Positions 1-64,000 of a stretch of DNA of 64,000 bases are shown piece by piece; the first letter of the stretch is position 1, and the number at the start of each line of letters is the position of its first letter. The DNA comes from Podarcis erhardii (Eukaryota). The stretch lies in NCBI GenBank assembly GCA_964252035.1, contig OZ176207.1. One strand, written 5' to 3'. The notes beneath the pieces are model-generated. The model was not told the DNA's origin, searched no databases, and saw only the letters and a list, made by a program, of their open reading frames with translations. The translations under genes and the position numbers were made by a program.

Positions 1-65
1 GATCTTTCATAGTATTTGTAAGTGAGCATTGTTTACAAACCATAAGTATGTCTTGCCCCTTTAAG

Positions 66-180
66 GTCTCATGCAGAGATTACGAAACAGAGGGGAAAGG
101 GATCGGGAAAGGGAGCGCGAAAGAGAAATGAGGAGGAACAGCAGCGGCTTGCGAACTGGCTCTCGGAGGGACAGGGATAG
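66..180 (+). CDS. UBR5: UBR5 E3 ubiquitin ligase internal exon (Arg/Glu-rich segment before MLLE)
   Basis: AG at 64-65, GTAAGC at 181. Translates LMQRLRNRGERDREREREREMRRNSSGLRTGSRRDRD, matching recalled UBR5; phase is compatible with the next exon. Confidence 0.93.
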
Positions 181-489
181 GTAAGCAGCTTTCTTTTGAG
201 GTTAACTTTAAATCAGGAGACGATTTGGAATAATAAACTGCTCGTTCTCACCAAGAGTTTCGTTGAAAGGCAGAAAATAAATCTCTAAATTAGCTGCTCC
301 TCAGAAACGGGGCCTCAAAAGTGAGCAAAAGAATTAACTAGGAAGCACCTGCCACTTTACTGGGAAACAAAACCAAAGGTGGGGAAGGATGGGTTTAGCG
401 CAGCAGGAGCATATCCTGTATGTAGTGCATTTGATGTGGACCTTTTGGAGAGCAAAGACAATTTCTGATGAATTGCTGTTGTTTTTAAG

Positions 490-634
490 GGACTTTAGAA
501 GGCAGCTCTCCATTGATACCAGGCCTTTTCGACCCGCATCAGAAGGGAATCCTAGTGATGACCCTGATCCTCTTCCAGCACATCGGCAGGCCCTGGGTGA
601 AAGACTTTATCCCCGTGTACAAGCAATGCAACCT
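490..634 (+). CDS. UBR5: UBR5 exon, start of MLLE/PABC domain
   Basis: AG 488-489, GTAAGC 635. Translates DFRRQLSIDTRPFRPASEGNPSDDPDPLPAHRQALGERLYPRVQAMQP. Confidence 0.97.
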
Positions 635-930
635 GTAAGCCTAATGCTCTCTTCTGTCTACTGTGGCAAAAATCATTCTTGTTTCTTAATATGTACTGTA
701 TTCCACTTAAAAATTGGGTGTGTCTACACATACTTGACATGTTGGTGAATAGTGAATAAGCCGAAGAATGCAAAGAGTTTTGCCTTAGACCTGCAATTCT
801 TTGTAGTTGTCGGGCTCCGTTGAGGATCCTGTACTCCCCTAGGCATAGGGCTTCAAGATGGATTCCAGTGGAGCAGCAGCTAAATATGTAACAGGATCCA
901 TACCTAGAGCATCTGCCTCGCGTTAAATAA

Positions 931-1200
<270 letters not shown>

Positions 1201-1565
1201 TAAACTAACGTTATGGATAAATCCTTAAGGGAAAACTTTTTTAGATTGCGCCTGGCTTTGAGCTGTCACAGGGGGAAAATTGAATTAGATCTTTTGTACG
1301 TTGTAGCTCCTCTACAGAATTCCTGTGGTTTTGTACTTGTTTTTCTTTGTTTTCCCACTGGAAAACTATTTGTTGGGTATTCAGAATATTGAGAAAGGAA
1401 GATAGATCATTTAGCAGCTAGTAAAATCCATCTGTGCCCGCTTTCCATATTTCTTGAAGGACAAAAAGAGTGACTTATTTTACTAAATTACAATAACATT
1501 TAAATTGAATTTTAAAGCATGGCATTGACTCTGGTTAAACATTTTTCTTTCATTCTGTTCAAAAG

Positions 1566-1626
1566 GGAAAACGGAGCTGACAGTATCCTAGACCTTGGCT
1601 TGTTGGATTCTTCAGATAAAGTACAA
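1566..1626 (+). CDS. UBR5: UBR5 exon, MLLE-HECT linker
   Basis: AG 1564-1565, GTAAGA 1627. Translates ENGADSILDLGLLDSSDKVQ. Confidence 0.93.
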
Positions 1627-1929
1627 GTAAGACAAATGTTTTAACAGTGCCTTTATTAGTTTACTGTTATGTGCATGGAATACGTTGGACTGTTTGCAAG
1701 AGGAAAAGATTCTTTCAGTCTAGTACTGTGGTGATGAAACTAAATTTTATTTAAACTTTTCCCTTTAACTAAGTGTGCAATTCCATTAACTTTACCATTT
1801 GCTTAATTCCCTTTTTTTTACTTGGATGTGGTTTTGACAGACAACTTGTAACAGTGAAGAATATTTCAGTCTTCATTAGTGTGCAGAAAAAAACACCACT
1901 TTTTTACTTCTCTTTTTTTAAAAAAAAAG

Positions 1930-2105
1930 GAAAACAGAAAACGTCATGGTTCCAGTCGCAGTGTGGTAGACATGGAATTAGATGATACAGATGATGGTGA
2001 TGACAATGCACCACTCTTCTATCAACCTGGAAAGCGTGGCTTCTATACACCGAGGCCTGGCAAAAATACAGAAGCCAGACTAAATTGTTTCAGAAATATT
2101 GGCAG
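1930..2105 (+). CDS. UBR5: UBR5 exon, start of HECT region
   Basis: AAG acceptor ending 1929, GTAAAA 2106. Translates ENRKRHGSSRSVVDMELDDTDDGDDNAPLFYQPGKRGFYTPRPGKNTEARLNCFRNIG. Confidence 0.93.
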
Positions 2106-2247
2106 GTAAAATATTCTCAAGATTTGTGTGCATCGCTTTGTGTGAAAAATACTAGAATGTGTATAAAAGTAACGGTCACGAAAAGACGTAAAATTTTGCA
2201 ATTCAGCACCAGGTTTACAATGATTTCAACTAGACTTTGAAAATATA

Positions 2248-2416
2248 TCATATTTTTCCGTGTATAAGATGCCCCCCAATGTATAAGACGCCCCCAATTT
2301 TTGGGGACTCCAAATTAAGAAAACACCCCTCAGCACTACCTGTGTATAAGACGAGCCCCAATTTTAAACCTAATTTTTTGGTTAAAAAACCTAGTCTTAT
2401 ACACGGAAAAATACGG
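2248..2416. mobile_element. Tc1/mariner (Tc2-like) MITE in a UBR5 intron
   Basis: TIRs TCATATTTTTCCGTGTATAAGAT / GTCTTATACACGGAAAAATACGG, flanked by TA (2246-2247, 2417-2418). Internal GTATAAGACG repeats. Confidence 0.85.
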
Positions 2417-2524
2417 TAATTGATCTCATTTGCTTAGGTGTTCTTTTGACTTGGTTTCTTCATCACTTTTTCTTTTTTTAAAAAAAAAACAAAACTTCTT
2501 GTTCTGATACGTTTTTTTCTTCAG

Positions 2525-2609
2525 AATTCTAGGTTTATGCTTGCTACAGAATGAACTTTGCCCCATCACGTTAAATCGACATGTAATAAAAGTTCTTCTT
2601 GGCAGAAAG
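2525..2609 (+). CDS. UBR5: UBR5 HECT exon
   Basis: CAG 2522-2524, GTAAAC 2610. Translates ILGLCLLQNELCPITLNRHVIKVLLGRK. Confidence 0.96.
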
Positions 2610-3187
2610 GTAAACCTGCATATAAATAGGGCTTCAGTGTTATTTGATTAAAATTGTGGTGCTTGGTTTAAAATGTAGAGCTTGGTTAATTGGATATTGC
2701 CGCTATGTCACCCAGCCTTCCATTTAAAGCAGTGATTCTTCCTCCCTCTGCTGTGTACTTTTTCCACCAGAAAATGGGAACTCCCTCCAGTGTTCCATGT
2801 TCAGGCTTCTTTGAGCATTAGGGAATTGTATTTTGTAGCCACCTCCAGGGCCCCTCAGGAAAAACTGTGATGTGCAAACCTATTTCAAAGGTGTTTCGGA
2901 TCGTTAACCTGTCTTAACCATGGGCATAAGTTTGAATGGAGACATAGGCCCAGATCAGACATGGCATAATGTGAGAGAAAGCAGTGTGCCCTCCCTCCCT
3001 CATGGTGCCCTCTAGGCTTACCCTGATTTATTCAAAAAAGTTTCCTGGCATGCACATAAGTAGTAACTGTAATTTAGAGCAAGCCAGGAAACCAGTGCCA
3101 AGGTCAGGTGTGCAAGGAGGGAGGAATGTTCTGTCTGAACTAGGCACATTTGTTTCCTTATGAAAGAACAGAAGATTTGGACATAAC

Positions 3188-3277
3188 CATAGCTGTCAAC
3201 TTCTCCCTTTTTTAAAGGGAAATTCCCTTATTCCGAATAGGATTCCTTGCAAGAAAAGGGAAAAGTTGACAGCTATG
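3188..3277. mobile_element. 90-bp hAT-type MITE
   Basis: 24-bp TIR CATAGCTGTCAACTTCTCCCTTTT with one mismatch; perfect 8-bp TSD GACATAAC at 3180-3187 and 3278-3285. Confidence 0.92.
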
Positions 3278-3428
3278 GACATAACACTTCTCCTGACTAA
3301 CTTGCTTGGTATAGCCTTCAAAAAGCTTTTTGAAGTTCTTAACAGCAAAACTGCTCAGTAGAGTAGCTGTCTTGGTGAGCTGATGAGAAAACTAAAAGTG
3401 ATGTTTTACATGTGCATTTTATTTTCAG

Positions 3429-3584
3429 GTTAACTGGCATGATTTTGCTTTTTTCGATCCGGTAATGTATGAGAGTTTGCGGCAACTTATCCTCGCTTCC
3501 CAAAGTACAGATGCTGATGCAGTTTTTGCAGCAATGGACTTAGCATTTGCAATAGACCTATGCAAAGAGGAAGGCGGAGGACAG
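3429..3584 (+). CDS. UBR5: UBR5 HECT exon
   Basis: CAG 3426-3428, GTAAAC 3585. Translates VNWHDFAFFDPVMYESLRQLILASQSTDADAVFAAMDLAFAIDLCKEEGGGQ. Confidence 0.97.
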
Positions 3585-3837
3585 GTAAACAGCAGTTACA
3601 CCGTTACTCAGTGTAGCAGTTACACCGTTACTCAGACCATTCACCCCTTTTTGCTATTAATTGGAAATGGGTGAATGCATCTGTAATATTAGTGGCCAGT
3701 TTAACAAAACATATGGCTGAGGAAAATTCCCCTTGGAATATATTTCCATTATGTGAGGTATTTGTAAGTATTTTAAGAAGTTGGATTTTTTTAATATTAA
3801 AAATACCACACCCTTCTGTTTCACAATATTTTCCTAG

Positions 3838-3951
3838 GTTGAACTTATCTCCAATGGTGTAAATATACCAGTCACTCCTCAAAACGTTTATGAATATGTC
3901 CGAAAATACGCAGAGCACAGAATGTTAGTAGTTGCAGAACAACCTCTACAT
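3838..3951 (+). CDS. UBR5: UBR5 HECT exon
   Basis: TAG 3835-3837, GTAAGT 3952. Translates VELISNGVNIPVTPQNVYEYVRKYAEHRMLVVAEQPLH. Confidence 0.97.
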
Positions 3952-4980
3952 GTAAGTAGTACGGTTGAAAGGTTTTGGCTTATTTTGATGTTTTCTTACT
4001 CACATTTGATAATTTGCATAGAACTGTGTCTTTGAATTGATACATCACAATTTCTGCGCAGTCTTTGAAACTGAGCAAACAATGGTTGCCAGGAAGGTTT
4101 CTACTGCTCACCTGCAGGATTGTAAGGCCCCTGTGAAATTTACAAATAGCACAGGAAGTGCCGCTCTTCCTTGTGATTTGAGTGTGAGCATATTATTCTT
4201 CAGACTTTGCTCTTCTAGTTTCTCCCCTTCTGGAGGAAGTAGGCCAGGTGTTTTGTTTTTTCTGGCTGTCACTTCTGACAGCTGGTCCAAGTTGACTTTT
4301 TAGTTTGTTTGGCCGTTCAGTCAGGAAAAAGAGAAGTAGAAATTTTGTATTAATACCTTGAGATGAAAAAAGTATCTCACTTGATGTTTGTGATTATAAT
4401 AACTTTCTGGGTGGTGAAGGTGCTGCCTTATTGGTCCGTGATTCCTATGCAGAAGTAAACACAAGCCATGTCATGAGGAACAAATAGGACCCCTGCTATA
4501 ACTCAACATGCTAGAAATTGGGTGTCTGCAAATGTTGGCTGACCTTAATAGCCAGGCCAAAGCTTGTAAACACCAAGGGTTGGAGCCAATGTTAATAATA
4601 CTTAGAATAGACCCATGGAAATTAAGGGGCATTGCTTACTTATGTCCAGCAGCTTCAATGCTCTTGAGTAGAACTTTGTTTGCTGCAACCCCAAGATTCT
4701 GCCTCTCCTCTTGTACCTGACCTTGCTCTGTCCCTGTACTTGAGGTCATGTAAAGTTCCCAGTTCTCCACAACTCAGAAAGCCCAGTACAACCCTGTCGC
4801 CAAGCTCCATCTTCCGAGTGTAGGGCTCCCTTCATGATGCTTGCCAGAGGACAATAGCTCACTTGCCATGACAAACAGATTTATCTGCCAGTCGTTGGTT
4901 CTTTCCGTCTAGTTGTGCAGTAACCAGCCAATATGCAGTTCCTGGTAGTGTTTAAATTAAAATTATTGTGGCTTTTTCAG

Positions 4981-5125
4981 GCAATGAGGAAAGGTCTGCT
5001 GGATGTACTTCCAAAGAATTCATTAGAAGACTTGACAGCAGAAGATTTCAGGCTTCTCGTAAATGGCTGTGGTGAAGTTAATGTGCAAATGCTAATCAGC
5101 TTTACGTCCTTCAATGATGAATCAG
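4981..5125 (+). CDS. UBR5: UBR5 HECT exon
   Basis: CAG 4978-4980, GTATGA 5126. Translates AMRKGLLDVLPKNSLEDLTAEDFRLLVNGCGEVNVQMLISFTSFNDES. Confidence 0.97.
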
Positions 5126-5737
5126 GTATGAAATTCTTTGTGTAATCTTTTAGTCGTGCAGCAGTAATATTGCTCCAGACTGCTTCCCCTCCCCCCCTGC
5201 ATATTGGTTAGACAAATGCAATGTTTCCTGAAGCATGCAGACTATGGGGGAAATTCACTGTGAGCAACCATTTGTGTTTGCCTGATGGAATGATCTCCCC
5301 TCTCATCCTGCCACATCTAGGGGTTCTTCCGACCCTCCAGAATAGGTTTTGGGGGACTGAAGAGGGAGAGAAAGCCCTGTTGCCCTAGTGGGAATCCTTG
5401 CTCAGAGTGCTAGCAGAATGGGCTGGTTGCATCCAGCCCTGTGTCTCTCCATTGTATTTGTAGATTTTTGCAGATCTACAAAAATCACAGTGCAGATGGC
5501 TCATCCGTTTCTCCTTCACACCAGTCTCTTAATATAAACTATTACTTGCATACTAAAAGTAGTCTAGGGAAACCATGTCCTTGGATCCCTCTGTCTGCTC
5601 TTATTGGCATTTTAATTCACAGTTGGTTGTTGCTATTTGCACAACCAGAGTATTTCCATTAAGTCCACTATCTGATATCCACAACTAAATGTTATTCTCT
5701 GCCTGCTCTTCTGTTAATTTATTTCATTTTTGAACAG

Positions 5738-5823
5738 GAGAAAACGCTGAAAAGCTTTTGCAGTTCAAACGTTGGTTTTGGTCCATAGTTGAGAAGATGA
5801 GTATGACTGAAAGGCAGGATCTA
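5738..5823 (+). CDS. UBR5: UBR5 HECT exon
   Basis: CAG 5735-5737, GTAAGT 5824. Translates [28 protein letters not shown]. Confidence 0.97.
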
Positions 5824-6794
5824 GTAAGTATTCTTTCTTTTGGTCAACATATGGGATTTGTTAATCCTTGTTGGTACTAGATGACTCCACATTGGGGAGA
5901 AAAACAAGTTTCTTATTTTAACTACCCCAGTATGGTATCATTTCCTCCTGGGCCCAAAGAGCAAGTTCAGTCACTCAGAAGTTTGGGATTTGGAGTCTCT
6001 TCAAGATTGGTTCCTCCTGGTACATTTCCAACCTCCTTTGAAACTGAGGGGGGAGTATCAAAATCAGGCTACAATATAATACAGAGTCTGCCATAAAAAA
6101 AGAAAATCAGTAACATTTCCCCTTGGGCATTAGTTCTGATTTCAACATTTGAGTTTTTTAAAAGACTGGACAATGAGAATCTCGAGTAGATTACTTTTAG
6201 TTACTCTCATAAAATTAATAATGAGATTGTCATTTTCTGAAATGCTTCACATTCGTTATTTGAGCATTGTAGGTTTCTGTTACTGATTATTAACCAATTC
6301 AAGCTCTGTGTTAATTATTTTCTCTACCATAGAACTCCATTATTTGTAGTAAACAAAGAATCAAAGATGGTGCTGACAGATAACATCTTAAATATTGTTT
6401 GAATCTACAGGATTTTGGCATAAAGGGATGTAACATTAGTAACAACGATGTGTGGACACGAGGGACTAGGCTAGTGCCTTAAATGTTCCCAGTAAATTAG
6501 AGTATTAAAGTATTTAAACCTGGCGTCTGCTTCCCAAAGCCCAGAGCACAATGCTCTGGTGCGGTCCAAGAGTCCTCCCTCCACATTCCCAAAGCCCACC
6601 GATGCTCACATGTGTGAGGGCAGGACGTCATGCATGCAACGTCTCCCCCCCTCAATCGCCCTCGCAAGCTGGCGCCTCTGGCCCTAACTGTCACCCTACG
6701 ATAAATTTCACTGCATGCCACTGAAATATAAAATTGGCATGTGAATTCCCCCCTCCCCAAATCATTAACAGGTCACTGTTTATTTGCACCTTAG

Positions 6795-7007
6795 GTTTAT
6801 TTCTGGACGTCAAGCCCATCCTTGCCCGCTAGCGAAGAAGGATTTCAGCCCATGCCATCCATCACAATAAGGCCGCCAGATGACCAACACCTTCCTACAG
6901 CGAACACTTGTATTTCTCGCCTTTATGTCCCTCTGTATTCTTCTAAACAGATTCTCAAGCAGAAGTTGCTACTCGCCATTAAGACCAAAAATTTTGGTTT
7001 TGTGTAG
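6795..7007 (+). CDS. UBR5: UBR5 terminal coding exon, HECT C-lobe with catalytic Cys (TGT 6909-6911)
   Basis: TAG 6792-6794. Translates [70 protein letters not shown], stop TAG 7005-7007. LPTANTC is the HECT active-site motif. Confidence 0.98.
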
Positions 7008-8090
7008 AGTATAAAAAGTGTGTATTGCTGTGTAATATTAATAGCTAGTTTTTTTGTAGATTTTCCATTTGTCTATAAAAGTTTATGAAAGTTAATGCTG
7101 TCATACTCTCCCTGCTGGTATTGCAATGACTAAATGCAACATTCCTGTACTAAGTTTGCAACCCAAGGGGCCGAAGGAGCACTAGCAATGTCGGACTGTA
7201 ACCATTTGCTAGTTGCCGGCTTCCTGGCCAACCCCAGCCAAAGATGACAGCAGAACAATATAAATTACACTGTGATTTAGCTTTTTGCCGGGGGAGGGTG
7301 GGGAAGGAATATGTAAAATGTTCTAAGAAAATTCACTGCTGCCTTTGTGGAAAGTGCTTCAGCAAAGGTTCTTGTATAGAGGGAGTAGGGAATTTCAAAA
7401 TAAAAGATGAAGTATGTTCTGTGTTTTATTTTAACTTTTTTTTTTAATGGTGTTTAATTTTGTGGTTGGCTGCAGTTGTGCATCATGTATATTGAACTTG
7501 TAAAAAGTTCTTGCCAGTTAGAGCTAAGAGTTGAAATCATTCACGTTTGCTTACAAAAAACCACTGCCATTGCAAGTTTTGTCTCTTTGCATTGGACTCT
7601 GGCACACAAATACCACCACTAATGTTTTGCATGTAATCTGTATACCTTAGTGAGGATCTTTTTGTACATAACAAGGAAGCCAATGCACAGTATTTAATCG
7701 TTCACAATCAACATTTTTGTATCCCTCTTTCCTCGAGCAATCAGTCAGAAGGTTGTTCCACTTCCAACTCCAACCTGGACACTTGTTCTGCTGTGTCTCA
7801 GACTGTTTAAAATTTCAGCCTAGGCACTACCTGGTAACTGTAAAATGTTTATAAGATCATGATTATTTGAAGGTACATTTTGAAGAAATTTAATGTTCGT
7901 GAGCAGCTTAACTACTTTTGTATCTAGCCTTTTTTAAGTATCTTGTTACAGTTTTTAATAAATTACAGACAAAAGTACAAAGTCATACTGAAGAAACAAT
8001 AGTTTTTATTTATATAGCCTGTATAATCCTAGTTATCACCACACACCACAGTCATTCACTAAGCCACTCTAAATTTCATAAGTCAATAAA
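7008..8090 (+). other. UBR5: UBR5 3' UTR (extent inferred)
   Basis: Repeat-free AU-rich sequence after the stop with AATAAA at 7399-7404, 7957-7962 and 8085-8090. The true 3' end cannot be fixed without RNA data. Confidence 0.7.
7957..7962 (+). terminator. Candidate main UBR5 polyadenylation signal AATAAA
   Basis: Canonical hexamer with upstream U-rich and UGUA elements (TTGTATC, TTTTTAAG) and downstream TTTTTATTT at about 8002-8010. Confidence 0.55.
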
Positions 8091-11000
8091 ACTCATTCTC
8101 ATCTTCAGTCGAAATGGAAGGAGTTCAGCCCACATTTTACAGTTAGCAGAACTGCCCTGCCCTGGCAAGCTCTCTTGTTTTCACCAGGCTGTGCAAGATG
8201 GAGGCGTAATGTAGTTTTGTTCAATCAGCACAAAGAAAAGTTTGCCAAATGTATTGTGGTGTGCTGAGTGCTTGCTTCTTTTTTTTTAATTAAACATTTT
8301 TACAATGAAGGGGAGAGAGTCCTATTGTATTTCAGTACGCCAGGGTCCCGTTTTGTTTAGTTCTTAAGTGATGTATGAAAGGGGGAGGCTCTGTGTTGTT
8401 GCTTGCTCACCATCTCCTACTAGACATAAAACTCTTTCCATTATGATTGTTGGCTTCAGTTGTTCCCCTGTCCCCATGGTTTTTGGCTGGGGGGTGGGTG
8501 GGGAGAGAACAGCACATCGCTGCAAACTTGCTTAAATTTCTACCAAAGTGGAAAACTGCTCCTCTCCCCCACTTCACCCTTAACAACAGCATTCAAGCCC
8601 CTTTCTGCCTTAGCTTAAAAAATAGAATGGCTGCCTTCTACAGAAAAATCTAACTCTGACAGGCCTTGGGGAAGCTCGCTAGAGCACATCTCTGACCTCC
8701 ATGCAGTAGACTCTGAAGACTATTTGTTCTCTTAAAGGTGACTGTGCCAGACTTGTATAGTTAGGGAACAACTGCAGGTGCTTTTAAAAAATATTTTCCC
8801 CCCTGCATGTATTGATGAACTAATTAGTTTCCCCTTTGACAGCCCTTTGAGGGATAAGGATGGAGTTTCTGGTGATGTATTCAGTGGATATAAAGTTTTG
8901 GATTCTGTTCCTGAATCTGCTACTGGCTTTTATGGCAAGTTACTTAATGTCTCTGGGCCTCTTACTCACATTCTGTAAAATAATGATAGCTACCTACCTC
9001 ACTGAGGTGTTGAGGCTTAATAAGGTTAATCTCTTCCAGAGCCCTCTTATGAAAGGCTGTGTATATTGTAAAGTATTGTTATATATAACCTGTGTATATA
9101 TAGCATATCCATATGTTATATGTATAATTATGTATATAACATAGCTGTTTTACAACAATCACAGCAGGATAAAACTACACAGTCAACAAGCCTGATATAG
9201 TAGCCTAAAAAGAAAATATATACATGTAGAAAACACTTTGCTGATACTCTAACCGAAGGGGAAAGCTAGAATGATTTATGCTGTAGTCATTGACTCAAGA
9301 TGTATATGTAGCTATATAAATAGCTTTTCTCTGTATATTTGAACAGTATCAAGCTTTTCATAAGAAATGTTTATTAAAATTGTACACCACATTGCTGTCT
9401 GGCTTAAGTTAGTTTCTTTTAAATATGTGGTATAGAGTAAAAGCAAAAGCAAAGCAATAGGAAAACTTTAGTTCTTTGAAGCTAGATGTGGTTTCTTCGA
9501 TTGTGTATTGCAACACACAGTGTTGGTTTGAAAGCTGATACTAATGCTCCCAGATTTCAAAAATGGAACTGGGTTTCTTCTTAAGCCTGTTTCCCTGGTA
9601 GTTATCGAGCCCATTGGCTTGAAGTTAACGTGTGTGAGTCACTTTGGCCTGCTGACCATGGGTTCTTGGTCTTCTGCCAGGAGATGGTGTTGGGGGTAGG
9701 GAAGGGGTCGTCTGTCACCATCATCCACAAGGACAATGTGAGAGAGGGTCAAGCACCGCAGCCTGTTTGTGCCACATTTTATTATTGTGTGTTCACAATT
9801 ATTCACTGTATATTGCTTGATTTTGTTATTTTTCCATTAGTTAAGCCTAACCTGAGATGGAGTGAGCAGCAAATGTTAAATGGGGCCTCAGTCTTTCAAG
9901 CAGACATACAATGCAACAGTTGTCTCATTTTGCAAGCAGCAATTTGAAACTAAATATAAACTTGTTTAGATGTCTAACAACTGCTATCTTACATATCCTT
10001 TACTGTTTGGCAAGCAGGCCTGCGCTACCCAACTAAAACAGGCAAATGTAAGAGCAAACATATTAATCACAGTACGAAGGATTTGAGATGGGACATTTAA
10101 TAGTAAAGACACCAGTAAATCATCGCATGTAAATCCCTGAAATAAGCATCTTGGTAAACTGAAAAGTACAGCACAAGTACTGCAAAGAAAGACACAAATA
10201 AGAATTATGCGGCAGATAGGCCTTCACCAATGCTAAGATGGTTTGGAATACAGCTCTTCATTCACCCCTGCCATTATGTGCCAAGGGGTTTGTGAAAGTT
10301 GCAGGAGATGGATATTTTATTTCACTCTACGAGGCACCTGCAAGCAAGAGTGATCTTGAAACGTTTGAAATATACATGAAATCCATTTGTTTTAAGGCTC
10401 TAGCTTCCTAGGTGAACTGATTTTCACGGGTTACTCTGGTCTTGGTGGAGTTGATTCTTTATAGTCTTATGCACCTCCATCTATGACATCATCTTCAGTG
10501 CACTGCATGACCCACAAAAGTGCTGCATGAGTTTTAGGATATATTTTTAAAAAACAAGTCTGGTATGCATTCCAGATAAATATTTGAATACCACCGGACG
10601 AAATCTTTTGAGGCTCCTTACATTGCAAGAATTTCAACACAATCTTCCAAAAGCTTTTTTGGCTGGCCAGACACTGAGCAAAGGTCAACTTTGGAACCAA
10701 AGAGAGGTCAATAACAGATTGCGATTATTGCCGAATGAGTTAATGCCCAACCCTCTCCTCTTTGCAGGGTCATATACCTAAGTAAATACTTCTAGTGAAG
10801 AAGTGTCCATTCAAGTTACCTTGGAGGCTGAGATGGGCATACCGTTTTGCTATGACATCTTTCAGCGGAACATTTCTCGAGTCGTCCCTCTGACTTGGAT
10901 TGCAGTCATTAAGTTATAAACAGGATGGCAAATTAATCCTCTAGGTTTACGGCTTTATGTATAGGCTACAGACATGTATATAGCCTATAGTTTTTCAGAG

Positions 11001-11599
11001 CTTTGAAGGTAATAGAATCAGACGATAGAATTCACTGTTGTGCTATTACCATGGCTCCATCAGCACAAGCATTTCAGCTTGCTAGGTGGAACGATCTTGC
11101 TGCCTCCCCCCTGTGAGTTTTGAGGGCTCTCCTGACCCCCTAGAGCTGATTTGGGGGGGCCCATGGGAGAGGAGAGGGGAGATTGTTCTTGTACTCGTGC
11201 ACTCCTCTCACTAGCGCAGCTGTTTAGCTGAATCCATACCACAGAACCAGAGAGTTTGGAAGGGACTTGGACATTAGTCTAGTCAAACTGCTTCCCAGTG
11301 TAAGAAATGCACTGCTTCATTTCAACAAAATATTACAATTATTCTGAGCAATTGATCGTACAACTGAACACTACCTTAAAAAGCATACTGGAACAAGAAA
11401 GTTTTAGTCACTTATCTGAATCTCAGCAAGGAGGGGCGTCTGCCTAATCTCGGTTGGCAGGGAGTTCTACAGGTTTCGTACCACCACACTGAAAACAGTG
11501 TCACTGCAGTTCCTCCACCTTGGATGTTCTGCTCCTTGGTGCTTGAGTGTTATTTGTGGCCAGGAGTGTCTGTTTTCTAACCAGAGGGTACTTTTGCTA

Positions 11600-11830
11600 C
11601 ACCCTCTCCTGATAAGTAACAGACCACTGTGATATATGCCCTACTAACCTCAAGATTGCACTGCCCTTACTATAAGCCTGCCTTTGAATGTTCAGAAATG
11701 ACAACTGATCCAAAGTGCAGCAGCAAGATTACTAGGCATGCCAAAGAGACCGCAGGATACCAGTCCTCAGAAGAGCTGCTCTGGTTACCAATGAGGTTCC
11801 AGGCCAAATACCAAGTGCTACTTTTAACAT
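11600..11830 (+). mobile_element. Decayed L2 LINE ORF2 3' fragment
   Basis: Frameshifted peptides ALLTSRL, QLIQSAAARLLG and ELLWLPMRFQAKYQVLLLTYN match the L2 post-RT motif pattern. Confidence 0.7.
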
Positions 11831-12133
11831 ATAATCTCATGCCTCATGCCTTCTTCCATATGTTCTCTGCTTAAAGTTTCTCTTCACGCTGTCAGTTGAT
11901 TTCCAGTAAGGCAGCTTAGCATTGAAAGGATATATATCGAGAGCTACTTGAGTGCTTTGTAGGATTAGGTTCCTACTTTCACTATTGTTATTTTTACTAT
12001 TTGTAGTCTCTCGGTTATCAGGTTATCAAGTCCAGACCGGTCATGGGGGAGGACAACACTGTGGTCAGCCTCTTTAGAATTGAGGGAGCTATTTCTGGTT
12101 GCCAGAAGACCAACTCAGTTAGAAGAGAAGTTA

Positions 12134-12392
12134 CTGTATTTTTCGCTCTATAAGACGCACCAGACCACAAGATGCACCTAGTTTTTGGAGGAGCAAAACA
12201 ATAAAAAAAATATTCTGAATCTCAGAAGCCAGAACAGCAAGAGGGATCGCTGCGCAGTGAAAGCAGCAATCCCTCTTGCTGTTCTGGCTTCTGTGATAGC
12301 TGCGCAGCCTGCATTCGCTCCATAAGACGCACACACATTTCCCCTTACTTTTTAGGAGGGAAAAAGTGAGACTTAGAGAGAAAAAAATACAG
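12134..12392. mobile_element. Tc1/mariner (Tc2-like) MITE with internal hairpin
   Basis: TIR CTGTATTTTTCGCTCTATAAGAC / ...AAAAAAATACAG, TA flanks at 12132-12133 and 12393-12394. Internal inverted repeat GAAGCCAGAACAGCAAGAGGGAT...ATCCCTCTTGCTGTTCTGGCTTC. Confidence 0.85.
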
Positions 12393-13074
12393 TACCTTTT
12401 CTAATTTGCTGTTAATTTCCTCCACTGTTCTTGCAGTCAGCAGACAGTGGTCTGCGAGTATTTCTGCATAGATAGTAGTTCATGGGATAGTTCATGGGCA
12501 CTCGTCTCAGCATTCTCCCCTGGATGATCTCCACCCATTAAAGCATCCCCACCTACCTGGGAATGTGCTCTGTTGGATGTGGTAGGTTCTGAATTCTGTC
12601 CTTTTATTAAATCATCCAGTTTACTCTGCTTGCACTTCTGCTGTGGGCTCACTTGTGGAGATGAGACCAGTCACTTCTTTTTCCTAGTCATTTTCCTGGA
12701 GATGCAGCCACTACTAATTTCTGCTGTAAATTGGAAAGCTCGGTGTCCTCCCAAAATAGAGCAATTAATCGCCACTCCTGCTGATAATTAGTTGGTAGAC
12801 TGAGTCGAGCTGGAGCTAATTAAGGCTTTCCCCGAGACTTTCCAGGACTTTCTCTAAGACTTTTAACTTGAGCTTTTAACTCAAGCTTTGTGAATATATT
12901 AGTTAAGGAAAAGCTGCCAAATGTTGTAGATAAAATACCGGGGCTGATAAAAACTGAATAAAAACTGATAAAACCTAATAAAAACCGCACAGCTGATGCA
13001 GAGCTCAAGTCAAACTAATAAAAACTGCACAAGTGATGCGGAGCTCAAGTTGATGCTTCCACTAATGACGGTTC

Positions 13075-13479
13075 TCGGGAATGGTGGAAGGAGAAAGAAT
13101 TTGCCCATGTGAAGACCATCAGGTGGCAACTCTTACACATATGGTTCTTAAATGTAAACTATATGTTGATCTCTGCCAGCAGTTCCTAGATCAACTCTGC
13201 ATCCCCAAATGGAAACCAGAGTTAGAAGTCATACATTTTCTATTATTGGGGAATAATCAGGTGCTCACCAAGTTAGCGGCTAAACATCTTTATCTGGTTT
13301 TTTGTCATCGAAACACATTGCAGACGTCTGATCTCCCTGGACACCTAGAGATGTAATGTTAGACTGCTTTGCCTCTTTCATTTGACAAATGTTTTGTGTC
13401 ACTGGGAAGGCGGGAATTCTGTATTGATTTACTATGGATGTTTGTATGTGATGCCAATAAAAGGTTTGATGATGATGAT
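13075..13479 (+). mobile_element. 5'-truncated LINE 3' end with C-terminal Cys/His knuckle (clade uncertain)
   Basis: ORF ERICPCEDHQVATLTHMVLKCKLYVDL... has a CxC...H...C knuckle and is followed by a 3' UTR ending CCAATAAAAGGTTT(GAT)4. Confidence 0.65.
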
Positions 13480-14189
13480 ATGTTCTCTGCATGCCTTGTG
13501 ATCTTCGAATAATATCCTGTTGTGCATATTATCTTGGCAACTGATGCTTTCCAACAGAGGCTGCCCATTGAAATAATGACCATCTAGCAATGAGAGGAGA
13601 CAGCTTCCAGATCCTCATAAGTTTACTGCATTTAAAACAGCTCAAACTCTATCCCTATATATTACTTATATGAAATCACATTTGCCATTCTCTTGTCCAT
13701 TCACCCCATTTGGAGAGATCCTCAGGAGCTTTTTGCCATTCATTTTTGTTTTGACCACTCTGATCCCTTCAAAGCACTTTGGGGACTGTAGTTTAACCTT
13801 CACAGAGCTACAGTTCCTTAAACTACTGGGCCTGTAATTCTCTGTTGGTTGAAATGTGCTTAAAATGGGTTTTAAAGATATAGGCGTGTACACAGCCCAA
13901 TTTGGTGTCCTTCAAAAGCTTGGTCAAGTTCAATCTCTGCATCTTCAGGTAGAACTAATAAGTGCTCTTAAGGGGGCAAGGTCCTCTGGGGTGATCAGTT
14001 TAGCATAATAACAGATCTCTGGAACTGGAAGGGAGTCCCACTGTCATCTATTCCAAACCCCAAGCAATGCAGAAATCTCAACCGAAGTACCCATGGCTGA
14101 TGGGTGAATATGCAAACTCGATTGCACGTTAAAACATTGTTTTACATACCTTCCAGTTCACATTTTTTAAGCTTAAACTTTTTCCCGGC

Positions 14190-14790
14190 CCCTGAAGTCT
14201 CGAACTATGGTCTCGACCTGTGTTTGCGCCTTGACTTAAAGGACGACGAGGAGGAGGAGAGACTCAGTTTTGCAGAGGGAGCGCGAGCATTTGCCTTCCG
14301 TTTCGGCCGCACACAATCCCGCCTCTGGGAGGAGGAGCCTCCGAGTTGAGGCCTCTCCGACGCCGTTGCCCTTGCAGGTCTGCCGGTTGCTGCTGCGCGC
14401 AGGTCCCCGTCGGCGGCGGCGCCGCCTTCCCCTCGCCGGCGTTGCTCCCGGGCCGGGCTCTCTGCGGGGCCATGGGCGAGCAACGGGAGCGCCCTGCGTC
14501 GTGCGGCGCTGCTAGGCCGCAGGGGGACGAGGTGAGCAGGGCAGATTGGGATCTCCATCTCCCCGGATGGGTGCGCGCGTTTCCTGGGGATCAGACCCCC
14601 GTCGAACCCGGAGGCCCTTACACCCGAGCAGGGGCACGCAGGATCGAGTTCCAGGGCCGCGATCCTATGCTCGCGCTTACTCGGGAGTCAACTCCGCTGC
14701 GCTCCGTGGCTCTGACTTCCGAGTAAAACTTAGGTTATATCATACGTCATTGAGTTTTCAGCGAGGCGGCGTAGAAAACCAGCGCACCCT
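14190..14790 (+). promoter_or_regulatory. RRM2B: CpG-island promoter and first exon region of RRM2B
   Basis: Abrupt GC- and CpG-rich block in otherwise CpG-depleted DNA, spanning the RRM2B ATG (GGGGCCATGG, strong Kozak context). Confidence 0.9.
14472..14531 (+). CDS. RRM2B: RRM2B exon 1 (ribonucleotide reductase small subunit, p53R2)
   Basis: ATG 14472, MGEQRERPASCGAARPQGDE, GTGAGC donor 14532. Short N-terminus with no KEN box, unlike RRM2. Confidence 0.85.
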
Positions 14791-14814
14791 CTACGACTCT
14801 TGTGATCGTTTACT

Positions 14815-15222
14815 TTTTGAAAAATTATTTATTTGGTTTTTCAGATAAAGTTTTACAATCACATATGCAACATACATCATAAAAACAAGATTCCAAAGAA
14901 TCTCCTGGGCTTCCCTCCTCCCCTTTCTGGGTCCCAATGTTAGTCATTTCCTCCTGCATCTTTTATAATAATCCAAATCTTTTACATCTCCGTTATATTC
15001 AAAATTCACCATTAAACTACAAGTGTTATTCCAATCCTACTAACGATTTTAACTGTTTACAATTATTTTTTAAGATAAAATATAAATTTTCCCCATTATT
15101 AAAATTTTGGTCTTCCTGATTTCTGATTCCTCCGGTCATTTTTGCCATTTCGGCATAATTCATCAACTTAATCTGCCATTCTTCTCTGGTTGAGACTTTT
15201 ATCTTCTTTCCATCTCTGGGCC
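14815..15222 (-). mobile_element. L1-like 3' fragment, antisense in RRM2B intron 1
   Basis: Minus strand gives RWKEDK (1-nt slip) VSTREEWQIKLMNYAEMAKMTGGIRNQEDQ, homologous to the ORF2 C-terminus of the L1 at 49762-50931, followed by a 3' UTR and A-rich tail. Confidence 0.8.
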
Positions 15223-15257
15223 GATGTTATTGACTACTCGTTGTGTTCTTGCTTTAG

Positions 15258-15419
15258 AGATTGTTGCCGTCTTCAGGCGAGACACAGGATGGTTTAAAAT
15301 GGGGCGAAGAGCCTCTTTTAAGGAAAAACCCTCGCCGGTTTGTCATCTTCCCCATCCAGTATCCAGACATTTGGAAAATGTACAAGCAGGCGCAAGCTTC
15401 CTTCTGGACAGCGGAAGAG
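15258..15419 (+). CDS. RRM2B: RRM2B exon 2
   Basis: TAG 15255-15257, GTGAGT 15420. Translates [54 protein letters not shown]. Confidence 0.95.
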
Positions 15420-16085
15420 GTGAGTGTAACAACATAGAGAGGTAAGGGTCTGTTTGTGCGTGCAGGTGTGTATTCTGTGTCCTGCTGTGTTAGAGGCGTC
15501 ACAGTTTCCACAATGACAATGGGGTTCCTATGCAAACAAAGCAAGGCTAGGTCTGTGCTCGACTTGTGTAGTTCAACACCACTTTCAAGATGTTTCTGAA
15601 ACATTTCAGGACATTTCAGAAGAGGAGGCGGTTGGGTATCCAGTTCTCAAGTGGCTTTTGGTTGCTTTTTGGACAAGTTCCACAAACACGACAACTGCAC
15701 TCTGATGCTGCTGTTGCCCAGAAACAGATATTCAGATATTAGGGCCGAACACAGCCATTATGGCTAGTAGCCATTGATAGCTTTAGAATTTGCTATAATT
15801 CTTAATGGATAGTTCTAAGAATTTGCCTAATTCCATTTTAAAGCCACCCAAATTGGTGTCCACAGCTACATCGTTTAGTGAATTCCATATTTTGACTAGG
15901 CACTGTGTGAAGAAATATGCCTTTTTGCCTTGAATATTCCAACATTCATCTTCATTGCATTACCTCCTGTTCTGGTATTATGAGAGAAGAAGAAAAGCTT
16001 CTCCACAGAATGCATCTTTTTATATTCCTCTATCATGACCACCCTTACTTGTTTTTTTTTCTAAACTAAAAACACCTCAAACATT

Positions 16086-16226
16086 CGTGTGCATGCACAC
16101 TTCTTCAGATACATGCACACGAAAGCTCATACCTAGAACTAACTCAGTTGGTCTTTAAGGTGCTACTGGAAGGAATTTTTTTATTTTGTTTTGACCATGG
16201 CAGACCAACACGGCTACCTATCTGTA
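16086..16226 (+). mobile_element. Short Penelope-like element with inverted 5' segment, in RRM2B intron 2
   Basis: Near-identical to 53183-53281; 16084-16112 is the reverse complement of the element's 5' end. 12-bp TSD ACCTCAAACATT at 16074-16085 and 16227-16238. Confidence 0.85.
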
Positions 16227-17483
16227 ACCTCAAACATTGTATAGGCTTTTTTCGTAGGGGAGTTCCTCTAGCCACTTAAGCGTTTTGGTTGGTATAGGAG
16301 AATAAAAAGAAAGGAAGGGTCAAGAGACCTAGGAAAGCCAGACTTTAGGGACAGCTAGGAGAGAGGGTGACGAAAGACTGACTCCATTCACTGATGTCAC
16401 AACCACACCATACATTTAAGGCACTCTTGTACCACTTTAAAAGTCATGGCTTCCCCCAGAGAATTCTGGGAGCTGTAGCTTGTAAAGGGTGCTGAAAGTT
16501 GTAGATACATAACTAACACTTGCCCCAAAGAGGCTCACGTGGTGCTGTCATTGTCAGCTGTTTGGCACCAGGCAAAGACATTTGTCTTCTCCCAGGCATT
16601 TGAACACTGATATGGGCCACTGATAATGTGCTGTTTTAGGTAGTCTTTCTGGAAGCAGCTGGTTCATCTTTGTGTCTGACTTGTTGAGTGTGGATGAACT
16701 TTAAGCATATTAATAAAAGAATTATGTGGCACCTTAAACTCTTAATACATTTATTACAGCACAAGCTTTTGTGGATTAGAGAAAGGAGAAAATGATAAGG
16801 CGGTAACTGAATGGCAATAAGATACAAAAATTGCAGTCAGTGACACTGAGATGTTAGATAGATACACCTGTAAAATTTTACCAGAATAGATTGATGATAA
16901 CTCCTGAAATGATTGTATTTACACCTGCAGTGGGGCAGGGAACAGTTAACAAGAAATGATCATAGATAGCGCAGATATCCTGGCATATTTAGTGTACTGT
17001 TTCTTAAATTAATTCATTTTAAATTGTATTGGTTTCATGTTTATTATTTGTTATTTCTGTTAGCCATTTTGCGACTTTTGGAGGAGTGGTGATAATAACA
17101 AAATTAATAACATGTCTTTGAATAAGTTATGGGCATCCTCTTTCCCTGTCCACTTGCAAACTATCCAGTCCTTGCAAATGTCTTCAAATGAAGCACAAGG
17201 CATCGTGGAGAGAAGCTTTGTAGGAACTATATGAATGTGGCGGGTTGGTAGATATTGGTTTGTTTTGGTTTTGTTGCTCTTGTTCTTTTGTATTTTGTGT
17301 TCTTATCTTGTATCTTTGTGTTGTGAGCTGCCTTGAGATCTACAGATGAAAAAACAGTATAGAAAATTAATAAATAAAGAATTTGCCATTTCATTTCCCT
17401 CAAGAGTTTCTTTTGTCTTACAGAGTTATTAATGAACCACTAAAATATAAATTTGCAATGAATTTTTCTTCTTCCTCACAAAG

Positions 17484-17600
17484 GTTGACTTATCAAAGGA
17501 TCTTCTTCACTGGAACAAACTGAAACCTGAAGAAAAATACTTTATTTCACATATCCTGGCTTTTTTTGCAGCCAGCGATGGAATTGTGAACGAAAACCTG
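17484..17600 (+). CDS. RRM2B: RRM2B exon 3 (iron ligand Asp in ASDG)
   Basis: AAG 17481-17483, GTAAGA 17601. Translates [39 protein letters not shown]. Confidence 0.97.
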
Positions 17601-17862
17601 GTAAGATACTTTATGGGCTGCTTTTCTAACCCTGTGCTGCCTGCCTTCTTTGCTGTTTCAGCACCTGCAGTCAAGCTGATGAAACACTTTGGCATTTGAC
17701 CTCAAGGCTTATTTGCCATTAGTGTTTTGAGCAAGCAGTTCAAATATTTAAGGTCCTTAGATAAGTTGGCACTTGAGGATTGCAGCTCCAAGCCATTCCC
17801 TTGGCCATAGTTTCCTGTCGTCTGATAACTATATCAAATGTAGTGCTTTCCAGTGATGGTAG

Positions 17863-18069
<207 letters not shown>

Positions 18070-18171
18070 TAATCACCGTAAGTATTGCCACAATATAGAG
18101 GATTTCTGTATTGTGTTCTTTCCATACTGAATGACTCTGTCCTGGTTCAGACATAACAGGAGAGATCACTA

Positions 18172-18413
18172 CAGTGGTACCTCAGGTTAAGAACTTAATT
18201 CGTTCTGGAGGTCCCTTCTTAACCTGAAACTATTCTTAACCTGAGGTACCACTTTAGCTAATGGGGCCTCCCACTGCTGCTGTGCCGGAGCTGCACGATT
18301 TCTGTTCTCATCCTGAAGCAAAGTTCTTAACCTGAGGTACTATTTCAGGGTTAGCAGAGTCTGTAATCTGAAGCATCTGTAACCTGAAGCGTCTGTAACC
18401 CGAGGTACCACTT
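18172..18413. mobile_element. Tigger/pogo-like MITE, family A copy 1
   Basis: TA|CAGTGGTACCTCAGGTT...AACCCGAGGTACCACTT|TA; homologous to 33296-33537 and 38263-38504. Confidence 0.9.
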
Positions 18414-18678
18414 TAAAGTTTTTTGGGAGAGGGCGGGGGAACTGATTTGCCTGCCAAGAGAGGAGAGGACAATATATGGCAGATAGTATCCCGCCTGACA
18501 ACAGACGGTACCACTGTATAGCATTAAGCCACAGTGGGACTTGGTTCCAACTTTCCTCACTTCCTTCTATGAGGAGGAGGTAAAAACATCTACTTTTTCC
18601 TTTCAACAAACCACAGTTCACTGCAACTTCTCAGCTTGGAAATTGTGGTTTGTTTAAAGCTAAACTGTGGTTAGGAGA

Positions 18679-19014
18679 GGATGCAGGCGGTGCTGTGGGT
18701 TAAACCACAGATCAAAAGGTCGGCGGTTCGAATCCCTGCGATGGGGTGAGCTCCCGTTGCTCGGTCCCTGCTCCTGCCAACCTAGCAGTTTGAAAGCATG
18801 TCAAAGTGCAAGTAGATAACTAGGTACTGCTCTGGTGGGAAGGTAGATGTCGTTTCTGTGCGCTGCTCTGGTTCACCAGAAGCAGCTTAGTCATGCTGGC
18901 CACATGACCCGGAAGCTGTATGCCGGCTCCCTCGGCCAATAAAGCAAGATGAGCGCCACAACCCCAGAGTCCACCACGACTGAACCTAATGGTCTGGGTT
19001 CCCTTTACCCTTTA
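18679..19014 (+). mobile_element. Sauria-type SINE in RRM2B intron 4
   Basis: tRNA-like head (GGTTCGAATCC box B) and CCCTTTACCCTTTA tail; 11-bp TSD TGGTTAGGAGA at 18668-18678 and 19015-19025; short deletion after AAACCACAG. Confidence 0.92.
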
Positions 19015-20115
19015 TGGTTAGGAGAAGTCAGAGCCAAATCATTCTTTCAGATGATTCCGACATTTCCAATCTCCTCACAGGTATGCTTGCGGCGAAGGTT
19101 CATTGCAGCTCATTATCATAGCAGGAGTTTCATTAAACTCAGAGCAGTATGTGTTTTTGTGCTTAAAACTAGGAACCAATATTCATCAGAGTAATCCAAA
19201 ATTGAACTTTTTTAAAAAAAAAACTTTCCTCTGTATAAATGATACAAGTTAAGAAACTGCATGCATTTGTTTAATTTGAATAATTCAGCTTCAAGTAAAT
19301 ATGAGAAAGAGCAAGGAACTGCATGGTATTGAGGCCCTCTCATTGACCTCTAGAAATATAACTTCCGAGATTCTACAAAACACCTTCAAGGCTCATGGCC
19401 AGTCATATGGACTAGAAACATGATTTTAAAATGCTGGGAATTCTGCACCAATTAAGGCTTCACACAGCACTTTCATGAAATCACAGAATACATGCAGCCC
19501 TGAATAAAATTGTGCAAAATTACAAAGATGGAAAATGTGTGTAGCTAGGATAGAACGGTGAATAACTTTTTCCATGAAGGGGCTGGATGTGAGAAATGAG
19601 GTAAAAAGGTAGAAATCAGTTGAATACTGGTTTCGTCTCTCTCCCCTATCCAGTTCATATGGTTTTATTTATTTATTTAAAGACAGTGCAGTCACTAAGT
19701 TCACTAGTGGCTTACCTGGACAGGTGTCCAGTCTGTCCTACCACACCAGTCACTGTTGACCAAAGGGTGACTTTTCCTTCAGAATTAATGTGCTGAAATG
19801 AAATAGCCTTGTTACTCATGCTGTAAATTACTCAGTGGTGAAATGAGTTAATATTTCCTTCTAGTTTGAAGGCAGGTTCTGAAAAAGGTTTGTGTCTTAA
19901 CATTCTTCAAGATGCAGAAACTTCTTGTTTTGCCATAACGTGCACACATTCAGAAGATCATTTAATCATGTATCTGTTACGAGAGGATTGAGCCATCTGT
20001 GGGTGACCCCCTGCTTCAGATACGGCTGTGTGAAACCCTGTTTAAACTTGCGGTCAGGGAGGCGGTGGAAGGAGGCTGCTTGTATCGTCTCATTTTCCCC
20101 ACACCTCTTGCCATT

Positions 20116-20261
20116 TAGGGCTGCACAAGGCCCTGATCCTGTTCAGGATCTGAGTTTGGCCCAGATTAGGCTGGGCCCCGGAGTGATGTGGCTGGAATAG
20201 GGCCTGATCAGGATTACCAAATTGGGTTCCAGACTGTACTGGGGTGCCTTGCACAGCCCTA
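20116..20261. mobile_element. MITE-like element with 15-bp TIRs
   Basis: TAGGGCTGCACAAGG...CCTTGCACAGCCCTA; no clear TSD. Confidence 0.55.
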
Positions 20262-20448
20262 GGGTGGCATTCAACTACATTTTACTCTTGAGTAGACCTG
20301 TTGAAATTAATAGCCCTAGCTTAGTTATGTTCATTAATTTCAGTGGTCCGCTTTGGGTAAAACATAGCTGAACCACCCATATTGTCCGATGCACGGACGT
20401 GATACTGGCGCCTCAGATTCTTGCTATCTTTTGGTTTGTTTTTTCCAG

Positions 20449-20543
20449 GGACTTCTTATTTAATGCTATTGAAACAATGCCGTGCGTCAAGAGGAAAGCT
20501 GACTGGGCACTGAGGTGGATAAGAGACAGGGAAGCCACTTTTG
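20449..20543 (+). CDS. RRM2B: RRM2B exon 5
   Basis: CAG 20446-20448, GTAGGT 20544. Translates [31 protein letters not shown]. Confidence 0.97.
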
Positions 20544-20991
20544 GTAGGTTGCTTCTGAGTAATGCATTTCCACTATACGTGCCTTAGTTGAAATAATGTT
20601 TTTGAGTGTTCTAAAGTTGTTTAATACCTCTCAGTGTAAGAAGCTGAACTGGTATAGAGTAAGACTCTACCTGAGTGGGAGACCAGGAAGGAGGGGCTAT
20701 GGTGTTGGTTTGTGTTATCCTGTGGCTGAAGGTGGTTGAATGAGCTGGTTATAAATTATGCTTAAGACTACCAGGATTGGGGCGTTTGTGGAGAGGAGGG
20801 ACACTCAAGTTCATACTGCATTTTTGCATTTGATTTTTGTGTTCTCTAAAAAATATTTTGTTTTCTTGTTAATTATGTTGCTTTCAGTGCAGATTGTTAC
20901 TGTATTTGTACTGGAATTTCCTCTCCTTTTATATGTTGCAACATTCTATTTTACAGTTTGAGGGGTTGGTGTCTGAACTTTGTAACCATAA

Positions 20992-21231
<240 letters not shown>

Positions 21232-21315
21232 TAAAAGAGTCACAGATACTAGAAATTCCCCCCCCCCGCTTGATTTTTTTAAAAAACCAACAACCAGTAG
21301 TATCTGAATTGTTGA

Positions 21316-21408
21316 AATAGTGTAAATAGTGTAAATGTATAAATAGTGTAAATGTATCTAAAATAAACTAAATAAATACACTAAATACACTAAAATAGTG
21401 TAAATGTC
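21316..21408. repeat. AT-rich degenerate tandem repeat (AAATAGTGT units) in RRM2B intron 6
   Basis: Repeated AAATAGTGTAAAT and AAATACACT motifs. Confidence 0.7.
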
Positions 21409-21945
21409 TCACTTTAGATTAAGCACAGCTCATTTTAATAAGAGTGATGTGTTTCCCCCAACTAATAATGCATGTTGCTGTCTTGAAATTTTTAAAATAT
21501 GAAAAATCAGGGTGGGTGGATTGGAAGCCAACTTGGCCCTGTCTGCACTATACATTTAAAGCAGTATCATACCACTTTAAACAGCCATGGCTTCCCCCAA
21601 AGAGTCTTGGGGACCATAGTTTGTCAAGGGGTGCTGAGAGTTGTTAGGAGACCCCTGTTCTCATCTTTGCTGCTTTATATTGCTGTCTTATCAATATCTT
21701 CTGGCTAGTTCTATTCAGTTTTTAAAATTGTGGGTGGGTGTTGCTGTAAAAAGCTTGGCCCTTTTAACGTTTACTTTAGGATGGATGGATATATTTATGT
21801 ATGTATTTAAGGCACGCGCACACGCACACACACATATATATGCACCTTAAATACATAAATAAAAGTGGGAAAAGAGAGTTTTTGCTGCTGGTTTGTAGAA
21901 GCAAGGTGAGTGTCCCTTATTTTCCATTTCATTCTCATTTTTCAG

Positions 21946-22050
21946 GGACTCCATTGCAACTTTGCCTGCCTAATGTTTCAGTACTTAGTGAATAAACCTT
22001 CAGAAGAAAGAGTCAGAGAGATTGTTGTCAATGCAGTTGAAATTGAACAG
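21946..22050 (+). CDS. RRM2B: RRM2B exon 7
   Basis: CAG 21943-21945, GTAAGC 22051. Translates [35 protein letters not shown]. Confidence 0.97.
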
Positions 22051-22306
22051 GTAAGCAGACGAGTCTCCGGGTTTCTTCTTCTGCATCCAAAATACTATTC
22101 CTCTTAAAAAGTCAGGTGCCTGCTCTACTTCACTTTTGCACCAGTCACTGTTTGTCACTGCAGTTGCTTCAGGATAGAGCACCTTGACATACATCTCCAG
22201 ATCTCAATGTGTTGTAGCTGTGGCTCTCTTTAAAGTGGCCTCTGTTAACATGGTAATCAGACTATAATGGGTTATTCCTAAGTAGCTGGAATTGTGCTCC
22301 TCCTAA

Positions 22307-22453
<147 letters not shown>

Positions 22454-22872
22454 TAGCTCAGGAAGATATAAACATTTAACACTAGTCTCCTTACAATGCA
22501 ATCCTAACCATGTATTCTAAGAAGTAAGTCCTGTTGAATTCAATGGGCCCCCAGGTAAGTGGGGTTGGGCCTTAGGAAGTTTTTCCATAGTCATTTGTTT
22601 CAGGGTTGTGCCTGAGCTCTGTAAGCACTTGGAAATAAAATATACGATGTATAGAATAAAACCAGGAATGTTTTGACTAGTCCTTCTTTGGTCAGGTCGC
22701 CTTGCAAAATACTGTACATCTTATTTACTAATTGTGTTATTTATTTATATCGTTTTGTATCATTTATTTATTTCAGAAAATTTGTATTCCACCTTTCTGC
22801 AGCAAAATAAATAGTGTGGAGGGTGACTTGCAGTGTAATGTTACAAGTAACACATTGTTAACAAATAACGTA

Positions 22873-23124
22873 CAGTGGTACCTTGGTTCCCAAACGGCTT
22901 AGTTGTCCAACAGATTGGGTCCCGCAAACCGGCGTAAGTGTTCCGGTTTGCAAATGTTTTTCGGAAGCCGAATGTCTGACGTGGCTTCCATGGCTTCTGC
23001 GGCCTTCCGCTTGAGTGCAGGAAGCTCCTGCAGCCAATCGGAAGCCGCGCCTTGGTTTCCGAATGGTTTTGGGAGTCGAATGAACTCGCGGAACAGATTG
23101 TGTTAGAGAACCAAGGTACCGCTC
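22873..23124. mobile_element. Tigger/pogo-like MITE, family B
   Basis: TA|CAGTGGTACCTTGGTTC...GAACCAAGGTACCGCTC|TA. Confidence 0.85.
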
Positions 23125-23907
23125 TATGGTAAAAAAAAGAACACAAGTAAAATAAAACAACAAAAGAGACAATAGAACACTCACTGAAATGTGAGTATCA
23201 GACATTAGGGCCCAATAAGTCAAATTAAAATATTGTCTAAGAAGTTATGACTCGGAAGCGGTGGCTGCTTCACCCACAATATACCACTGGGTGAAGCAGA
23301 CACCATGCTCTGATTCTCATACCAGCCCTGAGCGATGTATTGATTGATACATCACCCAGGCTTGGTTCATGTAATGCCAAAGTGGGACTTGTCATTCTGT
23401 CTAAATGGCCTCAGAATATGTGTTGTCAGTTATGAAATTTAGCTTTGGTAAAGGTGCCTGAGAAAGTGGAAGAGGTGATAGATGTGCTGGGAGGGTGACG
23501 CTAATTCAGGAGCTGCCATATAGCAGGCAGATAAGTAACTGCAGAAGAATTAAAGCTTTGTTGCCTTTGCTTGTGCCCAGACAAGGCTGTGGGCAGAATT
23601 ATTCTACTTGTTTTTTATTAAATTTATATACCTACCTTCATCCAAAGATCACAGGGTGGTTTACACTTACAGCATAAAAATACAAAAGCAAAGCACAAAT
23701 CAGCTAACATAACAACAACAAACCCTTCTCCACAAACTTATTTAAAAGGCCATAGTTGTTTAATCAGCCAAAGGCCTTGTTATAGAAGGTTTTTTTTTTG
23801 TTTGTTTTTTTTGCTATTAAGAGAAAGGGGTACTATCTCAGTAGAAAAGGCCTCCAGCAGTTATCTACCAGAAATTTGTAGGAATGTTGTCTTTCTTAGG
23901 CCAGTAA

Positions 23908-24093
<186 letters not shown>

Positions 24094-25806
24094 GATTGCC
24101 TTCTTCAGAAGACGAGTGTTGCAAAAAATGTTCACGTGCCACTTACCTGCTTGAAAAGCTGCTATTTCTTCTACTGGAAGTAGAGGGTTCTGGGAACATT
24201 GTTCCATGTTTCCGCACATGATGAAGTTTTTTATATGACATATTTATTGCAGATGGTGATGTAAATGACTGTGTGTGTGTGGGGGGGTCCTCTTTACCAA
24301 AAGTCCCTTTGATAATTCATGCAACTTTTCTACTTAACAGTTTTTGAGTAATACAATTGTGGCATTTGTGCAAGCCTCAATTTGCTGTTTTATGTAGAGC
24401 AGTAAGGCTGCCGTCCTCAAGATGGCCCAAGCCACCTTAGGATGCTGTGTAAGTGCTGCTCAGTGGGTGGAGAGGAGTTCCACTGGCAGAACAGTTCTTA
24501 CACTCCCAGTGCACCCCTAAAATTCTCCATTAGTGTACACGTAGCGTTGAAGATGTGTTGTGGTAGGGCTTGAAACGGGATGGATTGCAGCAGGCCTTCG
24601 GATCTGCAGGATCGAATGGCCCCACAGAAAGGGTCCTGGAATAGACATAGTGATTTTCCCCCTGCTCCCCTTCTGGCTAGAGCAAGCCGCAGGGGTTAGG
24701 CAGTGCCACATCCTCCACCCATGCCACCCCCTTTGGAATTGCTTTGGTCAGCTGTGTGTTGAATCACAGTAATAACTAAAGCTTTCGTTGCACTGAAAAT
24801 TTGTTCTTTCATTCTCTGGATTCATTGAGCTGAGATGCACACACTCTCTGCATTTGAGCAACCATATAATCTTACTAAGCCAAGATGTGCACAAGCCTTT
24901 TACATATACTGTACAAGCAGTTCCCTTGTTCCTGAGCTATGATTAAAGCAGGCCAGCTCTAATTAACCATGATTCCCTGTTTGGTTTGAATGGGAAACTA
25001 GAACTACCTGCTTCTGAATAAGCCAGGGTATTAAACCATATATTGAAGTTGGTTTGATAACCCGCCTTGTTTCAAGGCAGGTAACTGAAGTTTCTCAGTT
25101 TCAATGAGACAGGAAGCTGTGGTTAATCGGAGCTTTCCTGGTTTAATTGGGGCTCAGGCAGACAGGTTTAATGTGCAAGCAGAAGGCTTGTAGCTGTGAT
25201 CATCTGAGCTAGATCAGTCCTTCAGAGGAGCCAGCAGAGATTACTCCAGGATCATTCCTCCTTGTATCAAAGAGTATGGAAAGCAAGCTTGAAGATTGTC
25301 TTCCAATCTGTATCCAAGGCCAGCAGGTATTTTGCAAAGTCAAAGTCTTAATGGCTTTCTTTCTGCAGTTAGGATATGGACTGAAGGCACGTAATGCAGT
25401 TAGCTTTTTGAAGCTAAGTAAATAATAATATATAGGTGTGGGTCTTGTCCAGGGTGTGGATAAACAACCACTTGGCTACTTCATGTATGTCACATTTTGC
25501 TCTTGGAAAGAAAAGTGGGATACCTAAATAACACCAAGAGCCAAAGGCAATCAATGTTCTTAGTGCTCAGTTTGAAATCAGGGTGCCTGTATCCTTGGCA
25601 TGTTGTTTTGCCATTGTGCATGTGCCTTTCAAGGGGTACAGGCATACAAGCAGCTCCTATTGTGCTGTGCCGCATTTCTGTGACTAAGAACAGCAGCTAT
25701 ACAGAAATGGAAAAGGGTTCAGTGGTAATGGAAGAGCAGTGGGGGGGGGGGGGTTAGGCAGGTGTGTGTTTTTTTTTTTTTACACTGCCATACCTTCTTC
25801 ATAAAA

Positions 25807-26172
25807 GGGACGTGGGTGGCGCTGTGGGTTAAACCACAGAGCCTAGGACGGAGCCACAGAGCAGAAGGTCGGCGATTCGAATCCCCGTGACGGGGTGAGC
25901 TCCCGTTGCTCGGTCCCTGCTCCTGCCAACCTAGCAGTTCGAAAGCACATCAAAGTGCAAGTAGATAAATAGGTACTGCTCCGGTGGGAACGTAAATGGC
26001 ATTTCCGTGCGCTGCTCTAGTTTGCCAGAAGCGGCTTAGGCATGCTGGCCACATGACCCGGAAGCTGTATGCCGGCTCCCTCGGCCAATAAAGCGAGATG
26101 AGCGCTGCAACCCCAGAGTCGGTCAAGACTGGACCTAATGGTCAGGGGTCCCTTTACCTTTACCTTTACCTT
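25807..26172 (+). mobile_element. Sauria-type SINE in the putative RRM2B 3' UTR
   Basis: Full-length body with (ACCTTT)n tail; 12-bp TSD TACCTTCTTCAT at 25791-25802 and 26173-26184. Confidence 0.93.
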
Positions 26173-26414
26173 TACCTTCTTCATGAATGGTCTTAAGCAT
26201 TGAATTGGATTGTTTCACCCTGAAAGCAATACAGTATGTTGGAAACTCCGCTGAATAGCAAAAATTATGCTCACTCCACAGGGTATAATATATTTTCTCG
26301 ACTTCTTGTTGGGGGAGGGGGAAACACTATTTCAGTTAACAATGCAAGTGGAGCATACAATTAACGAGTGCTCAGTTCAGTTGGAGGTGAATTCATGTCG
26401 TATGTAAACATATC

Positions 26415-26560
26415 CCTGGGATGGCGTAGTTGGTAGAACATGAGGCTCTTAATTCCTGTCTTGTGGGTTCAAGCCCCACGCTGGGCAAAAAAGATTCCTG
26501 CATTGCAGGGGGTTGGACTAGATGATCCTTATGGTCCTTCCAACTACAGTTCGTCTATGA
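26415..26560 (+). mobile_element. tRNA-Lys(CTT)-derived SINE with CR1-type tail
   Basis: Head aligns to tRNA-Lys-CTT (CTCTTAAT anticodon loop, GGTTCAAGCCCCACG T-arm). Tail GCAGGGGGTTGGACTAGATGATCCTT matches the CR1 3' end near 54946-54990. Confidence 0.8.
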
Positions 26561-26685
26561 CATAAAGATTTGCAGCGCATGGCAGAGCTATAATTGTAGC
26601 GCTGATGACTGCATTTACTGTTGTCACCACATTTCAAAATAGCGGGGCTATACCAGTGTGGACAGTTAGACTGAATTGCCCTTAG

Positions 26686-26835
26686 AGAGGCAGGTGGCCA
26701 TAGTGGATAGAGTTTTGAATAGAAACTCTGGAGGTCTGGGCTCAGATCACCTTTCAGCTATGAAACTCACTAGGTGACCCTGGGACAGTCACGCAGAACT
26801 TTCTGCTGCACCTTCCTCACAGGGTTCTTGTCATC
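26686..26835 (+). mobile_element. Old MIR/CORE-like SINE fragment
   Basis: Degenerate tRNA head (CATAGTGGATAGAG) followed by CORE-like CTCACTAGGTGACCCTGGGACAGTCAC. Confidence 0.55.
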
Positions 26836-28164
26836 ATTTTGGGCAGCAGGTGTCATGCTTGTAGCTTTGAGTTCCTTGAAGAGAGGACATGGAAGGAGTA
26901 AATAAGAAAAATAAGCAATTACTTCTACATGACAGGGAAGGGTGGGTTCCTTCCCTGGCTTAAGATTATTTCATTTTAACCTTCTCAATAGAGGTTTCTG
27001 TTAATTGAAGTATATTTTGCAATGAAACATGGTTTAAATTCATGTAACTTATAAAGAACGTTTATGTGTACTTCAGAAAAGGAATATGACAACTGCCTGT
27101 TTTAACACTTTATTTTCTTTAGAAACCATAATTCTGGTTACTCGAAACAAGTCCAGCTTCTGCCATAACGTGCTCCAGGAGGACTAATCATAGAGTCTGA
27201 AGACTTCTGGCTGGAAACTTTGGCCATCTGTTCACTGTAGCTCTGACTGCATGAGTGCCATGTGGTTGACTATGTGTCCTATAATATGTCTTGAGTAGAT
27301 GTCACAATACAATATCAGAATTGGGTCTTTTGTGGAGTTTTTTAAAGCAACTTCCTTATACAGCATGTACTGAAAGCATCAAAGCCAGAAACTGCCTGGC
27401 CACAGTAGTGAATGGGGGAAAGAGAGAAAAGTTGAGGTTGAATATCTGAAAAGGTTTCAATCAAGCCAACCCTGTTTGATGAATAGTCAAGTCCATTTCG
27501 GCTTTTAATATTTCTTAGCCCTTTTGCGTTACCAAGGGCATTTCAGTCTTTGTCCCCAATCCAGCTCTAGTCAATCTAGTGACTGTACATAAGGATGGGT
27601 ATTCCTATTTGAATAGGGACATCCAGATGTTTCAATGGATCCCAGATCATAATTGCAGTACGGATGGCCAAATGGTCAGAGGTCTTCACAAGGATGCAAA
27701 TCAATTATGTTGCTGGATCCAGGCATTCACAATGCATCTTATAACAGACCTGTGTGAGGGCTGGTTAATCCTTTGCCTACAGCAAATGAGTAAAACATAA
27801 CACAAGATGGATTATATAGAAACTTCATGACACAGCCCATCATTTTTGAAATGCCTGCAAGCAGCTTTACCTTCTCATTCCTGTGAGCCAGATGTATTCT
27901 CGCAACACGTTTGCAGCTGTAGGAGAGTCTGTCCTGTGACCAAAGAAATAAATAAGGGCCCTCAGTATGTGAGGAGGACAGGTGTACTAAAGGGGGACAG
28001 AAGAAAAAAATTCCTTTTGTTTAGAAAAATATACAACGGCACAAATAAAATTTGCTGGAACAGCCTCTACCGCCTGTGGTTTTCATTTTGCAAGTTTTCT
28101 CATATTTCACAAATAATGGTGCATACTACTTTTGTGTAAGCTCCGATGTACTGTTTGAAGGTAC

Positions 28165-28320
28165 CGTCGCCCAGTAGAAGGCCACATTCAGGGTATGCAG
28201 GCAGTCTGAGGTCCAATCCCTGGCATTTCCAGATAAAAGCAAGTGGTGGAAAAGGTGTGAGATTCTGCAGAGCCACTGCCAATCAAAGTACACAGTGCTT
28301 GACTGGATGGACAAATGGGG
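28165..28320 (+). mobile_element. Degenerate tRNA-derived SINE (same family as 42560-42880)
   Basis: GGTCCAATCCCTGGCATTTCCAG box-B region and GCCACTGCCAATC...ACAGTGCTTGACTGGATGGACAAATGG body and tail. Confidence 0.55.
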
Positions 28321-29075
28321 CAGGATTCAACCACCGTGTCCCATCAATGCAAGGATTTCTGCTTGCACAATGGGACTCCGTACAACATGCCCTGCATCCA
28401 TAAGAAAAGCATTTTGGCTGTCCTTGTTCAGAGCTTTGGACGCTACTGCCCTGAGCAGTTTTCAGCACCTCTGGCTTTCTTTTCTGTACTCAAAAGGCTC
28501 CTGGCTTTTTAAGATACCTGGCTAAAATCTTCCCACTCTTTAGCCTTTAATGCTTGTTGACGCTGGTGGGAATTTCTAGCCAGTTGTTGTGATGCATCTT
28601 AATTGCAAAATGAAACCCCGGTTTGTCCATGTGATGGAGCGCTTGAGCCACTTAATGTTCTTCGTAGCTGGGAGTGTGCTACAAATAACATTCTTTCAGA
28701 GAACAGAAATTCATGAACACAGTATTTTTATGCCTAGTATTGCAAAGGCTTCATGTGCACCCTGAACTTCTAAACCTGTATACAAAGGGACAAGTGCCAT
28801 CTACATTATTATCATTAGTAATTAAATTGGTTGGTTGCTTTTTCTTGCCCAGAGCGAGCCAAAGCAACTTACAAGCAGACAGACAAAGGACCCCCCCCCC
28901 AAAAAAAATACATTAAAAACACCAAAGGCCTGGTTATAGAGGGAAGTTTTTTGCCCAGCACCAAAGATATATAATTATGGCATTTGGTAAGTCTCGTGGT
29001 AGTTGTATCTAACCTACCTTTAGACTAGAGACAGGTTGAGGAACTTCCAGAAGAATCTTGCTAATTTTTTTATTC

Positions 29076-29203
29076 CACGCATGGGGTACCTGTTGCCCTC
29101 CAAATGATGATAAACTCCAAAGCCCATCAGCCTTAGGCAGCTTTAGGGACGATGGAAGTTGCAGTCCATCAATATCTGGAGGGTCACAAGTTTCCCATCC
29201 CTG
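29076..29203. mobile_element. Decayed hAT-type MITE
   Basis: Degenerate TIRs (CACGCATGGGGTACCTGT / ACAAGTTTCCCATCCCTG); same family as 44454-44591 and 31610-31735. Confidence 0.6.
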
Positions 29204-29659
29204 CTCTATGGTAATTCTGATTCAGTTATCTTGAGTTCCAGGGGTCGCCCATTTTGCCACCTGTGGTGAAATTGGAATTATCCTCCCACTGCCCCCTCAC
29301 TTCTGCCATTGCCAGAATGTGTGTCCCCCCTAAACTTGGGGAGAGTTGGGGTGCTCCTCAAGGCACTGCTGCTGCTCCTTTTCTCTGTTCCAGGGGCAGA
29401 GAAGAGGAGTGGCAAGGCCACTTGCTGGTGAGAGGTGGGCATTCCAGCAGTGGTGGAAGAGGTGAGGTGAGTGCTTCATCCCACCTCATTGGTGGGCTGG
29501 CTCTGCTGAGTCCTATCAGTTATGTAGACCTGAGGTAATTCCAAAGCTTGGAGAAGTACAGAAAAATCTTCAGAAATAAAATTCCTCTATGGTGATAGGA
29601 AACCCCCAAAGTTGTCCAATGAGGACTGAGCATGCCCAGTGACCCCAGAATGCTTATTG

Positions 29660-30146
29660 GCTGTTGGGAGGGTTGGCATTCATTTGCCTCAGGAGACAAT
29701 GGAGGAGTGTGTTTGGGGGGCCAAGTCAAACTGTTGGAAGCTTACAGCACCCTCTCCGATACAGGAGAGACATGTTTTGTTGCAGCTGAGGCAGAAGAAG
29801 GCGTCTGGTTGTGCTGTTGCAGATGCACCAGGGCATTTCTTCTCTCCATGCTCCTCCCAGCGGCCATTCCTCCTCTTGTCACTGCTGTGGCTGCACGACA
29901 GGACCGTCTCTAGGCACTGCACTTGTCTGTAAGGGATTCCCACACGATGGGGTTGATGTTGCCAACTTTCATGCCACGTTGGCAGACATCTTTGCAACAC
30001 AGAGTTGGTCTGCCAACGGGGCTGGTGCCTGAAGCCATCTCCCCCTAGAGCACTTCCCTGGGGATCCTGCCATCTTCCACTCTGTGTACATGACCAAGCC
30101 AGCATAGATGTCCCTGAGACAGGAGTGAGAACATGCTGGGAATGTG
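29660..30146 (-). mobile_element. RTE-clade LINE 3' fragment
   Basis: Minus-strand peptides HIPSMFSLLSQGHLCWLGHVHRVEDGRIPREVL, GRPTLCCKDVCQR and FFCLSCNKTCLSCIG match RTE ORF C-terminal motifs. Confidence 0.8.
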
Positions 30147-30148
30147 TA

Positions 30149-30408
30149 CAGTGGTACATCTGGTTGTGAACACGATCCGTTCCGGAGGCCCAAACGCAAT
30201 ATGAAAAGAGCACAACCCACAGCGATGTGTCTGCACACATGCGGGTTGTGATTTGCCACCTCTGCGCATGCGTGTGACGTCATTTTGCACTTCTGCCCAT
30301 GCACGAGTGGTGAAACCCGGAAGTAACCCTTTCCGGTACTTCCAGGTCGCTGCGGGATGTAACCTGAAAGAACGTAACATGAAGCAAATGTAACATGAGG
30401 TATGACTG
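30149..30408. mobile_element. Tigger/pogo-like MITE at the 5' edge of the RTE fragment
   Basis: TA|CAGTGGTACATCTGGTT...AACATGAGGTATGACTG|TA. Confidence 0.75.
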
Positions 30409-30544
30409 TACTTGTGAACTGTTGGGAAGAAAACAACTGAAAGCTAGGTGGGGAGTAGAATGGAATGGAAAGACAAGAAGGTAGGAGGAACAGATACCTA
30501 CATATAATTTGCCCATTCTCTTGTGGTCTTGACATAAGCTGGTT

Positions 30545-30596
30545 GCCACCTGCTCCCTCATCAGCTGGGGAAACCCAGCCAGATGGGTGGGGTATA

Positions 30597-30638
<42 letters not shown>
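30545..30638 (+). mobile_element. L2-type LINE 3' tail ending in an (AAT)14 microsatellite
   Basis: GGGAAACCCAGCCAGATGGGTGGGGTATAAAT followed by (AAT)n at 30597-30638. Confidence 0.6.
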
Positions 30639-31609
30639 TATAGCTCAATATTGGCCTGCTCTCCAAGAGAGGTGAGCTTTGAAGGCTTCCTCTCAGACAT
30701 ACACATATCATTTTGTTGCAATGACCTGATTCTGTTGAGTAGCCACAGGTAGGCTTTCAGCTACGAAGAAACTAATAACACAGCAGTTACATTAATAGAT
30801 AAATTAAGAGGTAAGTAAACACCTGGGCTGGGCAGGGGTACCTTTACCTTTAAACACCTGGGCTAACAATTGCTTTGACACCCTTTTCTGAAGGATGGCA
30901 AACATTTAAATCCCAGTATTAAATCTGTACTTTTCTGCTATGCAGATGGGCAAGCCTGTATATGAATTCTTACGTGCTGATACTTATTTGGTATCTGGAT
31001 TGAATTGGTGTTGGTGTTAACATCTACAATTGGAAGCAGAGATAGATATCATGCTGTTTGGCTGACTCATTCCTCACCCTCTGAGCAGTTGTTACACTCT
31101 CACTTGTTCGGTTTCAAAAAAACAACCCAAACACCAAGGTGCCTATAAAATGTTTAGCTGTTTTTGAACAGACTTGTTTTCTAACCATTCCAAACCACAG
31201 CTTGGAGGAATAGGAAAAAACTGTGGTGTACAGGTGTCTGTCTCCTTCTTTCATGTGTTCATCTTAATAGAATATTTCCTCATTTGTCAAACCACGGTTT
31301 GCTGTGATGTACAAACTGGCAAACTGTAGTTTAAGCGAGCCCTGCAAAACAGGATCAAGCTTGTTTTTTTCTTCCCCACTGGAATTCTTCGTGACTTTGC
31401 TTTTAGTAACCACCTCCGGTAATGCCCACACATCTTGAGCTCCTTTCCCTGTTATTTAATCAAGCCACAGAACCATACCTAGCAATTCTCTGAGCTTATT
31501 AAAATGAGCTTTCATGAAACCCAAGATACATGTTTGGCTTCTGTAGTGGAGCAAGGTATTACTGCTCAATCTACAGACAGCTTTAAATTCTTAAATGCAG
31601 TGGATATAC

Positions 31610-31735
31610 CAGAGCTAGTTATCTCTAGGTGTTATTGGACCAACTCCCATCATCCCTGCACACTGGGCATGCTGACTGAGGCTGATGAGATTTGTAGGCT
31701 AACAACATTGGATAGCACCATGTTGGCTACCCCTG
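31610..31735. mobile_element. hAT-type MITE
   Basis: Right TIR GGCTACCCCTG; 8-bp TSD GGATATAC (31602-31609) / GGATACAC (31736-31743). Confidence 0.8.
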
Positions 31736-32548
31736 GGATACACCAAGGACTTGACAGTTTCTCCCACACCTGTAATGAACTTTGAAACTTGCACTAATCC
31801 TGCTTGTCCCCAGCCTGTTCTTTGGACTAGCCGGATAAGCACAGGAATTATCACAATTCCTGCATGGTTTGTTGGTGACACTGTGCACGGCACTCCCAAA
31901 GCCTCTGTCTGAAAGCAAACTAAACCAAAACTATGCCAAAACTAGAAGCGTCAAGGATAAAATTCAGAGTGCTATATGCAGTTCCAATATTCCAGCTGCA
32001 CCCAGTAGGTGGCTCTAAAACATACCATAAACTTGGCTTTGCAAGAGTTAGGTGCCTTATGACACCTTGTCAAACATCACGCCTTTGCAGTGATTTTTGT
32101 TTAGTTTTGCTATTTTGGGCAGTTTTAATCACCAGATCATCTCCAATTATCTTGCCTTTTATCCGGAGATTTAATAAATCAAACCTGAACATTTCTGCCT
32201 CCTCCAGTTATAGGGTATGGCTGATCAGTCCCATTCTCTCAAAATGAGCAGCAGGTGCAGGAATAAATGTCATTAAATGCCACTTTCCTTCCTCCACTTG
32301 GGGTTGAGCCGCGAGGTTTAGATCAAATGGCCCCTCTCACTCTGAAAACAGGACTTGTGGAGCTGAAATAGCAACCACTTTCTGACAGGTTTTATTTCTC
32401 TACCAAAAAAAGCCAGTGTGCTTTCTTTAAGGTTGCAGGGTCGTCTTCTTTTATAATTCTCTGAACAATCCTCAGCGTGTGAGAGGAGTTGGAAGCCATT
32501 TTTGCGGCTGACCCTTTTCCACACTATGCACAGAAGCGGCTGCCATTT

Positions 32549-32570
32549 TGTGTGTGTGTGTGTGTGTGTG
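32549..32570. repeat. (TG)11 microsatellite
   Basis: Directly visible dinucleotide run. Confidence 0.95.
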
Positions 32571-33295
32571 ATGCCCCGCTCCCTGCTCCCCATAGCAAAT
32601 ATTTTGTGACTGGTGCCTCTAGCGCTCTCCCAAAATCTGAAATGCGGCCATTGGTCCCAAAACGTTGGTGACCCCTGTCTTAGTTGATCAACATTTTTTA
32701 ATTGATTAAGCTAACCAATTATTTGATTAAACATGTTAACCATTAATATCCGGTAAGGGGTTGCTCCTGAGTGTCTGCACCGTCACACAATGTGTACCAG
32801 TCGTATTAGCCAGCCAGCTTCATTAGTCTCAGTTATTTTGGCACATATCTGTATCTTACACTAATAAACCAAAAGGGAAATGTTGCCTGAGGAAAAGCAG
32901 GCTCATCAGCAAGAATAGTCTAATGAATGCTACGATGTTGGCTGGCATATGAATATTTATCAAGGAGACATCTTGTGATGTGTGCAAGCTGCTTGCATTA
33001 AAGAACTCGACGCACACTATTTTGTGCATCTCTGGAGATCCTATATGAGGATGCAAATGGACTGTTAAACTCCAGTTCAGTGATTAGCTCCTGGATATGC
33101 TGGACCTGAAGTTTCAGTACTTATCATAAATCTGGCATTCCTTGATTTGTTTGCTTGGCACTTCTGCCAAGTAGAATTGGACCAGTCACAACTCAGACAT
33201 TGGTCCCAGCGTATCAGTGCTGGAAGGGATGCATTTCACTGTTAGCTACAAGTGAAGTTTATCTGTTAGTGGCTTTCTTCCAGAGGTAAATAGTA

Positions 33296-33537
33296 CCGTG
33301 GTACCTCTGGTTATGTACTTAATTCATTCCAGAGGTCCATTCTTAACATGAAACTGTTCTTAACCTGAAGCACCACTTTAGTTAATGGGGCCTCCCACTG
33401 CCGCCACGCCGCCGCCGCATGATTTCTGTTCTCATCCCAAAGCAAAGTTCTTAACCCGAGGTACTATTTCTGGGTTAGCAGAGTCTGTAACCTGAAGCAT
33501 ATGTAACCTGAAGCGTATGTAACCCGAGATACCACTG
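33296..33537. mobile_element. Tigger/pogo-like MITE, family A copy 2
   Basis: TA|CCGTGGTACCTC...GAGATACCACTG|TA; colinear with 18172-18413. Confidence 0.9.
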
Positions 33538-34925
33538 TAACTGGATAAGTAGAGAAAATTCAAGAAAATAGATCACCTTGAAACCTCTAAGGTGAGTATT
33601 AAACTAATGATCTTACACTTGAATCAATTTTGCTAATTTTCACACAGTTCCATTTCACTATATATTTATTTCATGCTCCCCTCAGCACTCACTGTGGACA
33701 AACTCAATGCATTTTGCAGACATGGGTGATGTGGGAAAGTCAAACCTATTGGAAGTTATGGAAGGCCGCACTGGCTACATATGGAGGTTACTTAAGGGTT
33801 CAATCTCCTGGAATGCAAAGTAGGGGTGTGGCTCAGGAGAGAGAGCCTTGAGGACCAGAAATAGAGAGTGGTTGGAGAACCAGATTTGGCTCCCGGGTTT
33901 GAGGTTCCCCATCACTGCTCTAGGCAATTGGTTCCACTGTTCTCAACCATCAATAAATTTCTACTAATATTCTACTGAACTCTACCTTTCTGTAACTGAA
34001 GCTCCTCTACTCTTGTCTTCTCAGGCAGCAGAGAACATGGCATCTTCTATGAGTACTAGCAACCGCATGCCCTCCCAGCCTCTCTTCCTCAGGCTAAACA
34101 TTCTCAGAAGTCAGGCTCACTAAACACCATTCTCACCACCCCCAGTTATAAATGTTCCCCCAAATAGGGAACAAAGCTGTTATTAACTATTCTCATCCCT
34201 CCTTCTTCATTCAGTGTCATGTCAAGGTTATGTTCCTGTATCATGAAATTATCGTGGAAGTAAGCATGGAATATTCAGTTTGTCGATACCCAATTTTGAG
34301 CACTTGTCTGGTATATTTGCATTTAAGTGCAATGCTTTTTGTAATTCATTCCCGTGAAACCTATTGTCATGCCTTTGCGAAAAATTGAGTCAGATACACT
34401 TAATATACATAATGGATTTGCTTTTGCAAAAAGGTCAGGTGGAAAGAGCTTTCCCACCATTCATATATTGCTCAAGGGATTAGATAAACAGATAAGAAAC
34501 ATTTCAATAGTTCAACAGATTTTTTTCAAGTGGCTTTGGAGCATTCAGTACAATGGCCTTAATTGTTGGACAGAAAGAAAGGTCAGAGCTACCTGAAGCA
34601 GAACTCCATTAACTTCAAGGTCAGGTTATTTCTCAATATCTATGCAAGAATCAGTATTTGTCCTAGGTCTGCTAGGTCCAGTGGAAGAGTTCATCACGAT
34701 GCAAAGCAACGATTTGTGAAATAGTTGTTAAGGTGTGCCTGGCCACTGAGCATCTTACGTTACCCAGGTAATTTCAGCCAGTAGATGCCACAGATGTTTC
34801 TCGTTCTCCCCACTCTTAAGTCCTTTCCTGTGCTCTGCACAAATAAAATGTGGTGCCACTGTGCAAAGCCTCATCATTGCATTATTTAGGTTGCCATGCA
34901 TTCTTAGCTCGGGGCTACTATTTGG

Positions 34926-35280
34926 GGACACGGGTGGCACTGTGGGTTAAACCACAGAGCCTAGGGCTTGCCGATCAGAAGGTCGGCGGTTCGAATCCCC
35001 GCGACAGGGTGAGCTCCCGTTGCTCGGTCCCTGCTCCTGCCAACCTAGCAGTTCGAAAGCACATCAAAGTACAAGTAGATAAGTAGGTACCACTCCAGCA
35101 GGAAGGTAAACGGCGTTTCTGTGCGCTGCTCTGGTTCGCCAGAAGTGGCTTAGTCATGCTGGCCACATGACCCGGAAGCTGTACGCCAGCTCCCTCGGCC
35201 TGTAAAGCGAGATGAGCACCGCAACCCTAGAGTTGTTCGCAACTGGACCTAATGGTCAGGGGTCCCTTTACCTTTACCTT
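34926..35280 (+). mobile_element. Sauria-type SINE, full length
   Basis: Head, body and (ACCTTT)n tail; TSD TACTATTTGGGG at 34916-34927 and 35281-35292. Confidence 0.93.
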
Positions 35281-38262
35281 TACTATTTGGGGTAGGAAAC
35301 AGATGACCCTCCTATGTACCCAACAATGGAACTTCTCAACCCAATGGATGAAAATGTGAAATGATCACCTTCCTTTCCACGAATTGTTGCAGATTTTAAC
35401 CTCCACATCTCCTCTGGGTTGCCCACATTGTTTTACTGAGAAACTATGTGCGCTCCATATTAAGACCAGCTCGTACATTTCTTTTTATTGGGAGAGGGAG
35501 GCGTGAGATTGGCATGGCACAAAAACACCAATGGGAGCAGTGGGTTGGCTCTGCTGGTGTTTGAATCATGCTGACCTCCTCACCTCACTCTTTCCGCTCT
35601 GCATCCCAGCAGCGATGTGACTAACTGGAGGTCAGGTGAGAGCCGCTATCCTGTCACACCATCTGCGACTCCTTTTCATAATGGCATGCTTTGGCGTGAC
35701 TTTCTGAAAATAGGAAATGCTGTTTACTCCACCGAGTTACTATCTAAAGAATGGTCAAGGGAGTCCAAGTTTGCATTCCACGGCTGCTGTGAAGAAATGG
35801 TCTCTTCCGTCTATCACAGAAGAATATGATTTGGAATACAGAGGGCAGTGATAATACGGCACTTTAAATATTTTTTGGCTGAGATTAGCACTAGCAGGAC
35901 TGTATGCCATTTATTTTCTTGCGAAAAACGTATCAATGAAAGTGGGAGGAAAGGGTGTAGGGAAGATACTTATGATCCGTGCTGCTGTAAAAGTTGCATG
36001 CGTCACTTTACTGGCAAGAATTGTATCAATGGCTAATGGTTGAATGGAGATTTGAACCACTACTCTTAACCACAAGCCCACATCGTCTCTCTCATGCAAA
36101 ATACTGTGTTGCGCTGCTAAAGAAACCTCAAATCCCAGCAGCCCATTCCTTTGCTTTAAGTCATTGCAACTCAGTTTTAAACACACAGGCCATTAAAAAT
36201 TGTGAGAGATGGTTGCTTTGGCTGCCTTATTGCAGACCCTCATTAATATATTGTGAGCAGCCTCTGAAGGCAGAGGGTTAGGCCGGATAACATACATGAT
36301 AGGGCAATTATTTTTGCCCCCATCAGGAAATATTTGTTGAACTTGGGGGAAGCATTCATTTTTATAGCAGGAACCCGTTAATGTTATCCCTTATGAGTTA
36401 GGCTGGTGCAGGAGCTGAGGACGACGAGTGGCGGAGTTCAAGGGCTGTGAATGTTATAAAACACGAATGGACAAAGCGATTGGCTTCATGTTGCCAGTTC
36501 TTTAGCCTGGCATCATGCAGACATCACAAACCATGTATTTCTAGCGGAATTTCATTTTCTTGTCTCATTACTGAAGCATGTGATGACTGGAAGCCTCGAC
36601 AGAGGGCGCCACTGTACACTCATTGATGTCAGCTCTACATCCCAACTTCCTCTGAAACCATTGGATAAACCTTGAGATAAAAGGGGCCACCTGGAGGGGT
36701 ACAAACCGGTGAGCACACGAGGTGGAGCAATTTTGTAGGCTTCTGAACTATTCAGGTGACTGACAAAGACAGGTAGTTGCCGCCCATTTCAAAACTCAAC
36801 CACATAACCTCCAACATTTCTTAGATGAAAATAGGGACATTCTGGTCCTTGGGAATCCACTGGAATCATGACAGCCTTCCCCCCCTACGAATTCAAGAAT
36901 GCATCAGCCATAACTGCTTGCTAGGAAATGAAGATGACAGGACTGCACACACGCTTGTAAGCATGATTCCAATGATTCCAATGATGACAATGATTCCAAA
37001 ACAAATATGCCCGTGTGTTAACTTACGGATGAGTGTAAACTGTCGTCCTTCATCTTTTACAAATAAATATCTGTCTGCTTCTGCAATTGAGAACGCAAAA
37101 CTATAGACCTAATGAGATGCAGTACAAGAGACATTGATTAAGTAACCATTCTAAATCCTGATATTCTGTTAGCAACAAGTTTATGTGGAGGCTTTTTTTT
37201 AAAAAAATACAAACACATGAATGGATGCCATGTGTATCTGCTGCTCACTGCCCCCCTCAAACACCCACCTCTCAGAGGGGGGTGGGATCTTTGCAGAAAA
37301 AGGCGATGCAGGCATTGTTCTAGGTGTGTCTGCATGAGGTGTAAACCAAGCTAACCGAGATTTGGGAAAGGAAACCTTCATTCGCTGAAACGACAGAACA
37401 AAAGCTTATAAATCACACTGTAGTGTTAGTGCAGTGTTCGTTGTGTGTGGCAGCACAAGAATTGCAGGTGGATATGATTACAGTCCCGACACATTCATAA
37501 CTCTTAAGCTAAAGGATTTCGGACACCCCATGCTAGGAGAAGGAGAAGGAAGTGTTGAGAGTACAATAGTCTGTCACACAAATTCCGAGAGATATATTGT
37601 TAAGTTCTACCTTTTTCTGGCTCAGACTGAGGAACTTTTTACTAATGGAGGGATGCAAATGTTGGGAAGAGCTCTTATCCAGAAGCTGCTAGACACAGGA
37701 GTGGGTGCCTCTTGCCTGCAAACCTCTCTCTCTCTCCCACCCACCTTCAAACCCGAAGACTCAGAAAACCCTCTTCATGGCCTGCAATCCAACCAGTGCT
37801 GTCCTTGTTGTGAGCACAGAGTGAAAAAGATGCAGTGGAGCTCAATGAACATTTCAAAAACTCAATGTTTAAATATATTTTTATTTACAGGCCCAGGACA
37901 CGCACGTCTCCCCCCCCCAACCCCTCAAATGAAGGATTTCAGTGATGTGAAAAGGAAGGGCGTTTGGTTGTGAGAATGTTTACTCTTACCTTCCTGAGAA
38001 AATGGTGAGCATCTGGTTTTTTTAATGACTCATCTCTCTGCCCCCCTGGGCAGATGTGCAGCCTGGCTTTGGCTGTCTTAAAACCTTTTAGATAAATAGC
38101 CATTGATCTACTCCTAGCTTTGCCCTGAATAATGTATAACTGGGATAAATTCAACTCTAGTCAGGGGAAGAGCTTAGCCAACAGGACTTGACAAGAATCT
38201 TTCAAGGCCTGAATTTCGCCAATGCTGGCACCTCTCAGGTGGGCACCATTGCCATTACAGTA

Positions 38263-38504
38263 CAGTGGTACTTTGGATTAAGTACTTAATTTGTTCCGGA
38301 GGTCCGTTCTTAACCTGAAACAGTTCTTAACCTGAAGCACCACTTTAGCTAATGGGGCCTTCTGCTGCTGCCACGCCGCCGGAGCACGATTTCTGTTCTC
38401 ATCCTGAAGCAAAGTACTTAACCCGAGGTGCTATTTCTGGGTTAGCGGAGTCTGTAACCTGAAGCGTATATAACCTGAAGTGTATGTAACCTGAGGTACC
38501 ACTG
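38263..38504. mobile_element. Tigger/pogo-like MITE, family A copy 3, nested in an older small element
   Basis: TA|CAGTGGTAC...GAGGTACCACTG|TA. The flanks (GGCACCTCTCAGGTGGGCACCATTGCCAT / AGAGAACAAGG...CCAGCACCTC) appear to be one interrupted repeat. Confidence 0.9.
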
Positions 38505-41500
38505 TATAAGAGAACAAGGGAAGTGTTCATTTTGAGTTCCAGCACCTCTTTTTCTAGAATTAAAACAAAATTGCTTACAGGAATGCTGGGCACGTTGCAA
38601 AGTGCAGACAGCAGTCACCCATCATCTTAATTTGCTCAGAGGTGTGTGTGTGTGTAAATGTGTGCCCTGCACTTGCGCCCCGAGTCTTTTAAGTACCTAA
38701 CAACACTGCTGCTTGTGGGAACACTACTATCCATAAAAAGGGGAACTTTGTAGCAGAAAGCTAAATATCAAGGCAGAATGAGCCAGATTTTCTTCTGTTG
38801 CTTGTTTCTTCAATAAAGAAAAGAAAGTAACAGTAGCTGCAGAGCATGACAGCACAAATCTGAGTCATGGTGTCTGGGGTGCAATAGCTGTTCTGTCTGA
38901 TGTTCATGTTTGAAATGACCCTTATAGCCAGGATGCTGTGAGATGGCATCATCTCCAGAGTGCGCAAGCATTGCACAAACCACTTACAGCCACATCACCA
39001 CTTTTGGACATACAATATTGAGAAGTCCATTGAGACCAACATTTCACGATGTTCTGCTACAGCAGTTTCAGTTGTCTGACTAGCCCTGCTTTCAGGATTT
39101 TAGTCTCTACACGAAATAGCTACTTGTTTTTATTTACAATTTCAGTTGTCACTGAGATTTCCCCTTAATTCCTGCACCTCCTTAAGAAGGTTCCCCTCCT
39201 CCGCAGAAATTACATAGACACTGCAAACAATACTGACCTTGCTGATTTTCATAGATGCCAACTTCCAATGTTCTAGAAAAGTGTTGAAAATAGAATGCAA
39301 ATGACAGGTGTATAATGAAGTAGACTTTCCAGGGACAGGAGAAGGAATGAGATGTAAACCTTGGAGTTTGTTGTAGCAAATAAATTAGCTCACAGTGTGA
39401 TACCTAGCTAGCAATCAGAAGACAGAAAAACACAACAGCTCTAATATTTAACTAACTCATCAGGAATTTTCCTTCTGGTGATACTTTCCCTCTGTTTTTT
39501 TCCTAAAAAGTGCCATCATCACCTGAGGTGCAGATGCTAAACACACTTCAGTAAGGATTAGCATTCATACAATCACACTGCGAACCAGTGAGATGTGCAC
39601 CAACACTGGCGACCTTTGAATCACTAAAGTAGGAATATCACTAAAGTAGGAAAATCATCGACAGCAAATATGCTATTGACTTGCAGCTGAAGGTGTTCTT
39701 TCCCCGGAGATCCGTATGCTTTTGAATTCCTTAAAATCCGACATGATACGACCCAGCCTAAACAGATGGATGAGCTGCTTTGATGGCCTGCTGGCATATT
39801 GCGTGTGGCTTGGAGTGACAAAAAGAGAATAAACATAAACACAAGGAGAAAATAGGTAAAACATAAGCTATGGGCCATATGTGCATAGTGGCAGTTCTTA
39901 AAGCTGCCTTATACCATGTCAGAGCATTAGTCAATGTACTGTGGCTCTGTATTGTCTAAACTGAGATTCCAACAGGAGTCTTTTCTAGTCTTAACTGGAG
40001 GTGCCAGTTCTGTGTGACATGGTGGGGGGGGCTTGTTGTGTGTGCATGACATCACATGTGTGACACACAGGTGTGATGTCACGTGCTTCAGGAGAAGGCC
40101 ACAAGGCCCGGTGAGGCCCTCTGCCACAGTGGGGCCTGGTGAGGTCTGGACCCACAAGATTGGGGGAGCTCAGCCCTGTCCCCACACACTTTGGGTGGAG
40201 GCTGAGCTGTCCTCAGCCACATAGCGTTGGTACCTATGATGCTTGTGGAGGCCCTTCTGCATGCAAAGTATGTACTTTACCACTGAGCCATGGCACTTTT
40301 ATAGAACATTTTGAGGGGTTATGTAGAATTCTCCACAGAACCTTTTCTGGCAAGCTTTCACAGAGCTGGGTGAGTCCCAGTGAGTATCTTATTCTCTTGA
40401 GCACTGCAACTGATTGCCTACAGTATATCAACACTGTCACATTATGGTTCCAACTCAGATGATGAGAAACACCAGCTTATCATGCGACTCATATTACATC
40501 AGCTAGCAGCCTGCACAGATGTTTCTAATGGAAGCAGTTATCAGTGCTTTGAGCAGCCGTGTGACAGGAAGGAGCCTACTGCTGCTGCTGACTTTGTTTT
40601 GCCGTTTTTAGGGGCACTATTGGAAATGACATTAATTGTAATGAGCTCACCCTGGCATACATAATTGGAAACACTATGTCTTAATTAAGTGTTTTGTTTT
40701 GCAACCCATACATCTCTTTCCTTTTCCTCATAAGAATTTGCTGTGTCATTTCTAAGCTAAGCCAAAGGGCCGTGCTTCTTGAGTAATGATGGGAGATTGA
40801 ACAAGATGGATTCTGTCATAGGAGAAGACCTCTCTCTCTTTTTTTTTTTTGCTTAACCGTTTTTCCTCTGTTCTTTGATCCTGATCCAACAAGATATATG
40901 TATGTAGCCCCATCAGGCAACCAGCGACTGCAGCAATTGGCTGTTCAAGCTTAGGCCAGGTCTTCAGAAACTTTTACTATATTTTCCTAAGTTCTAAAAA
41001 CTTTTACTTTTCTACCTGCGTTTTTCTTGGTGCTGCATGGAAAAAAAAAATGCATGGATCCGACCTTTGATAAGTTTGTAAGTAAACTTCTTTTAATCTT
41101 ACCAAGCTGTGTGGTCTGTTCACCGTTAAAGGGGGTAAAAAGGGGAAGTCGCTGTAAGTGACTTACAACGAAATATTTAAAAGGTCTATATTCCAACACT
41201 TCACTCTGCTGCATGTTTTGTGATTTAAAATCCCTGCTGGGGCTGTCTCTGACCAAACAGTATTCTGCCCCATGTTTGGATGTGGGGATTCATCCACATT
41301 CATTTATATTGACACACACCACACTTTTAAAGGGCTTGCTGATGCATCTGCTCCCTGGGATCTCGCTGTGTTGCATGAGAGGTTGTGGCCCCACAAGATC
41401 TTGAGGAGGATTCGTCCCAAATGGCGAAACGTACTGGAAGAATAAGAAATCAAGATAACAAGATAACAAACTTTTTATAAAAGAATGGAAATGGTTTATT

Positions 41501-42559
41501 GAATATTTAGGGGCAGTTGGAAGGCATGCCATGGGGGTGGCAGCGCCAGCCTGCAAGTCCCACTGAACCGTGAATAGGACCACTAGTGTATCCTGCTGCT
41601 GTGCGTGAGGTAGCAATATACTAGGTCAACAGGCAGCCATTGTGCACCCACAAACACCGGCATCTAAAATAAGCAAGGACAGCATGTTTGAGCAATGTCG
41701 ACAAAGTCTGAGTTTCTAATTAGTACTAATCAAGCAAACATGGTCTTAAAAATGCAGCTAATCTCCATAATTTGCCAGGCCAGGAGAAAGCAAAGCGAAG
41801 AATAGATGTTCCGTTTGGGAAATGGCCAAACACTCTGAGTCATTCTAAAAGAAGTTGTTATAAATGCTCTTCAAAATAACAGTTGCACCTATATAAATAA
41901 TTTTATTTCATCTTGGGCTGGGCAAACCCTTCAGCTCTTGCATAATACTTCTTGGTAACTTCGTAAGCCTATTTTGTTGAGGGAGATAACTTGGCAAGTG
42001 GCTTTTCCCTCAGTCCTCAGTTCCTGGTGGTAACCAAACAGTGATAGCTGTTATTAATGCAGACCCAAGACATTAAGGGGAAAAGTGCCATTTTCAAATT
42101 CTCTTCATTAATGCGCCACAGGAAATTACAGGCTACTTCATTAGCAATCTCAGAAATGCACAAAGCCTTCTTGCTTTGTTAATGCTCCCATAGATTTGTA
42201 CCCTCACAGCTGTGTTAGCTGTTCCATCAAATTCAATCCAGGTTCTTTCTATAGCACTTCATCCTACACACTCTTCAGATTTACTCTTTTGACACTGTAA
42301 AAATGATTATATGTAGCTCAATGCTAACAGCCCACCAGTATGGCAAGCATGCTTATATAACTCAAGATGACAAGCAGAAGTCTTGACTGCTAAGCAAAGG
42401 CTGTTAAAGAATTGTTGCCTGACTTAGCCAAGCCAAAGTTCTCTTTCCCCAAACCCAACACCTCCCAAAAAACCAACCCGCATAAAACATTAAAACAATC
42501 CTTCTACCTTTCCTCAGTTAAAAAGTAATTAATTAAACTTTAAAACCTTTAATTGAACA

Positions 42560-42880
42560 TGTATACTGAGTCAGGCCATTGCTCCATCTAGCTCAGTATT
42601 GTTTACACCAGTTTACACCAGTGTTTCCCAAACTTGGGTCTCCAGCTGTTTGTTGGAATACAACTCCCATCATCCCTAGATAGCAGGTCAGGGATGATGG
42701 GAATTGTAGTCTGAAAACAGCAGGAGACCCAAGTTTGGGAAACACTGGTCTACACGAACTAGCAGTGGCTTTCCAAGGTTTCAAGTAGGGGTCTCTCCAG
42801 CCCTACATGGAGATGCCAGGGATTGAAACATGGACTTTCTGCATTGAAAGTGGGTGCTCCACCACTGAGCTATGACCTTT
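42560..42880 (-). mobile_element. tRNA-derived SINE interrupted by a hAT MITE
   Basis: Minus strand reads TAGCTCAGTGGTGGAGCAC...TTCAATCCCTGGCATCTCC (boxes A and B) ... GTGTAGAC [MITE] ... ACAATACTGAGCTAGATGGAGCAATGGCCTGACTCAG. Confidence 0.8.
42619..42747. mobile_element. hAT-Charlie-type MITE
   Basis: TIR CAGTGTTTCCCAAACTTGGGTCTCC / GGAGACCCAAGTTTGGGAAACACTG; 8-bp TSD GTTTACAC (42611-42618) / GTCTACAC (42748-42755). Confidence 0.93.
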
Positions 42881-43146
42881 CTGAATTGCACTGCATTCAT
42901 GTATGTTAATATTTAGTGCAATATAATGATCAATGATCACCATGATAGCTTATTCTCATTGTCTTCTGTAAGGCTGGGATACAAAGAACTGCAAGGTGCT
43001 TTCTTTGCACACCCGAGGAATTTTGCAGTCCCCCCTTCCCAACAATTACCCCCCCCCACCCGAAGAATGCAATTAGCAGGATGCATATGAGTGAAGAAAG
43101 CAAATAATATCTTTCCCTCCTTCTCACATAATACTAGAACTTTGAT

Positions 43147-43485
43147 CGGGGTCAGCAAAGTTTTTGTGGCTTGGGCTGGTTCACAGTCCTGCAGATGCCA
43201 CAGTGGGCCGGAGTGTGTGTGTGTGTGTGTGTGCACATGCGCAAACGCTATTTCCGCTGCTTGTTCTGGTGCAGAGGAGGCGTGCACAGCTTCCCATTGG
43301 CTGCAGGAGCTTCCTGCAGCCAATGGGAAGCCGGCCAGCGTCATGGAAGGCGGTCCCCGCTCTGCTCTGCGTTGGTTTAGCGCGGCACATGGAAGCCAAC
43401 CGAGTGGGTGGCAGGGGTCCATGGGCTGGTTAAACAACCCCCATGGACTGCTTGTGGCCCATGGGCCTTAGGTTGCCGACCCCTG
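43147..43485. mobile_element. hAT-type non-autonomous element with internal (GT)n and palindrome
   Basis: TIRs CGGGGTCAGCAAA / GGTTGCCGACCCCTG; perfect TSD ACTTTGAT at 43139-43146 and 43486-43493. Confidence 0.9.
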
Positions 43486-44453
43486 ACTTTGATGGACCTT
43501 TGGTTTGACCCAGCAAGACTGTTCTTCTGATGCATGTTCTTAATGTTGGGGACTAGGAAACTCCAACAAAGACTGTAATTCTTACAGACAAGGATGTGCT
43601 CACAGTGAAGAAGCAGGCTAAGATCAGAAGGTACTATAAGGGCCGATCCTATGACACAATATGCAAGAAGATAATGTAGAGTTCTGGCATGACTAACAAT
43701 TTTGCATGGATGTTGTGAGCTAAGAAATGCCATGGAATAGGAATAGGCTGTAACTGTGGTAGTTAATGAAGAACAGTCCTTTCCTCCTTTCCTTACTAAT
43801 ATCAGCTGAGATTACTATTATCACACCTAATATTTGTTGTCAAGAGGGGTTAAAACTATTTGCAAAATGCTACGTGAGAAAATATTGCTCTGTGGAAACA
43901 AAATGTAAATATGTGTTATCTACTTACATCTTTGCCTTGATGTACCAGGAGCTGTAAGAGTTCAGCTTTGGGTTTTGATTTTGGCAAAAAAACCAAACCA
44001 CCCCAATTTGATGTGTGAGACACATTTAATAGGAATGCTATGGGATGGCACTTTTCATTGGAAAATGAATTCACAATTTTTAATTTGGAAATGGGAGGAA
44101 ATAGAAATAGAGTCATTTAATTAAAGTGGCAGAAGTGAGATGGTACAGCTGGACGCTAATGAAACCGCTGATTCACAGGTTAGTTTTATCCCCCCCCCCC
44201 CCAGTTTTTAAAGTTTGCCAAAGATAGACAGAGGAGGCCAATTAACTTTTGGAAGGTCAGTGGTTCAGAGATTCTCCGAGAGAAAGAAAGCATTGCCATT
44301 TTTTGCTTTCAGAGAAAGTGAAAGGTAGCCGTGATGATCCACAGGAACAAATCCAAACTCTGTATGAGAACAATACCTGTACAGAGCCAGCCAAAAAGTC
44401 ACAAAATGGTGTGCAAGCTTTTGAGTTCTTCAGAACTTTTAATTAGGCTAGAT

Positions 44454-44591
44454 CAGAGGTGGGGAACTTGTGGTCCCCCAGATGTTGCTGGACTTCAGAT
44501 CCCATCACCTCTGACCATTGGCTATGCCAGCTTGGGCTGATGAGAACCGTAGTCTAACAACAGCTGGAGTGCCACAGGTTCCCCATTCATG
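44454..44591. mobile_element. hAT MITE, first of a tandem pair
   Basis: TIR CAGAGGTGGGGAACTTGTGG / CCACAGGTTCCCCATTCATG; GGCTAGAT on both sides. Confidence 0.88.
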
Positions 44592-44599
44592 GGCTAGAT

Positions 44600-44735
44600 C
44601 AGCCTTTCTCAACCTTGGGTCCCCAGGTGTTCTTGCAGTACTCCTCTCATCATCCCTGACCACTGGCCATGCTAGCTAGGAATGATGGGAGTTGTAGTCC
44701 AGCAACATCTAAAGACCCAAGGTTGAGAAAAGTTG
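44600..44735. mobile_element. hAT MITE, second of a tandem pair
   Basis: TIR CAGCCTTTCTCAACCTTGGGT / ACCCAAGGTTGAGAAAAGTTG; flanked by GGCTAGAT and GGCTGGAT. Confidence 0.88.
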
Positions 44736-45303
44736 GGCTGGATGGTAAAGCAGGAGAAGAGCTGGGTGATAGAAGAAATTATTCAGATTCCATGGTTTCA
44801 TCTGGTCACAGTCCTAGGCTGGACCATTTTCATGCAGGTTTCTCCTACCTCCTTCCAAATAAAATGGACTGGGCATTTAACATAAAAAGAAGAAGAAGAA
44901 GAAAAATTCAGAAAGGAGCTCAGAATATTGTCAAGGGTGGCAGGACCCTGTCAGCTCCTCCTCTGCACAGGGAGGATTGTACTGTTTTGAAGGTGTGGCA
45001 TGTATTAAAGAAGCCAAGTAGTAAACCTGTGACAAAGAAGAGATTGGGCGTTAGCTAAAACAAGTGGACTTGCAGTAGAATGTTGCAACTCAAGAATGTG
45101 GACTGGAGTGCTATTCAGAGCCTTGCCAGCCAGGCCCTTTTCAGGATATTCTGTTCCACTCCAAGCCCCATCCCTCCACTCATTCAGCATTCCATGTCCA
45201 CTGAGCATGCTCATTCCTGTTTAGACTGTTTTGAGGTTCCTCCTGTCAGGAGCTCAGCCTACACTCAAGTAGGACCCTGGTAGAGACACATGCCTGACTA
45301 GCA

Positions 45304-45688
45304 TGTTCTCTCCCTCCTGGTCAATCGTTCGGGAGCTTCATAGGCTTTCTTCAGCCTGAACATCACAACGACTAATGCCAACAGACACCGGCACACTTAG
45401 GGATCCGCAGAGTCTGCGCAGTTCGTGTGACAGACCTCGGCAACTCAGCATTTTGGCTAATCTACTTTATTTACATATAAACACACATGGAGCACTGCAA
45501 CATGGCCCCCCCTCTCTCTAGCATCAGACAGCAAAAAGAAAAGACAAAGGACAATAGTCCCACTTCATGGAACACAGTAACACAAACATCCTGTCTCCGT
45601 CACTTCCCACTTTGTGGAGTCAAAACATATACCGTCATGTGATAGACAACAACCCCATGACTGCAATCATGGAGCAGGAATTCTAACA
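45304..45688 (-). mobile_element. LTR-like repeat, copy 1 (TG...CA)
   Basis: 385 bp, TGTT...AACA termini, AATAAA on the minus strand; colinear with 60085-60471. No TSD seen. Confidence 0.65.
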
Positions 45689-46629
45689 CCTCCACGGAAT
45701 CCCCACCTAACTTTTTTGTACTTCTGCAAACCCTGGGGTTTACCCAAGCCTGCTGAAACAACCCTCTTCTGCATGGTAGATGGTGGTGTTTTGCTTGGAA
45801 AATCAGTTCTCTATTACTATATACAACAGGGAGAAATCATTGTATTTATTACTACATTGACACTCCACATTCAACCCAATGAGCTGAATCCAAACAAGAA
45901 TCCTATGAGCTGGATCAAGCTGAGGACAGTGGCTGGTCCAAAGCCACCCAGTGAGCTTCATGGTTGAATGGAGATATGAAAAGTGGTCTCCCAGGTCCAA
46001 GTCCTGTCAGTGCTGCATTCAGGGCAGTGCAGATGGTTGCCCCACACAGGGTACCAAGCCAAGAGGGCACAAAATTGAGAAGATCCATAATGGAGAAGAT
46101 CCATTTGCGGGCGCCAAATATTGGCCTTGCACAGAGTGCCATATTATGAAAGATTAGCAAAGTCCCTGGTCCAGCCCTCTAACCTCTGCATCACTCTGGC
46201 TGTGACACATTTCGTGGATGATGTACTGTGCGTAAGTAAGGACTACCAGGCTCATCTCTGCAGTGGGAAGAGGAAAGAAGGAAGGAAACAATTCAGCTTG
46301 ATTCAGCTTCAGAGGATACAAGGCTGGTTCTCAGCTGCTTTCCCAGTGAGCAAGCAGAAAGGGTTTTGGTGACAGGGGGGAATTGTTTAGGGAAAGCGTT
46401 TCAGGTTATTTTTAGATGGCTGCCAAGCAGGATGTGTCATGCTTGTGTCAGTCAAGGAAGTTCATCAGGTCAATGGCTGCAGGCGATCGTCAGGTCTGCC
46501 TTGCAGCCGGAAAAGATGGTCAGAAAATATTGTTCTCACATGTTTGCCTTCAAGAGATATTTTTCAGCTGCAAGATCTTATTTTTTCTCCTCACCGATAA
46601 ATCCGCTCCACTTCCCAGTGGGGAGGAGT

Positions 46630-47205
46630 TGCAGTGGACCGCATGGCCACTCACTCCCCACCGGGGGCAGGGGACTTTGTCCCCCGTTGCCCAGGGGATC
46701 CCGGCCACATCAGAGCCCAGTCGGCCAATCCGCTGGCTGGGGGGGCGTGGCCGGGACAGTTTAAACCGAGGAGTGAGCCAGTTAAACACTGTTAGGGTTG
46801 CAGTTAGGCATTGTTTGACCTTGTGTGGGGGAGGGGAGGTGTGGCCATCACCTGCCCCTCCATGCTTAAGGGTTTTCCGTTAAAGGAATCCGGGGGTGTT
46901 GATCTTGTCCAAAGCCCGGCTGGGGTCTAGGGCCTTGACACGACCCCGACAGAAACACCAGGGGGAGCTTGAGTTGGTTCGCATCCAGGGCTCCCCCTAC
47001 CAATGGCTTACCTTTACTGGACTTCCTGCACAGCGGGCAGGAGTCAGATATAGTCAGGTCCAATCAATGCCTAAGCCAATACCGCTCACATTCTGTAATT
47101 CAATAAAGTTGTGGCCAAAATTTGCCCAATAACATAAACCTAATATCTGTGTCCTGGTGTGAGTTATTTCCCAACGAGGGGGTGGCTGTGGGGTCTCGAC
47201 ACACA
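46630..47205 (+). mobile_element. Candidate solo LTR (boundaries uncertain)
   Basis: CpG-rich block with CCAAT 46725-46729, GC box GGGGCGTGGC, TATA-like TTTAAA 46760-46765, AATAAA 47102-47107, ending ...GTCTCGACA(CACA). No internal genes, PBS or TSD found. Confidence 0.55.
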
Positions 47206-47731
47206 ACCTCTTTTTTAGGAAGAAGGAAGGAAACCAGCAACCCATAGCTTCAATGCAGGGTTGAATTCAATGGTGTGCTATTACGATCATTCCACCATCA
47301 CAAGCATTTCTGCTTGGCAGATGGAACCATGTCTCCCCTCCTCCTCCCACATGCCACTCTGATTACTCTTCCACTGCCACCAGAGCAAAAATAAAATTGG
47401 CGGGTGGGTGGAGAGAGGGGCAAGGCCCCATGGTGCTAGTGGGTCTCATTGCTCCAGCTCCTGCTAGTGCAACTGTTTAGTTGAATCCAGACCTGTTTTC
47501 TGCAATTTGTAAGAATGTGAATATGTTCTGTGGGCAGGGATGTAGCAAAAGGAAGGATGCCGACCTGTGTCCCTCCAGATATTGTTGGATTACAACTCCC
47601 ATCATCGCTGTTTACTGGCCATGCTGGCTGAGGTTGACAAGAAGGAAACCTAAACAAACAAACAAAACCCAGCTGGATCAGTGGGAATGACTTACTGCTC
47701 ATTAAAGGTTCTGTTGAACGAGTTGAACACT

Positions 47732-47980
47732 GAGAGCCAGTGTGGTGTAGTGGTTAAGAGCGGTGGACTCGTAATCTGCTGAACCGGGTTTGCGTCTCTG
47801 TTCCTCCACACGCAGCTGCTGGGTGACCTTGGGCTAGTCACACTTCTCTGAAGTCTTTCAGCCTCACTCACCTCACAGAGTGTTTGTTGTGGGGGAGGAA
47901 GGGAAAGGAGAATGTTAGCCGCTTTGAGACTCCTTCGGGTAGTGATAAAGCAGGATATTAAATCTAAACTCTTCTTCTTC
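47732..47980 (+). mobile_element. tRNA-derived MIR/L2-tail SINE with (CTT)n end
   Basis: Box A GGTGTAGTGGTT, CORE-like GCTGGGTGACCTTGGGCTAGTCAC, tail AAATCTAAACTCTTCTTCTTC. Confidence 0.8.
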
Positions 47981-48596
47981 ATGAACAAGACAATTGTCTT
48001 GTGAAAATTTAGCAGGGAAAGGGTGAGATGGGCCTCTCAAAAAAAGGAGTTCTGGGGCTTGGGTGCTACAATCCAGAAGACCTTGTCCCACACATACTTA
48101 GCAAGCGGTACTCAGACATGAGGCAGAAGCTCTGGTTTTTAAAAACTAGATATAGAGGCAAGAGGATCTGGTTGGTTACGGAAGTTGGATCAAGAGCTGG
48201 AAGTCTGGTAAATATCATTTCCCTCATTATCTGTGGCCTTTTATTAGAATCCTGATCCCTCACCTTGGTTTAATTTAAATGGCTAGCCCACATCATTTAG
48301 GTAGACATGCCTAAATTCTTCCAGACCCAGTCATTACCATCAGAAGGAAGAGCTGTGGTTTGTACTGGTGACATCAAGGGTTGCAGTAGAAGCAATTTTA
48401 CCTTTAGACTGATTTTAAAACAACAACAACAAACAGAAAGATCTGAGGATCTCAGCCCTTACATCAAGTAATATTTCCTACAATCCATCAATCTTGTGAG
48501 TCAAACCATAACTGTGCTGTTACAAAAATGGGATTTCTTCAAAACGGAAGTTTAGGTCTCCATGGAACAGTTGAAGCTGTTAATGAAGAAAGGCAT

Positions 48597-48974
48597 GTAG
48601 TTTTGCAAGTATCTTTTAAGCACCTTCTAACTACATTGAAAAATCAGAACTCCTATTAGAATAAACAAGTCTCGTTTCAAATATTGGAATACTAAATAAG
48701 ATGGATAACAATGTGTAATAGAAAAAGAAATATGAAATTAGGTTAAAAGTGTGTGAAAGAAAGTAATAGAAGTAGAAAGAAATTGCAGTTGAGTAGATTG
48801 GAAGTCTAACACAAAGGGTGAGGGGTGGTGGATGGTGATGGGAATTATCTGTGGGATTGAGTGTAGGTATGTTGTAGGTATGTAGGTATGTTGTATGAAA
48901 TGTATGTTTGTATGTTTGTATGTGTATTAATGTTGAATTATTTTAACAATAAAAATTATAATAATAATAAAAAA
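48597..48974 (+). mobile_element. 5'-truncated L1-like 3' end
   Basis: AATAAA plus (ATA)n/A tail; 12-bp TSD GAAGAAAGGCAT at 48585-48596 and 48975-48986. Confidence 0.7.
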
Positions 48975-49435
48975 GAAGAAAGGCATCTGTGAGCCTTCAA
49001 ATTTATATAGAAAGTGAAAAGATCTGGAGTCTTTATCTGTAGAATTTTTTTTCCTGCAGAATGATTGTGCAGTTTTTATTCATCTGTTGTGGGGATTCAG
49101 ATTCCCTCCTCACCTCAAGGCAGAGTTTTAGCTGTGGAGATTTAGGATGATAGCCAACTAAATCATGCTCAAAGGAGACCCACTGAAATAAATGGACTTG
49201 TGTATGACTAATATGACTAAGATTGGACACTAATCATCACTTAAACCACTGTAATGTGTTGCCCAGGGTGAATGATTTCTATCCAGACATCGTATCATTC
49301 ATGACAAAGAGTGCTGTCTAGCATTGGCAGTCCTGATGCACATTATTGCCCCAGCAGGGAATTTGTTCTTGATGACTTATGAGAGTCTTCCCATCTCTAT
49401 GGTTTCAGACTTAGTGCTTCAAAACCATTTTTGCC

Positions 49436-51615
49436 TGGAACTGGCGGAAATGACTGGCAGAATCCGAGACCAGGGAGATGAGTCGGTGGGAGAAGATTGG
49501 AAAAAAATTAAAGATTATTTACAGAAATATTGTAAAATTATTATTTTTTATAATAATTTTTATTAATTTTCATAAACAAAAAACACACAAAAAAAACATT
49601 CACAAACAACACATGACTTCCCCATACCTCCCCTTCACTGCACCCTTGTTTCCAATTTTTTAGCAATCCTTCATTCCATTTCTATATTTAACTTCCCTCA
49701 GGTTCTCTTAACTTAAACATTTACAGCTATAATTCTCTGTTTCTTACCCCTTGACATTTTATCAGTCTGAAATTTTACAGCAGTTCTTAAGATATATTTT
49801 AAATTTTTTCCAGTCCTCTTCCACTGTCTCTCTCCTCTGATCACGGATTCTGCCGGTCATCTCTGCCAGTCCCATAAATTCAGTCACCTTCGTCTGCCAT
49901 TCTTCCAGAGTAGGTAATTCTTGCATCTTCCAATACTTTGCCAAGAGAATTCTTGCTGCTGTAGTTGCATACATGAAAAAAGTCCTATCTTTTTTTGGTA
50001 CCAATTGGCCGACCATACCCAAGAGAAAAGCCTCCGGTTTCTTTGCAAATGTCCACTTAAGGATTTTCTTAATTTCATTATAGATCATTTCCCAGTAGGC
50101 CTTAATCTTTGGGCAGGTCCACCAAAGGTGGTAGAAAGTTCCTTCACATTCGTTACATTTCCAGCATTTGTTATTGGGCAAATGATATATCTTTGCAAGC
50201 TTGACTGGGGTCATGTACCACCTATAGATCATTTTCATTATGTTTTCTTTCAAGGCACTACATGCCGTAAATTTAAGGCCTGTGGTCCATAACTGTTCCC
50301 AGTCAGCAAACATAATATCATGACCTAAGTCTTGTGCCCATTTGATCATAGCTGATTTGACCGTTTCATCCTGTGTGTTCCATTTCAGCAACAAGTTATA
50401 CATTTTAGACAAATTCTTAGTATTGGTCTCTAACAGTTCTGTTTCCAATTTTGACCTCTCCTTCTGAAATCCTAGTTTCCTGTCCTGCTTAAAAGTCTCA
50501 TTTATCTGATAATAGTGTAACCAGTCTCGAACTTTGGATTTTAGTTTCTCAAAGCTCTGTAATTTAACTTTTTCACCGTCATATTCTATAATTTCACAAT
50601 ATTTTGGCCAATTAGAATCCATATTAAGTTTTTTCACCGCTCTAGCTTCCATTGGTGACAACCATCTGGGAGTTTTACTTTCCAACAAATCCTTATATCG
50701 ATTCCAAACATTATACAAAGCTTTCCTGACAATATGATTTTTAAAGCCTTTATAAACCTTTGCCTTGTCATACCATAGATATGCATGCCAGCCAAAATTA
50801 TTATCATACCCTTCCAAGTCTAAAATGTCTGTATCTTCAAGAAGTAGCCATTGCTTCAACCAGCAGAAAGCTGCTGCTTCGTAGTAAAGTCTTAAGTCCG
50901 GCAGAGCAACCCCCCCCCCTATCTTTTGCATCAGTTAAAATCTTAAATTTTATTCTGGGCTTTTTGCCCTGCCAGACAAATTTGGATATATCTTTCTGCC
51001 ACTTCTTGAAACAGTCCATCCTATCTAGAACTTGCAATGTCTGAAACAAAAACAACAATCTCGGCAATACATTCATCTTGATAACAGCAATTCGGCCTAA
51101 CAAGGATAGTCTCAACCTAGACCATATGTCAAGATCTTTCTTAACTTCCGACCAACATTTTTAGATTATTTAAAGATTATTTACAGAAATATTGTAAAAT
51201 TAATGAGCTTTAGAAAAATGGTGGAATGAAGTTATATGGCTTTGGCAGAAATGTTATAAGGAATTAGGTACAGATAGATTGTTAATGGGGAAAAAAAAAA
51301 GGTTAGAACATGTTAAGATTAATTACAGGACAGAAAATAGAGGAAGATGGAAAGGAATTGCTGAAATAGTTAATTGAAGTGGAATACAAAAAGGGAGGCG
51401 TGAGGAAGTCAATGAAACAAGTGTATGAAAGTTAAGATTGAAAATATTGGAAGTGTTTTTAATTGTTTTTGTTTTGTTTTGTTAATTCAATGTTTTATGT
51501 CGTGTTTTTTGTTTTTGTTTTTGTATTGTATTATATTGATTTGTTTAATGCTTTCTTTTTCTTATTCTGTAATTTCTAAACTCTTAATAAATATTATTTA
51601 AAAAAACAAAAAAAC
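49436..51615 (+). mobile_element. Outer 5'-truncated L1-like element (pieces 49436-49540 and 51203-51615), split by a nested L1
   Basis: ORF2 end LELAEMTGRIRDQGDESVGEDWKKIKDYLQKYCK|INEL*, then 3' UTR, AATAAA and A tail. 15-bp TSD AAAACCATTTTTGCC at 49421-49435 and 51616-51630. Confidence 0.88.
49541..51169 (-). mobile_element. Inner L1-clade LINE, ORF2 post-RT region with CCHC knuckle
   Basis: ORFs LSLLGRIAVIKMNVLPRLLFLFQ... and 49762-50931 (CWKCNECEGTFYHLWWTC) joined by a frameshift in the C10 run at 50910-50919. Flanked by a 33-bp duplication. Confidence 0.92.
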
Positions 51616-51887
51616 AAAACCATTTTTGCCATAAACGCATTGCAGTTGGGACCATTGCAGACCTGATGCTTTCAGAAGTTTCAGTTCGTAACTGTAGTCT
51701 CATTAGTGTTGTGGAGCATGTCAGGATGTCTATTTTTGGCTAACATTCCTATAAAAATGTAAAATGCTTTTCCCAGCATGTGCTCTTAAGAGCTGTGGAT
51801 CTTGCTGAGCTCTAGACAAAATAGACTGGAAAGTTCCTCCTCCTCTAATTGTTTTAGATGATTACATAATGTTGTGGCTGTTTTAAC

Positions 51888-52240
51888 TAGGGATGGGGGT
51901 GGGTGCGGAATGAGTTCAGTTCACATTTTAATGTGAACCTCCAAAATCCTCACTTCCTGGACCAACACACCTGCAAACACACAGCTCTTGGAATTCATAC
52001 TTCTCTGAATTTTGTGGTGCAGTTCTCCAAACAAACATTGCATACATATGTACATATTGGTGAAAAGTGCAGGCAAATAAGTGTGTGTATCTGTGAAGAT
52101 ACAAATGCATTCTTGTAGGGGACTGTTTGCAAACATGTCTATACTTGGCAATATTGCATACACAAATAAATGAATTAGGAGGAATACACATGAAAATGTC
52201 TTCAAATTTCCATGCAAGCTCCATCAACAAACAAACATAA
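51888..52240 (+). mobile_element. Decayed non-autonomous DNA-transposon-like repeat (TAGGGATGGGG terminus)
   Basis: Shares AGTTCACATTT/AAATGTGAA motifs and an AT-rich repetitive interior with 53303-53779 in the opposite orientation. Confidence 0.5.
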
Positions 52241-53181
52241 GTAGAAATAAGGCAACCTGAACAATTTGTATACTGCTTAATTACCGTATACAGCGTACCG
52301 TAGAAGCAAGGCAATAAGACTAAAATTGCAGCAAATTTCACTGGAAAAGGTAACAGAAAGAAAAACTCTGCAGCTAGAATAATGGTGGCCATAATGGTAG
52401 GGAAAAGCCTACATAATAATCAAATTTGACAGTTAACATCTCATTCTAATACTTCTTCCTTGGGAGGTTCTAATGTATTTATGAATAAAAACTCCCGTGT
52501 TTAAAGGAAGCTACGCAAATGTCCTGCCAGTGGTTTATCCTCTGCTATATTTTACTCTGGAGGAGTTGCAGTTAATTGACTACTTTTTCATGACACACGT
52601 GCTGCTAGTTGGTTCACAGGCAATCTTTGTTTGTACAATTTTGACTTGTCACAGGATTGGGACCAAACAAGTCACCCAAGTCAGGAACTAGGCATTGTCA
52701 TAGGTTAGCAACCAAGAGGTTTGTTCTGAGGACAAACAGAAAACAAAACTAAATAAAATTGGGGCAGGGTGATGGAAAGCCAAGGACCTAGTTCTCAAAC
52801 ACAGCAGGTGATGTTGTAAGTTTGTGTCTCTACAGGTGGGGGAACATATGAATGAATGTTTCTCCATGGAGAATTCCCGCCCCCCGCCCCTGCGCATATA
52901 AAATAGGTGGCAGAGGGAAAAGCTCTAGCCCAGGAGTAGGCAAAATCCGGGCTTATGAGCTCTATTTTCTTTTTACTAGATCCCCCATATCCATTAACCT
53001 CATCGTCTTAGAGTGGATCCCTGTGTGGATGAGCCAAGAGACAAGCAAATCCTGACATGACAAGCCAATAAATTGAAGCACCATTTGAAAGGTACTGTAC
53101 TAGAAGATACATCCAGAAGAGGTGGGTGATGCTTATTCTAAAAAACTCTTTGTTGTGGAAGCCCAGAGTCACAGGTATTTT

Positions 53182-53221
53182 GGTATCTGAAGAAGTGTGC
53201 ATGCACACGAAAGCTCATACC
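53182..53221 (+). ncRNA. Minimal type I hammerhead ribozyme motif
   Basis: Stem I GGTAT/ATACC, CTGAAGA box 53187-53193, stem II GTGTGC-AT-GCACAC, GAAA 53209-53212, palindromic AGCT in place of stem III, cleavage triplet CUC ending 53216. Confidence 0.8.
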
Positions 53222-53281
53222 TAGAACTAACTTAGTTGGTCTTTAAGGTGCTACTGGAAGGAATTTTTTTATTTTGTTTTG
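53183..53281 (+). mobile_element. 99-bp Penelope-like element (pseudo-LTR fragment)
   Basis: GTATCTGAAGAAGTGTGCATGCACACGAAAGCTCATACC...GGTCTTTAAGGTGCTACTGG; 10-bp TSD AGGTATTTTG at 53173-53182 and 53282-53291. Confidence 0.85.
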
Positions 53282-53302
53282 AGGTATTTTGAGGGTTAGT
53301 CT

Positions 53303-53779
53303 TAGAGATGGGGGGAATCTGCCAATTTTGGTTTCTTTTTTTATCCCTTTTCCAGTCTTAAAGTTCAGTTCTCTATATTTCCACATCTTCTTAAAGTCCT
53401 TATGAAAATCAATTTGTGATTATTAAAACAAATGAAAATCAATGGTAGTGAATTTCAGTGCCCATCTTTCTTAATGTAACACATTTTTGTAAGCAATTTT
53501 ATCTTGTCATACACATATTTGTAAGCAATTTTCCCTAATACAATATTTTTTGGCATGCTATTTTCACTAATACCTGCAATTTTTATGTGAACTTTCCCCT
53601 GCTATATACATTTTTGTATAATTGGCTAGAGAACGGCACTGCAAAATTGGGGGAAATGTGAATTTTGAAGAATGGGTGCATTTTGGTTCATGTATTGTTC
53701 TGGGACAGGCAAATTATGTATGCTTGCCTTTAAATGTGAAGTGAATCCTATTTGTGTATTTACTATTTCCCCACCCCTC
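53303..53779 (-). mobile_element. Decayed non-autonomous DNA-transposon-like repeat
   Basis: Termini TAGAGATGGGGGG / TTCCCCACCCCT; related to 51888-52240. Confidence 0.55.
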
Positions 53780-53805
53780 GCCTATGTGCATCCTGCTCTT
53801 CTTTG

Positions 53806-55014
53806 AAACCTGATCTCATTTTTTGACAGAATTACAAGCCTGGTAGATGAAGGGAACGCAGTGGATGTAGCCTACCTTGATTTCAGCAAGGCATTTGACA
53901 AGGTGCCCCATGATATTCTTGTAAAGAAGTTGGTAAAATGTGGACTTGACTATGCTACCACTCAGTGGATTTGTAACTGGCTGACTGACCGAACCCAAAG
54001 GGTGCTCATCAATGGTTCCTCTTCATCCTGGAGAAGAGTGACTAGTGGGGTGCCACAGGGTTCTGTCTTGGGCCCGGTCTTATTCAACATCTTTATCAAC
54101 GACTTGGATGATGGACTCAAGGGCATCCTGATCAAATTTGCAGATGACACCAAACTGGGAGGGGTGGCTAACACCCCAGAGGACAGGATCAAACTTCAAA
54201 ACGACCTTGACAGATTAGAGAACTGGGCCAAAACAAACAAGATGAATTTTAACAGGGAGAAATGTAAAGTATTGCACTTGGGCAAAAAAAATGAGAGGCA
54301 CAGATACAAGATGGCTTGAGAGCAGTACATGTGAAAAGGATCTAGGAGTCTTGGTTGACCACAAACTTGACATGAGCCAACAGTGTGACGCGGCAGCTAA
54401 AAAAGCCAATGCAATTCTGGGCTGCATCAATAGGAGTATAGCATCTAGATCAAGGGAAGTAATAGTGCCACTGTATTCTGCTCTGGTCAGACCTCACCTG
54501 GAGTACTGTGTCCAGTTCTGGGCATCACAGTTCAAGAAGGACACTGACAAACTGGAACGTGTCCAGAGGAGGGCAACCAAAATGGTCAAAGGCCTGGAAA
54601 CGATGCCTTATGAGGAACGGCTAAGGGAGCTGGGCATGTTTAGCCTGGAGAAGAGGAGGTTAAGGGGTGATATGATAGCCATGTTCAAATATATAAAAGG
54701 ATGTCACATAGAGGAGGGAGAAAGGTTGTTTTCTGCTGCTCCAGAGAAGCGGACACGGAGCAATGGATCCAAATTACAAGAAAGAAGATTCCACCTAAAC
54801 ATTAGGAAGAACTTCCTGACAGTAAGAGCTGTTCGACAGTGGAATTTGCTGCCAAGGAGTGTGGTGGAGTCTCCTTCTTTGGAGGTCTTTAAGCAGAGGC
54901 TTGACAACCATATGTCAGGAGTGCTCTGATGGTGTTTCTTGCTTGGCAGGGGGTTGGACTCGATGGCCCTTGTGGTCTCTTCCAACTCTATGATTCTATG
55001 ATTCTATGATTCTA
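53806..55014 (+). mobile_element. 5'-truncated CR1 LINE (RT domain to 3' tail)
   Basis: RT motifs YLDFSKAFDKV, GVPQGSVLGP and FADDT; frameshift at about 54311-54314; stop 54927-54929; 3' UTR ends (CTATGATT)3. Confidence 0.96.
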
Positions 55015-56104
55015 GGTTAAAGTCTTTTTCGCTTGAGGAATAGAACTACATTATATGCTTTTCAAGCCATTCTCCGTGTCGTACCATCATTCTTAGGAAA
55101 GTGTGAGGCAACATGAGTTAAGTATCAAAATCAGTGACTCTTTTGCTGAGTGCCTTTAAATTCTTTCCTTTTAATGAGGCCGTTTTATCTGCATAATTGC
55201 ACGGACTCTGTGCATTAATGAGCCATCCACCGATCTCCCCAAAGGAAATTGTCCCACTCGCTGTCGGTCACCAACAACATTTTACAGTGAGAAGACAAGA
55301 TAAGGAGAATATGCTTTGTGATATCACAAAGGAAATGGCCTTCATTAGGTGCTACTAAAAATATTAGGGAATGAGCATGCTCAGATTACTTTCCCAGCTG
55401 CTCTTAATGTAGCTAGTTAATAACAAGCCCTGTCATCTCATCCCCTTGATGCTCCGGAGCTAGAAATTTGAATTAATACTCTGTCCATGTCAGGCTTCAA
55501 AGTGCAGATATCTTTAGGGCTGTATGTGAGGGGATTTCTCTTGTAGCATTTCCACTTCACCAGCCCTTTGGGTTATAAGGTTCTGAATATTCAGTGTGGA
55601 TTGATGAAAGGCATTTAAAGTAAACTGAGCATTGCTTCCCCCTGCCTCCATCTTTGAAGCTTCTGCATGTCAACTTTCAGCCTTCGCCCCCCCTTCACCA
55701 ACTTATGAATAATTTAAGATCAAACTGGAAGTATTAGCAAGTATATGCATGGTTTCTTCCCTTCTTATTTTTTGAAAACCTCAGATCTGACATTAAATGA
55801 ATCTTCCGTGCAACACTTGACTGATCCAGAAATGCTGAAGCTTCATTTTTATGCTCTCGGTTTGACTGACTGATATTCCAAGAAATACCTTTAACTGGTA
55901 GACTGGTATATGTTTTATTCCATTCAGAGCTTTCATCTTCTGTGTTAGAAAGACACTGATATAGGCACAAATGCTATAATCTTTTGATAACATCGAAAAA
56001 TAGGGGGGAAAGGATCATACAGCATATTGTCCACTTACGGGGACAGAAATGAACCTTTTTTGTCCTACAGATAACTGGGGAAATCTATGAATGCACAAGC
56101 TGCA

Positions 56105-56195
56105 GGGTTGTGATTGACAGGTGAAATTCCAGCCCAATTCAAAATACTGGTTTTAACTGTTAAAGCTGTAAATGGTTCAGGATCAAATTACTTAA
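56105..56195 (+). mobile_element. L2 ORF2 fragment
   Basis: AQFKILVLTVKAVNGSGSNYLKDC matches the L2 C-terminal motif pattern. Confidence 0.6.
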
Positions 56196-56214
56196 AGGAC
56201 TGCTGGACCAGTAA

Positions 56215-56591
56215 AAAGGTAAAGGACCCCTGGACTGTTAAGTCAATTCAAAGGCGACTATGGGGTGCGGCACTCATTTCACTTTTCAGGCCAAGGGAGC
56301 CAGTGTTTGTCCACAGACAGTTTTCCGGGTCATGTGGCCAGCATGACTAAACCGCTACTGGCTCACAGAGGATTGTGACGGGTGCCAGAGTGCATGGAAA
56401 TGCCGTTTACCTTCCCGCCACAGCAGTACCTATTTATGTACTTGCACTGGTATGCTTTCGAATGGCTAGGTTGGCAGAAGCTGGGACAGAGCAGCAGGAG
56501 CTCATCCCGTTATGCGGATTTGAACTGCTGACCTTCCTACTGGCAAGCCCAAGAGGCTCAGTGGTTTAGACCACAGCATCACCCACGTCCC
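56215..56591 (-). mobile_element. Sauria-type SINE, diverged subfamily
   Basis: Reverse-strand head GGGACGTGGGTGATGCTGTGGTCTAAACCAC, body, and TTTACCTTT tail. Confidence 0.85.
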
Positions 56592-56787
56592 TCCCAGACC
56601 AGGAGTGCAGAAAGTTTGGTCCTCCAGATGTTGCTGAACTACCAATCCCATCAAAATCTTATCAACATCCAAGTGTGGAGCTATAGGAGAACAACGGTCT
56701 GATGGCAACTTAGCAATTTTGTTTTATGTGGGGGAAAATGAGAGCTGCTGTTGCTGCGTATTCTTTTGTCGCCTTAGAATTTATTTA

Positions 56788-57013
56788 CAGTGGTACCATA
56801 ATCCGTTCTGGAAGACCGTTTGAGTTCTGAAACTTCCGAAAACCAAAAACTCAATAGCCAGCTAGGCCTCAGGATCTTGCACTCAGTGGAAACCGCGTGG
56901 CATGTTCGACTTCCGAGGCATGTTCGAAAACCAAAGCATTTACTTCAGGGTTTATGGTGTTTGAAAACCGAAATGTTTATCAATGGAGACGTTCAAAAAC
57001 TGAGCTACCACTG
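56788..57013. mobile_element. Tigger/pogo-like MITE, family C
   Basis: TA|CAGTGGTACC...GCTACCACTG|TA with internal TTCG/CGAA repeats. Confidence 0.8.
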
Positions 57014-57607
57014 TATTTTAAAAGACCGATAGGAACTGCACACAAGCTTTCTTTTCAGGTGGTAAATGATAGCACACAAATCTTTCCCATAGCACAGCTA
57101 TTCATAACACGCAGCTTTTGCACTTCTGTGGCTATGGATGAGACTTTCAGAAGCATCCACAAAGAGAACAGTTAAGATGCGCTTTGTGCAGAAAGGTCCT
57201 TGGAGCTCAACAAGTAGGAAAGTCTTGCAGGGCTAAGAAACTGTGGTAAGTCTTGATGGGGCTGACAGCTGAAGCTGTAAATTCCTGGGAAGCTGGAACA
57301 AATTCATTAACAACTCTTCTGCTAATTTAATTAGGAAATTAATGCTGAAAGCTGTGTTGCTTGACTCATTAGTTCTTCTTTTGTCAGTCACAGCTGTTAA
57401 CATCTTCCTTAACATATGTTAAAATCCTTTTGGGTTTTTTGCCCTTAGCTTGTAAACCCTACATATTTCCTTTTGTATATGCTTTCTGTGTAATGTGTTA
57501 AGTCCTTAAGCAATATTAGTGCAGGGAGTTTGCACAGCAGATCTGTCATGACAAATTTTCCCTCTGAGAAGGGAAAGCTTGAGGCTCATTTTGGAAACTT
57601 TATTTAA

Positions 57608-57668
57608 GCAAACAAACAAACCAACAAACCAACAAACCAACCAACCAACAAACAAACAAACCCAACAA
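57608..57668. repeat. (AAAC/AACC)n compound microsatellite
   Basis: Directly visible tetranucleotide repeats. Confidence 0.9.
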
Positions 57669-58291
57669 CACTTATTCGGTTTAAGCTTTAAAATAGTCAT
57701 TTGGGCATTGCCTGGACTCAAAGAGGCTTTTCAAGAATACAAAGCGCTTTTCTGGAAGTATTCAAGCAGATGTTGGATGGCTGTCTTTCAAGAATTCTGT
57801 CAGCTGCAAGATTCCTGCATTGACAGAGGATTGTAGTAGATGATCGTAAACAGGTGTGGGGAACTTTTGGTCCTCCAGATGTTTCTAAAATAAATTCCCA
57901 TCATCCCTGGTCATCTTCTGTATTATTAACCACTCCCCTCCCCCACCAACCCCAACAAAAGTCCTTGGAAAAACCTCTTGGTTTAAATTCCGACTAGAAC
58001 TGTTGATAGATTGACAGGTAGAAAACCGAGTTCTTATTAAATGGCAATTCCAAGTCAATAACAGCTCACTTTGCAGGAGCAACTGACAGATCGTGAAAGT
58101 CTGATGCTATATGTTGTCAAGGAGATCCATCTACTACAGCAAGCTTTTTTGTGTATGTGCATGGCCATCCAGGAATTAAGTAAGAGGTTTCTTATCCCAA
58201 GTGATTTGCAAAAATAGTGGATAGTGTAGCTTCTGCTTTCTTTACTATCTTAATATTGCTTTTCAAAGAGGGACTCCCTGGTTATTTATAT

Positions 58292-58638
58292 AAAGGTAAA
58301 GGGACCCCTGACCATTAGGTCCAGTCGTGACCGACTCTGGGGTTGCGGCACTCATCTCACTTTATTGGCCGAGGGAGCCGGCGTACAGCTTCTGGGTCAT
58401 GTGGCCAGCATGACTAAGCCGCTTCTGGCGAACCAGAGCAGCGCATGGAAACGCCATTTACCTTCCCACCAGAGCGGTACCTATTTATCTACTTGCACTT
58501 TGATGTGCTTTCAAACTGCTAGGTTGGCAGGAGCAGGGACCGAGCAACAGGAACTCACCCCGTCGCGGGGAATCGAACCGCCGACCTTCTGATCGGCAAG
58601 TCCTAGGCTCTGTGGTTTAACCCACAGCGCCACCCGTG
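58292..58638 (-). mobile_element. Sauria-type SINE
   Basis: Reverse complement of the 34926 copy; TTTATATA duplicated at 58285-58292 and 58639-58646. Confidence 0.92.
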
Positions 58639-60084
58639 TTTATATATTTATATTCATATAGGGGATGCTTAAATTAAATTTCAAAAAGCCACATTAGGAC
58701 AATACCTATATATGGTGAACTAAAATGTCTCAAAAGCTTCCCAATTTAAGTCTCTGGGGGTGTCGGTAAGATATGATTCCTGTCTCACCTCTATGCCCAT
58801 GGTGAGATCAGGGCTGGGCTTCAGACTTGTGCTACAAAGGTGTTGCCTTTAGCACACAGCGAGGCATGAGAGAATGTGTTAGCTGGAGCTGAGCCACCTT
58901 CCCCCCCCCCAGTGGTTTCTTTGAATGAAGTTTGCATCTGGCGTAACTTTATGTTGGCATACTTTACACCAGCTTGCATTCTTGTGCCTGGGATTGGTCT
59001 CTTATTTTTTTTGTACACAGCGTATAGATTTTTTTATTTTTTATTTCACAAACAAGCGATATGTAAATATTGTTAAACAAGGAAAATTAAACTGGGGAAG
59101 CCGACGAGCGAAAGCAAGATAGCTATGTTGCAGCGGAAAGTAGAGAGTTGGTATCTTGGCCTGATGTTCACCACCAGGCTGTACTTCAAAACACATTCCC
59201 ACCTCTCTCCCGAGCATGAAAATTGCTCAGTGGCGATCTGAAACCAATCGGATTGTAGCCGCAGTCTGTTTCGTACAGAGCAATAGCTGTGGGTTGCCTT
59301 AATCCCCCAAAGCAAACAAGTGAAAATTGATAATCTGTTTTGCAGTTTGGATTTATTGCGTTTATCTCCACAGTAACTTGATTTGCGAAAGAACACGATT
59401 GTTGCCTGAGCCAGTGGGTGCATTTATTTTAATAAAATGCAATTAAGCAAATGTTGACATTGCCGCCAGCGACTGCCTGAAAAGAAGACAGACCCATTAA
59501 GCATTAAAAAAACAACACATAGAATAACTGGAAAGATTTTAAAAGTTCCCCAAAGGGTTTGTCATTATTGGTGCCATAGACACTGTTCAATAGGGTTCCA
59601 TGCAAATCTACTCCATAAAATGCTCATAATATAACTATCGGTTCACCATTTGGGCAAAAATATTATATTCCTACCACAGAAATAGTGTGGTATGGAACAT
59701 GGAAAGAATTGTTACCGGCATAAAGGGTGGGCAGTCTTAAGGAAAAAAGTATGGGTTCCAGACAAGAATAAATGAATAACTTCTTTTTAATGCACAGAAG
59801 CCCATCTATTTCATTGAGCTGGCTCCAAAGTTCCTATTCTTCTCTCTCTCTCTCTCTCTCTGTAAATATCTATTTTTATTTATAGTTATCCAAAGATGTA
59901 CAAAAGTTCATACCCAATAGAAATTATATTTTTATAAAGCAACAGAACAAAAGAAATACTTTTAAAATCTAATTGAAAAGGGAATGGAAGGAAAAAGAAG
60001 AAAAAGGGAAAAGAAAAGAAAAAGAGACAGCAAGAAAAGAAAATGAAAATAGATTTTTAAAAAGGTAATAAAACTGACATGACA

Positions 60085-60471
60085 TGTTCTCTCCCTCCTG
60101 GTTGATCATTTGTGAGCTTCATAAACTTTCTTCAGCCTGAACATCACAGCGACCGATGCCAACCGACACCGGCACACTTAGGGATCCGCAGAGTTTGCGC
60201 AGCTTGCGTGACAGACCTCGGCAACTCAGCATTTTGGCTAATCTACTTTATTTACATATAAACACACACACGGAGCACTGCAACATGGCTCCCTCTCTCT
60301 CTAGCATCAGACAGCAAAGAGAAAGAACAAAGGACAATAGTCCCACTTCACAGAACACAGTAACACAAACATCCTGTCTCCGTCATTTCCCACTCTGTGG
60401 AGTCAAAACATATACCATCATATGAAAGACAAAAATCCCATGACTGTGATCATAGATCAGGAATTCTAACA
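60085..60471 (-). mobile_element. LTR-like repeat, copy 2 (TG...CA)
   Basis: Colinear with 45304-45688; same termini; no TSD seen. Confidence 0.65.
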
Positions 60472-62155
60472 CTAATTAGACAAAACCAACATGGCAGACC
60501 TGTCCTGGGAGGGAATTTCCACATTTGCAAGTAACAGAATCAACTTCTGCGAATGACAGCTCCCAAGGAAGGATCGTTTGGTAAAACAGTTGTCTGTATC
60601 CTCCCTTCATCATGCTGCTATGAGCACTTAGCACCACCCCCAAGGGTCATTGTAGCAGAGCCTTTTGCAAGTAACTGATGAACGCTGTCAATTAGGGCAT
60701 CTGATCAAAGCAGCTTGCAGAGCCCAGGTGGGGATAGAGGCTTAGAACTGGCCAAGGTATCTTGGAGGAATACTAGAACTATATGCAGTTGGGTCACAGA
60801 GGCTGCTGAAAAGGGGGCTGCATTGCAAATGAGCACCAGCGGTAATTATTTACAGTACTTTTGATCCTGTCTGTGGATGCTATTTTGGGCTCTGCTGTGT
60901 TTCCAACAAGCCTGGAATTGTTTGTTAATTGAAACCACCTCCACTTCGCTGACAAGAGATTACCATATTTGACAGACTCTTTATAAGCAGTTCCCGTTTA
61001 ACAGTGGATGCTCTTTGTTGTTGCTAGGCAGCTATGCGCATTCCAGCAGCGAGATGCTGCTCCCTGGGCCATGGCTAATTTTATAGTGGGTGAGTTTTGC
61101 AGAGCTACAGCACGCTACATTTTGTTTTGCCCCTCTGGTTTTGTTTTATATCTCCTGTTTGCCTGCTCTGAATAAAGATGTAGTTGGGATGATGGAAAAG
61201 CTAAAACCAATGTCATTAAAGGGTCTAAATATAATTGATGAGTTGCTATACTGTGAAATAATTCATGACTGGGGTAGTGATTAATGGTGCATTTCTCTTT
61301 ATATTACAATTAGCAGCCTTTGCCCAGGGATTATAAGAACCCCCCCCCCCCAAAAAAACCCCAGCATAGTTTTGAAATCACTGCTGTTTTGAAAGGTTCA
61401 GCCCACCATCTTGATTCAAAATGGCACCCAATGGTATCTAAACATAGATGGAAACCTGCAGTTTGATTTCAGGACCTATCAGGCAAAATTTGGTTATGAT
61501 AACTTAAGAAGTATCCATATGCATAGCTAGCAGACAAACCACTTTCAAAAAGACTGCATATAGCAGACTAGTGGAAGGTCCTCAGCATTGGTCAAGAATT
61601 CTGAGGAACAGGAAAACACTGAGAGTTGTAAGTGGATAATGTCACTTGTTAGTTTCCTGCCAAATATGGTTAAAATCAGTGGAGTCTGGAACAGTCCAGT
61701 CTGCCATCTTGATGTGAAATGGACATAATACGACAAACACACCAGTTCTTATAAAACAACATAACTGAATGACAACATTAATAACAGGTGGTGTTTTGGT
61801 GTCTGCAGTATATTTAACATTAGCTTATCTTATAATGTTCATGGTGTAGCAAAGAATGACTTCAGTTATGTTTGGAATCCTAATCTAAAAATGGATGGAA
61901 TTTAGTGCTGGTGAAACAGTGAAATGATCTATAAACCATTACAACAGCAAAATATCCAGCTCTTTCTTTGATGGCTAATTGGGTTTTATTTTTGAGGGGC
62001 GGGGCGGGGGGGGGCGACGACAAGGTAATACAGTTTGCATTCTACAAGCGTAGATATTCTCCTGGAAACTATCCCTTCTTTACGTTTTTAAAATTCTCCC
62101 TGTTATCAAATTGATATAAATCTGTTTCTAATTTATAAGAACATAGCTGTCGTAT

Positions 62156-62526
62156 TGCTTTTGAATTATGGTGCTGGAGGAGACTCTTGAGAGTCCCATG
62201 GACTGCAAGAAGATCAAACCTATCCATTCTTAAGGAAATCAGCCCTGAGTGCTCACTGGAAGGACAGATCCTGAAGCTGAGGCTCCAATACTTTGGCCAC
62301 CTCATGAGAAGAGAAGACTCCCTGGAAAAGACCCTGATGTTGGGAAAGATGGAGGGCACAAGGAAAAGGGGACGACAGAGGACGAGATGGTTGGACAGTG
62401 TTCTCGAAGCTACCAGCATGAGTTTGACCAAACTGCGGGAGGCAGTGGAAGACAGGAGTGCCTGGCGTGCTCTGGTCCATGGGGTCATGAAGAGTCGGAC
62501 ACGACTAAACGACTAAACAACAACAA
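62156..62526 (+). mobile_element. BovB (RTE-clade) LINE 3' end
   Basis: AFELWCWRRLLRVPWTARRSN...YFGHLMRR...KSRTRLND*, then (CAA)n tail. 11-bp TSD AGCTGTCGTAT / AGCTGTTGTAT at 62145-62155 and 62527-62537. Confidence 0.95.
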
Positions 62527-63610
62527 AGCTGTTGTATAGAAACCAGCTGCCTCATAGCTGAGCTGCTATTTACCAGACCATTAGTCCAGCTACCCATGGT
62601 AGCATGGATTTTGGACTGGAGTCTTGCCCAGTCCCACCTGGAATGCCCGGGAATGAATCTGGAACCTGAACGTAATGCTTTGCATTGCCACCGTCTTTCC
62701 TCACGACCCACATACTGTAATGCATTTTGTTGCGCTGTAACCCTTCACCGTTAATAATGAAAAAAGAAATACATAATTGACTACAAACTTCACTTGGTCT
62801 AAAATGGGATCTCCTTTGCCTGCAGCAACATTTGCCAAGCGACTTCAAAGCCTAAGTCCCCACCTTCCTGGAGAAGTTATCTTGTCAACACCTTCCCCTT
62901 CCTTTCACAGTGCTGTAGACAAGCTGCTTTGTCATTTAGCAAGCACTCAACATCTCTATGGCAACTGCTGTACGGCAACTGAGAAGGAATGCATTAGGAA
63001 AGGGTTTAATGTGATTTTAGCTCTTTCTAGTGATGAGCTGCATCAACTGGAAACATAATTAATTTTAATTAAAATTGCAATTTCCCCCCGTCCTGTCTCC
63101 TTAAAAACAGCCTATGGCGGGATGCATAATATTTAAAAACATTGCATTATTATAGAAAATATTTAGCATAACAAAGTAAATGAGCACACTCTTTTTACAA
63201 GGAAGATAAATGGGACTGGTTTTGGCAGGCCATCAGCAAGATCGCAAACACCTGTGCACTGTGATCTGAAACCAATGTCCGCTGAAAGTTTTGTTCCAGT
63301 CTCAGGTTGCTTCCAGATGACATTGGCTGTTTACTAAGCATTCATCCTGATTTTGTTGGAAGGTAGTTGAAAGTACTGACTATTTAATGAGCATCTGTTT
63401 TGATTTGTTTGTGGGAGGTTAGAGGTTATCCCACATTTTCCAGTGCAGTTGTAGGATGGCAGAATTGGAATGGACCCCAAGGGTCATCTAGTCCAAAAGT
63501 CAGGGCGTTTTGTTTCTGTTTTTGCAGGACGGGGAAGAGGTTTGTTGTGCAAAACCTGCAAACCAGTCTTAATTGCAACAACCAGAATTTGATGGTCTAT
63601 AGCTGAAAAA

Positions 63611-63980
63611 GGGAGGCGGGTGGCTCTGTGATCTAAACCACTGAGCCTAGGGCTTGCCGATTGGAAGCTTGGTGGTTCGAATCCCCATGATGGGGTGAGC
63701 TCCCGTTGCTTGGTCCCAGCTCCTGCCAACCTAGCAGTTCAAAAGCACGTCAAAGTGCAAGTAGATAAATAGGTACCGTTCCAGCGGGAAGGTAAACAGC
63801 GTTTCCGTGCGCTGCTCTGGTTCGCCCGAAGCGGCTTAGACATGCTGGCCACATGACACGGAAAAACTGTCTGCGGACAAATGTCGGCTCCCTCGGCCAG
63901 TAAAGCGAGATGAGTGCCACAACCATAGAGTCGTTCGTGACTGGACTTAACTGTCAAGGATCCTATACCTTTACCTTCTT
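63611..63980 (+). mobile_element. Sauria-type SINE, subfamily with AAAACTGTCTGCGGACAAA insert
   Basis: Head, body and ACCTTTACCTT tail; TAGCTGAA duplicated at 63600-63607 and 63981-63988. Confidence 0.9.
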
Positions 63981-64000
63981 TAGCTGAATCCTACCTGACA

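What the first reader, a model, noticed from the sequence alone, without database searches (positions are those of the whole stretch)
53173..53291. Intact minimal hammerhead ribozyme carried by a 99-bp Penelope-like mini-insertion
All catalytic elements can be read: stem I GGUAU (53182-53186) / AUACC (53217-53221); CUGAAGA (53187-53193); one extra A; a 6-bp stem II GUGUGC/GCACAC; GAAA (53209-53212); a palindromic AGCU replacing stem III; and a CUC cleavage triplet (cut after 53216). This is the minimal type I architecture known from Penelope-like elements, which is thought to cleave as a dimer through the palindrome. The unit has a perfect 10-bp TSD, so this ribozyme-bearing fragment was itself retrotransposed; the outermost stem I base comes from the TSD. 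With a second near-identical copy at 16086, this points to a recently active family of very short ribozyme-containing retroelements in this lizard.
Basis: partly seen in the sequence, partly recalled or inferred. Interest (0 to 1): 0.75.

Follow-up and report, generated by a model that had tools for sequence, protein, structure and literature searches.

The report
Penelope-type hammerhead in 99-bp mini-insertion
A 99-base, recently inserted scrap of a Penelope-like retrotransposon carries a complete minimal hammerhead ribozyme motif; this is real but ordinary, because the motif and this kind of insertion are already described for these elements, lizards included.

Summary
Window 53183-53281 is a 99-bp insert flanked by a perfect 10-bp duplication. 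53182-53221 carries every hammerhead core element at the stated coordinates. It is the only such motif in the window, and none appeared in 300 random windows.

The architecture matches the published minimal hammerhead of metazoan Penelope-like elements (PLEs): short helix I, an extra base after A9, a long helix II starting G-C, and palindromic AGCU in place of helix III. It also parallels the tested Anolis Poseidon ribozyme.

The "family of very short ribozyme retroelements" reading is not supported.
- The copy at 16086 is 115/116 identical in the shared part.
- Its first 27 nt are inverted, so it has no intact ribozyme.
- It carries a 33-34-nt 3' extension, the known optional PLE "tail".
- Duplications of different length at the two sites (10 and 12 bp), the optional tail, the 5' inversion and the lack of poly(A) are all PLE hallmarks.

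Most likely both copies are dead-end run-off or 5'-truncated products of a larger active PLE. Both span the cut site, so their template RNAs were uncleaved.

As a lone monomer the motif is probably inert: predicted helix I probability is 0.07, and published monomers do not cleave.

This scan has noted the same element family many times elsewhere in this genome. No family census or read evidence could be obtained. Interest is low.

The parts
53173..53182 (+). Left copy of the 10-bp target-site duplication AGGTATTTTG. Its last base, G53182, supplies the outermost helix I pair.
53183..53281 (+). 99-bp PLE-derived insert, unit positions 1-99. It has no tail, no poly(A) and no ORF.
53182..53221 (+). 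Minimal type I hammerhead motif: helix I 53182-86/53217-21; C3-A9 53187-93; extra A 53194; helix II 53195-99/53204-08 with loop CAUG; G12-A15.1 53209-12; palindrome AGCU 53212-15; C17 53216. The predicted cut is between 53216 and 53217.
   Evidence: architecture compared
53282..53291 (+). Right copy of the 10-bp target-site duplication.
16074..16085 (+). Left copy of the 12-bp target-site duplication ACCTCAAACATT of the second insertion.
16086..16112 (-). Inverted 5' segment of the second insertion, the reverse complement of unit positions 1-27. It ends at the same unit position 1 as the 53k copy. It separates the CUGAAGA box from the GAAA box.
16113..16193 (+). Direct part of the second insertion, unit positions 19-99. 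It starts at the apex of helix II. There is one substitution relative to the 53k copy (16145 C vs 53233 T).
16194..16226 (+). 33-34-nt 3' extension (tail) that the 53k copy lacks. It is AC-rich and contains ACCATGG (ATG 16197-16199), which stays open to the end of the insert.
   Evidence: tail concept
16227..16238 (+). Right copy of the 12-bp target-site duplication.

Best explanation
The 99-bp unit is the terminal module of a young Penelope-like retrotransposon, running from just in front of its hammerhead to its proximal reverse-transcription start site.

Inferred mechanism: the element's RT/GIY-YIG protein nicked an AT-rich target. It started cDNA synthesis at an internal site of the element RNA, without homology to the target. 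It copied only as far as a point 4 nt upstream of the CUGANGA box, which is either the RNA 5' end or an extreme truncation point. The insertion left a 10-bp duplication.

The copy at 16086 comes from the same family. There, reverse transcription started at the distal site, which adds the 33-34-nt tail. Priming from both nicked strands (or a snap-back) inverted the first 27 nt.

The hammerhead is a passenger of this module. In the parent element it is the conserved minimal ribozyme of the pLTR, which is thought to act as a dimer or with the element's protein. In this solitary copy, which brings no promoter sequence of its own, it is most likely inert. Both insertions contain sequence on both sides of the cut site, so their template RNAs had not been cleaved.

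Shown here: motif, TSDs, copy relations, the two 3' ends, the inversion. Inferred: PLE parentage, the priming steps, inactivity.
For: - Motif and TSD are exact. It is the only hit in the window and there were 0 hits in 300 random windows.
- The architecture equals the published metazoan PLE min-HHR consensus: helix I 4-5 bp, an unpaired nt between positions 9 and 10.1, G10.1-C11.1, a long helix II, and a palindrome at helix III. That consensus was reported in reptiles too.
- The layout is the same as the experimentally tested Anolis Poseidon_Ac ribozyme, read from its consensus. That one has CUGAGGA, an extra U, a 6-bp helix II, GAAA, palindromic ACGU and C17. Helices I and II and the palindrome differ from ours in a compensatory way.
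- The 3' ends of the two copies differ by 33-34 nt. This matches the optional 30-40-bp PLE tail that lies between two internal RT start sites.
- The 5' inverted segment, heavy 5' truncation, TSDs of different length at the two sites (10 and 12 bp) and absence of poly(A) are PLE hallmarks.
- There is no target/RNA homology at the 3' junction beyond 1 nt (sequence), as reported for PAc.
- PAc cleaves and extends both strands, which fits the inversion.
- Predicted helix I pair probability in genomic context is 0.07, against 0.82 for helix II.
Against: - No PLE RT/GIY-YIG ORF lies in the window, and no sequence link to one could be made. The neighbouring RT at 53861-54319 is CR1/LINE-like. The unit is not similar to Poseidon_Ac.
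- Only two copies were available, so family-wide conservation and covariation are untested.
- Both copies reach exactly the same 5' base. Random 5' truncation does not predict this. It would also fit a discrete short RNA.
- No read data were obtained, so expression and cleavage are unknown.
Confidence: 0.78

Rival explanations
1. The unit is a discrete, non-autonomous, hammerhead-headed short retroelement (SINE-like or retrozyme-like, about 100-133 nt). It would have its own defined transcript, which the PLE machinery mobilises in trans. This is essentially the first reader's reading.
For: Both copies extend to exactly the same unit position 1, 4 nt upstream of CUGANGA. Non-autonomous PLE derivatives and non-LTR retrozymes related to pLTRs are described in vertebrates, reptiles included.
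Against: - n = 2.
- There is no tandem arrangement, and the ends do not coincide with the ribozyme cut site, unlike retrozymes.
- The insert itself brings no upstream (promoter) sequence.
- For PAc the template must include uncopied sequence downstream of the RT start, so inserted mini-copies could not serve as templates again.
- A fixed 5' end is equally explained by the transcription start of the full element.
Confidence: 0.15
2. The motif is a functional host-exapted ribozyme at this locus, for example one that cleaves a host transcript it is embedded in.
For: All core positions are intact. Intronic hammerheads exist in amniotes (background cited).
Against: - The insertion is very young: the TSD is perfect and it differs by one substitution from another copy.
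- Helix III is missing in the monomer, and helix I is weak in context.
- Monomeric min-HHRs are inactive in vitro.
- No conservation data are available.
Confidence: 0.03
3. The hammerhead is a chance resemblance inside an unrelated repeat.
For: No Rfam hammerhead model scores, even at E<=10.
Against: - 0 of 300 random windows give even a relaxed match.
- Features that the descriptor did not require agree with the published PLE consensus and with the validated PAc ribozyme: the identity of the extra A, G10.1-C11.1, and C17.
- The Rfam models expect a real helix III.
Confidence: 0.03

Closest known systems
Minimal hammerhead ribozymes (min-HHR) of metazoan Penelope-like elements (Cervera & de la Pena 2014, PMC4209133)
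   Same: Type I topology; helix I of 4-5 bp; an unpaired nucleotide between A9 and G10.1; a G10.1-C11.1 pair; a longer-than-canonical helix II; helix III reduced to a palindrome (AGCU) that can pair only between two copies; widely dispersed as single motifs from truncated PLEs. Reported in reptiles.
   Different: Helix II is effectively 5 bp plus a tetraloop, at the low end of the published 6-8 bp. Here the whole helix II region is a perfect 14-nt palindrome. No link to a pLTR or ORF could be shown in this window.
Poseidon_Ac (PAc) of Anolis carolinensis and its protein-assisted hammerhead (Frangieh et al. 2024, PMC11167929)
   Same: Same ribozyme layout, with an extra base after A9 and a palindromic tetranucleotide before C17. 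Two alternative 3' ends 30-40 nt apart (the tail), arising from internal RT initiation with no homology to the target. AT-rich targets. Both strands are extended. Insertions made from uncleaved RNA.
   Different: It is a different sequence family, with no similarity to the Poseidon_Ac consensus. In PAc the ORF starts at helix II. Here the frame from the loop ATG stops after 7 codons, and a possible start (ACCATGG) lies about 100 nt downstream, in the tail.
Non-LTR retrozymes of animals (Cervera & de la Pena 2020, PMC7229834; Li et al. 2026 bioRxiv 10.64898/2026.07.22.740005)
   Same: Short non-coding units with a type I hammerhead that are related to PLE pLTRs. They are present in reptiles, and monomeric derivatives exist.
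   Different: Retrozymes are head-to-tail tandem arrays whose units are bounded by ribozyme cut sites. Here there are solitary copies with TSDs, and their ends do not coincide with the cut site.
L1 twin-priming 5' inversions
   Same: The second copy has an inverted 5' segment joined to a direct 3' segment, with a short (9-nt) overlap and microhomology.
   Different: The element class is different. PLEs are known to carry inverted 5' copies as a regular feature.

Membership tests
Hammerhead ribozyme (catalytic core) | C3-U4-G5-A6-N7-G8-A9 box | tested here: met
   CUGAAGA at 53187-53193
Hammerhead ribozyme (catalytic core) | G12-A13-A14, then an A15.1-U16.1 pair and a non-G at position 17 | tested here: met
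   GAAA 53209-53212, U53215, C53216
Hammerhead ribozyme (catalytic core) | Three helices around the core, including a stable helix III in the monomer | tested here: not met
   Helix III is one A-U pair closing 2 nt and is not predicted to form. Helix I pair probability is 0.07 in genomic context. No Rfam hammerhead model hits at E<=10.
Hammerhead ribozyme (catalytic core) | Self-cleavage after position 17, giving 2',3'-cyclic phosphate and 5'-OH ends | not testable with these tools
No bench assay was possible.
PLE minimal hammerhead (min-HHR) | Short helix I (4-5 bp), an unpaired nt between positions 9 and 10.1, G10.1-C11.1, a long helix II | tested here: met
   Helix I is 4 bp from the element plus 1 from the TSD; A53194 is the unpaired nt; G53195-C53208 is the closing pair; helix II has 5 bp that can form out of 6 complementary positions. 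Compared.
PLE minimal hammerhead (min-HHR) | Palindromic positions at helix III, allowing a dimer | tested here: met
   AGCU at 53212-53215
PLE minimal hammerhead (min-HHR) | Consensus family with covariation across copies | tested here: inconclusive
   Only one intact copy is in the window, and no relatives could be fetched. The only comparison is with the PAc ribozyme read, which differs in a compensatory way in helices I and II and in the palindrome.
Penelope-like element insertion | Encodes, or is linked to, an RT plus GIY-YIG ORF flanked by pLTRs | tested here: inconclusive
   No PLE ORF lies in the window. The nearby RVT_1 ORF is CR1/LINE-like. The parent element was not seen.
Penelope-like element insertion | Optional 30-40-bp tail at one end (two RT start sites) | tested here: met
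   The copies end at unit position 99/100 and at 133/134, a 33-34-nt difference. Definition.
Penelope-like element insertion | Heavy 5' truncation, an adjacent inverted 5' copy, a TSD of variable length, no poly(A) | tested here: met
   Inserts of 99 and 141 bp; inverted 27 nt at 16086-16112; TSDs of 10 and 12 bp; the 3' ends are not A-rich. Definition.
Non-LTR retrozyme | Head-to-tail tandem units bounded by hammerhead cut sites | tested here: not met
   There is no tandem array at either locus. The insert ends lie 34 nt upstream and 65-99 nt downstream of the cut site.

The most novel reading that the evidence does not exclude
Both insertions stop at exactly the same base, 4 nt upstream of the CUGANGA box, and both span the cut site. 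This leaves open that this lizard makes a discrete, hammerhead-headed RNA of about 100-133 nt that the PLE machinery repeatedly retrotransposes. That would be a SINE-like or retrozyme-like parasite of the PLE, with the ribozyme kept at the extreme 5' end for a role other than self-cleavage.
Probability: 0.15. Interest if true: 0.5.

Novelty: already known. Interest (0 to 1): 0.2.

Why it matters
The finding adds little on its own. It is a clean, young example of two published features of Penelope-like elements: the minimal dimer-type hammerhead, and the two alternative internal reverse-transcription start sites (the tail).

Its modest value is as in-genome support, in a second lizard PLE family, for two in vitro results from Anolis Poseidon. 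Reverse transcription starts internally without target homology, and uncleaved RNA is the template. A genome-wide census of the fixed 5' end could tell whether it marks the pLTR transcription start or a separate short mobile RNA.

Tried and rejected
- Rfam at gathering threshold on the whole window, and at E<=10 on both loci: no hammerhead family hit. There was only weak noise, snoU85 and miRNA-like hairpins caused by the inverted repeat at 16086-16121.
- A metagenome-contig scan with a degenerate 21-mer of the unit gave 33 loci. None is related to the unit by blastn, so they are chance matches.
- Viral contigs and genome-contig scans with family-specific patterns gave 0 hits.
- Full-text search for five 16-18-mers of the unit found no paper. 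The supplements of the 2014 paper are not held.
There is therefore no evidence on expression, RNA ends or copy number.
- The bacterial-type promoter/terminator scan is uninformative for this genome.
- Is the neighbouring RT ORF the parent PLE? Rejected: it is CR1/LINE-like.
- Is the unit Poseidon_Ac? Rejected: there is no sequence similarity, only the same ribozyme layout.
- RNAcofold favours a dimer through the 14-nt helix II palindrome (about -37 to -40 kcal/mol) over the AGCU contact. I make no functional claim from this.

Full report
**Observation.**
- AGGTATTTTG occurs at 53173-53182 and again at 53282-53291. It brackets a 99-bp insert, 53183-53281.
- Hammerhead parts: GGUAU (53182-86), CUGAAGA (53187-93), one extra A (53194), GUGUGC-AU-GCACAC (53195-53208), GAAA (53209-12), AGCU (53212-15), C17 (53216) and AUACC (53217-21).
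- G53182 belongs to the duplication, so the element itself contributes 4 bp of helix I.
- I wrote a descriptor for the minimal hammerhead: helix I >=4 bp, CUGANGA, 0-1 extra base, helix II >=4 bp, GAAA, palindromic helix III, UH. It finds only this site on both strands of the 64-kb window. It found nothing in 300 first-order Markov randomisations.
- The simpler pattern CTGANGA-N6-30-GAAAGCT also occurs once only.
- One correction: the sixth helix II pair would leave a 2-nt loop. ViennaRNA gives 5 bp plus a CAUG tetraloop.
- Rfam hammerhead models do not score here even at E<=10. These models expect a real helix III.

**The second copy.** The insertion at 16086-16226/7 has a perfect 12-bp duplication, ACCTCAAACATT, at 16074-85 and 16227-38.
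- Its direct part equals unit positions 18/19-99 with one substitution (16145 C vs 53233 T).
- It then continues for 33-34 nt that the 53k copy lacks (16194-16226).
- Its first 27 nt (16086-16112) are the exact reverse complement of unit positions 1-27.
- The CUGAAGA box is therefore on the opposite strand from the GAAA box, and neither strand has an intact ribozyme.
- The inverted piece ends at the same unit position 1 as the 53k insert. The direct piece begins at the apex of helix II.
- blastn found no further copies in the window.

**What it is.** The published description of hammerheads in PLEs (Cervera & de la Pena 2014) reports all of the following:
- a helix I of 4-5 bp;
- a larger helix II;
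- a conserved G10.1-C11.1 pair;
- palindromic positions in place of helix III, so that only a dimer can form it;
- wide dispersal as single motifs from truncated PLEs, in reptiles too.

Every one of these is met here.

The Poseidon_Ac consensus printed in the supplement of Frangieh et al. 2024 has the same layout across its tandem junction: CUGAGGA, an extra U, a 6-bp helix II, GAAA, ACGU, C17, and a 3-bp helix I. Helices I and II and the palindrome (CG vs GC) differ from ours in a compensatory way. Otherwise the two units are not alike in sequence, so this is another PLE family.

The insertion anatomy also fits PLEs. Craig et al. 2021 list a high degree of 5' truncation, an inverted 5'-truncated copy adjacent at the 5' end, a 30-40-bp tail often present at one end only, and a target duplication of variable length. 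Frangieh et al. showed for the anole element that:
- the tail is the stretch between two internal reverse-transcription start sites;
- initiation needs no homology to the nicked target;
- the enzyme cleaves and extends both strands at AT-rich sites;
- the template RNA must reach beyond the copied part.

The 33-34-nt difference between our two 3' ends matches this picture. So do the 1-nt-only junction homology, the AT-rich targets and the inversion.

**How it most likely works.**

Shown here: a 99-bp and a 141-bp product of the same young family, each with its own TSD, with alternative 3' ends and one 5' inversion.

Inferred:
- Both are run-off or extremely 5'-truncated products of a longer, active PLE. 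They were primed at the proximal site (53k) or the distal site (16k).
- By analogy with PAc they are dead on arrival, because they lack the downstream RNA needed for protein binding and bring no upstream promoter sequence of their own.
- Both inserts span the cut site, so their template RNAs were uncleaved. [quoted passage not shown]

As a lone transcript the motif is unlikely to cut.
- Helix III is missing.
- In 111 nt of genomic context, helix I has pair probability 0.07, against 0.82 for helix II.
- Monomeric min-HHRs gave no cleavage in vitro.
- The anole ribozyme cut only with the element's protein present.

**Rival.** Both copies reach the same 5' base, which random truncation does not predict. 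This fits two readings: the transcription start of the pLTR, or a discrete hammerhead-headed short RNA mobilised in trans. I could not test this, so it stays a lead. I give the separate-element reading 0.15.

**What could not be done.**
- Scans of metagenome, viral and prokaryote genome collections returned no relatives.
- No paper prints the unit's sequence.
- No PLE ORF lies in the window. The RT fragment 570 bp downstream is CR1/LINE-like.

**Verdict.** The motif is real, correctly read and not due to chance. It is an ordinary instance of an already published kind. This scan has noted the same element family many times elsewhere in this genome: 153 notes mention hammerhead and Penelope. The idea of a family of very short ribozyme retroelements is not supported by the two copies here. 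Interest 0.2.

Noticed in passing
window 53861-54319 (+), continuing in broken frames to about 55000: A reverse-transcriptase ORF fragment (Pfam RVT_1, E 5.5e-25). Its best solved relatives are R2 and LINE-1 ORF2p, and it carries an FADDTKL motif. It is a CR1/LINE-like element fragment, unrelated to the Penelope-type insert 570 bp upstream.
   Followed up: partly
window 16197-16226 (+): The tail of the second copy contains ACCATGG, a strong Kozak-like context, and its frame stays open for 10 codons to the end of the insert. It may be the start of the parent element's ORF, which would place the proximal RT start site just upstream of the start codon. This is a lead only.
   Followed up: no
window 53195-53208 and 16087-16100: Helix II is a perfect 14-nt DNA/RNA palindrome (GTGTGCATGCACAC). 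RNAcofold prefers an intermolecular helix II duplex (about -37 to -40 kcal/mol) over two monomers. In the 16k copy the direct segment starts exactly at the centre of this palindrome.
   Followed up: partly
window 49421-51630: Another first-stage note on this window reports a nested L1-in-L1 insertion with a 33-bp TSD. A 389-aa ORF at 49762-50931 (-) gave no Pfam hit at E<=0.01.
   Followed up: no
window 12975-13050 and 57609-57668: Two short tandem repeats: a 40-bp unit x1.9, and (CAAACCAA) x7.4. Nothing further was examined.
   Followed up: no
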